Part shown: in pieces, positions 1 to 64,000 of the stretch
How the letters are laid out: each line of letters starts with the position of its first letter
How positions within the stretch are numbered: the first letter of the stretch is position 1
NCBI GenBank assembly: GCA_963665235.2
Contig: CAXXLX010000001.1
Span: 1,984,001 to 2,048,000, forward strand
Direction of reading: 5' to 3'
DNA length: 64,000 nucleotides
From: Candidatus Poribacteria bacterium
GTDB taxonomy: Bacteria > Poribacteria > WGA-4E > WGA-3G
Program-made: the position numbers and the translations under genes
Notes under the pieces: model-generated
What the model saw: the letters and a program-made list of their open reading frames with translations, nothing else
Told to the model about the DNA's origin: nothing
Databases searched by the model: none

Positions 1-2
1 AG

Positions 3-368
3 TTTATGAAATGCCTCGTCTCAACATATCCGCTGCTGACAGAGACGCAGTTGACACAGAAACAGATAATCCAATTTTTAAAAACTGCTGCCACAGAATG
101 GTGGGGGGGACTACTGTTTTCAGCGGCGTTGCACCCCATGGACGCTGCTGCACTTAGAGCTGTTGCGGACACCTACTATAGGCACGTGCTGCCCATCCTT
201 AAACAGGGGCAGCTTATCACAGGCAAAGAGCTGATTCAGAGGTTCGCACTCAAGGAGGGGAAACAAATTGGGACGCTGTTGAAACAGATTGAGGAACGTC
301 AATTTAATGGTGAAATTCGGACACGCGCGGAAGCACTCGCCACTGCCGAGGCACTAATACGCCAATAA
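3..368 (+). CDS. C-terminal part of CCA-adding enzyme / poly(A) polymerase family protein (runs off window start)
   Basis: Frame open from the window edge; C-terminal LITGKELIQRFALKEGKQIGTLLKQIEERQFNGEI motif typical of tRNA nucleotidyltransferase tails. Confidence 0.65.
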   Translation, partial: FMKCLVSTYPLLTETQLTQKQIIQFLKTAATEWWGGLLFSAALHPMDAAALRAVADTYYRHVLPILKQGQLITGKELIQRFALKEGKQIGTLLKQIEERQFNGEIRTRAEALATAEALIRQ

Positions 369-459
369 TTCCAACTCACATATCCGATAAATTAGCAATT
401 AGCAATTGGCAAGAAATATAAGAAATAGACATTATATTCCCCGCCTAAAGACTGGGGTT

Positions 460-1125
460 TTACGTCCGTTTGCGTAAAAATCTCGGAATCAGCGAAACGA
501 AGAGAATTAACACACCCGCAATTGACAAGTAAAGAAGCGTCCGCCTCAGATTGCCCTCACCACTCACAAGGGCACCACCAATTTGCACATACGCGATAGT
601 ACCGGGCAACATAAATATCGCTGAAACAGGCAGATAGGTCAGAAACTTAATTTTGGTTAAACCGTACGCGTAGTTTTGTAGATTAAACGGAAAGATAGGG
701 ACAAGCCTTGTGAACATCAAGATGCGCCACCCCTGCTGTTCCACCTTTTCGTCAATTTTTTGGAACTGCTTGTTCCCTGCAACCCAGCTCTCAACAAGTT
801 CACGCGCAACATACCGGGCGACCAGAAAGGCAAGCGAAACCCCAATAATCGCACCAATCGCAGCATAAACAACACCCAACACCGGACCGAAAGCAAGACC
901 TGAAAGCACTGTGATAGGAAGACCCGGCAGAAAGAACAGGGTCGCAACAATGTAAAAACAGATATAGACTAACGGCGCGATGACCCCGAAATCTGAAACC
1001 CATTCTTTGATTTTATAGACATTCTTAAGGTCAACGTAACGCGTTAACCCGTAAGCTCTCAAGACGAAATAGACTGTAGCAATTAAAACCACAGCGATGG
1101 TAAGTTTAATCGCCTTGCTTCGCAT
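460..1125 (-). CDS. TVP38/TMEM64 (DedA/VTT domain) membrane protein
   Basis: Motifs LPGLPITVLSGLAFG and RLVPIFPFNLQNYAYGLT; start placed at ATG 1125 (MRSKAIK), overlapping the end of the upstream gene. Confidence 0.85.
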   Translation of the reverse strand: MRSKAIKLTIAVVLIATVYFVLRAYGLTRYVDLKNVYKIKEWVSDFGVIAPLVYICFYIVATLFFLPGLPITVLSGLAFGPVLGVVYAAIGAIIGVSLAFLVARYVARELVESWVAGNKQFQKIDEKVEQQGWRILMFTRLVPIFPFNLQNYAYGLTKIKFLTYLPVSAIFMLPGTIAYVQIGGALVSGEGNLRRTLLYLSIAGVLILFVSLIPRFLRKRT

Positions 1126-2575
1126 CAATTGTAGCAATTGCCTCCAAATAGGTTTTAATCTGTGCCTGATATCGCTTCGGAATTCGCTTATTCTCGACAG
1201 CTCGCGCGTATTCACGCCGCGCAGCGAGCGCGACTTCGCTAAATGGCAAATAATCGGACGCAGCGGTTGTATCCATCGTATCCCCTGCGGAACTCCGCGT
1301 GACGCGTTCAGAATCGGATGTCACTGCCGGTGTCACCGTCAACACCTCGCCATCAGGTGATGACGCGAGGGGTGTTTCATCGCCAATAAGCGGTTTTGAC
1401 GTGTCAGCTCCATCAGGTGCAGTTGTAGAATCACTATTAGTAGGTGAAAAATCTGTCCCCTCACCTGTCGCGAGCGTTCCTTGCGTCTCTCTATTCCCCA
1501 ATTCCTGACCAGGGGCACCGTCGCTAGTAGCAATGTTATCGCCTACTTGCGCAGTTTCAATACTTGCTAAGGCAATACCCTTCCGGCTCTCTGTGAGTTG
1601 TGCTTCAAGTTGTTGCAGCTGTTTCACCTCGCGGAGTGCAGCGACGATATCCCGCAATACGTCAGGAGAGACCGCCTTCCCCTGAATTTCCGCTAACGAA
1701 CGACTGAGTGCACCTTCTGGAACATCCGCTGCTAACTTTGCTGCGAGTTCTGCTAATGCTTCGCGTAGTTCAGGTGGAATCTCTGCTTGTTCTGCTAGAG
1801 CTTCAAGTTCATCAGCAAGCGCGTCAGTCCCCATACCTTTGAAATGCTGCGTCGCTTGCGTCGCCTCCATAATAGCCGTTTCATCGGGAAGCTTCGATTT
1901 TTGTTCCCGCACCTCACGGGTTAGGGCACGCAAACGTGCTTGGGCATCGGCTGCATCTGCAGCGTTTTTCAACGCGTTAATCGTCTCGTCGCGTTTTTCT
2001 CGGATAATTGACGTATCAATCCTTTCAAGATTTTCAACTGCTAGGTCAATCGCGCGTTGTTCACGGTCGGTTAGCGGTTGCGGCAATTCATAAAGGCGGG
2101 GCACAGCGAACGAAATCGCTATCAGCAAAAGCGGAATCGGCATCCATTTCAACAAAGGTGGGAGGGTATACGGAACGACCTTTGATCTTTCCACGGTTGC
2201 CAAAGTGTTAGCAGTGTCACGAATCTGCAACTGTGTGAAGTCATCCTGTCTGTTTTTTTCTATCAGTTCTAAGGCTGTGCTGACGCGCTCCTTAAGTGCC
2301 AGGTCATCTTCAACAAAGCGGGCGGTATCAAACAACGTCTGCCAATGCCTGAAGCTGAAGCAGATGCCAACAATGACCGCACCGACAATCACTAACGGCA
2401 TAACAACAGTCATCGGAATCGGGAAACGAATTAGGCGAATCCCGATAAAAAGCACGGCAAGAACACAGGCACCACAAAAAATGGCGCGTGTCACCATCTG
2501 AATGAGCGCGCATCGGTACGCTCGATTTCGGAGAGCCGTTAAGCAGTTAAGAATAGTGCGTTCGGGATGTTCCAT
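1106..2575 (-). CDS. Hypothetical membrane protein with long helical/acidic C-terminal region
   Basis: 489-aa ORF; N-terminal TM helices, LKERVSTALEL motif, C-terminal IPKRYQAQIKTYL ending of the kind seen in MoxR/VWA-cluster accessory proteins. Confidence 0.65.
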   Translation of the reverse strand: MEHPERTILNCLTALRNRAYRCALIQMVTRAIFCGACVLAVLFIGIRLIRFPIPMTVVMPLVIVGAVIVGICFSFRHWQTLFDTARFVEDDLALKERVSTALELIEKNRQDDFTQLQIRDTANTLATVERSKVVPYTLPPLLKWMPIPLLLIAISFAVPRLYELPQPLTDREQRAIDLAVENLERIDTSIIREKRDETINALKNAADAADAQARLRALTREVREQKSKLPDETAIMEATQATQHFKGMGTDALADELEALAEQAEIPPELREALAELAAKLAADVPEGALSRSLAEIQGKAVSPDVLRDIVAALREVKQLQQLEAQLTESRKGIALASIETAQVGDNIATSDGAPGQELGNRETQGTLATGEGTDFSPTNSDSTTAPDGADTSKPLIGDETPLASSPDGEVLTVTPAVTSDSERVTRSSAGDTMDTTAASDYLPFSEVALAARREYARAVENKRIPKRYQAQIKTYLEAIATIDAKQGD

Positions 2576-2654
2576 CTCAGTTCCTCTTCTATTTCATCAA
2601 TTGTGAATTCCTATCGTTCATGATATAATACCAAAAAACGGACAGGTTGTCAAA

Positions 2655-3389
2655 GTGAATTTACATATCCAGGCTTTAAAAGAGAAATATTTAAACGGGT
2701 GGGAACGTCAAGCGACGGTAATTTTACTCGCCGCCGCACTGTTGTTGACACTTCATCGGAATTATGCCCGTCCACGTTTTTTTCGACTCCATCTCGCCCA
2801 ATATTTTCAAAACCTCCCGCTTGCAGAGAGCCATCCATATTTCTATTGGTTTTTGACGACCGGGCTCACGTTGTTTCTGATACCGTGCATAGTTGCCAAA
2901 TTTGGAACAGGAAAACGGTTGAAAACCTACGGCATCCAACTCGGAAATAGGAAACTCGGATGGGGCATAGCAGGGGCGGCATGGATTCTGATGATTCCGG
3001 TCGTTATCCTATCAGTCAACGTGTATCCCTCTTTTCTAGCAAAGTACCCACTATCCAAGGCGGTCCCAGAGAGCTGGCAGGTGTTCCTACTCTATCAGCT
3101 CGCCTATGGCGTTTATATGTTTTCGTGGGAATTTTTCTTCCGGGGGTTTATGCTCTTCGGTCTAGAGCCGAAATTCGGAAACTACAGCATCTTAATTCAG
3201 ACGATTCCGTTCGCTGTGATGCACTTTTCCAAACCCTTGCCGGAGGCACTCGGTTCAATCCTTGCCGGGGTATTGCTCGGCGTGCTTGCGTTAGAAACCC
3301 GTTCATTTATCTACGGTGCAGCAATTCACTGGTTCGTGGCAATGACGATGGATATAGTGGCAGTAGTTTACCCACGCCTTTGGGGGTGA
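2655..3389 (+). CDS. CPBP family intramembrane metalloprotease (CAAX/Abi-like)
   Basis: WEFFFRGFML, FAVMH and AAIHW motifs; multiple TM segments. Confidence 0.85.
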   Translation: MNLHIQALKEKYLNGWERQATVILLAAALLLTLHRNYARPRFFRLHLAQYFQNLPLAESHPYFYWFLTTGLTLFLIPCIVAKFGTGKRLKTYGIQLGNRKLGWGIAGAAWILMIPVVILSVNVYPSFLAKYPLSKAVPESWQVFLLYQLAYGVYMFSWEFFFRGFMLFGLEPKFGNYSILIQTIPFAVMHFSKPLPEALGSILAGVLLGVLALETRSFIYGAAIHWFVAMTMDIVAVVYPRLWG

Positions 3390-3554
3390 CCTTTCGTTAC
3401 CGATCCCCTACCTTCCACAAATCGCTGCCCGGTCATCAGTTCGTTAAGCATGGCCTGGAAGAGTTCATCTCTGATTCAACTTATGCGGTACCAACCTCTT
3501 ACGAATGAGGCAAATTGGGCGGAGTCGGGTGATGTCATTAACTTGAGTTCGTTG

Positions 3555-3911
3555 TTAAAGTGGGATGTAAGTAATTTGGTCAATATATTCGTCTTCGCCA
3601 GATGCCCCAGCGATGAGAATCAACTCGTCAATAATTTTTCCCATTGGCACTTCGAGATTAATCGTGAAAATGCCGGGAACATGGTGCCCTGCTGATAGAT
3701 GGTCATCGAGATGTTGAGGCATACTTTCCCGATTGTTTGTTATCAAGCTGAATTGGTTCTGTTCACACCACACTAAGATTTCTGGGTCCAGAGTGCTTCT
3801 CGCTGGTGCCCCTTCATCGCCAACCGCCAAGACCGTTAGTGATGGTTCATGGTTGAGCAATTGCGTACGGTATTCCGGAGAAATATTTTCGTCTATCAAA
3901 TACCGACGCAT
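3555..3911 (-). CDS. DUF5615 family PIN-like toxin
   Basis: YLIDENIS...LDPEILVWC...LITNNRESMPQHL...HVPGIF signature; directly downstream of a DUF433 domain. Confidence 0.85.
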   Translation of the reverse strand: MRRYLIDENISPEYRTQLLNHEPSLTVLAVGDEGAPARSTLDPEILVWCEQNQFSLITNNRESMPQHLDDHLSAGHHVPGIFTINLEVPMGKIIDELILIAGASGEDEYIDQITYIPL

Positions 3912-3919
3912 TTTTATCC

Positions 3920-6900
3920 CTATTCGCTTTTGGTTGGAGATTGTGTTGTGCTAGTTGAGTCGGCATTTGAGTTGTTCGGGTGTGAATTATCAGCTACTGC
4001 TTCCCCTTCCGCTATAAGTTCACGCAAGTGAACAGCCCCGGGCGGTGGATTTTTCTTGTATTCCTCCCGTGCCGTTTGGCAAAATTTTAGATAATCATCT
4101 AAATATGCACCAACTTTTTCCTGATTTTGAAGATAATATAGAAGCGTAGCGTAAACCTGTTCCACTGTGAGTGAATAATAGTAGTGCTCGGCGATTACTT
4201 CTGGCGTTTTGCCATTGTAGATATATTCGTATAGGATAGTTTCAATACCTACCCGCGTTCCCTTGACACGAATATCATTTTCTGCCAAAAACGTAAAGTT
4301 ATCTTCAAGAGGATAGATTTGTTTGAATTCATTGATTCGTCTGAGGATACTGTTTTCGACAGGCAAAAATAGGGTATGCCTAGTTTGAATTAGATTTTCA
4401 AGTTGGCCCAATACCGTGTGGGCATTCCGTCTGTCCGTAAGTCCGGCTAATAAACCTAATGTCAAGAACTCTTTTTGTCTGAAAGAAATTGATTCCTCCC
4501 AAAATTTAAAAAGAAAATCAACCGCTACGGCTAATGCCGAATTTAAATTCATTCGTTCTTCACCTAAGGCAAGCACAAAACTGTTGTATGGCTCAGAGAG
4601 CTTCCAATTTGAACGTTTAGCTACTTCCACTAACAAATCTGCATCAAATTGCGTGCGATAGTAGCGAGAACAAACAAGTTTTATCGTTATCTCATCATAA
4701 TCAGCTTTATCAAGGAGATTTTGCTTAACGCAGTGTTCCAGTAAAACTTGTGTCCACACCCCGTCAATTTTAAAGTTTGTGCCAGCATCACTATTGAGAC
4801 CTATTTTCGCATAATCTCTGAGTCGTCCATCATCCGATAAAAGTAGGTGCCCGGGTTGGCTTGCAAGCAGAACCGTATCAAGGAAATGCTGTTGTAGCAT
4901 GTCATTGAGTTCCCGCCTGCGTAATTGGTTCATCTCTGACCCAACAGTGGCTTGACCAACTTCACAGTTCTCCCTAATCCAGTGAACGATGTTTTTTAGA
5001 AATGCTATTCCCTGCTTCGTTTCCTCAGGGTTGATAATTTGTTTTACGTACCGATTTCCTTTTTTACCAACTGTCGTTCCCTCGCGATTGGACCACATTG
5101 CCTCTCTCTCACTGATAGTACGCTGTAGTTCATCAATAGTCGCTTGGGCAACACATAGTTTTCCGAATGCGCTGACCACAATATCCGCTGCATCTAAACA
5201 GTGTAGAGTGAGTAGGGAAATAATATCTACAACAAGTTTAGGTTTAGAATGGTTAAGTAGGTTAAGGACGCTGCTTCTTTCCTCAATATCGCCAATACTA
5301 CACCTAATCCCTAATTCAGGGTTACCCATGAGGGAACCCCATGTATCTAAACTATTACTACCGACTAAACCTGTAAAACAACCGATTGTTATGTTCTCTT
5401 CCTTGTATAGTTTTTCAATTTGGAGTATGTGTTCGTGATGCCGATTAATCCTGTTAGTGATTGGTTTAAATCTCTCTTTATCATCGATTGCGTCAGAATC
5501 TTCTATTTTAACCATTTCCATACGTGCATCCGTTGGAAACAGATGTTCGTATTTACGAGAACTCTCTTGATAGGCATAAGAGAATTTGCTCTTGATATCA
5601 ATGATTTGGACAGTCTTTTCCTCAATCTTTATCACGGCATTTTTCTCTTTTCCGAGCAATTGTTGAGCAAAAGGATGATTCACATCACGTTCGTTGTGTG
5701 CGATATCTGCGTCATCACGTTCTTCAATGATATACCAATAGTCTTCGTCAGAAATGTTGACTTGGACTGCTGTATCCTTTTGAACTTGAGTAGGACTTAG
5801 CACCTCAGAAACCTCCTTTTCAACTGAAAAGAAGGTGCCGATATATCTAAGGTGGGCATCGGGTTTATCAAAATTCGTTCTTCGCACTTCATACATTATC
5901 TCCAATGCTTTTTCCGGTTGAAATCTCATTTGATGTAATTGGGCGAATTGAACGCATGCTTCCAGAGAAAGATTCTCGAGGAAAGAATAATTCTTGGAAT
6001 CAGGAAATTTTTTTAACACATTATCAATTTCTTCCGCTTTATTAGCTCGAAAAAGAATCATTCCGAGACGGATTCGCATATCATTGTCATTAGGAAATTT
6101 TTTCAAATAGTCCTTGCATACCGCCTCGGCTTTGTTCATATCGCCGATTTCCTCATAAATCACGACCTCCATCACGGAAACGTTTTCAAGTGGACCATAT
6201 TTCTCGCGAAGTTTCTGACAGAGCTCGAGTGCTTTCGCAATTTCGCCAGAATTGTAGTAACTTTGCACTAACAGTCGTGTCAACCGGGAGTTCTGACCTG
6301 TGTCAGCGAGTTTTTCGTAAAGCGTTGCCGCCTCTTTAAATAACTCATGGATGTAGAGCTGGTCAGCTAACATTATAATATCGAGAAATTCTGCACCATC
6401 CTGAACATAGCTGTATGCCTCTTTGAGTAGAGAAACCGCTTCATCGCGTTTTTCATTCGCGCTAAAAATGCAAGCAGCGTCAACAAGATTCGGTATGCTC
6501 CTGGCGGTTAACTTGCGCATCGCTATTGAAATTTGCAGGGCATCATCAAAACGTTTATCAGCAATATAAACTTTAATGAGCAAACGCCTTGCTTCTTCTT
6601 GAAGTTCTGGAGATAAATCTGTCTGCAAAAAATCGTTAAGTTTTGTAATAGACTCATCTAATCGTTCACTCAGTAAGAGGAAATTAGCAAGTATAATTGG
6701 TGCTTCGGGTACTTCCGGGGCGGATTGGATTTTTTCCAAGAGTTCAACAGATTTCTGTGTATTTCCGCATTCAAAAGCTAATAACGCACGATTTTTTATC
6801 AAAATTGGATTTGATTTTTCAATTCCTAAGGCAGTATCAAGGTCTTCCGTTGCTTTTGTCAACTCGCCAAGGTGAAAATGTGCAATTCCTCTGTTAATAA

Positions 6901-8320
6901 GCCAACCTGCTCTATAATTCTTTAATTCTGTATTGGAAACCGTATTCCACGCCTCGGTAAGAAATTCTATTGCCTGTCGTAGTTGTTCCTTTTGTGAATC
7001 ATGAAGTTGACTGGTCCCCACTGCAAGATTGTCTTCTAGTGTTTGCTCAATCAAGATAGTTGCGAAAGCAGCCTTAAAATTAGGAGTATTTCCCTTTTTC
7101 TGCGACACCATGATTTCGCCCCATCTTTTCGCTGCTTCAAAATTCCCGCGTTGCCATGCTAAATCGCTGATGGCGGAAGCAATTTGTGGAGAATCGTGCA
7201 AATCGTCAGGAACTTTAGCAATTACTTCATCGAGTGACTCTTCCTTAGCAGAAATTCCAATAAGAATAACGTAGGCATCCGTATTTGAAGGATTCTTTTC
7301 CAGTGTCTGTTTTACGTAGTCTGCGGCGTACTCTGTTTCTCCCAATAGGAGGTGAGCCAAGGCACGATTAGATAGTGCCCTTTCGTCTTCAGGTTTATAT
7401 TGAAATGCCGTAATCAATAATTTTGCCGCTTTCTTCTCATCGTTTAAGGCAAGCCACGCCGCTGCAATATTGGTTAGAATCCTAAACCTTAGCTCATCCG
7501 AAGCATCTGCCCAAATACGTTCATTTAGAATTTCTAATAACTCAAGAGCAGTCGCAGGTTTATTATTCTCAAGCAATTTTCGGGCGTTGTCTATTTCTGT
7601 GTGATGTTCTTTTCCAACTTCAGTTGCTATTAAATCAGACATATTTACATTGAGTTGAGATTTAATGTCACAAACTGCATCATAAGTTGCCCCCGTTGTT
7701 TGCTTAAGCTCTCTATTATCATCCTTAATTTTTTCGGTGTTATCTTTGATGGCTTGGATGTCCGCGGAAAGACGTTGTGTCACTTCATTTCGCACGTAGT
7801 CAATTTTACGTGACAATTCATTTAGTATCGTGCCGGCATCATCTTGATTCTTTATGTTATTTTGAATATATTCAAAGACAATTTGATTGAATGCTTCCTG
7901 TTTAAACGGCAGTTGTGCATAAAAATCAATAATCACCCTTTCAATGATGGGACGAATTCTTCGTTCAAAATCTTTATCAGTTAATTGATGCTTTGGAACG
8001 ATGATACAATCACGAAAGAGCGTTGTGATTTTTGCGATTTTTCCACTTTCATTTAAGTCTGTGAATTGAACTTCATCAACATCTTTAAGTGAAGCAATAA
8101 CGTTGTCAAACGTAGGATGATGCACTTCAACTGTTTTTGGATCGGTAAGATCGGCAAAGTCAGACGCGCATTGCTTAACGACCTTATCAAAAGACTTTTT
8201 GAAAAGGTCTTCTGCTGTAGTTTTGTAATATTTTTTAATGGCGGGGCCAATACCACCGGCAATAGAAAATCCAGTGCCTACAATGTTATATACTATGAAG
8301 GCTAAATCGAGTATTGTCAT
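3920..8320 (-). CDS. Large TPR + GreA/B-C-terminal-like + PIN protein with C-terminal fused DUF433
   Basis: Many TPR-like helical repeats; HPFAQQLLGKEKNAVI (GreA/B-C-like, ~5580-5780); LVVDIISLLTL...TIDEL...DTVLLA...LLSDDGRLR (PIN, ~4800-5250); DIRVKGTRVGIETIL...TPEVIAEHY..LTVEQVYATLLYY (DUF433, ~4000-4310). Confidence 0.8.
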   Translation of the reverse strand: MTILDLAFIVYNIVGTGFSIAGGIGPAIKKYYKTTAEDLFKKSFDKVVKQCASDFADLTDPKTVEVHHPTFDNVIASLKDVDEVQFTDLNESGKIAKITTLFRDCIIVPKHQLTDKDFERRIRPIIERVIIDFYAQLPFKQEAFNQIVFEYIQNNIKNQDDAGTILNELSRKIDYVRNEVTQRLSADIQAIKDNTEKIKDDNRELKQTTGATYDAVCDIKSQLNVNMSDLIATEVGKEHHTEIDNARKLLENNKPATALELLEILNERIWADASDELRFRILTNIAAAWLALNDEKKAAKLLITAFQYKPEDERALSNRALAHLLLGETEYAADYVKQTLEKNPSNTDAYVILIGISAKEESLDEVIAKVPDDLHDSPQIASAISDLAWQRGNFEAAKRWGEIMVSQKKGNTPNFKAAFATILIEQTLEDNLAVGTSQLHDSQKEQLRQAIEFLTEAWNTVSNTELKNYRAGWLINRGIAHFHLGELTKATEDLDTALGIEKSNPILIKNRALLAFECGNTQKSVELLEKIQSAPEVPEAPIILANFLLLSERLDESITKLNDFLQTDLSPELQEEARRLLIKVYIADKRFDDALQISIAMRKLTARSIPNLVDAACIFSANEKRDEAVSLLKEAYSYVQDGAEFLDIIMLADQLYIHELFKEAATLYEKLADTGQNSRLTRLLVQSYYNSGEIAKALELCQKLREKYGPLENVSVMEVVIYEEIGDMNKAEAVCKDYLKKFPNDNDMRIRLGMILFRANKAEEIDNVLKKFPDSKNYSFLENLSLEACVQFAQLHQMRFQPEKALEIMYEVRRTNFDKPDAHLRYIGTFFSVEKEVSEVLSPTQVQKDTAVQVNISDEDYWYIIEERDDADIAHNERDVNHPFAQQLLGKEKNAVIKIEEKTVQIIDIKSKFSYAYQESSRKYEHLFPTDARMEMVKIEDSDAIDDKERFKPITNRINRHHEHILQIEKLYKEENITIGCFTGLVGSNSLDTWGSLMGNPELGIRCSIGDIEERSSVLNLLNHSKPKLVVDIISLLTLHCLDAADIVVSAFGKLCVAQATIDELQRTISEREAMWSNREGTTVGKKGNRYVKQIINPEETKQGIAFLKNIVHWIRENCEVGQATVGSEMNQLRRRELNDMLQQHFLDTVLLASQPGHLLLSDDGRLRDYAKIGLNSDAGTNFKIDGVWTQVLLEHCVKQNLLDKADYDEITIKLVCSRYYRTQFDADLLVEVAKRSNWKLSEPYNSFVLALGEERMNLNSALAVAVDFLFKFWEESISFRQKEFLTLGLLAGLTDRRNAHTVLGQLENLIQTRHTLFLPVENSILRRINEFKQIYPLEDNFTFLAENDIRVKGTRVGIETILYEYIYNGKTPEVIAEHYYYSLTVEQVYATLLYYLQNQEKVGAYLDDYLKFCQTAREEYKKNPPPGAVHLRELIAEGEAVADNSHPNNSNADSTSTTQSPTKSE

Positions 8321-8426
8321 GGATTTTCATCTCCTATCAGAGGGTTGTTTGATACAAGTCAATATTCAACCAATAGTCTTTTTGAGACTTACCCAATTTT
8401 CTTATCGGCACCTGTGTGCCCACGCC

Positions 8427-8452
8427 GCTGTCAAGGTTCAAACCTTGACAGC
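8427..8452. repeat. Palindromic hairpin GCTGTCAAGGT-TCAA-ACCTTGACAGC
   Basis: 11-bp perfect inverted repeat read directly. Confidence 0.6.
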
Positions 8453-8799
8453 AAAGAAAACTGCGTCCGTCCTACTTTAAATGTGTTGATTTTTTTAGTT
8501 TACATATTAACGTGAGCTTGAGAATAAATATCCGTTTGCTGTAGACACTTTTCATGGCAAAAAAAACGATGTGATTGTAGCACAAACTTTCTAGTTTGTG
8601 TCTTCCGTTTTTGCTAAAAATATCAGGGGACACCGCGGGTGAAACTTTATTAAGTATACCTGAATTTTCGAGGAATATCAAATTTTTTTATAAGAAGCTG
8701 TCTTTTCAATCTTCCATCCTTTCTTCCACCCTTCCATACTTCCATCCTCTTGCCAAAAACTTTACACACCCCCCGAACGAACACCTCCACAAAAATGAC

Positions 8800-8828
8800 T
8801 TGACAGATTTGCAGTTTTCCTATAGAAT
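8800..8828 (+). promoter_or_regulatory. sigma70-type promoter of acs
   Basis: TTGACA-17 bp-TAGAAT; AGGAG RBS before ATG 8909. Confidence 0.6.
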
Positions 8829-8908
8829 GATAATAGGTAAAAAAGAACGCGGACACTGGACCGCCCTTAAAAGCAGAAATCAGCCTTTAATATAGGAGTA
8901 GAGAATAC

Positions 8909-10852
8909 ATGGCTAACAACGTTTTTCCACCGATGGAGACAGACTATCCCATCGAGAAAGCACACGTCAGCAGTCTGGAAGCATATCAAGCACAATATGC
9001 TGAATCAATTCAGGACCCAGAAACGTTCTGGGCAAACATTGCGGAACGGTTGACATGGTTCCAGAAATGGGATACGATTCGAGATTACGATTTTGTCAAC
9101 GGAGAAATTAAATGGTTCGAAGGCGGCACCCTGAATGCATGCTATAACTGCCTCGACCGACACGTGGAAGCTGGACACGGCGATGCAACCGCTATTATCT
9201 GGGAAGGAAATCATCCCGACGAAGATAAGACGTTCAGTTATAGCGAACTCCTCGCTGAAGTCAAAAAGTTTGCCAACGTCTTGAAAACAATAGGTATTGA
9301 GAAAGGCGACCGCGTCTGTATCTATCTACAGATGGTCCCGGAGTTAGCAGTTGCGATGTTAGCCTGCGCGAGGATTGGTGCCGTTCATTCAATCGTCTTT
9401 GGCGCGTTTTCAGCCGAATCCCTCCGAGACCGAATTAACGATTCTGCATGCAAACTGCTCATAACGCAGGACACCGCTGTCCGCGGTTCCCGCAGCGGCA
9501 TCGCTATGAAAGCCAACGCAGACGAAGCCGTTACAGCATGTCCCTCTATTGAAAAGGTCATCGTTGTCCAACGCACCGGCGACGCTGTCGATTTTGACGA
9601 CGCACGCGATATCTGGTGGCACGAAGTGATGGCGACCGCAGACACCGAATGTGAACCCGAAGTCATGAGTGCTGAAGACCCGCTTTTTATCCTATACACC
9701 TCCGGGTCAACAGGAAAACCGAAAGGCGTTTTGCATACCACCGGCGGTTATCTTGTCTACACCTCATACACGCATCAGCAAATCTTCGACTACCACGAAG
9801 ACGACATCTATTGGTGCACCGCGGATATCGGTTGGATTACAGGGCACTCTTACATTATATATGGCCCGCTCGCAAACCGGGCTATCACCGTTATGTTTGA
9901 AGGCGTACCCAACTATCCCGACTACGGACGCTTTTGGCAGGTTGTCGAAAAGCATCGCATTAATCTCTTTTACACCGCGCCTACCGCCCTGCGCGCATTG
10001 ATGAAAGAGGGGGATACCTGGGTAGAAAAATACAACCGCTCCACCCTCAGACTCCTCGGCACTGTCGGCGAACCGATTAAAGAACCGGAATGGCTCTGGT
10101 ATTACAACACAGTTGGCGAAAAACGGTGCCCGATTGTGGATACATGGTGGCAGACCGAAACAGGGGGAATTCTCATAACACCGTTGCCCGCGGCAACCCC
10201 ACTCAAACCCGGCTCCGCTACGTTCCCCTTCTTCGGAATTGAGCCGGTCATACTCGACGAGGCGGGCAACGAAGTAGAAGGCAACCCGGCTACCGGCTAC
10301 CTCTGCATCAAAACAGCGTGGCCCGGCATTATGCGTACTGTCTATGGCGACCACGAAAGGTTTCTTGATACCTATTTCCGACGGTTTCCGGGATATTACA
10401 TGACAGGCGATGGTGTACTACGTGACGAAGATGGCTACTATTGGATTACAGGCCGCGTGGACGATGTCCTCAACGTCTCCGGACACAGGCTCGGCACGGC
10501 TGAAGTTGAAGGAGCTATCGGGCAACATGCTGCTGTCGCTGAAGCCGCCGTCGTCGGATACCCGCACGATATCAAGGGACAGGGAATTTATGCGTACGTC
10601 ACCTTAATGACAGGCGAAACCGCATCCGATGAAGTAGAAACCGGCATCAAACAGGCAGTCCGCCAACAAATTGGTCCTATCGCTACACCTGACAAAATCC
10701 AGTTTACACCCGCTTTGCCGAAAACCCGTTCCGGTAAAATTATGCGCCGCATCCTCCGAAAAATCGCCGAAGGGGACATCTCTGACCTCGGAGATACCTC
10801 TACCCTCGCCGACCCAACGGTTGTCGACGCACTGGTCGAAGGCAGAAAGTGA
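8909..10852 (+). CDS. acs: Acetyl-CoA synthetase
   Basis: [21 protein letters not shown] and [11 protein letters not shown] motifs; 647 aa. Confidence 0.97.
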
Positions 10853-11090
10853 ATTGGCAATTGGCAATTGGCAATTGGCAATTAGCAAGAGTTTCAGATT
10901 CTAAAATAGGTTTCTGAAGCGCGTCAGAGGCCTCTTTCTCTTGCTAACGGTTTCCATTAACCAACAGTCAACAGCCAACGAAGCAATTAGCAATTAGCAA
11001 TTAGCAAGAGTTTCAGATTCTAAATAGGTTTCTGAAGCGCGTCAGAGGCCTCTTTCTCTTGCTAACGGTTTCCATAAGTCAACAGCCAAT
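10853..11090. repeat. Two tandem copies of a ~65-bp element (TTAGCAAGAG...CTCTTGCTAA) flanked by heptamer runs (GCAATTG/GCAATTA)
   Basis: Cores at 10882-10947 and 11001-11065 are near identical; inverted copy at 13996-14061; diverged copy at 42487-42555. Confidence 0.85.
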
Positions 11091-11110
11091 ATACCGTTAG
11101 GAGCACAAAA

Positions 11111-11605
11111 TTGCCATCAGCGCAACGTATTGTAGACGAATTGAAAAAACAGGGGATTACCCACGCCGTAGGGGTACCAGATAACGGCAGTGCCCAAATT
11201 TATGAACACTTGCGGGCAGAGCCTGACATTGAAGTCATCACCGTAACCCGCGAAGGGGAGGCATTTGCCATTGCATCCGGATTGTTCGTCGGTGACAAAA
11301 AACCTGTCATCATCATCCAAAACACAGGTTTCTTAGAATCCGGCGATGCCCTCCGAGGCACCGTAATCAGCATGCAGATTCCTGTCGTGATATTCATCGG
11401 ATACCGTGGATACCACAACCGCGATAGCAGTGGACAATGGATTGACTCGGTCGCTGCCCTCCTGGAACCTACCCTCAAGGCATGGAACGTGCCGTATCAG
11501 CTGCTAGAGACCGATGCCGATATTAATCGTATCCGCGAGGCATTTCAGAAGGCAGAGGCAACATCGCTGCCGACAGCACTCCTACTCATCGGGCATGCCA
11601 CATGA
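11111..11605 (+). CDS. Thiamine-PP enzyme N-terminal subunit (sulfopyruvate/phosphonopyruvate decarboxylase alpha-like)
   Basis: GVPD, TREGEAFAIASG, IIQNTG and IGYRG motifs. Confidence 0.8.
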   Translation: MPSAQRIVDELKKQGITHAVGVPDNGSAQIYEHLRAEPDIEVITVTREGEAFAIASGLFVGDKKPVIIIQNTGFLESGDALRGTVISMQIPVVIFIGYRGYHNRDSSGQWIDSVAALLEPTLKAWNVPYQLLETDADINRIREAFQKAEATSLPTALLLIGHAT

Positions 11606-11654
11606 TTGAAGGAATGCCGGCCCCCGTTCTCGTGTTGCAATCAGGAGATTGCAC

Positions 11655-12491
11655 CTACGGGGCAGCTGCGAGGACACTGTTCATGACCTCTGTCCATCTT
11701 CCCTCAAATTTTTCTCCGAATTCCGCTTCGCCCCCGGTTGCCAGAGGCCCGCGGAGCATCGGTTTAGTGGTGTTATTTCTCTCCCAGATCTCTTTTCCAC
11801 CGAAGTCGTTGTGGAGAAAGTGGAGTGCAACGCCAGCCCGTTCCTTATCGGAGAGATTTGACTTGGTACAGTGTGCCACGCCGTAACAGAAAAAGAGCAC
11901 ACCCCCCGCCTTCAATTCAACAGGGACAGCACGCTCCTCCGGCGGGTCGCAGCGAATGTGATGGTCGCTCAACGGGTCTTTATAGTGTTCATAGACTTCA
12001 CGATGACTGCCGGGGATGACGTGCAGGCAACCATTCTCGACGTTAGCGTCGTGGATAGCAATCCACATAGCGGTGCCGCGCAGCGGGTCGGCGATTTTGA
12101 AATAGGCGTTATCCTGATGCCAACTGGTGCCGATTCCGACTTTCGGCGGTTTCCAGAAAGCTTGGTCAAGTTCCAACATGAATTCATCACCGATGAGTTG
12201 TTGAACGGCAGAAACCACCTTAGGATGAAACGGCAGTGCCTTGTGCAAATCACTGCGATTGTTAAGCGGAATAACCTGTAGGTTTTGGCGTTCACCGTTG
12301 TTATCGCGTTTAGTGCCATCCTCTTGGACCGCGCAGTTAATCCCTCTTCCCTGTTCGAGTTCGGTATCGTAAATCCTTTCAAGTTCAAGGCGGAGGGCTT
12401 TCGCTTCAACCTCGTCGAAAAATCCATCTATGACAATATAACCGTTTTCTCGAAATTCTGTGAGTTGTGTTTCTGTGAGTTGCATTATCAA
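11655..12491 (-). CDS. Phytanoyl-CoA dioxygenase (PhyH) family Fe(II)/2OG dioxygenase
   Basis: WHQDNAY, WIAIHDANVENGCLHVIPGSH and distal His. Confidence 0.9.
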   Translation of the reverse strand: MIMQLTETQLTEFRENGYIVIDGFFDEVEAKALRLELERIYDTELEQGRGINCAVQEDGTKRDNNGERQNLQVIPLNNRSDLHKALPFHPKVVSAVQQLIGDEFMLELDQAFWKPPKVGIGTSWHQDNAYFKIADPLRGTAMWIAIHDANVENGCLHVIPGSHREVYEHYKDPLSDHHIRCDPPEERAVPVELKAGGVLFFCYGVAHCTKSNLSDKERAGVALHFLHNDFGGKEIWERNNTTKPMLRGPLATGGEAEFGEKFEGRWTEVMNSVLAAAP

Positions 12492-12524
12492 ATTTCCTTT
12501 CTATTTGACAGGACACCGGTGTGT

Positions 12525-13943
12525 CTACGTCGGCTTTGATTCCATATAGGCACACGGCACAATAATCGCATCGACCATGCCGTGTAAAATTTTCTTATCG
12601 GCGGGGCAGACAGCAGCTTGAATACCACCGAGGGTGACCTTATCTTCAGCAACAAAATAGTACGGACGAAGCAAGGGACGTCCCGGCATCTCTAACATAG
12701 TTCCGCTGTCGAAATCGTAATACTGCATCCGCACCCGTTTCGCGGTGTGAAATTTCTGAAGAACGTGCGGGCTCCGGTTGAAATTCGCCACACTCTCTTT
12801 GAGCGCAGCCTCCCACTCCTCCGTAGGTAAATCGTGACCGATAACGACCCCACGGCTCCCCCAGGCAAGTTCGGAAAATCCGGAGGGTTTGATAACTAAC
12901 TCGCGCTGCCGTTGCGTTACGTTGCTGAGTTGATGCCAGTCTGTAAGCGGGACACCGTCCACCTCAAGCCCAGGAATGACAGCATGCGGCGGCAGCGGAC
13001 GACTATCTAAAATCCACGTCTGCGGAATAACGTCCTGTAGGAATAGAGCCGTCTTTTTCGGAAGTTGACGTTTCCAAAACGACTGAAGAGCAGGATGGTG
13101 AAACAGAGCGAGACATAACTTCTCCTCAAGGTATGCCTTCGGTGGGGGTGTAATCACAACCGTTCGTTTTTTCGCGCTATAAAGCATCAACTCCGATTTC
13201 GGGATATTTTGCAGGTCAAACAGTTCATAGAAACGGTAGAGCACATCCACCGGTATTTTACCATCCTCCGTTTCCACAAAGAGGCAGTCCTCCGTAAAAA
13301 TGACTTCGTGCGGTTTGACGGTATACGTTCGTAACCCTATTTCAGAAAGAGCGGATGCAAGCCATACCATCTCTTCCCAATAATCTTGTGATTCGTCTGA
13401 AACTACAATTGCAAGCGTGGGGTCATCCTTTTTCGCAAGTGCCCGAATCATCTGAGCATATCCCTGCACCATGCCGTCGCTGCCCCCGATGAGTGTCCAA
13501 CCGAGTTCAGCGTACAATCTAGACAAACACCCTGTGGTACCGATAAACCCCGGAATTGAATCCAATTCCGTAATTGCCATCCCATCAGCAGTCGGCAAAA
13601 TATCGGGACGAATCACCCCCGGCAGTTGACTTTTAAAGCGGTTCATTCTACCGTATTGAATGACATTCTCAGGTTTACCTATGTCTAGGCAATCCGCAAC
13701 CCAAGTCGGTTGAATCCCGCGCGCACTCTGTGAATAGAGGAGATTACATGCCCGGTAAAAATTTAAAAGGTGTCCACCAAGCTCCTCAAAATAGTGTCTG
13801 TCCTTCTCAGAAATCCAGAACGGCTCCGGCGAAATACGCCAGGAGGTGTTGCAATCGGGATGGACATCCCGTTTTTCTCCAGAAAACAATTTTGCCTTCG
13901 GAATTTCATCATTAATAAATAGACATCTGTTTGTAGCATCCAA
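12525..13943 (-). CDS. Putative circularly permuted ATP-grasp / glutathionylspermidine-synthase-like ligase
   Basis: IRPDIL...ITELDSIPG, DVLYRFYELFD, VIKPSGFSELAWGSRGV and VLQKF motifs. Confidence 0.55.
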   Translation of the reverse strand: MDATNRCLFINDEIPKAKLFSGEKRDVHPDCNTSWRISPEPFWISEKDRHYFEELGGHLLNFYRACNLLYSQSARGIQPTWVADCLDIGKPENVIQYGRMNRFKSQLPGVIRPDILPTADGMAITELDSIPGFIGTTGCLSRLYAELGWTLIGGSDGMVQGYAQMIRALAKKDDPTLAIVVSDESQDYWEEMVWLASALSEIGLRTYTVKPHEVIFTEDCLFVETEDGKIPVDVLYRFYELFDLQNIPKSELMLYSAKKRTVVITPPPKAYLEEKLCLALFHHPALQSFWKRQLPKKTALFLQDVIPQTWILDSRPLPPHAVIPGLEVDGVPLTDWHQLSNVTQRQRELVIKPSGFSELAWGSRGVVIGHDLPTEEWEAALKESVANFNRSPHVLQKFHTAKRVRMQYYDFDSGTMLEMPGRPLLRPYYFVAEDKVTLGGIQAAVCPADKKILHGMVDAIIVPCAYMESKPT

Positions 13944-13961
13944 ACTTATAACCCCTTGTTT

Positions 13962-14088
13962 GGCTTGTTGGCTTATGACTTATGGCTTATGGTTGTTAGC
14001 AAGAGAAAGAGGTAGATGCACGCGCTTCAGAAACCTATTTAGAATCTGAAACTCTTGCCAATTGCCAATCGCTAATCGCCAGTGAGCC
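13962..14088. repeat. Inverted copy of the ~65-bp TAGCAAGAG element with flanking heptamer repeats
   Basis: Reverse-complement match to 10882-10947. Confidence 0.8.
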
Positions 14089-14092
14089 ATCT

Positions 14093-15676
14093 TCACAGAA
14101 TTACCTGTTTGACGAATTCTATCTTTTTTTCCGCCGCGATAGTTTGCAAAACGTTTCGCGGCACAAGACTATCCACATTAATCAGCGTCACAGCGGCCTC
14201 GCCAATACGGGAACGTCCAACCGTCATATCCGCGATATTGATATTGTGTTCACCCAGAATAGTACCGATTAAGCCAATCATCCCCGGTTGGTCACGGTTG
14301 TAAATGAGGAGTATATGCCCCTCTAAGGTCGCGTTCAGGTGAAGCTGATTGATGCGTACGATTCGGATATCTTTTCGTCCGAAGGTCGTCCCAGCAATTA
14401 CGGTATCCCCCTTATCTGTGCTAACAGTAATAGTGAGCAGATTAGAGAAGTCAGTTTCAGAATCACTTTTAGCTTCTGTCACAGGAATTCCGCGTTGCCT
14501 AATCAGGAAGGGCGCGTTCACATAGTTCACGTTCGCTAAAATCGGTGTCAAGAGCCCTTTCTGTAAAGCGACAGTTATAGGCGTTACATCCTCTTTTTGG
14601 AAGAGCGGGCCGCTATAATTGATTTTAATCGATAAGATCTGGCCTTCAACGATTTGTGCTTGGAAACTTCCGATTTTTTCCGCAAGTTCCAAATAGGGGC
14701 CCAAAACATCGAGCGTCCTTGGGTCAATTTTGGGCTGATTCACAGCGTGAGCAACCGGTTTACCTTGGAGCGCGTTGATTACCTGTCGTGCAACCGCCAC
14801 CGCAACGTGTTCCTGCGCCTCGGCTGTAGACGCGCCGAGATGCGGCAGAGCAAGCACGTTATCTAAATTGCGCAGCGGCGTATCAATTGCCGGTTCGTTT
14901 TCAAAAACATCCAAGGCCGCCCCCGCGATTTTTCCCGTTTTCAACGCATCATAGAGGGCATCTTCGTCAATAATACCACCCCGTGCACAATTAATCAAGC
15001 GGCATGTCGGTTTCATCAACGCAAACTCGGACTCCCCAACGATATGATAGGTTTCAGCCGTGAGCTGCGTATGCACGGAAATATAATCCGCTTCCTGAAA
15101 AAGCGTCTCCTTGTCAACTAAGCGGACCCCTATTTTTTCAGCAGCACTCGATGAAATGTATGGGTCATAGGCGATTGCCTGCATTTTGAACGCTTGCGCT
15201 CGACGCGCCACCTCTCGTCCAATTCTACCGAGCCCGATGGTCCCGAAAACTTTCCCGTAGAGCTCCACACCTATAAAATTGTTCCGTTCCCAATTTCCAT
15301 CTTTGAGAGACATGCTGGCAGGCACCAAGTTTCGCGCGAGTGCCAGCAATAAAGCAAGTGTATGTTCCGCTGCTGCAATTGTATTGCCCTCTGGCGTGTT
15401 AACAACTAAAATTCCGTTTCGCGTAGCAGCTTGCACATCGATGTTGTCTACACCGACACCTGCTCGACCGATGACCTTAAGCTGTGACGCTGCCTCAATG
15501 ACCTCCGATGTCACTTTCGTCGCACTCCGGATGAGCAGGGCTTGATAATCACCGATGCGGTCAAGCAACTCCGCCTCCGACAAATTGAGCATAACATCAA
15601 CCGCAAAATCACCGCTTTCAATCAACAGATTCAAGCCTTGCTGTGACAGCAAATCGCTGACCAGCACCTTGTTCAT
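14093..15676 (-). CDS. serA: D-3-phosphoglycerate dehydrogenase
   Basis: RAGVGVDNID, GLGRIG, NCARGG, PHLGAST motifs and C-terminal ACT domain. Confidence 0.96.
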   Translation of the reverse strand: MNKVLVSDLLSQQGLNLLIESGDFAVDVMLNLSEAELLDRIGDYQALLIRSATKVTSEVIEAASQLKVIGRAGVGVDNIDVQAATRNGILVVNTPEGNTIAAAEHTLALLLALARNLVPASMSLKDGNWERNNFIGVELYGKVFGTIGLGRIGREVARRAQAFKMQAIAYDPYISSSAAEKIGVRLVDKETLFQEADYISVHTQLTAETYHIVGESEFALMKPTCRLINCARGGIIDEDALYDALKTGKIAGAALDVFENEPAIDTPLRNLDNVLALPHLGASTAEAQEHVAVAVARQVINALQGKPVAHAVNQPKIDPRTLDVLGPYLELAEKIGSFQAQIVEGQILSIKINYSGPLFQKEDVTPITVALQKGLLTPILANVNYVNAPFLIRQRGIPVTEAKSDSETDFSNLLTITVSTDKGDTVIAGTTFGRKDIRIVRINQLHLNATLEGHILLIYNRDQPGMIGLIGTILGEHNINIADMTVGRSRIGEAAVTLINVDSLVPRNVLQTIAAEKKIEFVKQVIL

Positions 15677-15737
15677 GGGCTAAATTCCTCCACCTTTATC
15701 GTGCCAATAAGGACATCTTTTAACACAGTGTTTGCAA

Positions 15738-15766
15738 ATTATAGCATGTAGCCCGAACTTTGTCAA
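15738..15766 (-). promoter_or_regulatory. Consensus sigma70 promoter of serA
   Basis: TTGACA-17 bp-TATAAT on the minus strand. Confidence 0.7.
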
Positions 15767-15794
15767 TAACATTTTAATTTCAGAGCAATTCGTC

Positions 15795-15909
15795 CAGGAC
15801 TTACGCAGCACGTTGCTAAAGTCTATAGATAATGGGATTTAGAGGTTGACCTAGCGGGCTGGGGGACCCAGCCCCTACGCGCTTATGTTCTAAATTTGCG
15901 TAAGTCCTG
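15795..15909. mobile_element. ~115-bp MITE-like element with CAGGACTTACGCA terminal inverted repeats containing a GTAG-tagged hairpin
   Basis: 13-bp TIRs; second copy inverted at 61152-61289. Confidence 0.75.
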
Positions 15910-15922
15910 TCGTCGAAAGAAA

Positions 15923-15951
15923 TTGACATCTACACAGCAATATGATATAAT
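15923..15951 (+). promoter_or_regulatory. Consensus sigma70 promoter upstream of an antitoxin-like ORF
   Basis: TTGACA-17 bp-TATAAT with TG extension. Confidence 0.7.
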
Positions 15952-16017
15952 AAACTGAACTTTAGCAATACGGAGAAAAACGCAAACATCTTATGAACCA
16001 TTTAAGGAGGTATCGCA

Positions 16018-16236
16018 ATCACAACACGACTTGAACAAGCTTTCACAGAAGCCTCAAAACTTTCACCCAAGGAACAGGATGCACTTGCAGATTGGGTGCT
16101 TGCTGAACTCCACTCTGAAAAACGATGGGATAGATTGTTCGCCAATTCGCAAGACACATTATCTCAGTTGACTTCGGAGGCACTGGCTGAACATCATAAG
16201 GGTCAAACGCAGGAACTGGATCCGGATCAACTATGA
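16018..16236 (+). pseudogene. Antitoxin-like small ORF with ATC in place of a start codon; cognate toxin missing
   Basis: AAGGAGG RBS at ~16004-16010, then (I)TTRLEQAFTEASKLSPKEQDALADWVLAEL..EKRWDRLFANSQDTL...QELDPDQL*; ends in an ATGA overlap followed by the 730-bp insertion. Confidence 0.65.
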
Positions 16237-16315
16237 ATTTATGTCAAACGGGTGTGTAAAGTTTTTGTACGTCTGCGATATTTTTTCTGAAGAAAAATCA
16301 AACCCTTCGCAACTA

Positions 16316-16433
16316 ATACCATTTCTAATTGAAAATGTCTCTTTATTGTAGCATAAACTTCCAGTTTGTGTCTTCCGTTCTCCGTTTCATTTCTAACAAC
16401 TGGTAATGATAGAATAATTAATAAAAATGGTAT
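16316..16433. mobile_element. 118-bp MITE (ATACCATTT...AAATGGTAT) carrying one GTAG-REP, nested inside the 730-bp element
   Basis: Near-identical to 23686-24113 apart from REP copy number. Confidence 0.8.
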
Positions 16434-16605
16434 AACATAACAGAAAACCAAAACATTTTTCGGAGGAGAGCGGCACGGTTTGCAACTCACCTGACCAGAC
16501 ACCGATAGCGAAAGTGTCACATTTCATTTTTTTGAAATCGCAAAAGTCAGGTGTCCAACGCTTTCAAAGCTATGCGTGGCGTGGGTTTGTGCCAATGCAG
16601 CACCC

Positions 16606-16855
16606 AAAACCGAATGTTACACTTTGTGTCAAAAGTGTAACTTATGTACCGAACAGCATCAAAAAATAGGAGGCAGCACGGTAAAAAAAGTAGGTAGGAG
16701 TGAAAACCGCAAACCGGCAGTCGAAATGACACATTTCGTTTTTTATCTGACACGAAAAAGACGGGTCAAAATCGTCTATAAACATAGACAGGGCAAGGGT
16801 TCAGGCGAGTTCAGAACCGAAAACCGAATGTTACACGTTGTGTCAAAAGTGTAAC
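16606..16855. repeat. Direct repeat of a 36-bp palindromic unit AAAACCGAATGTTACAC(T/G)TTGTGTCAAAAGTGTAAC
   Basis: Copies at 16606-16641 and 16820-16855. Confidence 0.8.
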
Positions 16856-17095
16856 ATTTACACCGGAACACACCCTTGGATTTCACAAGTAAACATACAG
16901 GCAGGAACAAAAACCCTCTTTTTCCGTGTTCTCTGTGTTTTCCGCGATTCTGACAATTGTACAAAAACTTTACACACCCTGTCAAACACTCGAATGGACA
17001 TTTTTTTGTAAATATGGTATTCTATAATAAAATATAACCGTGCATCGCTTAATTGCACAAATTACGTTAATACCGAAATATGGAGGTACACACTA

Positions 17096-17308
17096 ATGGT
17101 CCCTGGAATCCCTGGACCCGTAGAATTACTACTAATCTTAGCTATCGTCCTGTTCCTGTTTGGTGCAAAACGTCTTCCGGAATTGGCGCGTGGGCTCGGC
17201 AAAAGCATCACCAACTTTAAATCTGGCCTCAATGAGGGACAGACAGACGAACCTGACACCACCGCACAACAGGAAAAAGAGACACCGCAAAAAGAGGAAA
17301 CTGGTTAA
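17096..17308 (+). CDS. tatA: Twin-arginine translocase TatA/E subunit
   Basis: GPVELLLILAIVLFLFGAKRLPELARGLGKSITNFKSG. Confidence 0.93.
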   Translation: MVPGIPGPVELLLILAIVLFLFGAKRLPELARGLGKSITNFKSGLNEGQTDEPDTTAQQEKETPQKEETG

Positions 17309-17635
17309 TTGAAAGATAAATTACCCGACTTTCTTCAGAACGTTATCGAGGAATACCCTGAAGTTTGGAAGGCGTATCAGGCATTAGGTGAGGCGTGCGG
17401 CACCGCCGGTCCCCTCGACCCAAAAACGGCAAGACTCGTTAAACTTGCACTCGCTATCGGGGCGAAATCTGAGGGGGCGGTGCATTCGCACGTCCGACGT
17501 GCACTACGCGAGGGCATCACACGTGAGGAATTGCAACAGGTGGCACTACTTGCTGTGACCTCTATCGGATGGTCCTCAAGTATGGCCGCACTGTCCTGGA
17601 TTCAAGATGTCACCGATAAACCGGAGAACGTTTAG
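17309..17635 (+). CDS. Carboxymuconolactone decarboxylase (AhpD-like) family protein
   Basis: GPLDPKTARLVKLALAIG...AVHSHVRRALREG motif. Confidence 0.85.
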   Translation: MKDKLPDFLQNVIEEYPEVWKAYQALGEACGTAGPLDPKTARLVKLALAIGAKSEGAVHSHVRRALREGITREELQQVALLAVTSIGWSSSMAALSWIQDVTDKPENV

Positions 17636-17680
17636 GCGCAGCAAACGCACTTTGAACTGCTGCGCTACGAGGAATCGGTT

Positions 17681-18919
17681 ATGGAAAAACGTCACACGCC
17701 GCATCGCATTCGGTTGCAATACGGTATTGCAAGCTGTGCCCTAATACTCGCCTTAATCTTTGGAGGGCTCCTGCGCCCCGGTGGAAGCGATGAAACTGCA
17801 TCGGAGTTCCAACAAGGGGTTGAATATGTCAAGCTGCGGCTGTATTCACACGCTGCGGGTATCTTCAAAACCATCTTGGCACGAAATCCGACAGATGTGA
17901 ACACCCTTTTTCAACTCGGCAGTGTCTATAGATTGCGTGATGAATTAGCGTTAGCAATAGAGACGTTTGACAAGATTCTCACACTCCCCGCATCGGAAAA
18001 GGTGTACGGCATAACCAGCCTCTCACTATCAGAAATTTACTGTAGGCAGAGCAAATTGGATATGGCTGAAGCGTACGCGAAACAGGCAGTTCAACAGTGT
18101 CCACACATGGCAGATACGCATTATCGGCTCGGTTATGTCTATACGCATCAAGCCAAATTTGACGCTGCGCTGGCTGCCTTTAAACGGACGCTCACACACA
18201 ACCCCGATTTTGCCGAAGTTTACGAATGGCTCGGTTTAATCGCTCTCATGCAGCACAAACCGAACGAAGCCGTAACGCACTATAAAACCGTAATCCAAAA
18301 GAAACCTTACGTTCAGAGTGCTTACTATAACCTCGCCAAGGCTTACCGGATGCTCGGCGATACAGAATCAGCAGCAGAACAGCTGAAGCTCTTCCAGCAG
18401 ATGAAAACCTATTACGATAAGACGTACGCTATTGAAAGTGCTTTGGCAGAGGAGCCAAAAAACGCACCGCTTCGCATGGAATTGGCACAGCTACATCTGA
18501 CACATAAACATATCTCCGCAGCAATTGCTACATATCAAGGACTGCTGCGATTGAATCCAGAATTTATCGCAGGATATGATAAGCTCGCAAGGCTTTACAT
18601 GACACACAACATGCCGAAACACGCGATACCGCTCTTTCAAAAGGTCCTTCAATTGAATCCGAATGCCGTAGAAGCACACGTCCGATTGGGATGGCTCTAT
18701 ATGACACAAAAAACGTTTGACAAGGCAGAATCACATCTACAGAAGGCTATAGAGAAGATGCCGAAGCTTACCTTGGCATACCACGGGCTGGCAGAAATTT
18801 ATACGCAACAGGGACATATTGAAAAAGCCGTCGATATCTATCAACACATCGTCCAAATTGAACCTGACGATAAAGCGGCATTGACAGCTTTGCACGCCTT
18901 GAAACGCCTAAAAAAGTAG
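17681..18919 (+). CDS. TPR-repeat protein with N-terminal anchor
   Basis: Multiple canonical TPR repeats after a hydrophobic N-terminal segment. Confidence 0.85.
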   Translation: MEKRHTPHRIRLQYGIASCALILALIFGGLLRPGGSDETASEFQQGVEYVKLRLYSHAAGIFKTILARNPTDVNTLFQLGSVYRLRDELALAIETFDKILTLPASEKVYGITSLSLSEIYCRQSKLDMAEAYAKQAVQQCPHMADTHYRLGYVYTHQAKFDAALAAFKRTLTHNPDFAEVYEWLGLIALMQHKPNEAVTHYKTVIQKKPYVQSAYYNLAKAYRMLGDTESAAEQLKLFQQMKTYYDKTYAIESALAEEPKNAPLRMELAQLHLTHKHISAAIATYQGLLRLNPEFIAGYDKLARLYMTHNMPKHAIPLFQKVLQLNPNAVEAHVRLGWLYMTQKTFDKAESHLQKAIEKMPKLTLAYHGLAEIYTQQGHIEKAVDIYQHIVQIEPDDKAALTALHALKRLKK

Positions 18920-18957
18920 ATGAAACGAAGCGGTAAGTGCACTCACCGGGTGCTTTT

Positions 18958-20658
18958 ATGCAAAAAATTAACCTTAATAATAAAACACCGTCCCTCTATC
19001 CGCTTCTCATCTCTATCCTCATCTCGACTTTTATAGGGGGACAACACTATATGCCTGCAGCAGCGCAGCCGCTCTTCGTTGACACTACCGAGGCAGCGGG
19101 CATTAAATTTGAACACACCGACGGGAGAAGCGGTGTCCGACTTTTCAATGAATTTCTCGGCTCCGGCGGCGGTTTTTTCGATTATGACGCTGATGGTGAC
19201 CTGGACATCTATCTTGTCAACGGCGCAGTTCAGACAGGAGACGCGCAAACCGAAACACCACGTAACGTGCTTTATCGCAACAACGGAGATGGAACGTTCA
19301 CCAATGTCACGCAAACAGCCGGTGTCGGCAGTACTGCTTACGGTGCAGGCGCAACGGTTGGCGATTACGATAACGATGGCGACCTTGACCTTTACGTCAC
19401 CAATTTTGGCGAAGACCAACTTTACCGAAACAACGGAGATAGCACATTTACAGATGTCACAAAACTGGCGAAAGTCGCCAATCCGAACTGGGGGACAAGT
19501 TGTGCTTTCGCGGATATTGATAACGATGGCGATTTAGACCTCTATATAGCAAATTACGCAGCATATCACACCAAGGCGGATAAGAGGTGTGAAGAGCGAG
19601 GCGTTCACGTCTACTGCGGGCCCCACGCCTATCCCGCTGTTCACGATACGTTTTATAAAAACAACGGAGATGGAACGTTTACAGATGTCTCAAACGTATA
19701 CCGTCCTTCAGACCTGATTCCGCAGCACGGATTGGGCGTAACGTTCGGGGATTACGACAGCGATGGGGATATAGATTTATACGTGGCAAATGATCAAGAT
19801 CCAAACTTCCTATTTCAAAACAGTGGAAAAGAAAATTTTTTAGAGATTGCCTTAATTTCCGGAGTTTGCTATAATGATATGGGTAAAGAGGAAGCCGGAA
19901 TGGGCACCGACTTCGGTGACTATAACAACGATGGACAGCTTGACCTTACTGTCAGCAACTATCAGACAGAAACAAATACGCTTTACCATAATCACGACGG
20001 CTCTTTTTTTATAGACAATACCATTGTGTCAGGTATAGCCGAGGTGACACACGGGTACCTCGGATGGGGTATCAAGTTCTTTGATTACGACAACGATGGA
20101 TACCAAGATATCTTTGTCGCAAACGGACACGTGATGGACAACATAAACCAACTTGAAAAGCACGTGACCTATCCACAAAAAAATCTGCTGTTTCGGAATT
20201 TAGGCGATGGGACGTTCGCTCATGTCGTATCTCAGACCGGCGGTTTAGCGTTGAAAAAGGTCAGCCGGGGCACAGCTATCGGCGATTACGACAACGATGG
20301 CGACCTTGATATCCTGGTCACGAACTGCAATCAACGCCCGGATCTTTTGCAAAACACGGTCGGCAATCGAAACAATTGGATACAAATTCAGGTTGTCGGC
20401 AAACAGAGCAATCGTTCCGGCATTGGGGCAAAACTAAAGATTGTGACCGGCACACACGTTCAGTACCGGGAGGTGCAGAGCGGGGGGAGTTATCTCTCCT
20501 TCCATGACCTGCGCGCCCATTTTGGTGTCGGAAAAGCGGAACAGATTGAACTTCTTGAGATTCGGTGGCCCACGGGGCAAATTGACCGAGCCACGCAGCT
20601 TCCTGCCAATCAACGGTTTTTGGCAGTTGAAGGGAGCGAAATCGTTCCGATACATTAA
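18958..20658 (+). CDS. CRTAC1-family protein (FG-GAP/VCBS repeats + ASPIC/UnbV domain)
   Basis: Repeated DYDNDGDLD motifs; C-terminal GGSYLS..DLRAHFGVG...IRWPTG; start uncertain (18937 or 18958). Confidence 0.9.
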   Translation: MQKINLNNKTPSLYPLLISILISTFIGGQHYMPAAAQPLFVDTTEAAGIKFEHTDGRSGVRLFNEFLGSGGGFFDYDADGDLDIYLVNGAVQTGDAQTETPRNVLYRNNGDGTFTNVTQTAGVGSTAYGAGATVGDYDNDGDLDLYVTNFGEDQLYRNNGDSTFTDVTKLAKVANPNWGTSCAFADIDNDGDLDLYIANYAAYHTKADKRCEERGVHVYCGPHAYPAVHDTFYKNNGDGTFTDVSNVYRPSDLIPQHGLGVTFGDYDSDGDIDLYVANDQDPNFLFQNSGKENFLEIALISGVCYNDMGKEEAGMGTDFGDYNNDGQLDLTVSNYQTETNTLYHNHDGSFFIDNTIVSGIAEVTHGYLGWGIKFFDYDNDGYQDIFVANGHVMDNINQLEKHVTYPQKNLLFRNLGDGTFAHVVSQTGGLALKKVSRGTAIGDYDNDGDLDILVTNCNQRPDLLQNTVGNRNNWIQIQVVGKQSNRSGIGAKLKIVTGTHVQYREVQSGGSYLSFHDLRAHFGVGKAEQIELLEIRWPTGQIDRATQLPANQRFLAVEGSEIVPIH

Positions 20659-20672
20659 AAATTGTGTGATTT

Positions 20673-21464
20673 ATGAAAACGAAATCCCTATTTGTAATGC
20701 TCATATTCATAACGTTTGCTATCCCCTCGGTTCAAGCAGCAAATGAACCGGACGATTCGCTTATCCTCTACATGTCTTTTGATAAAATTGATGGAATACG
20801 GACGACTGACCACTCAAACTATGAAAATCATGGCGAAACGAGGGGCAATCCAAAACACGTTCAAGGCAAATTCGGTAAAGCCCTCCAATTTAACGGGGTC
20901 TCCGAATTTGTTGAAATTCCACATCACGAATCGCTTACCGTAGAGCAGGATGTCACGGTCATGGCATGGATTCATACTGAGAGACATACAGGTCCTGATA
21001 ACGCGCGATGGCAAGGTATTATGGCAAAGGGCAATAACCCGCGTTCCTACAGTTTGTGGACTGAAGCAAATAGTAAATGTTTGCACCTTAGCGTAGGTCC
21101 ACCACAAGGGGGTGGGAGTGTGTGCCAAGGTGAAATCAAGCTAAACGAATGGCAACATGTTGTCGCACAAGTGAGTGATGGCACGCACCGGTATTGGATT
21201 AACGGGCAGAAGGTTGGTGAAGTCGGTAACAAGCCGAATCCGCCCGGCGCAGCAGATACATCCCCCGTCGTCATCGGAACTGCGGGGGGCGGAAACATCC
21301 GATACTTCCTCGGTATGATTGACGAAGTCCGTATCTGGAACCGTGCCCTCTCTGAAGAAGAGATCCAGACACAGATGACTAAAGGGCATTTTGAAATTTT
21401 TTCTGTTGACCCTCAACAAAAAATAACCACTACTTGGGGTAACCTGAAGGCTCAACAGCGATAA
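20673..21464 (+). CDS. Secreted LamG/concanavalin-like domain protein
   Basis: Signal peptide; GKFGKALQFNG, WQHVV and IDEVRIWNRALS motifs; C-terminal VDPQQKITTTWGNLK. Confidence 0.9.
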   Translation: MKTKSLFVMLIFITFAIPSVQAANEPDDSLILYMSFDKIDGIRTTDHSNYENHGETRGNPKHVQGKFGKALQFNGVSEFVEIPHHESLTVEQDVTVMAWIHTERHTGPDNARWQGIMAKGNNPRSYSLWTEANSKCLHLSVGPPQGGGSVCQGEIKLNEWQHVVAQVSDGTHRYWINGQKVGEVGNKPNPPGAADTSPVVIGTAGGGNIRYFLGMIDEVRIWNRALSEEEIQTQMTKGHFEIFSVDPQQKITTTWGNLKAQQR

Positions 21465-21565
21465 AATGGACGTTCATTTCTGATACGTCCTTAAATAAAG
21501 GCCCCTGCTGTGTATACAAGAAATACCTGCGGGCCCTTTCGAATCTATAACTAAGGAGGAGAGAT

Positions 21566-22339
21566 ATGAAATCTCTGATAGTCATGTTAGCACTTCTAAC
21601 GTTTGCGGCATCTTTTGCCCATGCGTTGAACGAACCGGAGGATGCGCTCATCCTCTACATGTCTTTTGACACAGTTGATGGAAAAACCACCCTCGACCAT
21701 TCAAAGTATGAAAACAATGGCGAAATGAAGGGTAATCCGAAACATGTTGCCGGTAAATTCGGTAAAGCCTTAGAATTCAACGGTCAAGATGATTGGATCG
21801 AAATCCCACATCATGATACACTCACCGTTGATAAGAATGTTACCGTCATGGCTTGGATTCATACTGAGAGACACATGGGACCGAATAACCAGCGTTGGCA
21901 AGGTATTCTAGCGAAAAGCAACAACCCGCGTTCCTACAGCTTCTATACCGAATCTCCAAGTCAATGTTTGCACTTCGTTTCTGGCGGTGGTAGCGTTTGT
22001 GAAGGCAAAGTTGCCCTCAATGAGTGGCAGCATGTTGCTGCACAATTGGATAATGGAACACACCGGTATTGGATTAATGGTAAAAATGTTGGGGAATACC
22101 CTAACAAATCGAATCCGCCCGGTAAAGCTGATACATCCGTTGTTTTCATTGGAACAACAGCGGAAGGCGCGAACCGAAGGTTCCTCGGATTGATTGATGA
22201 AGTCCGCATCTGGAACCGCGCACTTACCGAAGATGAGGTCGTCGAGCAGATGAATAGGGGACATTTTGAACTCTTCCCTGTCGACCCACAGCATAAATTG
22301 GCAACAACGTGGGGCACCCTGAAAGCTCGCGAACAGTAA
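21566..22339 (+). CDS. Secreted LamG/concanavalin-like domain protein (paralog 2)
   Basis: Same motifs as paralog 1; C-terminal VDPQHKLATTWGTLK. Confidence 0.9.
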   Translation: MKSLIVMLALLTFAASFAHALNEPEDALILYMSFDTVDGKTTLDHSKYENNGEMKGNPKHVAGKFGKALEFNGQDDWIEIPHHDTLTVDKNVTVMAWIHTERHMGPNNQRWQGILAKSNNPRSYSFYTESPSQCLHFVSGGGSVCEGKVALNEWQHVAAQLDNGTHRYWINGKNVGEYPNKSNPPGKADTSVVFIGTTAEGANRRFLGLIDEVRIWNRALTEDEVVEQMNRGHFELFPVDPQHKLATTWGTLKAREQ

Positions 22340-22427
22340 ACGCAAGAGTAGACTCACCTCTAGCTCTATTATTTTTTTTGAACCGGACAACTTCCGGAAT
22401 TTTCAAAACGCAATTTAGGAGGAAATA

Positions 22428-23204
22428 ATGACCATGAGATTTATGTTTGTTGTATTAATTCTCACCGCGTTCGTAGCGTCTTTCGCTAACGCCGCTGAAG
22501 AGGCGGATGATTCACTCATCCTCTACTTCTCTTTTGATGAATTGGATGGCGATACCGCAATTGACCATTCACAGTATGAGAATAACGGTGCCGTCCAAGG
22601 CGCACCTGCCCTAGTAGATGGTAAGTTCGGAAAGGCACTCAAATTTAACGGCGAAAGTGATTGGATTGAAGTGCCACACGACCCCAGTCTTAACGTTGAA
22701 ACGAGTGTCACCGTCATGGCATGGATTAATGCTGAAAGACACACGGGACCGAATAACCAACGTTGGCAAGGTATTTTAGCGAAAAGCAACAATCCGCGTT
22801 CCTACAGCTTCTACACCGAATCCCCGAGTGAATGTTTGCACCTCGCCGCAGGCGGCGGTAGCGTTTGCACCGGAAAAGTTGAGCTCAACAAATGGCAACA
22901 TGTTGTTGGACAAGTTGATGATGGTACACATAGGTACTGGATTAACGGCGAAAACGTTGGGGAATTTAGCGGCAAGGGGGCTTTACCAGGAGCTGCTGAT
23001 ACATCACCTGTTTATGTCGGAACCACGGCAGAAGGCGCGAACCGAAGATTCCTCGGATTGATTGACGAAGTTCGCATCTGGAATCGCGCACTTACCGAAG
23101 AAGAGGTTATCCAAGAGATGGAAATGGGATATCCAGCCGGAACAGCTGTCGATGCCCGCGATAAACTCGCTACAACGTGGGGCACCCTAAAAGCTCGTAG
23201 ATAA
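22428..23204 (+). CDS. Secreted LamG/concanavalin-like domain protein (paralog 3)
   Basis: Same motifs as paralog 1; C-terminal VDARDKLATTWGTLK. Confidence 0.9.
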   Translation: MTMRFMFVVLILTAFVASFANAAEEADDSLILYFSFDELDGDTAIDHSQYENNGAVQGAPALVDGKFGKALKFNGESDWIEVPHDPSLNVETSVTVMAWINAERHTGPNNQRWQGILAKSNNPRSYSFYTESPSECLHLAAGGGSVCTGKVELNKWQHVVGQVDDGTHRYWINGENVGEFSGKGALPGAADTSPVYVGTTAEGANRRFLGLIDEVRIWNRALTEEEVIQEMEMGYPAGTAVDARDKLATTWGTLKARR

Positions 23205-23224
23205 CTGTCTATTCACGTATCACC

Positions 23225-23249
23225 TGTAGGTGGGTCGAACCCACCTACA
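23225..23249. repeat. GTAG-type palindrome TGTAGGTGGG-TCGAA-CCCACCTACA
   Basis: Inverted repeat between LamG3 and the cupin gene. Confidence 0.6.
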
Positions 23250-23274
23250 GCTTTCAAAGGAGGACACGGACAAA

Positions 23275-23676
23275 GTGAAAGGTAAATTTATAACGTCAAA
23301 AGAGGTCGAACGGGACCATTTGGACTGGGGCACCATCGGGTGGTTGAGCCGCCCAGAAACGACGAATGCGAAAGATATTGTCGCAATGGAAGTTAGCCTC
23401 TCCCCCGGATACGGACACGATTTTCATAAACACCCCGACCAAGAAGAGGTTATCTACGTCATCGAAGGCAGTGTGGAGCAGTGGCTTGAAGATAAGAAGC
23501 AAACCCTGAACGCGGGCGATTCTGTCTTCATCGCAGCGGATGTCGTCCATGCATCCTTTAATGTCTCATCTCAACCCGCAAAACTCTTTGTTACCCTAAG
23601 CCCCAGCAAAGGGGAAGAGGGGTATCAACTCATCGACGTTTACGATGAAGCACCGTGGAATACACTCCGCTCGTGA
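23275..23676 (+). CDS. Cupin domain protein
   Basis: HDFHKHPDQEEVIYVIEG...GDSVFI...VHASFN; GTG start after AGGAGG. Confidence 0.85.
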   Translation: MKGKFITSKEVERDHLDWGTIGWLSRPETTNAKDIVAMEVSLSPGYGHDFHKHPDQEEVIYVIEGSVEQWLEDKKQTLNAGDSVFIAADVVHASFNVSSQPAKLFVTLSPSKGEEGYQLIDVYDEAPWNTLRS

Positions 23677-23685
23677 TTTTAACTT

Positions 23686-24113
23686 ATATCATTTCTAATT
23701 GAAAATGTCTCTTTATTGTAGCATAAACTTCCAGTTTGTGCCGTTCTTGTAGCATAAACTTCCAGTTTGTGCCGTTATTGTAGCATAAACTTCCAGTTTG
23801 TGCCGTTCTTGTAGCATAAACTTCCAGTTTGTGCCGTTCTTGTAGCATAAACTTCCAGTTTGTGCCGTTCTTGTAGCATAAACTTCCAGTTTGTGCCGTT
23901 CTTGTAGCATAAACTTCCAGTTTGTGCCGTTATTGTAGCATAAACTTCCAGTTTGTGCCGTTATTGTAGCATAAACTTCCAGTTTGTGCCGTTCTTGTAG
24001 CATAAACTTCCAGTTTGTGCCGTTCTTGTAGCATAAACTTTTAGTTTGGGTCTTCCGTTCTCCGTTTCATTTCTAACAACCGGTAATGATAGAATAATTA
24101 ATAAAAATGGTAT
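23686..24113. mobile_element. Second copy of the 118-bp MITE with its internal REP expanded to 11 tandem 31-bp units
   Basis: Units GTAGCATAAACTTCCAGTTTGTGCCGTT(C/A)TT start every 31 bp from 23718 to 24028; total 428 bp = 118 + 10x31. Confidence 0.9.
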
Positions 24114-24129
24114 TAGGAGTTGGACAAAC

Positions 24130-24960
24130 ATGCTTGGAACATCGGTACCCGAAACAGTCGCACCCCTGCGCCAACAAATGCGCGAATTCTATGAAACCTC
24201 GGAGGCTTACAAGCAGCTCCTCGCTGCACACGATGAAACCTACCTCCGACATTACGTAGAATTGGTAACCCGTTATGCCCCGCCTGAGGCGAAAGTCCTT
24301 GACCTCGGCTGCGGAAACGGCATCTCCGCGCGGCTGCTCAATCAGGCACATTTCGATGTCGTTGGAGCAGACATCTCCCCACTCTTCCTTGAGGAAGCAC
24401 AAGCGTGGGAAAACCCACGGCTACAGTATAGGGTCTGCGACGTGCTAGAACTTCCGTTTGAAGCGGAGTCATTTGATGTTATCTGCTCAAACGAGCTCAT
24501 TGAACACCTGCCCGACGTTGAAACGGCATTAACCGAGATGATGCGGGTTGTACGGAAGGGCGGCAGAATTGTGCTGTCCGGACCGAACCTCTGTTCACCG
24601 ATAACCCCGTTTCTAGATTGGGTAGCACTCATGTGTGGTAAAGCGGGCCGACCTATATGGGGGGAAACGAAACGGCAAACGTTGCAAAACCTTGGACGCA
24701 ACTGTCGGCTTTATGTGCAGAAACGATTTGCAAGAAAACCGCCACAGTTCATCTATCGAACACCCGATTTACAGGCAGATGCCATCGGCGGCGATGCCGA
24801 CAGTGCATATTATGCTAACCCCATCGACCTCGCCCAATTTTTTCGGTTGCATGGGTTCACGGTTGTCAAAAAAGCGGTTGGCTTCGGCATAAAGGGCAGA
24901 ATTGTCGCCAACATGTTTCCGTATTTGAGCCCTTATATCACTATGGTCGTCCAGAAATGA
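24130..24960 (+). CDS. Class I SAM-dependent methyltransferase
   Basis: VLDLGCGNG, GADIS and LPFEAESFDVI motifs. Confidence 0.9.
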   Translation: MLGTSVPETVAPLRQQMREFYETSEAYKQLLAAHDETYLRHYVELVTRYAPPEAKVLDLGCGNGISARLLNQAHFDVVGADISPLFLEEAQAWENPRLQYRVCDVLELPFEAESFDVICSNELIEHLPDVETALTEMMRVVRKGGRIVLSGPNLCSPITPFLDWVALMCGKAGRPIWGETKRQTLQNLGRNCRLYVQKRFARKPPQFIYRTPDLQADAIGGDADSAYYANPIDLAQFFRLHGFTVVKKAVGFGIKGRIVANMFPYLSPYITMVVQK

Positions 24961-25796
24961 ATATTCGCGCAAACGATTTTGTCTTAGAGATAGGGAGCGG
25001 CCACAATCCGAAGGCACGGTCCAATGTCTTGTGCGATAAATTCATAACCGATGACGAACAACGCGGCGGAACGATTGTAACCGACCGGCCGATAGTGGAA
25101 GCGGATGGACAATTTCTGCCTTTCGCAGATGGCGCATTTGACTACGTTATCTGTTCACATGTCCTAGAACATGTTGAAACACCCGAGCTGCTTATCTCCG
25201 AATTGATGCGTGTAGCCCCCCGCGGCTATATTGAAACACCCTCCGAAGTGGGTGAACGTATCTACGGATGGCATTATCATAATTGGGTCGTTAACCTCAT
25301 TGATGGTCGGCTGGTACTACAAAAAAACGATAAACGTGCCGAATTTGGACAGCTTTTTCACACCTTAGCGGCAAAAGATAAGTCCTGGCGTAGGTTTCAT
25401 ATTACGCACCACCGCCTTTTCCTGGTCCAATACGAATGGGAAGGCAAAATCGACTATGAGATAGTAGACGCACAAGAATCACCATTGGACCTGACATGTC
25501 CGCAGACAATAGAGGAACTCCTCACACCGACGGTTTCAAAACAGACGCAACACGGCTTTTTACTAATTCTTAAAAGTTTAGTGCCACGTAGTGTTGCATC
25601 TCGCGCCAAATCGCTTTTAGCAAAACGGAGAAGTCGTCAAACGAAAACATTGAAGGAGATTATAGTTTGTCCGCAGTGTAAAGGCGAAATCTTATGGGAA
25701 GCAGACAGCCTTCACTGTGAAACGTGCGTTCAGAACTACCCAATTATTGATGGAATTCCGAGATTTACAAACGATGTAGAAACAAAAAACGCATAG
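24957..25796 (+). CDS. Methyltransferase-domain protein with C-terminal Trm112-like Zn knuckle
   Basis: VLEIGSGHNP, FDYVICSHVLEH; C-terminal IVCPQCKG...CETC...YPIIDGIP. Confidence 0.8.
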   Translation: MNIRANDFVLEIGSGHNPKARSNVLCDKFITDDEQRGGTIVTDRPIVEADGQFLPFADGAFDYVICSHVLEHVETPELLISELMRVAPRGYIETPSEVGERIYGWHYHNWVVNLIDGRLVLQKNDKRAEFGQLFHTLAAKDKSWRRFHITHHRLFLVQYEWEGKIDYEIVDAQESPLDLTCPQTIEELLTPTVSKQTQHGFLLILKSLVPRSVASRAKSLLAKRRSRQTKTLKEIIVCPQCKGEILWEADSLHCETCVQNYPIIDGIPRFTNDVETKNA

Positions 25797-25837
25797 GGGG
25801 CGGTTTTTCCGTATAGTTTTCCAAACCGCGAATCATA

Positions 25838-26815
25838 ATGAATTTAGTTCCAAAAGAATTTATCCGCGTCATGCCAGATGTCCTCCGCGGGTTCGTCAGT
25901 AAAGCGTTCCAGAAGGCTGGAACCTCGGCAGAAGATGCCGCGCATATAGCAAACCTATTAGTTCTCACCGACCTGCGCGGCGTGTTCAGTCATGGCACGC
26001 GCCAAGTGCCGGGTTATATCGGAATGATGCTTGATGGCAAAGTCAATCCACGTCCAAACGTCCGTTGCATCGATGAATCCCCAACAACAGCCGTCTACGA
26101 CGGTGATGGCGGTATGGGACATTTCGCCGCATATCACGCTGCAAAAGCCGCTGTCAAAAAAGCCAAAGAGATGGGACTCGGTGCCGCAACGAGCCGGAAT
26201 CACTTCCACTTCGGGGGTGCTGGCAAATATTCACGACTCGCGCTTGAAGCCGATTGCGTGGGGTTCGCGGTCTCCTGTCACCGCTTTCGACACAATCCCA
26301 ACGGCGTAATTGCCACTGCAACCGGTGCCTCACCGATGAGCTTTGCAATTCCCGCCGGCAACCAACCTCCTATAGTTGTCGATATGGCAATCGGTATCGA
26401 TTCCAGAGTGCCGTTGGAGCAAGCGTTTCAACAGAGCCCCGCTGCCTTCTTCAAAATGTTAGGTTTGAGTCATGTGAGCCATGCCCTCGGTGGATTTGTG
26501 GCAGGTATATGGTTGTTCGATAAACCACCGGAGCCCCCAGAAATCTGGGAAGGTGCCAATCAAGGCGGTTTCATCGCGGCGATTGACATCTCCCGATTCC
26601 GACCGATTGACGAGTTTAAAGCCGAAATCGACCAACATATCCACGACGCACGACAGATGCAACCCGCACCCGGTTATGACCGCTCGGACCTACCCGGCGG
26701 ATTAGAATGGGAACGCGAACAGGAATGGGCTGAAATCGGTATCCCGATTAGCGAAGGACATCGTGAACAGTTGAAAAACGTCGCTGAACGCGTTGGCATT
26801 TCGCTACCGTTCTAA
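25838..26815 (+). CDS. Ldh_2 family (malate/L-lactate/L-sulfolactate dehydrogenase-like) oxidoreductase
   Basis: DLRGVFSHG, DGDGGMGH, NHFHFG and LPGGLE motifs. Confidence 0.88.
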   Translation: MNLVPKEFIRVMPDVLRGFVSKAFQKAGTSAEDAAHIANLLVLTDLRGVFSHGTRQVPGYIGMMLDGKVNPRPNVRCIDESPTTAVYDGDGGMGHFAAYHAAKAAVKKAKEMGLGAATSRNHFHFGGAGKYSRLALEADCVGFAVSCHRFRHNPNGVIATATGASPMSFAIPAGNQPPIVVDMAIGIDSRVPLEQAFQQSPAAFFKMLGLSHVSHALGGFVAGIWLFDKPPEPPEIWEGANQGGFIAAIDISRFRPIDEFKAEIDQHIHDARQMQPAPGYDRSDLPGGLEWEREQEWAEIGIPISEGHREQLKNVAERVGISLPF

Positions 26816-26960
26816 ATGTTAACTTCAGGAGGCAGTATCATCAAAAGGAGACTCGCCCTCCTTCAACAATCTAACGAGTTGTGCTAAATGACTTTTTGTC
26901 CAATATTATTTCACACAAACAGAACGTTTTGTCCGTGTTTCTCTTATGTTTGGACGCTCT

Positions 26961-27036
26961 TCAGTCCCATAGGGACGATATATTTATAGATAAGCGTTCC
27001 CCCTTTCTCTTTAGTCCCATAGGGACGATATGTTTG
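26961..27036. repeat. Two REP-like units, family A (AGTCCC-RTA-GGGACGATATNTTTATAG)
   Basis: Same family at 27449, 27508, 27581, 53780, 58312, 63004, 63055, 63476(-) and 63552(-). Confidence 0.8.
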
Positions 27037-27116
27037 TCGGACAACATCCAAATCTGTGAGAAAAACAAAAACAATCAGTTAACTGACACAAGTCGTTAGT
27101 ATAATGTTTATTAAGA

Positions 27117-27510
27117 ATGGAGAAAAGCATTGGTCCTCCGAGACAAACCTTGTTTACAGTTTTCAGTATCCTGTCATCTGGTGTCCGAAGTATCGGTGCC
27201 AGGTTTTAACCGAACGGATACAAAAACGCTTGCACCCGCTAATCTGTTGTAAACAAACCGAGTAGATTTTAAGGTGTGTGCCAGTGAGGTTATGCAAGAC
27301 CCTATGCATTTGATAATAGAAAACAACCCCAAAGTGCCATTTACACGGAAGGTTGGGCTGATAAAAGGTTTTACCTCTAGTGTGCTACGTAGAGGAGTTC
27401 GCATGCTTTATAGAATCTCGCTTACTTTGTTTGCGTCCGAGTTTAAATTTAGTCCTGTAGGGAGCTATCTTTATAGAAGTCAGAAGTTTGAGGTCCAAAA
27501 GCAGTTTTTA
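27117..27510 (+). pseudogene. tnpA: IS200/IS605 TnpA (Y1 HUH transposase) relic, frameshifted
   Basis: Fragments VYSFQYPVIWCPKYR, EVMQDPMHLIIE (degenerate HUH) and IKGFTSSVLR. Confidence 0.75.
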
Positions 27511-27544
27511 GTCCCGTAGGGACCTATCTTTATAGACAGCAAAA

Positions 27545-28600
27545 GAAGTTAGACGTCCGAGTTCGTCTCGGTGGACGAATCTATTCCGTAGGGATCACTA
27601 TCTTTATAGAGGCAAGAAGGGTTTTTGGTTGTCCGATGCTTTCAAGAAATATCTTAAGTTTAAGCGGTATCCCTGCCATGCGCATTCTGTAGAGGCAGTT
27701 ATAGACGACTATTGCGGTGCAAGGCGTTCTTTTTTTGCAATAGGGAAAAATCTTAATCCCAGAGGCAGAAGCCGTCCAAACGGACATATAAATTCCACAC
27801 TTTCACCTGTAGTGCGACGGCTATCACCTATAAAGGCAGACTCCGATTGTCTATGGGTCAAGGACGCGAAGCTGTTTATAGTCCCAAGGTTGACAAGCTA
27901 TTCCATAGATTGGCAACCGAAGTATCCCTTGTCTACAACAAAACAACGCGTTGAGTTCCATGCAACGTCCCAGCCAAAAATAAAACACGGGACAGCCGTA
28001 TCGGTTTATATGAGGTGAAATACGGACCCAACCAGCTTTCGACGGATCACTGCCGAAATCTATCAACGGACGCGAACACCGCAGTAAAGTGCGGTATCGC
28101 GAGAAGTCCAAAGGGGGTCTCAACCGTAAACTCTCAAGATGCAAGCGAGGCAGTCGGCGTTGGAAAAAACTCAAGCGCGCCAAAGACTAAACTCCTTTTC
28201 AAAATAGCGTCGCAGTTACGTGACATGCGACACAAAATCACATCACGTGTTTGTTTCTTGTTGCTTTAAGCGAAAGATAGAAACGGATTGTTATTGGTGA
28301 TATTAAGCATATCCGACAATCCATAAACTACGGTAGAAAACCTCAACCGAAAAGTTACAACAGTGGGCATTAACTCGATTTAGAGAGATCGATTACCTAC
28401 AAAGTCAAAAGCACTTGGTATCAAAGTTGATACCCAAAACGAAGCCTATACCTCTCAAAACAGCCCAAGTTGCGGTAATCTTACGAACACCAGTCAATAC
28501 GCAACTATAAGATGGCCTCTTCAAGAATGCGGGTGGCATGGTCATAGAGATGTAGTCGAATGCGAGTAATATTCTCACAGCGTATGATGGTTACCTTTTT
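27545..28600 (+). pseudogene. tnpB: TnpB (RNA-guided endonuclease) relic with multiple frameshifts
   Basis: Fragments GRIYS, KKGFWLS, HAHSVEAVIDDY..ARRSFF, KFHTFT...LRLSMG, VIGDIKHIR, NEAYTSQ..PSCG and ECGWHGHRDVV in order; GAAGCACACGCCTTTAGGC (~28728-28746) resembles an IS605 right end. Confidence 0.75.
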
Positions 28601-28828
28601 AACCCTGTAGTCGGGGTGGTGGTAACCCCCGTAGGTATCAGTGTATAATCCTCAAAAAATGTTGACAAAGAGGCGTGGTCACCGTTTTCGGGACTCATAT
28701 CAAGTAAACCGTCCATTGCCGCGGTCTGAAGCACACGCCTTTAGGCAGTTCTTAACAAGATATGACGATGTTACCAAGGCCCTATCCAAGTAGCCGTTTA
28801 CAAAATTTAAAAGGAATCAAAAAACACG

Positions 28829-29791
28829 ATGGAAACCAATACAAACAGCATAGAAGATCGAAATGTTGTGATAATTGGCGGCGGTACCGCTGGTTTCGCC
28901 GCAGGGGTCTATACCTCCCGGGCTATGCTGGAACCGGTGCTCCTTACGGGTGACGCGCTTGGCGGGCAGCTCTCGCTAACACTTGACCTAGAGAACTACC
29001 CCGGATTCTTCGGTAACGAAGCGGGGGTCTTTATACAAGGCATGCAGGAGCAAGCCGAACGGTTCGGCACTGAGGTCAAATTTGACACAGTCACAGCAGT
29101 TGATTTCTCAAAACATCCGTTTGTTGTCAACACCTACGGCAAAGAATACCGTGCCAAATCTGTGATTATCTGCACAGGTGCTTCACCGCGTACACTGAAC
29201 ATTCAAGGCGAAGAAGGGTATGGGGGACGCGGCGTTTCCTACTGTGCCACATGCGATGGATTTTTCTTCCAAGACCAACGTCTCATCGTCGTCGGAGGCG
29301 GGGATGCAGCATTAGAGGAGGGCATCTTCTTAACCAAGTACGCCTCCGAAGTCTACATCGTGCATCGACGAGACCAACTCCGGGCGAGCCAGATTATGCA
29401 GGAACGCGCCTTCAAAAACGACAAAATCAAGTTTATCTGGGACACCATCGTCGAAGAAATTAACGGCGATGCGGACAAAGTGACGGGTGCTACCCTCAAA
29501 AACGTCAAAACCGGGGAGACGCAACTTTTTCCAATTGATGGCGTATTTATTTTTATCGGGCATATTCCCAACACAGACCTCTTCACAGATGTCATAGATA
29601 TGGACGAACAGGGATATATCGTCGTAGACGCGATGCAACGAACGAACATAGATGGCGTTTTTGCCGCAGGCGATGTCCATGACCATGTATTTCGGCAAGC
29701 CATTACCGCTGCAGGCGCAGGCGCAGCAGCCGCTATCGCCTCCGAAAAGTTCATCGCTGAATTGGAGAACCGCGCCTATCCCGGAAACTAA
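28829..29791 (+). CDS. trxB: Thioredoxin-disulfide reductase
   Basis: GRGVSYCATCDG, VGGGDAALEE, VHRRDQLRA and GVFAAGDV motifs. Confidence 0.95.
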   Translation: METNTNSIEDRNVVIIGGGTAGFAAGVYTSRAMLEPVLLTGDALGGQLSLTLDLENYPGFFGNEAGVFIQGMQEQAERFGTEVKFDTVTAVDFSKHPFVVNTYGKEYRAKSVIICTGASPRTLNIQGEEGYGGRGVSYCATCDGFFFQDQRLIVVGGGDAALEEGIFLTKYASEVYIVHRRDQLRASQIMQERAFKNDKIKFIWDTIVEEINGDADKVTGATLKNVKTGETQLFPIDGVFIFIGHIPNTDLFTDVIDMDEQGYIVVDAMQRTNIDGVFAAGDVHDHVFRQAITAAGAGAAAAIASEKFIAELENRAYPGN

Positions 29792-29815
29792 CCAGCGTTA
29801 TAAAGGTTTAACATA

Positions 29816-31204
29816 ATGTCTAGACCAGAGGAATTCAGAACACATCTTAGGACGATCAGAACCACCTTTAAAACGATTACCGACGAACAATGCAAAGAGC
29901 TCCTCCGATTAGGGGTTCAGCAGCACGGGCTCACTCCCAATGAGGCAGTTGACCTTTTCAACGCATCGGGAATAATTGTCGGTGGCCATGTAAATTATTT
30001 TGAGGTATTAGGATTTTCAATCGCTGAGTTTCAAAACTTAAATGACACAATTATCGTGAATCGCGTGCAGGCAGCACACAAAAAGCTATATAACGCTTCA
30101 TTAATCGCGGGCGGTCGTCCCCGCGCCGATGGCAAGACAGAGGAACAGTGGCGAACTGTTTTAAATCAAGCCCGGGATACGTTGATTGACCCACAGAAAA
30201 GGCGCGAACACACTGTTATGCTCCAGCAGATGGAGAGTAATGATCCGGCAGCATTTACTGAGAGTTTTATAGCGGTTTTTTTACACACCCACGGACTCAC
30301 GGGGCACACGAATGGTGTCAATAGCATAGCCTATAGTCCGGATGGAAACACTATCGCTAGTGGGAGTGAGGACGATACCATACGCTTGTGGGACGCAAAC
30401 ACAGGCGGACATCTCCGCACCCTCATAGGGCATACATACGAAGTCAATAGCGTAGCCTATAGTCCAGATGGAAACACTATCGCTAGTGGAAGTGAAGACA
30501 ATACCGTCCGTTTGTGGGACGCAAACACAGGGGAATCCCTCTGGACGCTCGCAGGGCATACGAGTGGTGTCAATAGCATAGCGTATAGTCCGGATGGAAA
30601 CACTATCGCTAGTGGGAGTGAGGACGATACCATACGCTTGTGGGACGCAAAGACAAAAGAACACCTCCACACCCTCACAGGACATACGAGTGGTGTCAAT
30701 AGTATAGCGTATAGTCCGGATGGAAACACTATCGCTAGTGGAAGTAGGTACAAGCCATGGGTTGGGCCAAGTATGGGAGAGATGCGCTTGTGGGACGCAA
30801 ACACAGGCAAACACATCCACACTATCAAAGTGGGTAATCTCTATAGCACAGTACATAGCATAGCCTATAGTCCGGATGGAAACACTATCGCCAGCACTGG
30901 AGGCTGGGACGAAACCATCCACTTATCGGACACCAGCACTGGTACACACCTCCGCACATTTACCGGACATACGCATGAGGTCCGTAGCATAGCGTATAGT
31001 CCGGATGGAAACACTATCGCTAGTGGGAGTGAGGGCGGGAACATCTACTTGTGGGACGCAAACACAGGCGGACACCTCCACACCCTCACAGGGCATACGA
31101 GTGGTGTCCGTAGCATAGCGTATAGTCCGGATGGGAACACTATCGCCAGTGGAAGTCGGGACAAAGAAATCCGCTTGTGGAAACCGAGATACGCTAACTC
31201 CTAA
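29816..31204 (+). CDS. WD40-repeat protein (7 repeats) with N-terminal J-domain-like helical region
   Basis: Seven GH...S(I/V)AYSPDGNTIAS...LWD repeats; N-terminal NYFEVLG...LNQARDTLIDPQKRREH. Confidence 0.9.
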   Translation: MSRPEEFRTHLRTIRTTFKTITDEQCKELLRLGVQQHGLTPNEAVDLFNASGIIVGGHVNYFEVLGFSIAEFQNLNDTIIVNRVQAAHKKLYNASLIAGGRPRADGKTEEQWRTVLNQARDTLIDPQKRREHTVMLQQMESNDPAAFTESFIAVFLHTHGLTGHTNGVNSIAYSPDGNTIASGSEDDTIRLWDANTGGHLRTLIGHTYEVNSVAYSPDGNTIASGSEDNTVRLWDANTGESLWTLAGHTSGVNSIAYSPDGNTIASGSEDDTIRLWDAKTKEHLHTLTGHTSGVNSIAYSPDGNTIASGSRYKPWVGPSMGEMRLWDANTGKHIHTIKVGNLYSTVHSIAYSPDGNTIASTGGWDETIHLSDTSTGTHLRTFTGHTHEVRSIAYSPDGNTIASGSEGGNIYLWDANTGGHLHTLTGHTSGVRSIAYSPDGNTIASGSRDKEIRLWKPRYANS

Positions 31205-31353
31205 CCTTTCAGGGCAACCACCCTCTACCCTTATAGAAACACACAACGCCAACCCTCGTGTCAGAAACTTCACTTAGATGATGAGGCTATAATCCAATAG
31301 ACAGAAAAAACGCTAAACCTCCAATCACAAAATTTTGATTGTTACACCTCTTA

Positions 31354-31400
31354 AAATCCGCGAAATCCGATAAATCCGCGATAATCCGCGATTCAGACAA
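31354..31400. repeat. 9-10-mer AATCCGCG(A)-type tandem repeat ending CCGCGATTCAGACAA
   Basis: Related copies at ~16921-16956, 53867-53913, 53975-53999 and 63613-63659. Confidence 0.7.
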
Positions 31401-31471
31401 AACACGCGAAATCCACTCTTCCACCCTTCCATCCTTCCCCTATTCCTGTGACAAAAACTTTACACACCCCC

Positions 31472-31500
31472 TTGACCGATTTTGTTAAATATGCTATTAT
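31472..31500 (+). promoter_or_regulatory. sigma70-type promoter of the kinase gene
   Basis: TTGACC-17 bp-TATTAT with TG extension. Confidence 0.5.
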
Positions 31501-31597
31501 TTTTAAACAAACAATTGTAAAAACACGCGGTCAAGAAAATTTTCTGTTCGTAAATTACAACGCGTCCGAGGATTACCCGGTATCAAAAGGAAACCGT

Positions 31598-33235
31598 ATG
31601 ACAAACCACAAAACCCCACGACTTGCCCTCGGCTTAGATTCAAGCACACAGAGCCTATCGGCAATCGTCATCAACATCGACACAGCAGAGAAATGCTTTG
31701 AGCATTCGCTTGACTACCGCGCGGATGCACGCCTCAACGATTTCGGTATCGGAGCCGACTATATCTTGCCACCAAAGACTGAAGGCGAAGCGGAACAACC
31801 CCCCTTAATGTATCTCGCCTCCCTCGATGCAATGTTCACCGACATGCGCGAGGCAGGGGTTGCATTAGAGAATATCGTCGCCATCAACACATCCGGGCAA
31901 CAACACGGACATGTCTATCTGAACCGAAACGCCGCGATTATATTCGCCAACCTACAAAGGGTAGAGGGGAGCACGTTAGAATTAAAAACGCTTATAGGCG
32001 GAGCCTTCTCGTATTACACCGCACCGATATGGATGACCGCAAATACTGTCGCGCAGACAAACCGTGTGCGAGAAGCGGTCGGTGGCAAAACACAAATGAT
32101 TGAACGCTCCGGCTCCGATGCACCGCTAAGGTTTACAGGTGCAGTCATCCGGCGCGTTGCTGAACATGCATCACGCGCCTACGCGGCAACAGAAAGAATC
32201 CAGCTTATCAGCAGTTTTATTCCCGCAGTGCTAACGGCAAATGCGTCAGTGCCAATTGACACAGGCAACGGATGCGGCATGTCGCTTATGAACTATCGGG
32301 ATAAGGTGTGGGATGCCGAACTACTCTCAGCAACGGCACAAGACCTCCCGGGCGGTTCAGAAGGCTTGTTAGCCAAATTGCCAGAACTTGCCCCACCAGA
32401 TTCCATCGTCGGAAATATCGCTGTGTATTTCGTAGAAAAATACGGTTTTTCTCAAGAATGTTCAATTGTAGCAGGGTCAGGAGACAACCCGCAGGCGAAA
32501 GTGCCAGTCGCAGGCGACCTTCTCAGCCTTGGCACCAGTTTCGTCAATATGGTCTCAACCGATGGAGAGACGCTTGACCCTGAAGGGTTTGCTAACGCTA
32601 TGTATGATGGCATAGGTCGCCCCTTTATGTTCGGATGCCGTACCAACGGGGCCATGGTGTGGGATGCTGTTAGAAATCACTACGGGCTCTCGAAAGAGGA
32701 ATACGAACCTGCAGAAGCCGCATTGCGCGATGTGTCCCCCGGACAATTTATGACCTTTTGGCAACCGAAAACAGAATCTTTTCCTGTCTCCGGTGCCTTC
32801 GAGCAAATACGCATGACCGACTCCGACACCCCCAATCTAGCAGAAGATTATACGGGGGTTATAGAAACGAGTCTCGCTGCCGTTTATGTCTATTCACAAG
32901 TTTTTACAAAACAGACCCAAGACCCGCTATTTGTAACAGGCGGCGCGACAGGCAGCTCACAAATTATGCGACGTGTCGCTGGCATTTGGAACAGACCTGT
33001 TGTGCCCGTAGAAAAGGGCGGGGCTGCACTTGGTGCAGCAGTAGCCGGTGTAAACGCGTACTGTGCGGCTACAGATGAACCCTTTGATGTAGAGGCATTT
33101 AGTGCAGCAGTCTTAAAACGCGGTGAACGCATTCAATCGAACCGTGCCGATGTCGCAGCGTATCACGGAGAAGGGAATTACCTCCAACGATTCCGCGAAA
33201 CCTACGAAAAAATCATGAGGGACAACCCGCTGTAG
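31598..33235 (+). CDS. FGGY-family sugar kinase, xylulokinase-like
   Basis: LGLDSSTQS, SGQQHG, RFTG, GSGDNP, SLGTS and VTGGA motifs. Confidence 0.85.
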   Translation: MTNHKTPRLALGLDSSTQSLSAIVINIDTAEKCFEHSLDYRADARLNDFGIGADYILPPKTEGEAEQPPLMYLASLDAMFTDMREAGVALENIVAINTSGQQHGHVYLNRNAAIIFANLQRVEGSTLELKTLIGGAFSYYTAPIWMTANTVAQTNRVREAVGGKTQMIERSGSDAPLRFTGAVIRRVAEHASRAYAATERIQLISSFIPAVLTANASVPIDTGNGCGMSLMNYRDKVWDAELLSATAQDLPGGSEGLLAKLPELAPPDSIVGNIAVYFVEKYGFSQECSIVAGSGDNPQAKVPVAGDLLSLGTSFVNMVSTDGETLDPEGFANAMYDGIGRPFMFGCRTNGAMVWDAVRNHYGLSKEEYEPAEAALRDVSPGQFMTFWQPKTESFPVSGAFEQIRMTDSDTPNLAEDYTGVIETSLAAVYVYSQVFTKQTQDPLFVTGGATGSSQIMRRVAGIWNRPVVPVEKGGAALGAAVAGVNAYCAATDEPFDVEAFSAAVLKRGERIQSNRADVAAYHGEGNYLQRFRETYEKIMRDNPL

Positions 33236-33400
33236 AAAGATAACCTAAGTTGCCACATAGTAGCATAATCTTCCAGATTGTGCATATTTGTGTGCGAATT
33301 GGAAGTGAACGGGACAAATATTAGCTAATTATCAGCATATTTTCATTAAAGACGGTGTTTCCAGGTCTAAAAACTTATAAGTAGCAACTTGGGTAAAGAT

Positions 33401-33889
33401 ATGAACGAACTAACGCACTTTGACGAAAAAGGCAACACCCGGATGGTCGATGTCGGCGGAAAACCGGAAACGTTGCGTATCGCTATTGCTCAGGGACATG
33501 TGACAGCACACCCTGAAACGCTCCACCGCATTGCTGAAAAACAGATGCAGAAGGGTAACGTTTTGGAAGTTGCCCGCCTCGCTGGGTACATGGCAGCAAA
33601 ACGCACAAGCGAGCTCATACCGCTGTGTCACCCGCTTAATCTTACCTCTATCCGTGTCGATGTCGAAATCGTAGCGGAGCGGATAGAGATTGAGGCAGAA
33701 GTCCACACCGTTGGACGCACCGGCGTAGAAATGGAAGCACTCACAGCCGTGTCCATCGCAGGATTAACCGTTTACGATATGTGCAAAGCCATCGACCGAG
33801 AGATGTGCATCTCTGATATAAAGCTAGTCAAAAAAACTGGGGGGGCAAGTGGCGATTTCAACTTGGAAACCACCCGTGATGTCGAATAA
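33401..33889 (+). CDS. moaC: Cyclic pyranopterin monophosphate synthase
   Basis: [33 protein letters not shown] and YDMCKA motifs. Confidence 0.96.
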
Positions 33890-33922
33890 AATCAGATTTC
33901 ACTATAAGCGGAGAAAAAAGAT

Positions 33923-36826
33923 ATGCGCCGAATTATCATCACAATCCTTATCGTTTTCCTAACGGTTACCACAACAACTTTCGCAACAGATTACGTCCTA
34001 ATTCTCGGAGGCGTAGGCGGTGAGAAATCCTACTACGACCAGTTTTGGAGCGGCACCTCCCGCTTTCACCAATTGCTGACACAAGAATACGGGTATGCTC
34101 CGGAGCAGATTACCTTCCTATTTGAGGATGAGGGCAGCCTTCCGGGACTCGTCACAGGTTTAGCAGAGCGAGAGGTGATTTTAGAGACGTTTGCCGAGCT
34201 TGCCGAGAAGGTCCAACCGACGGATAGATTTATCCTTTTTATGCTTGGGCATGCCACGCGCACCAATGCTGACGTGAAATTTAACCTGCCGGGGCGGGAT
34301 ATCGCTCAAGCGGAATACACCGACAGCATTAACAGCATCCGTGCAGAACAGCAGCTGCTCGTCTTCGGGTTTCCCTATAGTGCAAGGATGGTCAAAGGCA
34401 TCAGTGCTTCAGGACGCATTATTATTACATCCAGCTCCGCGAAGGAGGGGTATGCCTCTCAAGCCAATTTCGGAGACCTCTTCGTTGATGTCTTCTCTGA
34501 ACCCGCCGCAGATACAAACAGCGATGGTGCAATATCGCTCCTAGAGGCGTTTCTTCGGATCCAAAACCGTGTCGATGAATGGTATGCCCAAGATGGCGCG
34601 CTGCAAGCAGAACATCCGCACCTCGATGATAACGGTGACGGTCGTGCCTCGCGCAAGGAGCTGGAAGACAGTGGTGAAGGAACGGTCGCCGAAAAAACAT
34701 TTTTAGGCAAACGCCGCACCCCACTTCCCATAATAGAACAGGCTGATGCACAGGATTCACCGGAGACTGAAGACGTTGGGCCGGCACCGCATACAGACGA
34801 AAACGGGCAGGTCCACGCGGAGGACACATCAGAAACACCGGAACAGACCGGCACGCAGGGAAAATCCTCGCTGCCTTACGATTTCATTAGCGAAGAAGAC
34901 ACACAAATCATCCAAGCACTCATAGAAAACGCTCCCCCCAAGCCAACCAACCCAAAAGATGGAGCTCTCGTTATATGGGAAGCGGAAACCTATGACATTG
35001 ATGAGGATGGCAAGCACGTCTATTCCACACGCCGAGTCGTCAAAATATTCAGCGAAGATGGGTACCACCTCGGTGAAATCAGAATCCCTTACACGCTCGG
35101 CGCAGATGACATCACTATCCATCACGCCTGGACACTGCAGCCCGATGGCACGAAAGTTGAACTAGATCAAAACGAAATTATCAGCGGAATTTCGCCAGCA
35201 AGTGCCGCTGAAGCGGGACTTCACGTCGACACCCGCTTGATGTACTTCGAATTGCCGAAGATGTCCGAGGGTTGCGTCATCGACTACGCCTATTCCACCA
35301 AAAACCCGAGACATGTCATGAAAGGCGAATTTTGGAAACAGGTACATTTTCAGGTAGATGTACCTGTGCACTACTACCGGCTCACGGTGCACACACCCAA
35401 GAAAATGCAGCTCCTTTACCGAGTAGACGGGCCCACAATTTTCCCAACTGTTACAGAGAAAAACTACACCCGCACCTATACATTTGAAGTGGAAGGTGTA
35501 CCCGCCCTACGTCAAGAACCGTTGATGCCTGCCGTTTCAGATTCCGCATATAACATCAGCCTCTCCTCCATCGATTCCTGGCACAAATTAATCGCATGGT
35601 ATGCAACCCTAATTCGGGAACAGGATAGAACCACGAAGGAAATCGAGGCAAAAACGGAAGAACTGCTCACTGGCGTATCTTCACGCGAAGAGAAGATTAA
35701 GCGACTCTACGAATTTGTCGCAACAAATATCCAGTACGCAGGCGATGAACGCGGAATTTGGGCTATCAAACCGTACCCTGCCGGTGAGGTTTTAGCGAAC
35801 GAATGGGGAGATTGCAAGGGCAAGTCCACCCTGCTGTCGACGATGCTTCGTGTCGCCGGTATCGATTCCTACCCTGTTCTAATTTCCGCGGGCAAAGCGC
35901 GCAGCATCGTCCGGGAAGTGCCCTCGCTCACCTATTTTAATCACATGATTCTCGCTGTAGATGGCGGAAAAGATAAAGACCTGATATGGCTTGACCCGAC
36001 TGTGCAAACCTGCGCTTATGGCGATTTTCCTGCCAGTGACCAAAATCGGTGGACGCTGATTATCAATACAGACGCACCGATAACAGACGAAGCGGACACC
36101 CCCGACCAACACCCGCAGAAACTAGATGGTGAAGAGATGGAAAACCGCCTCTATGTTTTTCAAAAAAGTCCATTACTTCCCGCAAATTCAAATATGCGTC
36201 GAACGACCACCCACGTCAAGGTCCGAAAAGACCAAAGCGTCCAAGTCTCACAGGAACTCTGGGTCTCCGGTGACTTCAACGCACGATTTCGAGCACGGCT
36301 CCTCGGGACCAGTCATCGCGAAGAACGCATCCGATTTCTCCGCGATACGTTCGAATTAGACGAACGTGCAAAGGTGGAAGGTTTTGAAATCTCGGAGGTC
36401 AAACAGTTAGGGCCCAATTTAAAGATTAACCTCTCCTGGTCCTGTAAGGAATATCTATACAAAATGGGCGACCAGTTTATCCTGGAACTTCCCGTTGTCA
36501 AACACCCCTATGCAGAACTGTTGAGAGAAGAGGAACGCAGCCACCCGGCTGTCTTGGGAAAAAACCTCACGTTTGAAGACGAAATCACCGTCGAGATAGC
36601 AGCTCCATTTGTGATAAAGGTGGTACCGGAACCCCAAAAATTGAAAACAGATGTCGCTGAAATCCAATTGGATTACAAGCAATCCGCACAGAAAGCGGAG
36701 ATGAAACAGATGATTCGTTTTCACGCTCCAACAGTAGAAGCCCGTGAAATCAGTCAGCTCACAGACATCGTCAGGCTCGCTTCAAGCCGAAGCACAAAAC
36801 GATTCATCTTAACGCAAAAACCGTAG
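33923..36826 (+). CDS. Secreted multidomain protein: caspase/C13-like N-domain + DUF3857 + transglutaminase-like + DUF3858-like
   Basis: Signal peptide; FILFMLGHA; ADTNSDGAISLLEAF; GDCKGKSTLL...FNHMILAV...WLDPT Cys-His-Asp triad. Confidence 0.75.
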   Translation: MRRIIITILIVFLTVTTTTFATDYVLILGGVGGEKSYYDQFWSGTSRFHQLLTQEYGYAPEQITFLFEDEGSLPGLVTGLAEREVILETFAELAEKVQPTDRFILFMLGHATRTNADVKFNLPGRDIAQAEYTDSINSIRAEQQLLVFGFPYSARMVKGISASGRIIITSSSAKEGYASQANFGDLFVDVFSEPAADTNSDGAISLLEAFLRIQNRVDEWYAQDGALQAEHPHLDDNGDGRASRKELEDSGEGTVAEKTFLGKRRTPLPIIEQADAQDSPETEDVGPAPHTDENGQVHAEDTSETPEQTGTQGKSSLPYDFISEEDTQIIQALIENAPPKPTNPKDGALVIWEAETYDIDEDGKHVYSTRRVVKIFSEDGYHLGEIRIPYTLGADDITIHHAWTLQPDGTKVELDQNEIISGISPASAAEAGLHVDTRLMYFELPKMSEGCVIDYAYSTKNPRHVMKGEFWKQVHFQVDVPVHYYRLTVHTPKKMQLLYRVDGPTIFPTVTEKNYTRTYTFEVEGVPALRQEPLMPAVSDSAYNISLSSIDSWHKLIAWYATLIREQDRTTKEIEAKTEELLTGVSSREEKIKRLYEFVATNIQYAGDERGIWAIKPYPAGEVLANEWGDCKGKSTLLSTMLRVAGIDSYPVLISAGKARSIVREVPSLTYFNHMILAVDGGKDKDLIWLDPTVQTCAYGDFPASDQNRWTLIINTDAPITDEADTPDQHPQKLDGEEMENRLYVFQKSPLLPANSNMRRTTTHVKVRKDQSVQVSQELWVSGDFNARFRARLLGTSHREERIRFLRDTFELDERAKVEGFEISEVKQLGPNLKINLSWSCKEYLYKMGDQFILELPVVKHPYAELLREEERSHPAVLGKNLTFEDEITVEIAAPFVIKVVPEPQKLKTDVAEIQLDYKQSAQKAEMKQMIRFHAPTVEAREISQLTDIVRLASSRSTKRFILTQKP

Positions 36827-36855
36827 TTGATACATACAATATAAGGAGCACGTAA

Positions 36856-37863
36856 ATGCCAGCAACCGAAGAAGTTCAAGCTATTGAAGAATTAATGGAA
36901 AGCCAAGAATTAATCTTGAGCCAACTCAAAAAAGTTATTATCGGCCAAGAGGAAATCGTCAATCAGATGTTGATGGCACTCTTCGCCGGCGGTCACTGCC
37001 TCGTCGAAGGGGTACCAGGGCTAGCGAAAACGTTGATGATTAAGACGCTTGCAGAAATTCTAAATCTCAAATTCAAGCGAATTCAGTTCACCCCGGACCT
37101 AATGCCCGCCGACATTATCGGTACCGACGTGCTTGAGGAGGACCGCACCACGGGACATAGAACCATTCGATTCATTCAGGGGCCCATCTTCGCGAACATC
37201 CTGCTTGCCGATGAGATTAACCGAACCCCTCCAAAAACACAAGCTGCCCTATTAGAGGCAATGCAGGAACATCATGTCACCGCAGGAGGCACCCAATACC
37301 AACTGACTGAACCGTTCTTTGTCCTTGCAACACAGAACCCGATTGAGCAGGAGGGCACATACCCGCTGCCTGAAGCACAACTCGACCGGTTCATGTTCAA
37401 AATTGTCATAGACTACCCGACAGAGGAAGAGGAGGTCAACATCATCTCCGCAACGACAGGCGCAGAGGTACCGGAACTAGAGACCGCCCTTTCGGGTGAA
37501 GCTATCGTCGCGCTCCACCAAATCGTACGCAGGGTGCCTGCCGCAGATAACGTCGTTCAATACGCCGTAAAACTCACGCGTTCAACCCGGCCCAAAGAGA
37601 AGGATGCCCCCGACTTTATCCAACAGTGGGTACGCTGGGGTGCAGGGCCCCGAGCAGGTCAATATCTAATCTTAGGCGCGAAAGCAAGGGCTATCCTCAG
37701 AGGCCGTTATAACGCCTCATGCGAAGATGTCAAATCGGTTGCCCCTGCAGTCCTACGGCACCGCGTTCTAACAAACTTCCATGCCGAAGCTGAAGGAATT
37801 GATACCGATACAGTTATACAACGCCTCCTTGAAACAGTTCAAGAACCTTCAATTCGCATGTAG
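36856..37863 (+). CDS. MoxR family AAA+ ATPase
   Basis: EGVPGLAKT, RIQFTPDLMPAD, LADEINRTPPKTQ and ATQNPIEQEGTYPLPEAQLDRF. Confidence 0.95.
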   Translation: MPATEEVQAIEELMESQELILSQLKKVIIGQEEIVNQMLMALFAGGHCLVEGVPGLAKTLMIKTLAEILNLKFKRIQFTPDLMPADIIGTDVLEEDRTTGHRTIRFIQGPIFANILLADEINRTPPKTQAALLEAMQEHHVTAGGTQYQLTEPFFVLATQNPIEQEGTYPLPEAQLDRFMFKIVIDYPTEEEEVNIISATTGAEVPELETALSGEAIVALHQIVRRVPAADNVVQYAVKLTRSTRPKEKDAPDFIQQWVRWGAGPRAGQYLILGAKARAILRGRYNASCEDVKSVAPAVLRHRVLTNFHAEAEGIDTDTVIQRLLETVQEPSIRM

Positions 37864-37871
37864 CAAAAATC

Positions 37872-38546
37872 ATGAGAATCTCGGTCATCATCCCTGTCTT
37901 GAACGAAGAAGCGGCAATCGCAAAGGTTATCAACGATATTCCGAAAACCTTAGTTCAAGAAATTATCGTTGTAGATAACGGATGCACCGACCGCACCGCG
38001 GCGGTGGCACGCGAACACGGGGCAAAAGTTGTGACCGAACCGAAAAGGGGATACGGGAATGCATGTCTCGCAGGCATTGCTGCCATACAGAACACCGACA
38101 TTGTCGTCTTTCTGGACGGTGATTATAGCGATGCCCCAACAGAGATGCCAACCCTCGTTCAACCAATTTGTGAGGGCAGAGCCGAACTCGTCATCGGTGC
38201 CCGCGTCCCTTGTGAAAAGGGAGCACTTCTACCGCAGGCGCGGTTCGGAAACAGACTCGCAACCCTCTTAATACGGCTCTTCTTCGGCGTACGATACACC
38301 GACCTGGGGCCCTTTCGCGCTATACGTTACACACAGCTGCTTGCACTAGAGATGCAGGATAAAACCTACGGATGGACAGTAGAGATGCAACTCAAAGCCG
38401 CAAAGATGGGAATGAATGTCTGTGAGGTGCCAGTCAGTTATAAAAAACGGATTGGCACATCTAAAATTAGTGGCACATTCACAGGCAGCATCCGCGCCGG
38501 GGTGAAAATACTGACAACACTCTTCCGCTACGGAATCCACCGCTAA
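37872..38546 (+). CDS. Glycosyltransferase family 2
   Basis: VIIPVLNEE, VVDNGCTD, FLDGD and TDLGPFRA motifs. Confidence 0.92.
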   Translation: MRISVIIPVLNEEAAIAKVINDIPKTLVQEIIVVDNGCTDRTAAVAREHGAKVVTEPKRGYGNACLAGIAAIQNTDIVVFLDGDYSDAPTEMPTLVQPICEGRAELVIGARVPCEKGALLPQARFGNRLATLLIRLFFGVRYTDLGPFRAIRYTQLLALEMQDKTYGWTVEMQLKAAKMGMNVCEVPVSYKKRIGTSKISGTFTGSIRAGVKILTTLFRYGIHR

Positions 38547-38558
38547 CGCAAAGAAAAA

Positions 38559-39413
38559 ATGAAGAATTGCATCACAGAACAATTCTGGTACGTCAAACAA
38601 ATCCATATCTTCCGAGACCTTGCCGAACCGGATGCCCACGCGCTAGAACGAATTGCTACGTTCAAGGAATTAAAACATGAGGAACACCTCTCCGCAGAAG
38701 GCGTTTACCTCCTAAAAGCCGGACGCGTTAAAATCTACGAAAACCTTTTAGACACCGAACCGGAAACAAAAGCTGTCCTGGAGCCCGGCGAGCTATTTGG
38801 CATGGTCGCTGCCGAAGTGTCACCTTGGGAAAACACCGAGCCGCACAGCCTCGCCGAAACTTTGACCGAGGCACATATCGGTTTTGTAACCGTCCGCGAC
38901 TTCACGTTTTTCCTTAAGCGAAAACCGCATCTCGCCCTGCCCCTACGCAAGAGCGGACGCTTCAGAATACCCGATAGGCTACTCTGGAATTGGCATAACA
39001 GACCCGGGCTACAGACAAAAACAACCATCGTCCCGTCTTGTAAACATGCCAACGCCTTCGCGAACATCGCCTTCCGATGTGCCGCCTCCCGGCTCGCGCT
39101 GCTGTTGTTAAACCTAACAGCAAGTGCCAAAGCTTGTGGGAACAGCGGTTTTATACCCCGGCTGTCAACCCGAAGGTTGTCGAAGTTGATTGGGAGTTCA
39201 GTGGAAACAACGGAGACGCTTTTAAAAACGTTTAAGCAGCACGGCCTGCTCGACAGACGGTGGGGACGAACGCAAGTCTTAGATATGTGGCGGTTGAAGA
39301 AAATCGCGGATGCAAAAATGCAAACACCAATTTCTTATGCAACCGAAACATCAATAGAGACTCTTACACCCACTGATTCCTTAGAGAATCCCACGCGTTA
39401 TCCCTCGAATTAA
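38559..39413 (+). CDS. Crp/Fnr-like regulator (divergent)
   Basis: VYLLKAGRVKI...PGELFG cNMP-binding-like region; C-terminal HTH LSKLIGSSVETT. Confidence 0.7.
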   Translation: MKNCITEQFWYVKQIHIFRDLAEPDAHALERIATFKELKHEEHLSAEGVYLLKAGRVKIYENLLDTEPETKAVLEPGELFGMVAAEVSPWENTEPHSLAETLTEAHIGFVTVRDFTFFLKRKPHLALPLRKSGRFRIPDRLLWNWHNRPGLQTKTTIVPSCKHANAFANIAFRCAASRLALLLLNLTASAKACGNSGFIPRLSTRRLSKLIGSSVETTETLLKTFKQHGLLDRRWGRTQVLDMWRLKKIADAKMQTPISYATETSIETLTPTDSLENPTRYPSN

Positions 39414-39472
39414 AACCACCCGCTGTGCCATTACCCGCTCTTTTTTCATTTTTTCGTTTCGCGTACACCGTA

Positions 39473-39501
39473 TTGACAAACTTAAGCAGATATGTTACAA
39501 T
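39473..39501 (+). promoter_or_regulatory. sigma70-type promoter of the M28 peptidase gene
   Basis: TTGACA-17 bp-TACAAT with TG extension. Confidence 0.6.
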
Positions 39502-39551
39502 ATTACCGAAATTGACAACAGGAATAAAAAACCTTTTGAGCGATAAAAAAT

Positions 39552-40927
39552 ATGGAAAATAAAAACCCTTATCTACACATTGACAGACAAATCGTTGGCG
39601 ATATTTACACGAGCAACGAAGCCATGGAAAACCTCACCGTTCTATGCGATGACTTCGGCTCCCGATTTGCAGGAACCCCTGAAGAATACGCCGCCGCGAA
39701 CTTTATCTTAGAAACCTTTAATCGTTACGGGCTCAAAAATGTCAGGCTAGAGGCGTATCCGTACGCAGGCTGGTCGCGCGGGGAAGCCACCTTGCAAATT
39801 ACCGCGCCCCTCCAACGCACCTTACCTTGCATTTCACTCCCGTACTGCCCCGCTGGTGAAGTTGTCGGGGACTGGTATCCGTCGGTTACGGGAGTCCTGC
39901 GGAATATACTGCTTTAGGTGAAACAGCCGCTGATACACTTATCATGGCACACAGCGCATCACCGCCCAACCTCGGACGGTGGGTACATCGCAAAGAAAAA
40001 TTTGAACGCGCAGTCCTCAGCGGTGCCAAGGCGTTTATCTTCGTGAGTGAGCACCCTGGGGTCGGCCCTGAGACAGGGAGCCTGCAAAACGACCGACCTG
40101 CCCCTATTCCGGGCATCTCAATTTGCAAAGAGGATGGCGAATTTCTTAAGCGATGCCTCGCGCGATACGGAAAACTAACTTTACAGCTCAAAACCACGGA
40201 CACTAACGAACCCCGTACCTCCTGGAATGTCGTCGGAGAACTACCGGGGTATACCGTTCCTGAAGAGGTCATAATCCTTGGATGCCACTACGATGGACAC
40301 GACATCTCACAAGGCGCGCACGACCCCGCCTCCGGGATGGTCTCTGTCATCGAAGCATCGCGCGTACTCGCCGCCTACACAGCCGACTCCCGCAAACGCA
40401 CAATCCGATTCATCGCCTTTGGCACAGAGGAGATTGGACTCACCGGCGCATTTCGCTACGTGGAAACACACACAGACACATTGGATAACATTCGGTTCAT
40501 GCTCAACATGGATGCCGCGGGCGGGACAAGTCGAAAAGGTATTGTTCTGCATCATTGGGAAACGTTGGAACCCTTCTTTAGCACAGCGCAGCAGCAGATG
40601 CACGCTGAGATGCCTATAGGGCAGAAAGTACACGCCTACTCTGACCATTTCCCATTTTTCCTGCAAGGTGTACCTTCAAGTCACATGGGCGACCCGGAGT
40701 CTCCGCCATCTGGACGCGGTTTCGGGCATACTGCCTATGACACACTTGATAAGGTAAAATTGGAAAACCTGCGCCGCGCAAGTGCAGTCGGCGCGCGAAT
40801 TGCCCTCCGATGCGCAAATGCTGACGAATTTCCCGCAAAACGCCGCACACCCGAAGCGGTACAGAAAATCGTTGATACCGACCCAGGATTGGAAGGCTAT
40901 CGTATCTCGCTAAAATTGACGAAATAA
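39552..40927 (+). pseudogene. M28 family peptidase (PA domain), split by a single-base frameshift near 39871
   Basis: ORF1 (LCDDFGSRFAGT) and ORF2 (GCHYDGH, GAHDPASG, FGTEEIGL, SDHFPF, HTAYDT) join if one base is added at GGGGACTGG. Confidence 0.75.
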
Positions 40928-40950
40928 CCTCTTAACAAGCTAGGAACGCA

Positions 40951-42432
40951 ATGACGAATTGGACACGTTTATATCACCGCTATAGTTGCATCGGACTTCT
41001 ACTTTTTTTGATATTAACCTTATCCGCAGGTTTACCATCTCCCGCAGAAGCAAGCTCGGATAACAATTCTCGATTCAAACTTCAGCAGGCTGTCACCGAA
41101 TCGCGCCGAACGGCAATCGTGAACGCTGTCGAACGTGCAAGCCCCGCCGTCGTCAACATCAGTGCCATACAACGGGTCGCACAACTCACCTCCTTTGATG
41201 AATGGTTCTGGGGTGAAATTCCCGAATCGCGTCTGCGTTCGCTGCGAGAAGTCGGCTCAGGAGTCATTGTAGACAAAATCGGTTATATTCTTACAAACCA
41301 TCACGTAGTTGAAAATGCTGACCGTATTAAAGTCGCCATCTCTGATGGACGCGAACTTGAAGCACACATACTCGGATACGATTATCTCTCTGACCTCGCA
41401 CTCTTGAAAATTGATACGAAAGATAACTTACCACAAATCGAATGGGGAGACTCAGAAGACCTCATGATTGGCGAGTGGGTACTAGCAATCGGAAACCCGT
41501 TTGGATTATCAATCGGGACAGCACAACCTACTGTAACAATCGGCATCGTTAGCGCAACACAACGCACACTTACAGTTGAGAACCGTTTTTATGAAAGTTT
41601 AATCCAGACAGATGCATCTATTAATGTCGGCAACAGCGGCGGTGCTTTAGTCAATATACACGGCCAACTCATCGGCATAAATACCGTGATACGCTCAACC
41701 AGTGGCGGGTCACAAGGAGTCGGATTTGCCATACCTGCCAACAAAGTCAAAAAGGTAATTCAACAGATTATTGAATACGGCAGCGTTATACCGCCCTACC
41801 TCGGAATAGAGACACAACCTGTAACGGAAGAACTGGCAGAAAAACTCTGGGACTCCGACTCTCAAGAAGAAAACCCCTTCGCTACAAGCACACGCAGCGG
41901 AAAACTGAAAACGGGAGTCCTCGTCTCACAACTCGAAAAGCGGAGCCCTACTGCCGCCGCTGGCATTAAACGCGGGGATGTTATCATAGCTATAGCTGGG
42001 CACCGAATCAAAAATCAAACCGACTTTAAAGCTGTCGCACGGTTGCTACCGCTCAACACAGCCATCCCCTGTCAGCTCATACGACACGGAAAAAAAATAG
42101 AAACCACCTTGAAACTAAAAACCTTACAATGGGAATACATCTCACATAGATGGGGACTTACGCTTAAACAACCTAACCAACAGGAGGTCCGAAAATATAA
42201 GCAACCCGGTGTCATCATTAAACACATCGAAAAAAATAGCGGCCTTGCAGGAACACTCCAGCGCGGTGATTTTATCTATCAACTTAACGACACCAAAATT
42301 AACTCACTCGAAATTTTTAAACTTATCGACCAACGTATCCGCACCCGAAATAGGGTGCAACTCTACTTCAAACGAGACGGGGTTAGTAAAAGTATCTTCG
42401 TGACTTTTAATAGAAACAATCGATGGAGATAG
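40951..42432 (+). CDS. HtrA/DegP-like serine protease with PDZ domains
   Basis: TNHHVV, DLALLK and INVGNSGGALV triad motifs; two PDZ-like regions. Confidence 0.92.
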   Translation: MTNWTRLYHRYSCIGLLLFLILTLSAGLPSPAEASSDNNSRFKLQQAVTESRRTAIVNAVERASPAVVNISAIQRVAQLTSFDEWFWGEIPESRLRSLREVGSGVIVDKIGYILTNHHVVENADRIKVAISDGRELEAHILGYDYLSDLALLKIDTKDNLPQIEWGDSEDLMIGEWVLAIGNPFGLSIGTAQPTVTIGIVSATQRTLTVENRFYESLIQTDASINVGNSGGALVNIHGQLIGINTVIRSTSGGSQGVGFAIPANKVKKVIQQIIEYGSVIPPYLGIETQPVTEELAEKLWDSDSQEENPFATSTRSGKLKTGVLVSQLEKRSPTAAAGIKRGDVIIAIAGHRIKNQTDFKAVARLLPLNTAIPCQLIRHGKKIETTLKLKTLQWEYISHRWGLTLKQPNQQEVRKYKQPGVIIKHIEKNSGLAGTLQRGDFIYQLNDTKINSLEIFKLIDQRIRTRNRVQLYFKRDGVSKSIFVTFNRNNRWR

Positions 42433-42486
42433 GTGTTTAATTAAACGTGAGTTTGATAATAGCTGTTGGAAACCGTTGGAAACCCA

Positions 42487-42590
42487 TAGCAAGAGATGAA
42501 TCTAAGCCCTCTGACGCGCGTCAGACCGCGTATTAGAATCACAAACCTCTTGCCAATAGCCAATAGCCAATGAGCCAATGAGCCAATTAC
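42487..42590. repeat. Diverged TAGCAAGAG...CTCTTGCCA element with heptamer/octamer GCCAAT(G)A run
   Basis: Similarity to 13996-14088. Confidence 0.65.
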
Positions 42591-42608
42591 CACAAAGGAG
42601 ATTGAAAC

Positions 42609-43331
42609 ATGAAACTGAAACCACCAACAATCATTGTCTTATGCTTGTCCTTTTTAATTATCGGCATCGTCTATTTCGTTACGCGCAATAGCGGCGGATT
42701 TAACCAGGGAGTTAACATCGAAAGCGAAGAGTTTAAAATGATCCGGACCCATGCAGCCGATGCTTTTAACGCAAAAAACTATAAACAGGCCATCCAACTT
42801 TATGAACAAGCACTGGAAATGCGACCAGAAAACGCTGAGGTTTACAATGACCTCGGAGCTGCCTACTATGAACTTGGACTCAAATACGCCGGACCGAAAT
42901 GGCCCTCCTGGGCAAGGCCCCTTTTTGGTGAATCCCTTGAAGGTGCGCTTGCAGCGTTAGAAGAGGGGATGAAGATAGTCGAATCCGGGTACATCGTCAT
43001 GGAAACCGATTCAGCAGAAATAGCGACGGCTATTGAAAAAAAGGCCAAAGAAAAGAATGTTGCCATCTACCCTCACTACGCAGCCAATCAGACGACATTG
43101 AATATCCTAATCGGACAAACAAAAGAGCATTTCGTAGAGGCGCGTTCGTTGTTCCTTCGGGCCTTAGAGTTGAAATCCAACCACGCCCCTGCATATCGAA
43201 ACCTTGGCTCCTATTACATGAAAATTGGTAAAACAGATAAAGCAATCAGCTATTATGAAGAGGCACAAGAGCTGGAGCCACGCGATGGGGAACTTGAGGA
43301 ATATCTTCACCAATTTCGCACTGGCTACTAA
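42609..43331 (+). CDS. Membrane-anchored TPR protein
   Basis: N-terminal TM helix; TPR motifs (AEVYNDLGAAY, AYRNLGSYY). Confidence 0.8.
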   Translation: MKLKPPTIIVLCLSFLIIGIVYFVTRNSGGFNQGVNIESEEFKMIRTHAADAFNAKNYKQAIQLYEQALEMRPENAEVYNDLGAAYYELGLKYAGPKWPSWARPLFGESLEGALAALEEGMKIVESGYIVMETDSAEIATAIEKKAKEKNVAIYPHYAANQTTLNILIGQTKEHFVEARSLFLRALELKSNHAPAYRNLGSYYMKIGKTDKAISYYEEAQELEPRDGELEEYLHQFRTGY

Positions 43332-43468
43332 GCCCCTGCATGGGTAGCGCAAAGCGCAAGCTAAAAGTTTGCCATGTTTCGTCAAATTGTGTTATACTAA
43401 CATGAGTTTGGAAAAAGTTTCCCCTAGTAAGGCCGATATGTTTATAGAGGTTAACGTGAGCTTGGAAT

Positions 43469-46400
43469 ATGAATAGTCTAACACAAAAACGTTGCACCCG
43501 TTGCGGATTTATGAACCCAGCAGTTAAATTTTGTGGGAACTGCGGCATCGCGCTTGCGGAAAAAGACACACCGCTCACCGTAACGTCCCTCGGCAACGCC
43601 GAAAGAAGACAACTTACCGTGTTGTTCTGTGATGTTGTAGACTCAACATCCTTAACCGAACAGCTCGACCCGGAAGACCTACGAAAAGTCTTAGATGCCT
43701 ACCGGGCCGCTGTAGCGAAGGTCGTCCTCGGATATGATGGACACATCGCACGGTACTTCGGTGACGGCATCCTCGTCTATTTTGGCTACCCGATTGCACA
43801 TGAAGATACAACACGACGTGCTGTCCAAGCAGGGCTCGGTATTATCGCTGGGCTAGAAGAATTGAACTTGCTGCTAACGCAAACGCTCAGCCTCGATATC
43901 CACCTACAGGTCCGCGTGAGTATCAACACAGGGCTCGTTGTGGTGTGGAAAGTGGGAATGCCGGTCGCATCGGTAGAAAAACAGGGCCCCTATGGTACAA
44001 CTACAGAACTTCAAACCGAAGCGATAGATATCGTCGGAAAAACCCCAAATATCGCAGCACGCATGCAGCAAGCCGCCACACCAAACGCTATCGTTATTGG
44101 CGATACCACACTCAAACTCATCGAGGACTTTTTTACATACCGCGACCTCGGCACATTAAACGTCAAGGGAATTTCGCAACCGGTACCAATCTACGAAATA
44201 CTAGCGGAATACCCAGAAGGAGAGCGCCCCACATTCAGGCATCGAAATCTCGTGACCACACCCCAGCAACGTAGAGTCACACCCCTCATCGGACGAGGCA
44301 AAGAAGTTGATTTACTAGAAGAACGATGGAAACTTGCTGAAACATCACGCGGACAGGTCATACTGATTGAAGGCGAAGCCGGCATCGGAAAATCTCGCCT
44401 CGTCGCAGTCATTGCAGAACATGTAACCGATGCCAACGCACTCGTACTAGAATGCCGGGGGGCACCCGACTCACAAAACAGTCCACTGCATCCAATCCTT
44501 TTGCTGCTCCAACAGCAACTTTTTCAATTCAGCGGAATGGATACAGCCAGCACACGTCTGAAGAAACTCGAAGACTTTCTAACAACCCATCAACTCCCAG
44601 AAAATTTGCTACCGCTTCTCGCTGAACTTCTAGAAATAGAGGGCGACTACCATATACCCGTTTTGCCGCCTGAACAACGCAGACACAGAACGCTCGAAGC
44701 ACTCGTACAGCTACTCCTTAAAGTCGCCTCCCAAAGACCGCTTCTACTTATTGTCGAAGATATCCATTGGGCAGACCCATCAACATTGGCGTTTCTGCAC
44801 CTGCTCATCTCACGATTAGAAACCGCGCCCATCTTAGCAATCTTAACCTCGCGCGGTGAAATTGACATCAGACAAAATGTCAATCAAGCGGAAGGCAGAG
44901 CAAAACTCAAAACCCTTTCACAGCTGGAATGGGTCACAGCGATGCCCTTGAAACGGTTGACACCAAATCAGGTCTCAAAAATGATTGCGGGAGTCGCAGG
45001 TGAACAAAAAATACCGACAACCGTTTCTGAACAGATTGCTGACAAAACCGAAGGCGTACCCCTCTTTGTGGAAGAATTAACACGGATGGCACTCGAATCT
45101 GACCTAAACAGTGGAGACATCCTAACCGAAATACCTGCAACCTTGCAAGCCTCACTGACCGCACGGCTAGACCGACTCGGTACCCGAAAAGAAATTGTAC
45201 AGCTAGGCGCAACACTCGGCAGAGAATGGCCCGCAGGACTCCTCTATAAAGTCATTCTCAGTATCGTTCAAGAATCCGAAATGCCCGGCGAATCCCTAGA
45301 AGACTCCACTGCACTAACTAACGTCCAACCTTTTCTCGCCCGAAACGGAAACCTCACATGGCTTGAGAAGGAATTACAGCAGCTTGTAGAAGCCGAAATC
45401 CTGAATTGCAGACAGATACATGAAAGTGAACAACGTTACACCTTCAAACACCCGCTGTTCCGGGAAACCGCTTACCAATCCTTGCTAAAAAGCACACGAC
45501 AAGGGTATCACCGCAGAATCGCAACAGTCCTTATGAAGGAATTCCAGAAAGACGTTCGCACACAACCGGAGCTAGTAGCATATCACTATACAGAGGGAGA
45601 ACTTCCCGAACGCGCCATCGAATATTGGCAACTTGCAGGACGACGGGCCCTCGAACGCTCAGCAAATGTGGAAGGGGCACGACATCTGAGGCAAGGGTTG
45701 ACGCTGTTGAAAACTTTACCTGAAACACCCGCACGCGCTGCACGCGAGCTCGTACTCCAAACAACATTGGGCCCCGCGCTCATTGCAACGAAGGGGTACG
45801 CCGCCATCGAAGTGGAAACGACCTATACGCGCGCAAAAGCACTGCTGGAGACGATGCCCAATAGCGAACGCATGCCCCTCCGATTTCCTATCCTATTTGG
45901 GTTATGGCTCTACTATCTCGTCGGCGCAAAATTGAAAACCGCACGCGAAATCGGAGAACAGTGTCTTATTATGGCAAAACAGCAGAAAGATGCTGTCCTA
46001 GAGGTAGAAGCACATCGCGCACTAGGCGCAACACTCTATTACCTCGGCGAATTCAAAATGGCACAAGCACACGTCGAAGCAGGAATCTCACTTTACGACC
46101 CACACCAACATCCAGTCCACGCTTTCTTCCATTATTTGGCTGACCCCGGCATGACTTTGTGCTCTTATGCTGCACCCCTGATGTGGTGCCTCGGATTTCC
46201 TGAAAAAGCCGTAGCACGACTTCAAGAAGCAGAACGGATGAGTCAGGAAAGACCCCACCCATTTAGTCAAGTCGTCTCCCTCCATTTTGGTGCACTGCTT
46301 TATCAACAACGCCGAAATAGAGAGAAGGTCAACGAATACGCTACAAAACTCCTCTCAATTTGCAAGGAATACGGTTTCTCTGTCTGGGAACCGACAGGCA

Positions 46401-46936
46401 AAATCATGAAAGGATGGGCAATTCAGCACAACCCCGAAACTCACGACGAAACCGGAATAAACCTAATCCGTGAAGGAATCACAGGATGGGAATCCAATCA
46501 TGCCCAGGTACTACGACCCGTTTATCTTAGCCTCCTTGCACAAGCTTACGAACTTGTCGGAAAAGTAGACGAAGCTCTCCAAGTCGTTGACAAAGCCCTC
46601 AACGCCGTCGCTGAAAGTGGAGAACGCACAAACGAGGCAGAACTCTATCGACTCAAAGCCGTGCTCCTCCTCAAATCGGAAGAGGTACGCCCCGAAAATG
46701 TCTACGAGGTTGCCAAAGCCTATTTCGAAAAATCTCTAACCATCGCACGGCAGCAAAACGCGAAATCATGGGAACTCCGAACCGCTGTCAGCCTCAGCAG
46801 GCTCCTCATAACCCAAAACCAACACCAGACGGCCCAGGCACGGCTACAACCTATCTATCAGCAATTCACCGAAGGCTTTGAAACAGTTGACCTGACCGAA
46901 GCACGAGACCTACTTCAAACCTTAAACGGAGGGTAA
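43469..46936 (+). CDS. Zn-ribbon + class III adenylate/guanylate cyclase + STAND-type AAA ATPase + TPR protein
   Basis: CTRCG..CGNCG; ERRQLTVLFCDVVDST, GDGILVYFGYP; GEAGIGKSRL, VEDIHWAD; C-terminal WELRTAVSL. Confidence 0.92.
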   Translation: MNSLTQKRCTRCGFMNPAVKFCGNCGIALAEKDTPLTVTSLGNAERRQLTVLFCDVVDSTSLTEQLDPEDLRKVLDAYRAAVAKVVLGYDGHIARYFGDGILVYFGYPIAHEDTTRRAVQAGLGIIAGLEELNLLLTQTLSLDIHLQVRVSINTGLVVVWKVGMPVASVEKQGPYGTTTELQTEAIDIVGKTPNIAARMQQAATPNAIVIGDTTLKLIEDFFTYRDLGTLNVKGISQPVPIYEILAEYPEGERPTFRHRNLVTTPQQRRVTPLIGRGKEVDLLEERWKLAETSRGQVILIEGEAGIGKSRLVAVIAEHVTDANALVLECRGAPDSQNSPLHPILLLLQQQLFQFSGMDTASTRLKKLEDFLTTHQLPENLLPLLAELLEIEGDYHIPVLPPEQRRHRTLEALVQLLLKVASQRPLLLIVEDIHWADPSTLAFLHLLISRLETAPILAILTSRGEIDIRQNVNQAEGRAKLKTLSQLEWVTAMPLKRLTPNQVSKMIAGVAGEQKIPTTVSEQIADKTEGVPLFVEELTRMALESDLNSGDILTEIPATLQASLTARLDRLGTRKEIVQLGATLGREWPAGLLYKVILSIVQESEMPGESLEDSTALTNVQPFLARNGNLTWLEKELQQLVEAEILNCRQIHESEQRYTFKHPLFRETAYQSLLKSTRQGYHRRIATVLMKEFQKDVRTQPELVAYHYTEGELPERAIEYWQLAGRRALERSANVEGARHLRQGLTLLKTLPETPARAARELVLQTTLGPALIATKGYAAIEVETTYTRAKALLETMPNSERMPLRFPILFGLWLYYLVGAKLKTAREIGEQCLIMAKQQKDAVLEVEAHRALGATLYYLGEFKMAQAHVEAGISLYDPHQHPVHAFFHYLADPGMTLCSYAAPLMWCLGFPEKAVARLQEAERMSQERPHPFSQVVSLHFGALLYQQRRNREKVNEYATKLLSICKEYGFSVWEPTGKIMKGWAIQHNPETHDETGINLIREGITGWESNHAQVLRPVYLSLLAQAYELVGKVDEALQVVDKALNAVAESGERTNEAELYRLKAVLLLKSEEVRPENVYEVAKAYFEKSLTIARQQNAKSWELRTAVSLSRLLITQNQHQTAQARLQPIYQQFTEGFETVDLTEARDLLQTLNGG

Positions 46937-46941
46937 ATGTC

Positions 46942-47802
46942 ATGAGACTTGGCGTTGTTGGCATGTGCAGCGACTTCCGAACGCTCAATCAGAAAGAGAT
47001 TGAAGCGATACAGAAATTGAGGTTTACCGGCGTAAGCTATCATTTCGCCAGCGCAAATATTCCGAACGTTTCATCCGAAGAATGTACGCGATGTCGTTTT
47101 CTCCTTGAAAAAGCTGGGCTAGAGCTGGTACAATTTGGTATAACATATACAGCGTGCCTATTCGATTCGAGGGCCTCTGTCCGTGAAGAAGCAATTGCGG
47201 CAGTGAACTGTGGAATGCCAGTCGCACGAGAACTCGGCGCACACTTTTACCTCTTTCGACCAGGCAGCCTAAACCCTGATGGCGCGTGGACATCCCATAA
47301 GGATAACCACCTGCCCGAATCGATGGAACGGTTAATCGAAACCTTAAAACCCATCGCCGAAAACGCAGAACGCGAAGAAATTACGCTCGTCATGGAAACG
47401 CACGCTATCTCTATTATGGACTCGCCTGAAACGTGCCGAGCCGTCGTTGAGAAAGTAGGCTCCGAGCGGCTTCGCATCGTCATGGATTTTGTTAATCATT
47501 TCCAGACGCTCCGGCAGGTCTATCAAAGCGAAGCGCGGCTCAATCATATTTTTGATGTTATGGGCCCAATCGCACCTATGGCGCACATTAAGGACATCCG
47601 CGTCGAAAACGGATTAGTCCTACATCTCAATGAGGAAGTACCCGGCGAAGGAGAATTGGCGTTAAATGTAGCACTCAAGCGGTTTGACGCACTCCACCCG
47701 GATGGATACGGATTAATAGAACATCTGCCGATGGAGAAAATTCCGCTCGCAAATACAAATGTCCGCAAAATTGCAGCCGAAAATGGAATTAAAATTTACT
47801 AA
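46942..47802 (+). CDS. Sugar phosphate isomerase/epimerase (TIM-barrel) family
   Basis: LVMETH, MDFVNH, AHIKD and LIEH metal-binding motifs. Confidence 0.85.
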   Translation: MRLGVVGMCSDFRTLNQKEIEAIQKLRFTGVSYHFASANIPNVSSEECTRCRFLLEKAGLELVQFGITYTACLFDSRASVREEAIAAVNCGMPVARELGAHFYLFRPGSLNPDGAWTSHKDNHLPESMERLIETLKPIAENAEREEITLVMETHAISIMDSPETCRAVVEKVGSERLRIVMDFVNHFQTLRQVYQSEARLNHIFDVMGPIAPMAHIKDIRVENGLVLHLNEEVPGEGELALNVALKRFDALHPDGYGLIEHLPMEKIPLANTNVRKIAAENGIKIY

Positions 47803-47816
47803 CTGGAGGTTGTATC

Positions 47817-50210
47817 ATGTTAAAGAAAAGACAGCTTATACTGCTAATTCTTATCGTAGGCATGCTGTTCCTAACCTACCAAGCGATTGGACAGGAAGAA
47901 GGTATCGCCGACGATTTGGAAGATGGAGCAAGAAGCATTTGGGACCGAATCAAGTTTCCCATTTTTGTCGCCATCGCAATGTTCGTCTTCCACGGCATCG
48001 CTTATCTTGTACGTTTGTTTAAGAAAGATAGGCTGCTTAAGGCTCTTATGAACAAATACGTGGTGTTTCACATGAAAAATGGACACCGCTATCACGGAAC
48101 GATGCGTTTGGATATCAAAGGGGCAGAAATTGTCTCTGAAGAATCCAGACAACGTGGACAAGCCCCAAGTTATATCTTTAGCAAGGGACAGTTAGAAAGC
48201 GGAATCGGTGCCTATATCCGCTATCTAGACACAATGAATGACCGTGAAAAGCGGGAACGCGCTTGGGAGCTCGAACATCTGCTTAATCCGCCTCTCTATC
48301 AGCGAATGGTTCGAAAAACGAGAAACATGTTCATCGAACTGAATGGCGCAGTCAGAAACGCAATGAATATGATCTGGAGCGGAATCAATCGAGCCACTAA
48401 ACCCATGCAACAACACCTAGAACGTATTGATGCAGCAGCCGCAGAATATGGCGGGCAAGGCGGGCAGGCAATGGGCACCCTGAAACAGGTGGAAGCCGAA
48501 TCTAAAGACTTTTTGAACGAAGAAAGTTACGAAAGAATTATCGAACGGCTCGTCGGAACACGGGTCAAAATCCAGGTGAAGGATGTTAACAACGCCAACG
48601 GAGAATACATAGCTCTTTTCAAAGATTACAATGAAAAGTACATGGTCTTCATGAATGTAAAAGATAAGAATAATAATGGATTCAGAGACCAATGGAGTTA
48701 TGAGCACGAATACAAACACAATATTAACAACTTTAACCGGCGCGATGACCGAGGTCTCAGGTGCCGAATGGTAGAAGAGGAAGGCAAATACTTTATTGTC
48801 TTTGAAAACAATACCGCTTATACCATACAGGTTGGCAACATTGTTCTGCACGATGGCTCCCCGAATTGGAATAGAAACCTTGAGTTTAAGTGGCACATCG
48901 AACCGCTCAGCGTCCGAAGGCTTCAACTCAATCCGGTGTCGCATCATCGAGTCGGACCCTTCGAACGGGTTTCAACGCCTGAACATCGAACGCCAAGAAA
49001 CTTTAAGAAGATAAGAGTAGAATTTCGCTCCTTCCGGGATGCGGATGTTATTTTCCCCCGTCCGCTCTGCCGTATTATTGAAAGTGCGGAAAAACGTCAA
49101 ATCGAAATGTTCAGCATATCCTCTTTGACAGATGTTATGCTTGACCGGAGTGAAGTAGAAGAAGTTCCACTCCAAGATGCTGAGGGACGCCCCATCCACG
49201 GACTGAACCTCGTTCATGGGTATGTCACCAACGTCAATGAGGACCGAATTGACCTCAAGACAATCGATTCCAGCTACAACCGACGTTGGGAAGTTGAAGG
49301 GGCTTATGAGCGTTTTAACACGGCACTTCTCCATCGGATGCCTATCCATCAGAAGATTATTCCGTTTTACCGAAACCGCATCATCGCACAAAATACGCTT
49401 GTCACGCAGATGACAGAAAACCAACTACAGAAGGAGCTCTTCTCACAATTCACCTATCCGCGTAAGGTGAAAAAACGGTTAAGGGTGCCTTTCCTCAAAA
49501 AATTGTTGCCAAACAACGACCTCCGGCTCCCAGTCAAGGTCATGGCACTTACGGGCAACGGCACAAATGAAGAGTTCTCCACCTTAGAGCAGTTTGAATA
49601 CGTTCACGAGCATCACATGCTTTATGAAGCTGTCAACAATCTACGCAATGACCGGCTCGCCAAAATGAACATCTTGTGGATAGGAAATGGGGAAATCTAC
49701 AAGTCCGGCTACCGGCTCAATATCGACTCGGAACACCGAATCAAAAATTTCGTCAGCCAGGGTGGTGTCGTCATCGTCTCTGGGCAGGATGTCAAGACAA
49801 ACGTCAGACAGCGACGCGGCGCAGGGTGGATTCCTATACCGTTGACCGGAATAGAATACGATGAAACAGATGAACTCCTGCCAACCTTGCAAGGGAGAAG
49901 GAGCCGAGTCTTTCATACGCCGAATGTCCTGAATACCACACCGGACACGAAAGAAATTCCGTTAGTCCGCCTCGACGATATGTGGGTGGACCCGCTCGGT
50001 AAATGGAATTCGCTCGCGAAAACGGCAGCACAAGATGCATCCGCACTGCTTACACTGCCATTCCAGCAAGGGTTATACATCGTCACAAGCTTGAAAAATG
50101 ACACCCAGCGGGATACGCAAATTAACAGCAAATTGATGGAAAATCTGTTACATTTCTCTGTGAGGTGGTTGGATAACCAGAAATGGAAACAACAGTTCCG
50201 ACTCCGCTAA
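47817..50210 (+). CDS. Hypothetical membrane-anchored multidomain protein
   Basis: 797-aa ORF with GGAGG RBS; signal/TM segments, two Sm-like-looking beta regions, C-terminal class I GATase-like region (KNFVSQGGVVIVSGQD). Confidence 0.7.
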   Translation: MLKKRQLILLILIVGMLFLTYQAIGQEEGIADDLEDGARSIWDRIKFPIFVAIAMFVFHGIAYLVRLFKKDRLLKALMNKYVVFHMKNGHRYHGTMRLDIKGAEIVSEESRQRGQAPSYIFSKGQLESGIGAYIRYLDTMNDREKRERAWELEHLLNPPLYQRMVRKTRNMFIELNGAVRNAMNMIWSGINRATKPMQQHLERIDAAAAEYGGQGGQAMGTLKQVEAESKDFLNEESYERIIERLVGTRVKIQVKDVNNANGEYIALFKDYNEKYMVFMNVKDKNNNGFRDQWSYEHEYKHNINNFNRRDDRGLRCRMVEEEGKYFIVFENNTAYTIQVGNIVLHDGSPNWNRNLEFKWHIEPLSVRRLQLNPVSHHRVGPFERVSTPEHRTPRNFKKIRVEFRSFRDADVIFPRPLCRIIESAEKRQIEMFSISSLTDVMLDRSEVEEVPLQDAEGRPIHGLNLVHGYVTNVNEDRIDLKTIDSSYNRRWEVEGAYERFNTALLHRMPIHQKIIPFYRNRIIAQNTLVTQMTENQLQKELFSQFTYPRKVKKRLRVPFLKKLLPNNDLRLPVKVMALTGNGTNEEFSTLEQFEYVHEHHMLYEAVNNLRNDRLAKMNILWIGNGEIYKSGYRLNIDSEHRIKNFVSQGGVVIVSGQDVKTNVRQRRGAGWIPIPLTGIEYDETDELLPTLQGRRSRVFHTPNVLNTTPDTKEIPLVRLDDMWVDPLGKWNSLAKTAAQDASALLTLPFQQGLYIVTSLKNDTQRDTQINSKLMENLLHFSVRWLDNQKWKQQFRLR

Positions 50211-50283
50211 TTGAGCAAACTGTGTGGGTTGTTAGGCATTATAATGATTTAATCAGCGTATGGCTGTGAAGTAGGGTTCCAAA

Positions 50284-50308
50284 GCGGGCGGGGAAACCCC
50301 GCCCCTAC
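50284..50308. repeat. GTAG-tagged REP hairpin (family B) between convergent genes
   Basis: Reverse strand GTAGGGGCGGGGTTTCCCCGCCC; same family as the hairpin inside 15795-15909. Confidence 0.65.
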
Positions 50309-50360
50309 GCACCGAAACTGCTAACGCGGACTAGCTTCGCTTGATAACGTCTCGCGCGGT

Positions 50361-53300
50361 TTACTTTTTACCTGCTTTTGGTACTTTTTGTCTCGGTTTC
50401 GTTTTTTCTGCCGTCTTTATTATCTCCGCCATTTTCTCGAAATTTTCACCCAATTCCTTATAAGATTTCATAAACTCATCCATCTGTTCCGAAAGGGTAG
50501 GCACCTTTCCTTCATCTGTCGTGTCATCAGGAGAGGCAGGCTCGAGCTTCTGTCCGACTTCAATTGCTTTTTCAACAGCCTTCTGAAAACTGACATCAGA
50601 CGCGAGGGTGTCATTCGCTACAACGGCGACCTCTAAAAGCATAGGTCGTTTTGGGCGTTCATCTTCCTCCTCCCCTGCATCCGGCTTTTTATAGATTGCC
50701 TCAACGTAAAAAATACCTTCATGCATCGGTATGAAATATAAACCTGAGCGCATGACAACATTTCCTGTTATCGCGTTTAAGAATGTCTCGGAGAGTTCAC
50801 TAGTAATCGTGTCCTCTACGTTCTTTGGGCCTTTGATTTCAGGCGTATTCGTAATTGTATAGACGAGGCGTTCGCCATAGTGCGGCGGATCACAACGTGC
50901 GACCAGCCAAGCTTTCATATTCAGCTCTCTTTTCGAGGGTGTAAACGGAATCATATTGACAAATTCCATCCGTTCCTCACCGGGCAGCCGAATCATCGCA
51001 TAATACGGCATCATCTCCTGATCATCCTTCCAGACTATACTACCGTTGGGCATTTTTTTACCGTTGCCATAAACCTCTTTTGGAATTTTCAACTGCCTCC
51101 CTTTTCCGTGAAAAGTGAGGGCATTTTCAACGTGATAATCGTTATATATCTTGGATTGGATACGCGTCAGATAGTCCGGAAAGCGCAGGTGTGCTCGTAA
51201 ACCCTCTGGCATCTGCTCAAACCCTTTAAAGAGATTAGGAAACGCTTTTTGGTAGGTAGCCATAATTGCTTCATTGTCCTTAACCGCATAGAAATTCACC
51301 TCACCTGAAAACGCATTAACGGTGGCCACCCCGGAATTTCGAATGTAATTGAACCTTTCAAAACGACGTTCCGCCTCTTGAAAAGCATCCGGCACCTCTG
51401 CCGTATCATCGTCATAGAATTGCGCATTCGGATACCATTTACTTGTAACATAAAAATCCACAATCCACCAGAGTTGCCCATTGTCTATAACGATATAGGG
51501 GTCCGGATCATAATCAAGGAAAGGCGCGATATGCGAAATCCGATCGACGACTACCTTCTGACCCCGGCGTGTTCCAATTTTTCGCCGAAACATGATACGG
51601 CTCTCTGAGGACAGCACCGCCTCTTTATTATAGATAATTTGCAAGTCCCGGAAGCGAATTGAAAAAAGCAGCCGACGGGGCCACCCGATTAACTGAACCC
51701 CCCCTGTCCCTTCATAGTGATACTCATTAATCTCCTCGGTTTCAACGTCATACTCACCCACTTTCGTGTTAACGACAACATACTCGTTCGTCATCTCACC
51801 GTAGTATATCCGAGGCTGTGTCACCGCTAGTTCTGGATAAACCGAGCTTGTCTGATTTTTGAGTTTTTTCGGGTCCAATTTAACCTCTGTCCAAAAAACT
51901 GGGTACTTCTCATCAACCATATTGACAGGAACCGTATACACGCCATAGCCATGCGTAAAGTGGAGTTTCCTTGTTCGCCAATTACCTCGTCTCCCTTGAA
52001 CATCGGGGTCGGGTTCAATCTCGCGTGCCGCAATTAGCACTTGTCTGTATTGTTCGGTAAATTCAGCACTTTCACCGTCACTCTCTTCAGAAGGCGTAAC
52101 AGCCTCCCTTATACGATACCGGTCAATATCGGTATAGGGGTAAAAATTATGATGCTTCACTAGGTGCTCTGCGCGAAGCACGTCATAGAGCACACGTCGG
52201 TCCCAGAGTTGAACGTTCTCCAGGACCTCTCTATTTTCGGCCTGATTCACCAGTTCAATTGTCGCTTCCCCTGCGGTATATTTTTTCTCCGTGATAGTAT
52301 CTAAATCGAAAGCAGCACGCGTAGAGGCGATGTGTTTCTCCAAGTGCTCCCCTTCGAACGTGAGTTCATCCCCCTGAACGTTTACAAAGTGCAATACGCG
52401 CGGGTAAACGTGTATGAGTGACACATAACTTACACCCCACACCGCTATTGCAACGTACCACAGAAGCCGTCTGCGCCAGAAAAGGTTAATTACAACCACT
52501 GCGCCAATACCAAGAAGAACCCCACAATAGACCAGCGTCGAACCGACTAGCAAGTCATCCATATAGAACAATCCAGACAACTTACTCAGCGTAGGAGTCG
52601 CAGACTTCGTGTACACCTTACCCCACAAATTCACATGGGCCCGCCAAATTCCAACCGCCAATAACACCAACCACAAGATAGAACCGTGCAACACAATATT
52701 TCTTTTTGCATACGTCTTAGAACGATTATCGCGACGATAGTAAAAATTATAAAGTAACCCCAAAACTATGCAGGTTACCCATAACAGAATCTCCACCCAA
52801 AGACTTACCGATTTATGAATAGGATAGGAGAACAGATAAAAATTTACGTCTTTTCCAAAAAAGCGCGGCTCTGTCGTAACGTTTTGATTATCTGCCGGTA
52901 CCGTTGTCCCACCCTGATTATTTTCCTGTTCTGTTGCGTCTTCGTTCTCCTCCTGTTCAGTTACAACGTCTTCGTTCCCTTCCTGTTCTGTTGCGTCTTC
53001 GTTCCCTTCCTGCTCAGCTACAACGTCTTCGTTATTTTCAAGCTCCGGATTAGCCAGGGTAGTTTCTACTACCTTCGGCTGATTCAGGTAGCGGATAAAG
53101 TCATTCTGTAGGGACACCATCGGGATAGCAAAGAGGACCGCTATAATCACACTACCGAAAAAGAACACGCGATGAAATGAAACAGTCCGCTCACGGGTTC
53201 GGCGTGCCAATTGCCCCGGCTCCGGGCAAAGCCAATTAGCTATTAAAGCATTGATATTCATGAACCCTACGGCAACCAAGAAGAATACGGCAAAGACACC

Positions 53301-53567
53301 CCAGCGTACCTTCCGGATAGTCCAAAAAGTATTATCATACCCAACAGTTTCGAAAAACCAAAGGTGTTCCGTATAAAGATATGAAAACGGAAAAGCACTG
53401 CTCACCAGCGCAACACCGCCTATTCCCCAAAGCAGATACGCCTGAAACTTCAGAGAAGCCTTCCGAAGCCAGATACCCCGTCGGTACCGAAAAATACCCC
53501 ATACCAACGTAAGACCCGCAAGAAAAACATTGAAAATTAACCAGGCAATCGAAAAATCTGATGTCAT
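50361..53567 (-). CDS. UPF0182 family membrane protein
   Basis: TEHLWFFETVGY, FGKDVNFYLFSYP, FTHGYG, QPRIYYGE, APFLDYDPDPY, NYIRNS and HLRFP motifs. Confidence 0.92.
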   Translation of the reverse strand: MTSDFSIAWLIFNVFLAGLTLVWGIFRYRRGIWLRKASLKFQAYLLWGIGGVALVSSAFPFSYLYTEHLWFFETVGYDNTFWTIRKVRWGVFAVFFLVAVGFMNINALIANWLCPEPGQLARRTRERTVSFHRVFFFGSVIIAVLFAIPMVSLQNDFIRYLNQPKVVETTLANPELENNEDVVAEQEGNEDATEQEGNEDVVTEQEENEDATEQENNQGGTTVPADNQNVTTEPRFFGKDVNFYLFSYPIHKSVSLWVEILLWVTCIVLGLLYNFYYRRDNRSKTYAKRNIVLHGSILWLVLLAVGIWRAHVNLWGKVYTKSATPTLSKLSGLFYMDDLLVGSTLVYCGVLLGIGAVVVINLFWRRRLLWYVAIAVWGVSYVSLIHVYPRVLHFVNVQGDELTFEGEHLEKHIASTRAAFDLDTITEKKYTAGEATIELVNQAENREVLENVQLWDRRVLYDVLRAEHLVKHHNFYPYTDIDRYRIREAVTPSEESDGESAEFTEQYRQVLIAAREIEPDPDVQGRRGNWRTRKLHFTHGYGVYTVPVNMVDEKYPVFWTEVKLDPKKLKNQTSSVYPELAVTQPRIYYGEMTNEYVVVNTKVGEYDVETEEINEYHYEGTGGVQLIGWPRRLLFSIRFRDLQIIYNKEAVLSSESRIMFRRKIGTRRGQKVVVDRISHIAPFLDYDPDPYIVIDNGQLWWIVDFYVTSKWYPNAQFYDDDTAEVPDAFQEAERRFERFNYIRNSGVATVNAFSGEVNFYAVKDNEAIMATYQKAFPNLFKGFEQMPEGLRAHLRFPDYLTRIQSKIYNDYHVENALTFHGKGRQLKIPKEVYGNGKKMPNGSIVWKDDQEMMPYYAMIRLPGEERMEFVNMIPFTPSKRELNMKAWLVARCDPPHYGERLVYTITNTPEIKGPKNVEDTITSELSETFLNAITGNVVMRSGLYFIPMHEGIFYVEAIYKKPDAGEEEDERPKRPMLLEVAVVANDTLASDVSFQKAVEKAIEVGQKLEPASPDDTTDEGKVPTLSEQMDEFMKSYKELGENFEKMAEIIKTAEKTKPRQKVPKAGKK

Positions 53568-53676
53568 AACAAAATCCTCTTTTATTCAACTTAGAATTGC
53601 GGCCCCAAACATTAATGCTTACAGCAGTTTTATCAAATCAAAACGTATCAGCTAACTGCCAATAGCCACTTAAAAT

Positions 53677-53705
53677 AGAATACCACTGTTTTAGGCGAAT
53701 GTCAA
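53677..53705 (-). promoter_or_regulatory. sigma70-type promoter of the UPF0182 gene
   Basis: TTGACA-17 bp-TATTCT with TG extension on the minus strand. Confidence 0.5.
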
Positions 53706-54008
53706 GTGAAAATTAAAATCAACTGACCGCTCCTTAGGTACGACATGTTGTTTATAGAAACCGGTTTCCCCCACACCTCTTAGTCCAGTATGGGTGATAT
53801 GTTTGAAAGATTGACACAGAAAAACGCGCTGTCATTTGGGCGGATGACGTTCGGATACCAAAGTCAATAATCCGCGTCCTCCGTGTCCTCCGCGATAATC
53901 CGCGATTCAGATAATAAGAAAACGCCAACCCCTAACCCCCACCAATTAGAAATTTCTCACTAAAACCGTTGATAACCGTGTAATCCGAGATTCAAACAAG
54001 AGAAATAT

Positions 54009-54037
54009 TTGACTTTATCTCATTTTTGTGGTATACT
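54009..54037 (+). promoter_or_regulatory. sigma70-type promoter of atpD
   Basis: TTGACT-17 bp-TATACT with TG extension. Confidence 0.6.
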
Positions 54038-54060
54038 ACTATAAACGAAAAAAACGGTAA

Positions 54061-55545
<1,485 letters not shown>

Positions 55546-55640
55546 CACTAACGCACGGACTATAACCCCCGGTTCCCCCTGACCTGCTCCTCTGACAGGG
55601 AGGGAAACAGGCTTAACCGTAATTAGTCACGGAGGAAAAT

Positions 55641-57863
55641 ATGTCAATTGAGGAACTCAAACGTGAAATTGCTGAACTCAAAGACGCAAACTCGGCACTC
55701 ACGGCTGAAAATGCCGAATTGAGAACGGCAAACAGTGAACAGCAAAGTCACATCAAATTGTTACAAACCATTTTTGAGAGCCTCGGCGAAGGTGTCGTAG
55801 CCACCAATTTAGAGGGCGAGTTCTTAGTTGCAAATCCAACTGCCCAAGAAATGGCCGGAATGGGCCCCACTGAGAATGTCCCTGAAGAATGGAGCGAGAC
55901 TTACGGAACGTTTTATCCCGATAAGACTACCATTGTTCCCTCAACTGAACTTCCCCTTTACAAAGCCATGCAGGGGGAAACAACTAAGGATGTTAAGCTG
56001 GTACTCCGCAATCAGAACCGGCCGGATGGGGTTTTTATTAATGTGAGTGGGACCCCCGTATTCGACGAAACGGGTAGCTTGATAGGGGGTGTTATCGCTA
56101 TGCACGACATCACCCAGTTGGAGAATCTCAAGAAGGAACTTGAAAAAACAATTAGCGAGCTACAAAGGCAGAACGCTTTGATGGATACGGTTTTCAATAG
56201 TATCAGCGACGGCATTGTGGTTGCTGATAAGGATGGGAACTATGTGTTGTCCAATAAAATTGCCCAAAAAATGTTAGGACATAATCCCGAAGATGTAAGC
56301 ATTACACATGCATCTGAAACCTTCGGTCTCTTCCAACCGGAGAGTCAAAATCTTTTTCCTGTTGATGAACTGCCGCTTGCCCGGACATTGCGCGGTGAGG
56401 ACTCCGATGAGATTGACATAGTCATACGCAATCCGCACCTACCCTCCGAAATAAATACAAGTATCAGTGCAAGACCGATATATAACGAAAACGGCGTTGT
56501 GAACGGAGGCGTTGCTGTTATACGAGATATTTCAGAGCGCAAAGCGGCAGAGAATGAACTGACAGCACTGAACGCGCAATTGACAGCACAAAGTCAACTC
56601 CTGCGCTCCATTTTTAATAGCATCAGTGACGGCGTGTTTGTCGTCGATGAAAATGGCAGTATCATCATGGCTAACCCCAGCGCAATGCGGATGGCCGATA
56701 TGGCAATGCCGCAACCTTCTATAGAACCCAATGCCTGGATCCAAGGATATAACTACTTTTATCCTGATAAAATCACCCCATTTCCTATTGAGGAACTGCC
56801 AATTATGTCAGCTATTCGCGGAGAAGCTGTAGACGATGTCGAAATATTTGTCAATAATGATAAGGTACCAGATGGAATTTACCTCACTGTCAGTGGTAGA
56901 CCCCTACAAGATATTGAGGGAAAGCAGACCGGCGGAGTCATCGTCTTCCGAGATGTGTCAGATAAAGTCAAACGCGAAGAAGCATTAGCGCAAGCCTTCG
57001 CACAAGGAAGATTAGAAATCGTTGATACAATCCTCCATAATATTGGCAATGCAATCAACAGTGTAGACATCGGCGTTGACACCATCCACTACCAGCTGAC
57101 AAACGACAGACTTATCCCTCGACTCACAGCATTAGCCGAGATTATTCAAGAACATCAAGACAACTTGGGCGATTACATCAAGAATGACCCACAGGGACAG
57201 AAAATCGCCCCATTCATTGTTACCCTTGCCGCCGATCTCAGCGATGTTAAACAGGAATTCCAGGAGACTGTAGAGCGCGTCAGGGACAGATCTAGACATA
57301 TCGTCGATATTATCCGAACCCAAAACTCATATCAGAACACCAGCGGAACTCGCAAAGATATAAACCTCAATGAAGCAATAGTAGACGCAATCAAGATGCT
57401 CCAAGACTCAATAGACAAACGACAAATCCAGATTGACATCGACTGCAAAAACGCACCCGAAGAAATCCGAATTCAGGAAAGCCAATTTCATCAAATGCTC
57501 GTCAATCTCACCAAAAATTCAGTTGAATCCATCGATGAATTAGTAGCATCCGGTGAACACAGTGAAAGTCCCTGTATCCAATTCCAGGCATACATCGACG
57601 GCGATTTTTTATGCCTTGATATTATCGATAATGGCATCGGCATCCCACCAGAAAACATCAATAGGGTTTTCACAGCAGGATTTACCACCAAAGAACAGGG
57701 AAGTGGACTCGGCTTGCATTCAAGCGCAAATTTCGTCATTAGCTCAGGCGGAAAAATACAAGCATTGAGCGAAGGCAAGGGAAAAGGCACAACAATACAA
57801 ATCAAGTTCCAGTACGACACAGTCTACCGCAGGGCTTATAGCTCAACACAGGAGAGCGATTAG
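55641..57863 (+). CDS. Cytoplasmic sensor histidine kinase with three PAS domains
   Basis: Three repeats (F.SI.DG..V.D...G...N...ELP...A..GE...I...P...G...GGV...RDI); H-box ILHNIGNAINS; N/G boxes VNLTKNS, DNGIGI, GFTTK, GSGLGL. Confidence 0.92.
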   Translation: MSIEELKREIAELKDANSALTAENAELRTANSEQQSHIKLLQTIFESLGEGVVATNLEGEFLVANPTAQEMAGMGPTENVPEEWSETYGTFYPDKTTIVPSTELPLYKAMQGETTKDVKLVLRNQNRPDGVFINVSGTPVFDETGSLIGGVIAMHDITQLENLKKELEKTISELQRQNALMDTVFNSISDGIVVADKDGNYVLSNKIAQKMLGHNPEDVSITHASETFGLFQPESQNLFPVDELPLARTLRGEDSDEIDIVIRNPHLPSEINTSISARPIYNENGVVNGGVAVIRDISERKAAENELTALNAQLTAQSQLLRSIFNSISDGVFVVDENGSIIMANPSAMRMADMAMPQPSIEPNAWIQGYNYFYPDKITPFPIEELPIMSAIRGEAVDDVEIFVNNDKVPDGIYLTVSGRPLQDIEGKQTGGVIVFRDVSDKVKREEALAQAFAQGRLEIVDTILHNIGNAINSVDIGVDTIHYQLTNDRLIPRLTALAEIIQEHQDNLGDYIKNDPQGQKIAPFIVTLAADLSDVKQEFQETVERVRDRSRHIVDIIRTQNSYQNTSGTRKDINLNEAIVDAIKMLQDSIDKRQIQIDIDCKNAPEEIRIQESQFHQMLVNLTKNSVESIDELVASGEHSESPCIQFQAYIDGDFLCLDIIDNGIGIPPENINRVFTAGFTTKEQGSGLGLHSSANFVISSGGKIQALSEGKGKGTTIQIKFQYDTVYRRAYSSTQESD

Positions 57864-57879
57864 ACAGAGACTTAATCTT

Positions 57880-58290
57880 ATGCAAAGCAGAAATTTTTAT
57901 CTTGAAATTCGCACACCCGAAAAATTGATATATGAAGGAGATGTCACAAGCGTTAGCGCGCCGGGCGTTGAAGGCAACTTTCAGATCTTGCCGGGTCATA
58001 TCCCCTTCCTTACCGCGTTAGCTATCGGCGAAATCCGCATCCGTGAATCCGCAGACGCACAGCAACTGTTAGCAACAAGTGGCGGTGTCTTTGAAGTCCT
58101 GCGAACGGGTGTCACCGCATTAGTAGAAACAGCCGAGTGGGCATCAGATATTGACGTTCCCCGTGCCGAAAGCGCGCGTGACCGCGCACAAACACAGCTC
58201 ACCGCAAATGCCACAGACCTCAATCGGTCCCGTGCAGAGGCAGCCCTTGCCCGTGCTCAAAACCGAATTAAGGTCGCAGGTAATGTGTAA
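57880..58290 (+). CDS. atpC: F0F1 ATP synthase subunit epsilon
   Basis: LEIRTPEK...PGVEGNFQILPGHIP...SGGVFEV...IDVPRAE...ALARAQNRI. Confidence 0.93.
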   Translation: MQSRNFYLEIRTPEKLIYEGDVTSVSAPGVEGNFQILPGHIPFLTALAIGEIRIRESADAQQLLATSGGVFEVLRTGVTALVETAEWASDIDVPRAESARDRAQTQLTANATDLNRSRAEAALARAQNRIKVAGNV

Positions 58291-58299
58291 GCATCACAG

Positions 58300-58410
58300 A
58301 CCGCCCCTCACCTAGTCCCATAGGGACGGTATGTTTATAGAAGTACAAACCGCCCCCACCTAGTACATTTCTTGCCAATTGCCAATTGCCAATCGCTAAT
58401 TGCCAATTAC
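58300..58410. repeat. Family A REP plus GCCAATT heptamer run between convergent genes
   Basis: AGTCCCATAGGGACGGTATGTTTATAG at ~58314; heptamers at 58371-58410. Confidence 0.7.
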
Positions 58411-60247
58411 CTAATCATCGTCGCGTTCACTTAACAACTCACCACGGGCGAGACGTTCCGCGTTCTCGGTGGACCACAGGATATTTTTCATCAACTTTTG
58501 TGCCGTGATATACCGCGTCGCTGCGAGTAGATGCATCCGCTGCTCCTCGAAGTCGTCCGATAAGTCATAATGTCGGAACGCAACCTCAAGCACCTGGAAC
58601 ATGTGGAGCTCAGCATCTTCACGGAGCAGGATATGTGCAAGGGTTCGCTTTAATGCGTCAACGTCATGCCCCTCTTCGAGGTATTGATTCACAAGAATTT
58701 CCGCCTCGTAAACCTTCTGGAAGTCAGCGAACTCTTGAAGCCGGTCTAGCATTTTATCGGCAGAGGCGTAAGTCTCCTCGAGCCGTTGTCCGGGTTTAGG
58801 GATGCGAGCGGCGGGCATATTCAACCAGCGCAGGTATGCCAAATAAACCACCCCGTGAAAAATGCCGCGCAAGAGGTTAGGACTCGCTGCGTAGTCAAAA
58901 ACCTCATAGAGCGCATGGGCATAAGAGTAAATGTTCGCCACATCGTGCCAATCGCCTTCGTTTTTCAGATGGAATCGCGCAGTGCGAACCGCAGAGGCGT
59001 AAGTCATTGCACGGCAGATGTCTTTCAAATCGACCCCGGCGCGAATTTTCTCCTCAACTATGGCGACAGTCGGTTCAAACTCATCCGCCAGCAACACCTG
59101 TGCAAACTCGGAAATATCGAGCTTCGCTTCGTTTCGCCTGATTGTCTTCCCACATACTCTCAAGCCGTTTAAAGACCGGTCTTAACACAGGCACAGCGTC
59201 AGCCCACCGTGAGGTCTCCTCATGCCGTGTTCTACTCACCAAGTCAACAACAATCGGACGTAAAATCTCGTGCGCGCCTTCCCACTCTATGTAATCTAAC
59301 GCCTCAAACATCTTATTTGCGAAATCCAGGGCGTGTCCATCACCGGTAAAGTAGTAGTCAGTTGCTGCGGTGAAAATGAAATCGGCAAGGACAGATTTAT
59401 CGTAACCGCGGTCGTTAAGCGTCAGTAAGATGCGTTCTGCTGCACCGCGGTGCCGTTTATTCACAAAATAGCGGAACCACCGTTTAAGCGTTTCCAGGTC
59501 GTGTTCCTCTTGTACTCGCGGGAACGGTGTGCGATACGGACGTGAGCTTCCTGACGTTCTACGGCTAATCTGGCTTAATCCGTGTACCAGAAACAGGTTA
59601 TGGTCTTTCGGGTCAACATCATCCCAAAGATTCGCAGCGAGCGTGAGAATAGCAATGCCAGAGGACCATCCATCACTACTTTTATGTGCGCCGTAGTGTA
59701 GTCCCTGCTGGATTATCTCGTTCGATGCTGCGCCGGCATCCCGAAGGGCAGTGACAGCCTTAGCGATAAAGAACGTACTGCGATCTTTAAGACCACGTTC
59801 CAGGGCACGTTTGCCCCGTTCAATGACCCTGCGTTTTGCTGCCTCTCGTTCACCTTTCGCCAATCCGACGTATAGGTAACCATCATCCCGAAGCTCAACA
59901 GGAAACGCTTTAAGGTCATCACCCGACGCTAAAAAGCACGCCCCCGATTTAAGGTCAAATTCCCAGTGATGCCAGTGGCAGATAAGCACGCCATCGCGGA
60001 GACTCCCTTTAGACATCGGATATCCCATGTGTGGGCAACGGTTGTCAACGGCATAAAATTTGTCACTGAACTTAAAAACCGCCAGATGCGTTCCATTCAC
60101 ATGGAAAGGTTTTCCCTCTAATTCCTCAAAATCCGCCGCGGGACACAGTTGATGGTAAACAAGCTCAGTTTCTTCGATTATTTCTGTCGGTAACGCTTCA
60201 ACGTTGATAGAGCCAACGCTGGTTTCTTCAAAGGTTGAAATAGCCAC
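58411..60247 (-). pseudogene. Rieske [2Fe-2S] domain protein with long helical C-terminus, split by a +1 frameshift near 59133
   Basis: NRCPHMGYP...CHWHHWEFDL Rieske motif; the two ORFs join (…EDNQA/NEAKLDISEF…) on removing one A; GTG start after AGGAGG. Confidence 0.75.
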
Positions 60248-60298
60248 AATGAACCTCCTAAAATGTTTTCTCTGTATCAGTACATTTCGCATAACTTA

Positions 60299-60374
60299 TG
60301 TCATTGCGAAGACAGTTTTTTGTTAACAACATAATAACATGTTTTACAGAGGATGTCAAGCGAATTCCGCGGAC
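60299..60374 (-). promoter_or_regulatory. Promoter segment duplicated at 63381-63471
   Basis: Minus-strand TTGACA-17 bp-TATTAT within a block shared with 63419-63471 (TTGACA-16 bp-TATAAT). Confidence 0.65.
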
Positions 60375-60605
60375 ACATCCTACGTTCGTAGTAGGGAAAC
60401 CATCTATTGCCCATCATACCAAAGCGTGCCCGAATAAGTATAGATTTCACTATTATGTTGTCGGTTGTTTCTAAGTATAGCTCAATCTCACTTGTATATC
60501 TATAAGGGAACATGTTTTTGGGAAAATATCAAGATGGACGTAGAGTCTCTCGCTGATGTCTTCCTAATTTGTTGTAAACGATTGAAGTGTAAGTGTCTTG
60601 ACCTA

Positions 60606-60920
60606 TTAGAGTTTTAGCCATTGGCGCACTGCATTTTCAACATCTGATAACGGATCAGGTTGGAGATTCCCCAATTTTCTCAAGAACTTCGCTTCTGAGA
60701 CTGTGACCAGACTTTGTGCGTCGAAGGCGCCGGTATCCAGAAATCTTGTTTTTATAGGGATTTCAAATCTTGAATCACGTACGCTCGTTGTATATGTCAC
60801 GACCGTGACAAGTGCACGATCTTGGATGAGAGCGGGTACACTGATAACGAGGCAGGGTCTGACTTTAGCTGCTATTCCGAGATCAACGAGCCAGACTTCA
60901 CCTCGATTTTGCTTCGGCAT
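60606..60920 (-). CDS. PemK/MazF family toxin
   Basis: RGEVWLVDLG..AKVRPCLVIS...TTS...FDAQSL...KLG. Confidence 0.88.
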   Translation of the reverse strand: MPKQNRGEVWLVDLGIAAKVRPCLVISVPALIQDRALVTVVTYTTSVRDSRFEIPIKTRFLDTGAFDAQSLVTVSEAKFLRKLGNLQPDPLSDVENAVRQWLKL

Positions 60921-61104
60921 CCGCTGCCTCCATTTTGTCATGTTCAACAAATAGTGCCTCAGCAATTTCGGTGAGTGCCTCATCTGTCAAGGGGGGAATA
61001 TCCAGCAGAGCCACCTGCTTTATGATTTCAGAAGCGAGCGCGTGTTTTTCAATATCAGGAAGTTGGTTGAATGCTTCCAATATGTTTTGTGGAGTTGCAT
61101 GCAT
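60898..61104 (-). CDS. Putative antitoxin of the MazF-like toxin
   Basis: 68-aa acidic ORF overlapping the toxin start; GGAGG RBS. Confidence 0.7.
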   Translation of the reverse strand: MHATPQNILEAFNQLPDIEKHALASEIIKQVALLDIPPLTDEALTEIAEALFVEHDKMEAADAEAKSR

Positions 61105-61151
61105 CTGGGGCCTCCGTGTAGCAAAAGTATAAAGTTTATGAAAATTGTACC

Positions 61152-61289
61152 AGGACTTACGCAAATTTAGAACATAAGCTCAGTATTCGGACAAGCAGCC
61201 CGCTCCTCAAGGGCGGGGTCCCCCCGCCCGCTAGGTTTCCCTCTAAATCCCATTATCATAAGGACTTATCAACGTGCTGCGTAAGTCCT
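61152..61289. mobile_element. Second copy of the AGGACTTACGCA-bounded MITE, carrying the 29-nt module
   Basis: Reverse-complement match to 15796-15908 with a net +25 bp. Confidence 0.8.
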
Positions 61290-61387
61290 ATAAGGTCTAC
61301 CGTACATCCTTCTCCCCCGCATGAGTTGGTGATACTGTTTGGAGACACCCGCTCTTGAATATGGGCAAGTTTTTTATTCAGATTCAA
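61290..61387 (-). pseudogene. 5' stub of the ATPase's downstream partner gene, cut by the MITE
   Basis: GAGGAGG RBS, TTG start overlapping the ATPase end; (M)NLNKKLAHIQERVSPNSITNSCGGEGCTVDL runs into the MITE TIR. Confidence 0.5.
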
Positions 61388-62816
61388 CTGCATCCTCCTC
61401 TTTCGCTTCCCCAATTCTATTTTGGAGCCCTGCCGAACTGTTATAGAGAGCCTCTGCTATATCCAAATGATCTTCCGGTTCTATACCTTCAACAAGGCCA
61501 AACGGGAGTTCTGTAACAGGTTTGTCCTTATGGAACCACCATGCACCGACCTCCTCCTTTTTCAGGTAATCTGCTGATCCACGTGTGGATTCTCCGAGTT
61601 TCCGCAATTCACCTTCGCGAATCAGGTTCCCGATTTGTTGGAGGAGATAGTTGCTGTGCGTTGTAATCACAACGTAAACACCCGCTCGGACCAAGCGAGC
61701 AAACGTTTGTGCAATTTGGGTTTGTGCACCCGGATGCAGGTGAGATTCAGGTTCCTCAATAATGAGCACATCACCCGGTTCAACGACACCTTTCAGAAAG
61801 AGGACTAAAGGGGCAAGCTCAGATACCGTCGCCGCGGCGTGACTCATCCGCAGTCCTTCTTCCGCCTGAGCTGGACGGTACAGAAATTCCGGTGGGGCTT
61901 TTGGTGTAGGGCGTTTAACCTCTATTTTACCCTCCAGCAGTTCTGCCTCCAGCAGTTCTGCGACGCGACGAACACTGCTTGACGATTCCTCGCTCTCGCT
62001 GTAGCTGACAATCTGCTTCAAAAAATCACCTATCATTCCCGAAAATGGAGACATTTCAAGGTGCTCTAAACCGAGGCGCGTCGCCTGCTTAATAAGGACA
62101 GGCATAATCACACCGTGACTTTGCATGAGGCCGCTTCGGACAGCAGGCAAGTAGTACGAATTCTCTTCCTGCCACCGCTCAGTGCGTAAGGTCTGAAATA
62201 GGTGTTCAACGTCGGGCACCGGACAGAATTTTGTCTTACTTTTTGCGTCAAGAAGAATCATGTCTGAATTGATGCAGCCTGTTATCGTCTGATCGGCGGC
62301 TCCAGAGGCACACACCTCAAAATCCCAAAACTTATGCTCTTTGTCCCCAACCGTCAGTGAAACTTTCATTTCGTTGTCTCGGCTGCCAGTGAATCTAATT
62401 AACTTGGAAACATCCTCAACGTCGAAACACCGTTTAAGCTCGTCTGGAAAGTCTTCCTGACTTGTGAGCCCAAACTCCAAAGTGGCTTGCATCCGTTGAG
62501 GTAAGTCGGAAAATGTGAACGGACGCTCAGGTGTGTTTAACTTTTCGAGTGCCTCGAGCATCTCTTTTTTTAACTTCTCCCGTTGATTTTGTGGCTCGTG
62601 ATGTTGTGAACGGAGGACAAGATCGAAATAAGAAGCAGTGGAGTCTGCCCAAGGAAATTGTGGAATGCCCCCAAAATTCCGGTATAATGCGTAAATAAGC
62701 ACGGCGAGATACGTCTTGCCAGTGTTGCCCTCACCGACGAATACAGTCAGCGGACGCAGGTCTATTTCTGCCTTCTCTATCGGTCCGAAGTTTTCTACAC
62801 TAATGTGTATGTCCAT
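61374..62816 (-). CDS. AAA_15/AAA_21 (AbiEii/OLD-like ABC) ATPase
   Basis: VENFGPIEKA, FVGEGNTGKT, IIEEPESHLHP and ITTHSNY motifs. Confidence 0.88.
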   Translation of the reverse strand: MDIHISVENFGPIEKAEIDLRPLTVFVGEGNTGKTYLAVLIYALYRNFGGIPQFPWADSTASYFDLVLRSQHHEPQNQREKLKKEMLEALEKLNTPERPFTFSDLPQRMQATLEFGLTSQEDFPDELKRCFDVEDVSKLIRFTGSRDNEMKVSLTVGDKEHKFWDFEVCASGAADQTITGCINSDMILLDAKSKTKFCPVPDVEHLFQTLRTERWQEENSYYLPAVRSGLMQSHGVIMPVLIKQATRLGLEHLEMSPFSGMIGDFLKQIVSYSESEESSSSVRRVAELLEAELLEGKIEVKRPTPKAPPEFLYRPAQAEEGLRMSHAAATVSELAPLVLFLKGVVEPGDVLIIEEPESHLHPGAQTQIAQTFARLVRAGVYVVITTHSNYLLQQIGNLIREGELRKLGESTRGSADYLKKEEVGAWWFHKDKPVTELPFGLVEGIEPEDHLDIAEALYNSSAGLQNRIGEAKEEDAVESE

Positions 62817-62899
62817 TGCTTCTTCCTCTATTGGTGATGGTTTTGAATCGGTTATATACCTATCTGGGCTCAATTGCAACGTGAGTTTGAAAAAAAGCT

Positions 62900-63112
62900 T
62901 CACCTAGTATGAAGAGCGGGCTGGTTTCCCGAATACTGGGCGATAAGTCCGCTCCTTAGGGACGATCCGTTTATAGGCAGGCCCCTGGGTTTCTGCCCGC
63001 CTCTTAGTCCCGTAGGGACGATATCTTTATAGAAAACCGATAACGCAAAAACTCTTAGTCCCAGTATTCGGGCAAGCAGCCCGCTCCTCAAGGACGATAT
63101 CTTTATAGAGGT
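62900..63112. repeat. Cluster of family A REPs and 29-nt modules
   Basis: Module at 62909-62937(-) and 63063-63091; REPs at ~62946, 63004 and 63055. Confidence 0.8.
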
Positions 63113-63140
63113 TAGGGAAAACGGACATTTATTATCAAGC

Positions 63141-63359
63141 TCACGTAATTGCAAGGGAAATGAAACCGCTGCCGATGCCCAAGGTTTTGCCGTTTTTATC
63201 CTGCATCTCCAGGTACACCGTCGCTGCCAATGCTTTTTCGGCAATATCTTCGGCAGGCAGAATGCTTTGTGCAGGTGCGGTATTTATGGTGCAAAAGATA
63301 AAGAAAACGACAGTAGCAATCTGTGGAAATTTCCACAAAAAATTATGTCTATATTTCAT
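63141..63359 (-). pseudogene. Truncated secreted trypsin-like serine protease (N-terminal stub)
   Basis: Signal peptide then AEDIAEKALAATVYLEM...GIGSGF; stops before the catalytic His, next to the REP cluster. Confidence 0.65.
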
Positions 63360-63475
63360 AAGGTGTCTCCTTTTTGTCTCTGTCATTGTGAAGATGGTTT
63401 GTCATGACAAATTGAATGTGTTAACAATATTATAACATATTTTATAGAAAATGTCAAGCGAATTCCGCGGACGAT

Positions 63476-63660
63476 TCTATAAACATATCGTCCTTGAAGA
63501 GCGGGCTGTTTGCCCGAATACTGGGACTAACAGGGACCGGAAACCGCTGTTTCTATAAATATATCGTCCCTACGGGACTAGACCGTATCATTCCTATTTA
63601 GAAGAATCCTCAAAATCCGCGAAATCCGTGTAATCCGCGCTAATCCGCGATTCAGACAAC
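63476..63660. repeat. Family A REPs (minus strand; one with the 29-nt module) plus AATCCGCG repeat
   Basis: 63476-63530, 63552-63580 and 63613-63659. Confidence 0.75.
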
Positions 63661-63668
63661 ATACTGCT

Positions 63669-64000
63669 CTACACCGTCAGCGTAATCTCCTCCTGCTTCA
63701 CAATTTCCTTGATATGTCCATAAGGTTTAGAGGCTACCAATTCCAGCGTCTCTGGCGATAACCGCTCCAAAATAGGCTGCGGTAAATTGTGAGTCCCCGC
63801 GTATTGTGGAAAATACCGCAAAACGAGAAACCGCCGGTCCCTATCCTTCGGTTTCCAGCGTAAAACACCGTGCGTCAGCAGCTCTGAAATAATCACGATA
63901 TCCCCCGCCTTCGGCGTAATATTCACAAAAACAGGGTCATCAATTGGGTCGATACCATCCCCCTCGTCAAGTGTCAGCAGTTGCTTCGGACGGTCGAACG
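63669..64000 (-). CDS. C-terminal part of a PhyH-like Fe(II)/2OG dioxygenase (runs off window end)
   Basis: PKAGDIVIISELLTHG..W....DRRFLVLRY motif. Confidence 0.7.
   Translation of the reverse strand, partial: FDRPKQLLTLDEGDGIDPIDDPVFVNITPKAGDIVIISELLTHGVLRWKPKDRDRRFLVLRYFPQYAGTHNLPQPILERLSPETLELVASKPYGHIKEIVKQEEITLTV

Follow-up and report, generated by a model that had tools for sequence, protein, structure and literature searches.

The locus raises the question of whether a DUF433 antitoxin module that follows, with no intervening stop codon, the end of a TPR-GreA/B-C-PIN (TGP) defence protein is a genuine part of that protein and, if so, what is served by a DUF5615 toxin gene placed directly behind it. 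The locus lies in a 64,000-nucleotide stretch of a Poribacteria genome from a sponge symbiont; this whole stretch is referred to as the window, and its coordinates are used throughout (Table 1). The TGP system was defined by Kaur, Iyer, Burroughs and Aravind (eLife 2021, PMC8195603), whose main text describes TGP genes as mostly standalone with few conserved neighbours, and makes no mention of DUF433. A literature search returned no paper for 'TPR-GreAB-C-PIN', and none of the DUF433/DUF5615 titles examined concerned this fusion; as far as these titles and that main text extend, the impression gained from the sequence alone that the fusion had not been described is borne out. The evidence shows that the fusion of antitoxin and TGP is genuine, and the arrangement probably makes the action of a cell-harming RNase depend on what becomes of the defence protein.

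Table 1. Features of the fusion locus in window coordinates; residue numbers are those of the 1466-aa protein
Feature	Position	Strand	Basis
TGP::DUF433 fusion gene (P0001)	3920..8320	-	single 1466-aa frame, Pfam domains
N-terminal all-helical domain, residues 1-155, hydrophobic Gly-rich start	7856..8320	-	AF2
Long helix / coiled coil, residues ~156-249	7574..7855	-	AF2
TPR array region, residues ~250-800	5921..7573	-	Pfam
GreA/B C-terminal-like domain, residues ~845-910	5591..5788	-	profile vs PDB, NCBIfam
PIN domain, TGP family PF20698, residues 1030-1172	4805..5233	-	Pfam, alignments
C-terminal helical region 'Cdom', residues 1224-1336	4313..4651	-	homologue alignments
DUF433 (COG2442) antitoxin module, residues 1337-1436	4013..4312	-	Pfam, alignment, complex prediction
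Low-complexity tail, residues 1437-1466	3923..4012	-	alignment, dN/dS
8-nt spacer, fusion stop to toxin ATG	3912..3919	-	sequence
Divergent DUF5615 toxin gene (P0002; COG4634 / Mut7-C-like PIN group), 118 aa	3555..3911	-	Pfam, homologues
Relic of the toxin-to-hsdS spacer known from orthologous loci	3465..3554	-	blastn
Relic, last ~47 nt (16 aa) of hsdS	3423..3469	-	blastn, locus comparison
Upstream spacer, with homology to the spacer between hsdM and TGP (62-162 nt) in orthologous loci	8321..8482	-	blastn

The TPR array, GreA/B-C, dedicated PIN and C-terminal region of the TGP family are all present and conserved in the large protein. Its PIN domain matches the Pfam family PIN-TPR-GreABC with 92.4 bits against a cut-off of 27.8 (E 3.9e-26); D1032, D1063, D1148, D1163 and D1164 are invariant in the 6-sequence alignment A2, and in the 18-sequence alignment A1 D1032 and D1148 are invariant and D1164 is at least 90% conserved. 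Several TPR Pfam families lie N-terminal to the PIN domain, between residues 272 and 764, and a profile of the GreA/B-C region (A6, 20 sequences) matches residues 91-146 of E. coli GreA (1grj, E 2.1e-6) and GreB at E 0.37, with weak NCBIfam GreA matches (E 0.003-0.03). These Pfam and profile matches uphold the domain calls of the sequence-only reading (TPR, GreA/B-C, PIN, DUF433 and DUF5615), and the motifs it quoted all lie in the frame: HPFAQQLLGKEKN at 882-894, VVD ending at 1032, TIDE at 1061-1064, the DT of FLDT at 1146-1149, and SDD at 1162-1164. The stretch LEDNFTF follows at 1338-1344, where T1343 is a variable position, being Met in several orthologues and metagenome variants.

The N-terminal part, read earlier as helical with a coiled coil, does take that shape in the AF2 model, as short helices followed by a single long helix at 160-249 (pLDDT of the N-domain, 72). 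This lineage-specific 155-aa domain is conserved in Poribacterial TGPs only and occupies the position of the variable effector/EAD10 adaptor; it matches none of the named TGP effector families tested, no PDB structure in a Foldseek search at E<=1e-3, and no consistent Pfam family across 37 members. A candidate identity as the NACHT N-terminal helical domain NNH2 (Atlas lead 0.92, 163 shared features) found no backing in Pfam scans of the 37 members, where nothing beyond coiled-coil noise appeared. At the nucleotide level the locus is AT-richer than its flanks, as had been remarked, with a GC content of 0.36-0.43 over 4001-9000 versus 0.44-0.55. PADLOC assigns neither protein to any family, Rfam gives no match at E<=0.1 over 3000-9200, promoter-like sites are at chance level (17 versus 13.2 +/- 3.8), and none of the 18 runs listed for the locus is an RNA run.

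Open reading through the junction into DUF433 is a conserved property of the family. At least 47 of 176 Poribacteria species genomes have an open frame that spans the junction, and more than 100 protein clusters show the same. The best 120 relatives listed align over 99-100% of residues 1000-1466 with 76-93% identity; 110 of these 120 are at least 1400 aa long, and 116 carry the DUF433 core motif within their last 160 residues. A Logan contig of the public run X1 spans 4239-4499, and with it the interval ~4300-4330 proposed for checking, with no differences, and no indel is listed inside the gene. Fused forms make up one well-supported clade (SH-aLRT 99) in a quick IQ-TREE tree that left out L084, with an internal stop, and L108, a partial duplicate of the window, and the split form, with TGP, DUF433 and DUF5615 as three genes, is found only in G142 and G140. 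Values of dN/dS (13 or 12 pairs) are 0.20 for DUF433, 0.22 for PIN and 0.23 for the toxin, which is thus among the most conserved parts; the tail, whose closing ...TTQSP(S/T)K(N/S)E motif recurs, is under relaxed selection at 0.55.

Among the matches listed, all 51 distant TGP proteins of at least 1000 aa end at or before query position 218. Cdom is the usual terminus of unfused TGP proteins, and free-standing DUF433 proteins begin, at their own residue ~3, where ordinary TGP proteins end. By alignment, the union of TGP and DUF433 is a clean end-to-start join: DUF433 starts immediately after the normal TGP end, and neither a linker nor a cleavage site is visible. An internal start for DUF433 was rejected, in agreement with the sequence-only reading: residues 1300-1364 hold no in-frame ATG or GTG and no Shine-Dalgarno sequence, and the three TTG codons there each lack a Shine-Dalgarno-like upstream sequence. 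That absence is the one observation in favour of an artefact, be it a lost stop codon, an assembly error or a recent read-through pseudogene, a reading with next to no probability left to it in the face of the conserved open frames, the purifying selection on DUF433, the single clade and the unchanged contig, and one that is refuted for practical purposes.

The toxin gene keeps its place behind most fusions. The fusion stop (TAG, 3920-3922) and the toxin ATG (3911) confirm the 8-nt gap noted in the sequence-only reading, in 31 of the 38 fused loci the toxin begins at an offset of 11 nt from the final sense codon, and a full-length toxin follows the C-terminal DUF433 in 35 of 37 assessable fused loci. 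One genome (L009/L064) carries an intact fusion without a toxin, and toxin-first decay is seen at L028, L051 and L009. Both partners are divergent, at 28 bits versus 75-90 bits for the canonical pairs of the same genome: DUF433 matches residues 1351-1396 with 28.2 bits (cut-off 23.6; model positions 13-56 of 56), and DUF5615 matches residues 3-61 of P0002 with 28.3 bits (cut-off 23.8; model positions 2-56 of 110 only). The fused module aligns with free-standing DUF433 proteins over ~100 residues at 38-51% identity, and its loop KGTRVGIE (residues 1353-1360) is invariant. In the toxin, D7 and D42 are invariant and E8 is present in at least 90% of 33 sequences; the canonical T-x-D-x-D-F motif reads TNNRES in the window copy (D to N, D to E) and in type A loci and T(N/K)DPNT in type B, one acidic residue always being kept. 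The toxin model is confident (pLDDT 92.5), and its Foldseek search gave no PIN match and nothing at E<=1e-3, the best weak matches being CheY-like receiver domains. A PDB sequence search with the toxin found no relative, and one with the C-terminal 346 aa found only a chance HMG match (E 0.92). Because of the divergence, the altered motif and the Foldseek result, the toxin is best termed a putative nuclease, and TNNRES leaves the earlier notion of two RNases in one locus uncertain.

Complex prediction supports the pairing of the DUF433 module with the toxin that the sequence-only reading had supposed, with an ipSAE of 0.68 (runs 0.62, 0.68 and 0.77) versus 0.00 for the best of three controls; 58 of 80 solved complexes attained the mark, as did 2 of 110 mismatched pairs, counts that hold only roughly here because own alignments were used. 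The runs share at least 90% of contacts, with partner pLDDT of at least 86. A pass of this kind speaks for compatibility rather than for binding, and may reflect memory of related TA complexes. In the predicted interface, which also includes toxin residues 59-63, module residue R20, the invariant Arg1356, touches D7, E8 and N9 and so would sit in the acidic pocket of the toxin. COG2442(DUF433)-PIN TA systems were predicted by Makarova et al. in 2009 (PMC2701414), and one such pair, VapBC10 of Synechocystis, has been shown experimentally to be a TA system (PMC3834315); the COG4634 / Mut7-C-like PIN group is treated in PMC5499597. The present pair resembles such TA systems in its upstream antitoxin, downstream toxin and tiny spacer, in two domains above Pfam cut-offs, and in a predicted complex that puts the antitoxin on the acidic site of the toxin. 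Unlike them, it has as antitoxin residues 1337-1436 of a 1466-aa protein rather than a small, labile, separately translated one, and both of its partners belong to divergent subfamilies, with an altered toxin motif.

The family normally resides inside restriction-modification (R-M) operons, and the window copy is an orphan. In relatives, found with the alignment A2, the order is hsdM-TGP::DUF433-DUF5615-hsdS-hsdR; of the 15 type-A loci with an upstream flank, 14 have hsdM there, and Pfam-backed hsdS and/or hsdR genes follow the cassette in 11 of 18 type-A loci. The window locus lies outside any hsd operon, with hsdM, the whole of hsdR and all of hsdS apart from its 47-nt relic absent, and across loci the R-M genes around the cassette are eroded to differing degrees. 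TGP loci outside Poribacteria lack both partner genes. Relative to the mostly standalone TGP genes, the DUF433 extension, the obligate DUF5615 neighbour and the usual R-M setting set these loci apart, a departure that is descriptive, not structural. Type I R-M operons with associated PIN-type TA modules are known, including DUF433-PIN_10 with HsdM/HsdS in Belliella baltica, and such modules have been proposed to stabilise defence islands (Matelska et al. 2017, PMC5499597, section 17). The DUF433/PIN-like pair between or beside hsdM, hsdS and hsdR is common to both cases. Those modules are separate genes in arrangements said not to be conserved between close species (PMC5499597), whereas in the present loci a defence protein, TGP or, separately, HsdS, carries the antitoxin as a fused domain, and the TGP::DUF433 and DUF5615 arrangement is conserved across two genera of Poribacteria.

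Shortened derivatives show which parts persist. A mini form of 477 aa (475-481 aa), present in 16 genomes and accounting for 81 of 120 short homologues listed, has lost TPR, Gre and PIN and keeps the N-domain, coiled coil, Cdom, DUF433 and the toxin gene, and forms of 532-535 aa have lost the N-terminal two-thirds and keep the open frame into DUF433 and the toxin. The N-domain of the mini forms is under purifying selection (dN/dS 0.27, 10 non-independent pairs). A second, independent fusion in the same genome joins the defence protein HsdS to a canonical DUF433, again followed by a canonical DUF5615 gene, and 89 of 92 homologues have both domains. As the derivatives without TPR, Gre and PIN retain N-domain, DUF433 and toxin, comparison of these proteins points to the tether itself, not RNA polymerase (RNAP) sensing, as the conserved core.

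Two other readings of the genuine fusion have to be weighed against a tethered pair. DUF433 might serve mainly as a nucleic-acid-binding winged-helix of the large protein, for autoregulation or target binding, and DUF5615 as a catalytically weakened accessory subunit and no toxin. The altered third acidic motif and the fold search without a PIN match lend themselves to such an account, which nevertheless appears improbable, given the conserved D7, D42 and E8, the acidic residue always retained in that motif, a toxin under such strong constraint, a predicted interface that is inhibitor-like in placing an invariant Arg in the acidic pocket, and a toxin-first pattern of decay that fits a TA pair.

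Somewhat better placed, yet still unlikely, is a signal-triggered guard, in which TGP would sense an invader through its TPRs, or at RNAP through GreA/B-C, and a conformational change or cleavage would release DUF5615, setting two RNases to work in sequence. Hijacked RNAP is the predicted target of the TGP family, whose second effector is variable (PMC8195603). The intact, conserved GreA/B-C and PIN parts and the predicted toxin-DUF433 binding agree with such a guard. The R-M embedding also recalls PrrC, the anticodon nuclease encoded in the EcoprrI type I R-M locus, which stays latent through non-covalent association with the R-M complex until a phage peptide triggers a second-line suicide response; in both cases an RNase embedded in an hsd operon is kept inactive by a defence protein (as predicted here), although here the inhibitor domain is a covalent part of another defence protein. 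Three observations weigh against the guard: the mini forms maintain N-domain, DUF433 and toxin under purifying selection, so that the conserved core can do without the supposed sensor; nothing of that kind is present in the HsdS::DUF433 fusions; and the junction offers no visible linker or cleavage site.

The explanation favoured by a modest margin over its negation is a covalently tethered TA pair that locks the defence locus in place and acts as a fail-safe. In this Poribacteria-specific TGP derivative, an antitoxin joined end-to-start to the C-terminus, with the toxin gene 8 nt behind, would bind the DUF5615 protein, R1356 plugging the predicted acidic pocket, and the toxin would stay inactive only for as long as the large protein is produced and remains whole. 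Loss or truncation upstream of DUF433 would then free the toxin, and such addiction may stabilise the locus in decaying R-M islands; in the window genome, deletion has removed the flanking R-M genes and left the cassette on its own. The mini and 532-535 aa forms, all with an open frame into DUF433 and the toxin, the eroded R-M genes around the cassette and the independent HsdS::DUF433 fusion with its DUF5615 count for addiction. As a fail-safe, host shut-off, proteolysis or anti-defence factors directed at the large protein might set the toxin free, to back up the TGP PIN and the R-M system next to it as a second line. Counting against the tethered pair are the divergence of the toxin, its Foldseek result, the L009/L064 fusion without a toxin and the selection on the N-domain of the mini forms, which pure addiction fails to explain. 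Viral contigs yielded no confirmed phage-borne mimics among 52 pattern matches to the DUF433 alignment and 4 to the toxin alignment. A bolder extension, offered tentatively, is that Poribacteria employ DUF433/DUF5615 as a plug-in 'dead-man's switch' whose antitoxin is attached covalently to the C-terminal end of various defence proteins (TGP and, in the same genome, HsdS, with two TA subfamilies), such that attack on or loss of the protein would release the RNase; the widespread 477-aa mini would then be a functional minimal version, and the N-domain the true partner or effector.

In these loci a TGP defence protein, predicted to be RNAP-directed, is joined with a type II TA pair and with R-M operons, a combination not found described. 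With the antitoxin covalently tethered, two general ideas become open to direct test, namely that TA modules stabilise defence islands and that the intactness of a defence protein can be reported by a toxin wired to it. Release of the toxin would provide a tractable read-out for the still unvalidated TGP family, and the locus draws attention to a 477-aa protein family that is very common in sponge symbionts and carries no annotation.

The 1466-residue product of the large gene joins a TPR-GreA/B-C-PIN conflict protein (TGP) to a DUF433 module (residues 1337-1436), and the gene behind it encodes a 118-aa DUF5615 protein, the presumed toxin, which Pfam matches at 28.3 bits (cut-off 23.8) over model positions 2-56 of 110 only. 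The GreA/B-C domain is weak by NCBIfam (E 0.003) and becomes solid with a profile built from 20 family members, which finds E. coli GreA (1grj, residues 91-146) at E 2.1e-6. Pfam and this profile agree with the TPR, GreA/B-C, PIN, DUF433 and DUF5615 calls of the sequence-only reading, the motifs that it quoted all lie where it placed them, and the locus is AT-richer as it had noted, with a GC content of 0.36-0.43 versus 0.44-0.55 in the flanks. PADLOC holds no model for the large protein or for the DUF5615 protein.

Features of the TGP::DUF433 cassette in the window and in the large protein
Feature	Position	Strand	Detail
TGP::DUF433 gene	3920-8320	-	single uninterrupted open frame, 1466 aa
DUF5615 gene	3555-3911	-	118-aa frame; start 8 nt past the stop of the large frame
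TPR families, many	residues 272-764		Pfam
PF20698 PIN domain (TGP-specific)	residues 1030-1172		Pfam, E 3.9e-26
DUF433	residues 1351-1396		Pfam, 28.2 bits versus cut-off 23.6
Toxin-to-hsdS spacer relic	3465-3554		sequence match
Relic of the last ~47 nt of hsdS	3423-3469		sequence match

Judged by its distribution and conservation, the fusion is real and old, and an artefact can be excluded for practical purposes. Residues 1000-1466 drew 284 matches in a word-indexed search, the organisms named being Candidatus Poribacteria metagenome-assembled genomes; the best 120 of the 284 cover 99-100% of the query at 76-93% identity, 110 of these 120 being at least 1400 aa long and 116 having the DUF433 core motif within their last 160 residues. 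In a six-frame search, open frames spanning the junction were found in at least 47 of 176 Poribacteria species genomes, all belonging to the family of the window itself: 26 with a full-length form (type A), 4 more with a second full-length subfamily (type B, 56-61% identical), 3 more with an N-terminally short form of 417-535 aa, and 14 more with a 'mini' form. The same fusion with a DUF5615 gene, proposed earlier as something to be sought in independent genomes, recurs among Poribacteria, the toxin being full-length in 35 of the 37 fused loci where it could be assessed, shortened in one and absent from one. Comparison of the window with 13 full-length orthologues gave dN/dS values of 0.20 for the DUF433 part, 0.22 for the PIN domain and 0.23 for the toxin, with a relaxed 0.55 in the low-complexity tail. 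As to a stop codon lost at the junction, a possibility raised from the sequence alone, a Logan contig of the public run X1 spans 4239-4499 with zero differences from the window and no indel is listed within the large gene, which adds little beyond the comparative evidence because X1 may be the source sample. Public-run contigs also show G>A at 4293, which changes T1343 to Met seven residues inside the DUF433 module; Met occurs at this variable position in several orthologues, with no Shine-Dalgarno sequence upstream. The tail, which elsewhere evolves fast, closes with a recurring motif, (S/T)TTQSP(S/T)K(N/S)E, at 3923-3950 and in the orthologues (alignment A3); the type A, type B, short and mini forms all have it, and it might be a degron or a modification site.

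The edges of the join show in an exhaustive phmmer search that had residues 1121-1466 as its query. Among the matches listed, distant TGP proteins of at least 1000 aa (51 by our count) cease to match at or before query position 218, about residue 1338 of the window protein and near their own C-terminus, and at the same position the match to free-standing DUF433 proteins (105-150 aa) sets in, with their residue ~3. In the alignment, their M-(K/Q)-L-E-x-Y-F lies opposite Y-P-L-E-x-N-F of the fusion. A split state is found in two genomes (G142 and G140), where a 1324-aa TGP stops at the join and is followed 56 nt later by a 129-aa DUF433 gene with its own ATG, and then by DUF5615. In a quick maximum-likelihood tree of residues 800-1336, one clade unites all Poribacterial TGPs (SH-aLRT 100) and a second one joins types A and B (SH-aLRT 99, 31 rows); the split pair falls outside the latter, in a poorly separated group with unfused Poribacterial TGPs. 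Searches with tblastn and HMMs from our own alignments, which recovered 2 of 2 positive controls, found no DUF433 or DUF5615 at 14 unfused Poribacterial TGP loci or at 17 TGP loci of other phyla (Kuenenia, Thermodesulfobacteriota, Nostocales, Chloroflexi, Bacteroidota, methanogens and others), a few loci having less than 400 nt of downstream sequence. On the simplest account, TGP would first have stood on its own, a DUF433-DUF5615 pair would then have been captured downstream, and a single small deletion would have taken out the stop, spacer and start; the order of these events is the part that we infer.

Where relatives have enough flanking sequence, the cassette is enclosed, on one strand, by hsdM on one side and hsdS-hsdR on the other, the genes of a type I restriction-modification (R-M) system. 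In type A, hsdM, whole or partial, comes directly before the cassette in 14 of 15 loci, and hsdS and/or hsdR come after it in 11 of 18, with Pfam confirmation. Type B, short and split forms have another upstream neighbour, an Eco57I-like methylase gene of ~830-1000 aa. From the window the R-M genes have disappeared, and the genes around the cassette are housekeeping ones (acetyl-CoA synthetase, a CAAX-protease-like gene and a VTT/DedA gene). Because hsd relics and spacers remain, including, upstream, a stretch of 62-162 nt that matches the hsdM-to-TGP spacer, the window cassette is an orphan of a decayed R-M island. The upstream spacer also contains a perfect 11-bp inverted repeat (8428-8451; a hairpin with a 2-nt loop), single-copy in the genome, and a dispersed repeat of ~120-145 nt (8504-8651) with no Rfam match, at least 44 further matches in the genome (78-94% identity; 40 of 208 candidates scored) and a metagenome word depth ~10 times that of its surroundings. 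At four other loci (L006, L017, L018 and L020), the toxin gene is directly followed by a fragment with the codons for the C-terminal ~60 aa of HsdM, which hints at rearrangement or duplication at the cassette borders, and one orthologous R-M operon (L053:10519-11913:+) carries a gene for a HicB-like antitoxin-DUF6575 fusion between hsdS and hsdR.

The mini form (475-481 aa) lacks the TPR, GreA/B-C and PIN domains through two in-frame deletions. It retains residues 1-211, then 27 residues (987-1013) as a relic, then 1225-1466; its parts are the helical N-domain (residues 1-155) and coiled coil, the relic, the C-terminal helical region of TGP (Cdom, residues 1224-1336) and DUF433. The N-domain drew no Foldseek match in the PDB at E<=1e-3 and no consistent Pfam family across 37 members. 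The mini form is common, and the six-frame search of the 176 genomes found it in 16 (G152, G164, G162, G137, G159 and 11 more). Its junctions are identical in 5 of 5 copies examined, each with a toxin gene behind it, and the joints also occur in public-run contigs. The mini gene and its toxin gene (L044-L048; for example L046:2192-3625:-) lie between hsdM and hsdS. Pfam finds no match in the mini protein; among the 120 short homologues of the N-domain listed, 81 are mini-sized, each with the DUF433 core motif. Within minis, dN/dS is 0.27 for the N-domain and 0.25 for DUF433, and by these ratios, from 10 non-independent pairs, both stay constrained under purifying selection. The short forms of 532-535 aa (L028-L030 and L086; for example L029:1477-3075:-) begin past GreA/B-C, comprise PIN, Cdom and DUF433 with a toxin behind, and lie downstream of a ~1000-aa Eco57I-like methylase gene. 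At L051 (G174:C1:3599500-3605500), ~1.2 kb with an integrase/transposase-like ORF splits a mini exactly between Cdom and DUF433 and of the toxin only residues 2-34 are left, a decay of both partners.

Cdom and DUF433 are contiguous in frame in 38 of 42 distinct loci, and the 8-nt spacer before the toxin gene is the same in most. The toxin family is divergent; in it, D7 and D42 are invariant and E8 nearly so, and the T-x-D-x-D-F motif of canonical DUF5615 copies elsewhere in the genome is represented by TNNRES or TNNRKS in type A and T(N/K)DPNT in type B, always keeping one acidic residue, at differing positions. A confident AF2 model (pLDDT 92.5) has five beta-alpha units. The PIN-like nature of the toxin rests on Pfam and on the placement of COG4634 in a reduced Mut7-C-like PIN group (PMC5499597), because Foldseek gave no significant match for the model, with PIN absent from the top matches. 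The predicted complex of the toxin and the 130-aa DUF433 module scored 0.68 (runs 0.62, 0.68 and 0.77; best of three controls 0.00), which is a pass. For calibration, 58 of 80 solved complexes reach the mark, as do 2 of 110 mismatched pairs; with our own alignments these counts hold only roughly. At least 90% of contacts agree between runs, partner pLDDT is at least 86, and the module is predicted to bind with R1356, the invariant Arg of KGTRVGIE, in an acidic pocket contacting D7, E8 and N9. The predicted interface also takes in toxin residues 59-63, the altered motif, and has the look expected of an antitoxin that plugs an active site. A COG2442-PIN pair, VapBC10, is an experimentally shown toxin-antitoxin (TA) system (PMC3834315). 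One type A fusion (L007 in G120), with about 83% identity to the window, has a type B-like toxin as its partner (69% identical, motif VTKDPNT), which suggests toxin exchange between subfamilies.

Outside the window, the same genome encodes a 475-aa HsdS (Methylase_S) with a C-terminal canonical DUF433 (76 bits) at G000:C1:2796172-2797909 (L098:1465-3238, minus strand), followed by a canonical DUF5615 gene with a 20-nt overlap. Both domains occur in 89 of 92 homologues, those with named organisms being Poribacteria. Since the TA subfamilies are not those of the TGP locus, this is, on subfamily grounds, a second, independent fusion of a defence protein to an antitoxin.

The components are known: PMC8195603 describes the TGP system, PMC2701414 and PMC3834315 describe DUF433-PIN TA pairs, and PMC5499597 (section 17) links PIN-type TAs to type I R-M operons. 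What appears to be new, as far as the main texts searched extend, is the covalent TGP::DUF433 fusion with a dedicated toxin, together with the mini derivative and the parallel HsdS::DUF433 fusion, none of which was found there.

Architecture, conservation, the clean join, toxin linkage and R-M context can be read directly from sequence, and several accounts of their function may be set against one another. In the sequence-only reading, an invader signal, possibly at RNA polymerase, would alter or cleave the large protein and so let the toxin go, a model that is possible and is weakened by the mini forms, which are devoid of the supposed sensor; we consider it unlikely. The main sceptical alternative, that DUF433 and DUF5615 serve a non-toxic accessory or DNA-binding role, strikes us as quite improbable. 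We lean, with a little better than even confidence, towards a tethered TA that is both a lock on the locus (addiction) and a fail-safe, because in every decayed derivative the frame into DUF433 stays open and the toxin is kept with it, because R-M genes erode around a persisting cassette, and because a second defence protein, HsdS, bears the same kind of tether. The DUF5615 toxin would then be harmful to the cell and restrained by the tethered DUF433, so that its activity would hinge on the ongoing supply and integrity of the large protein.
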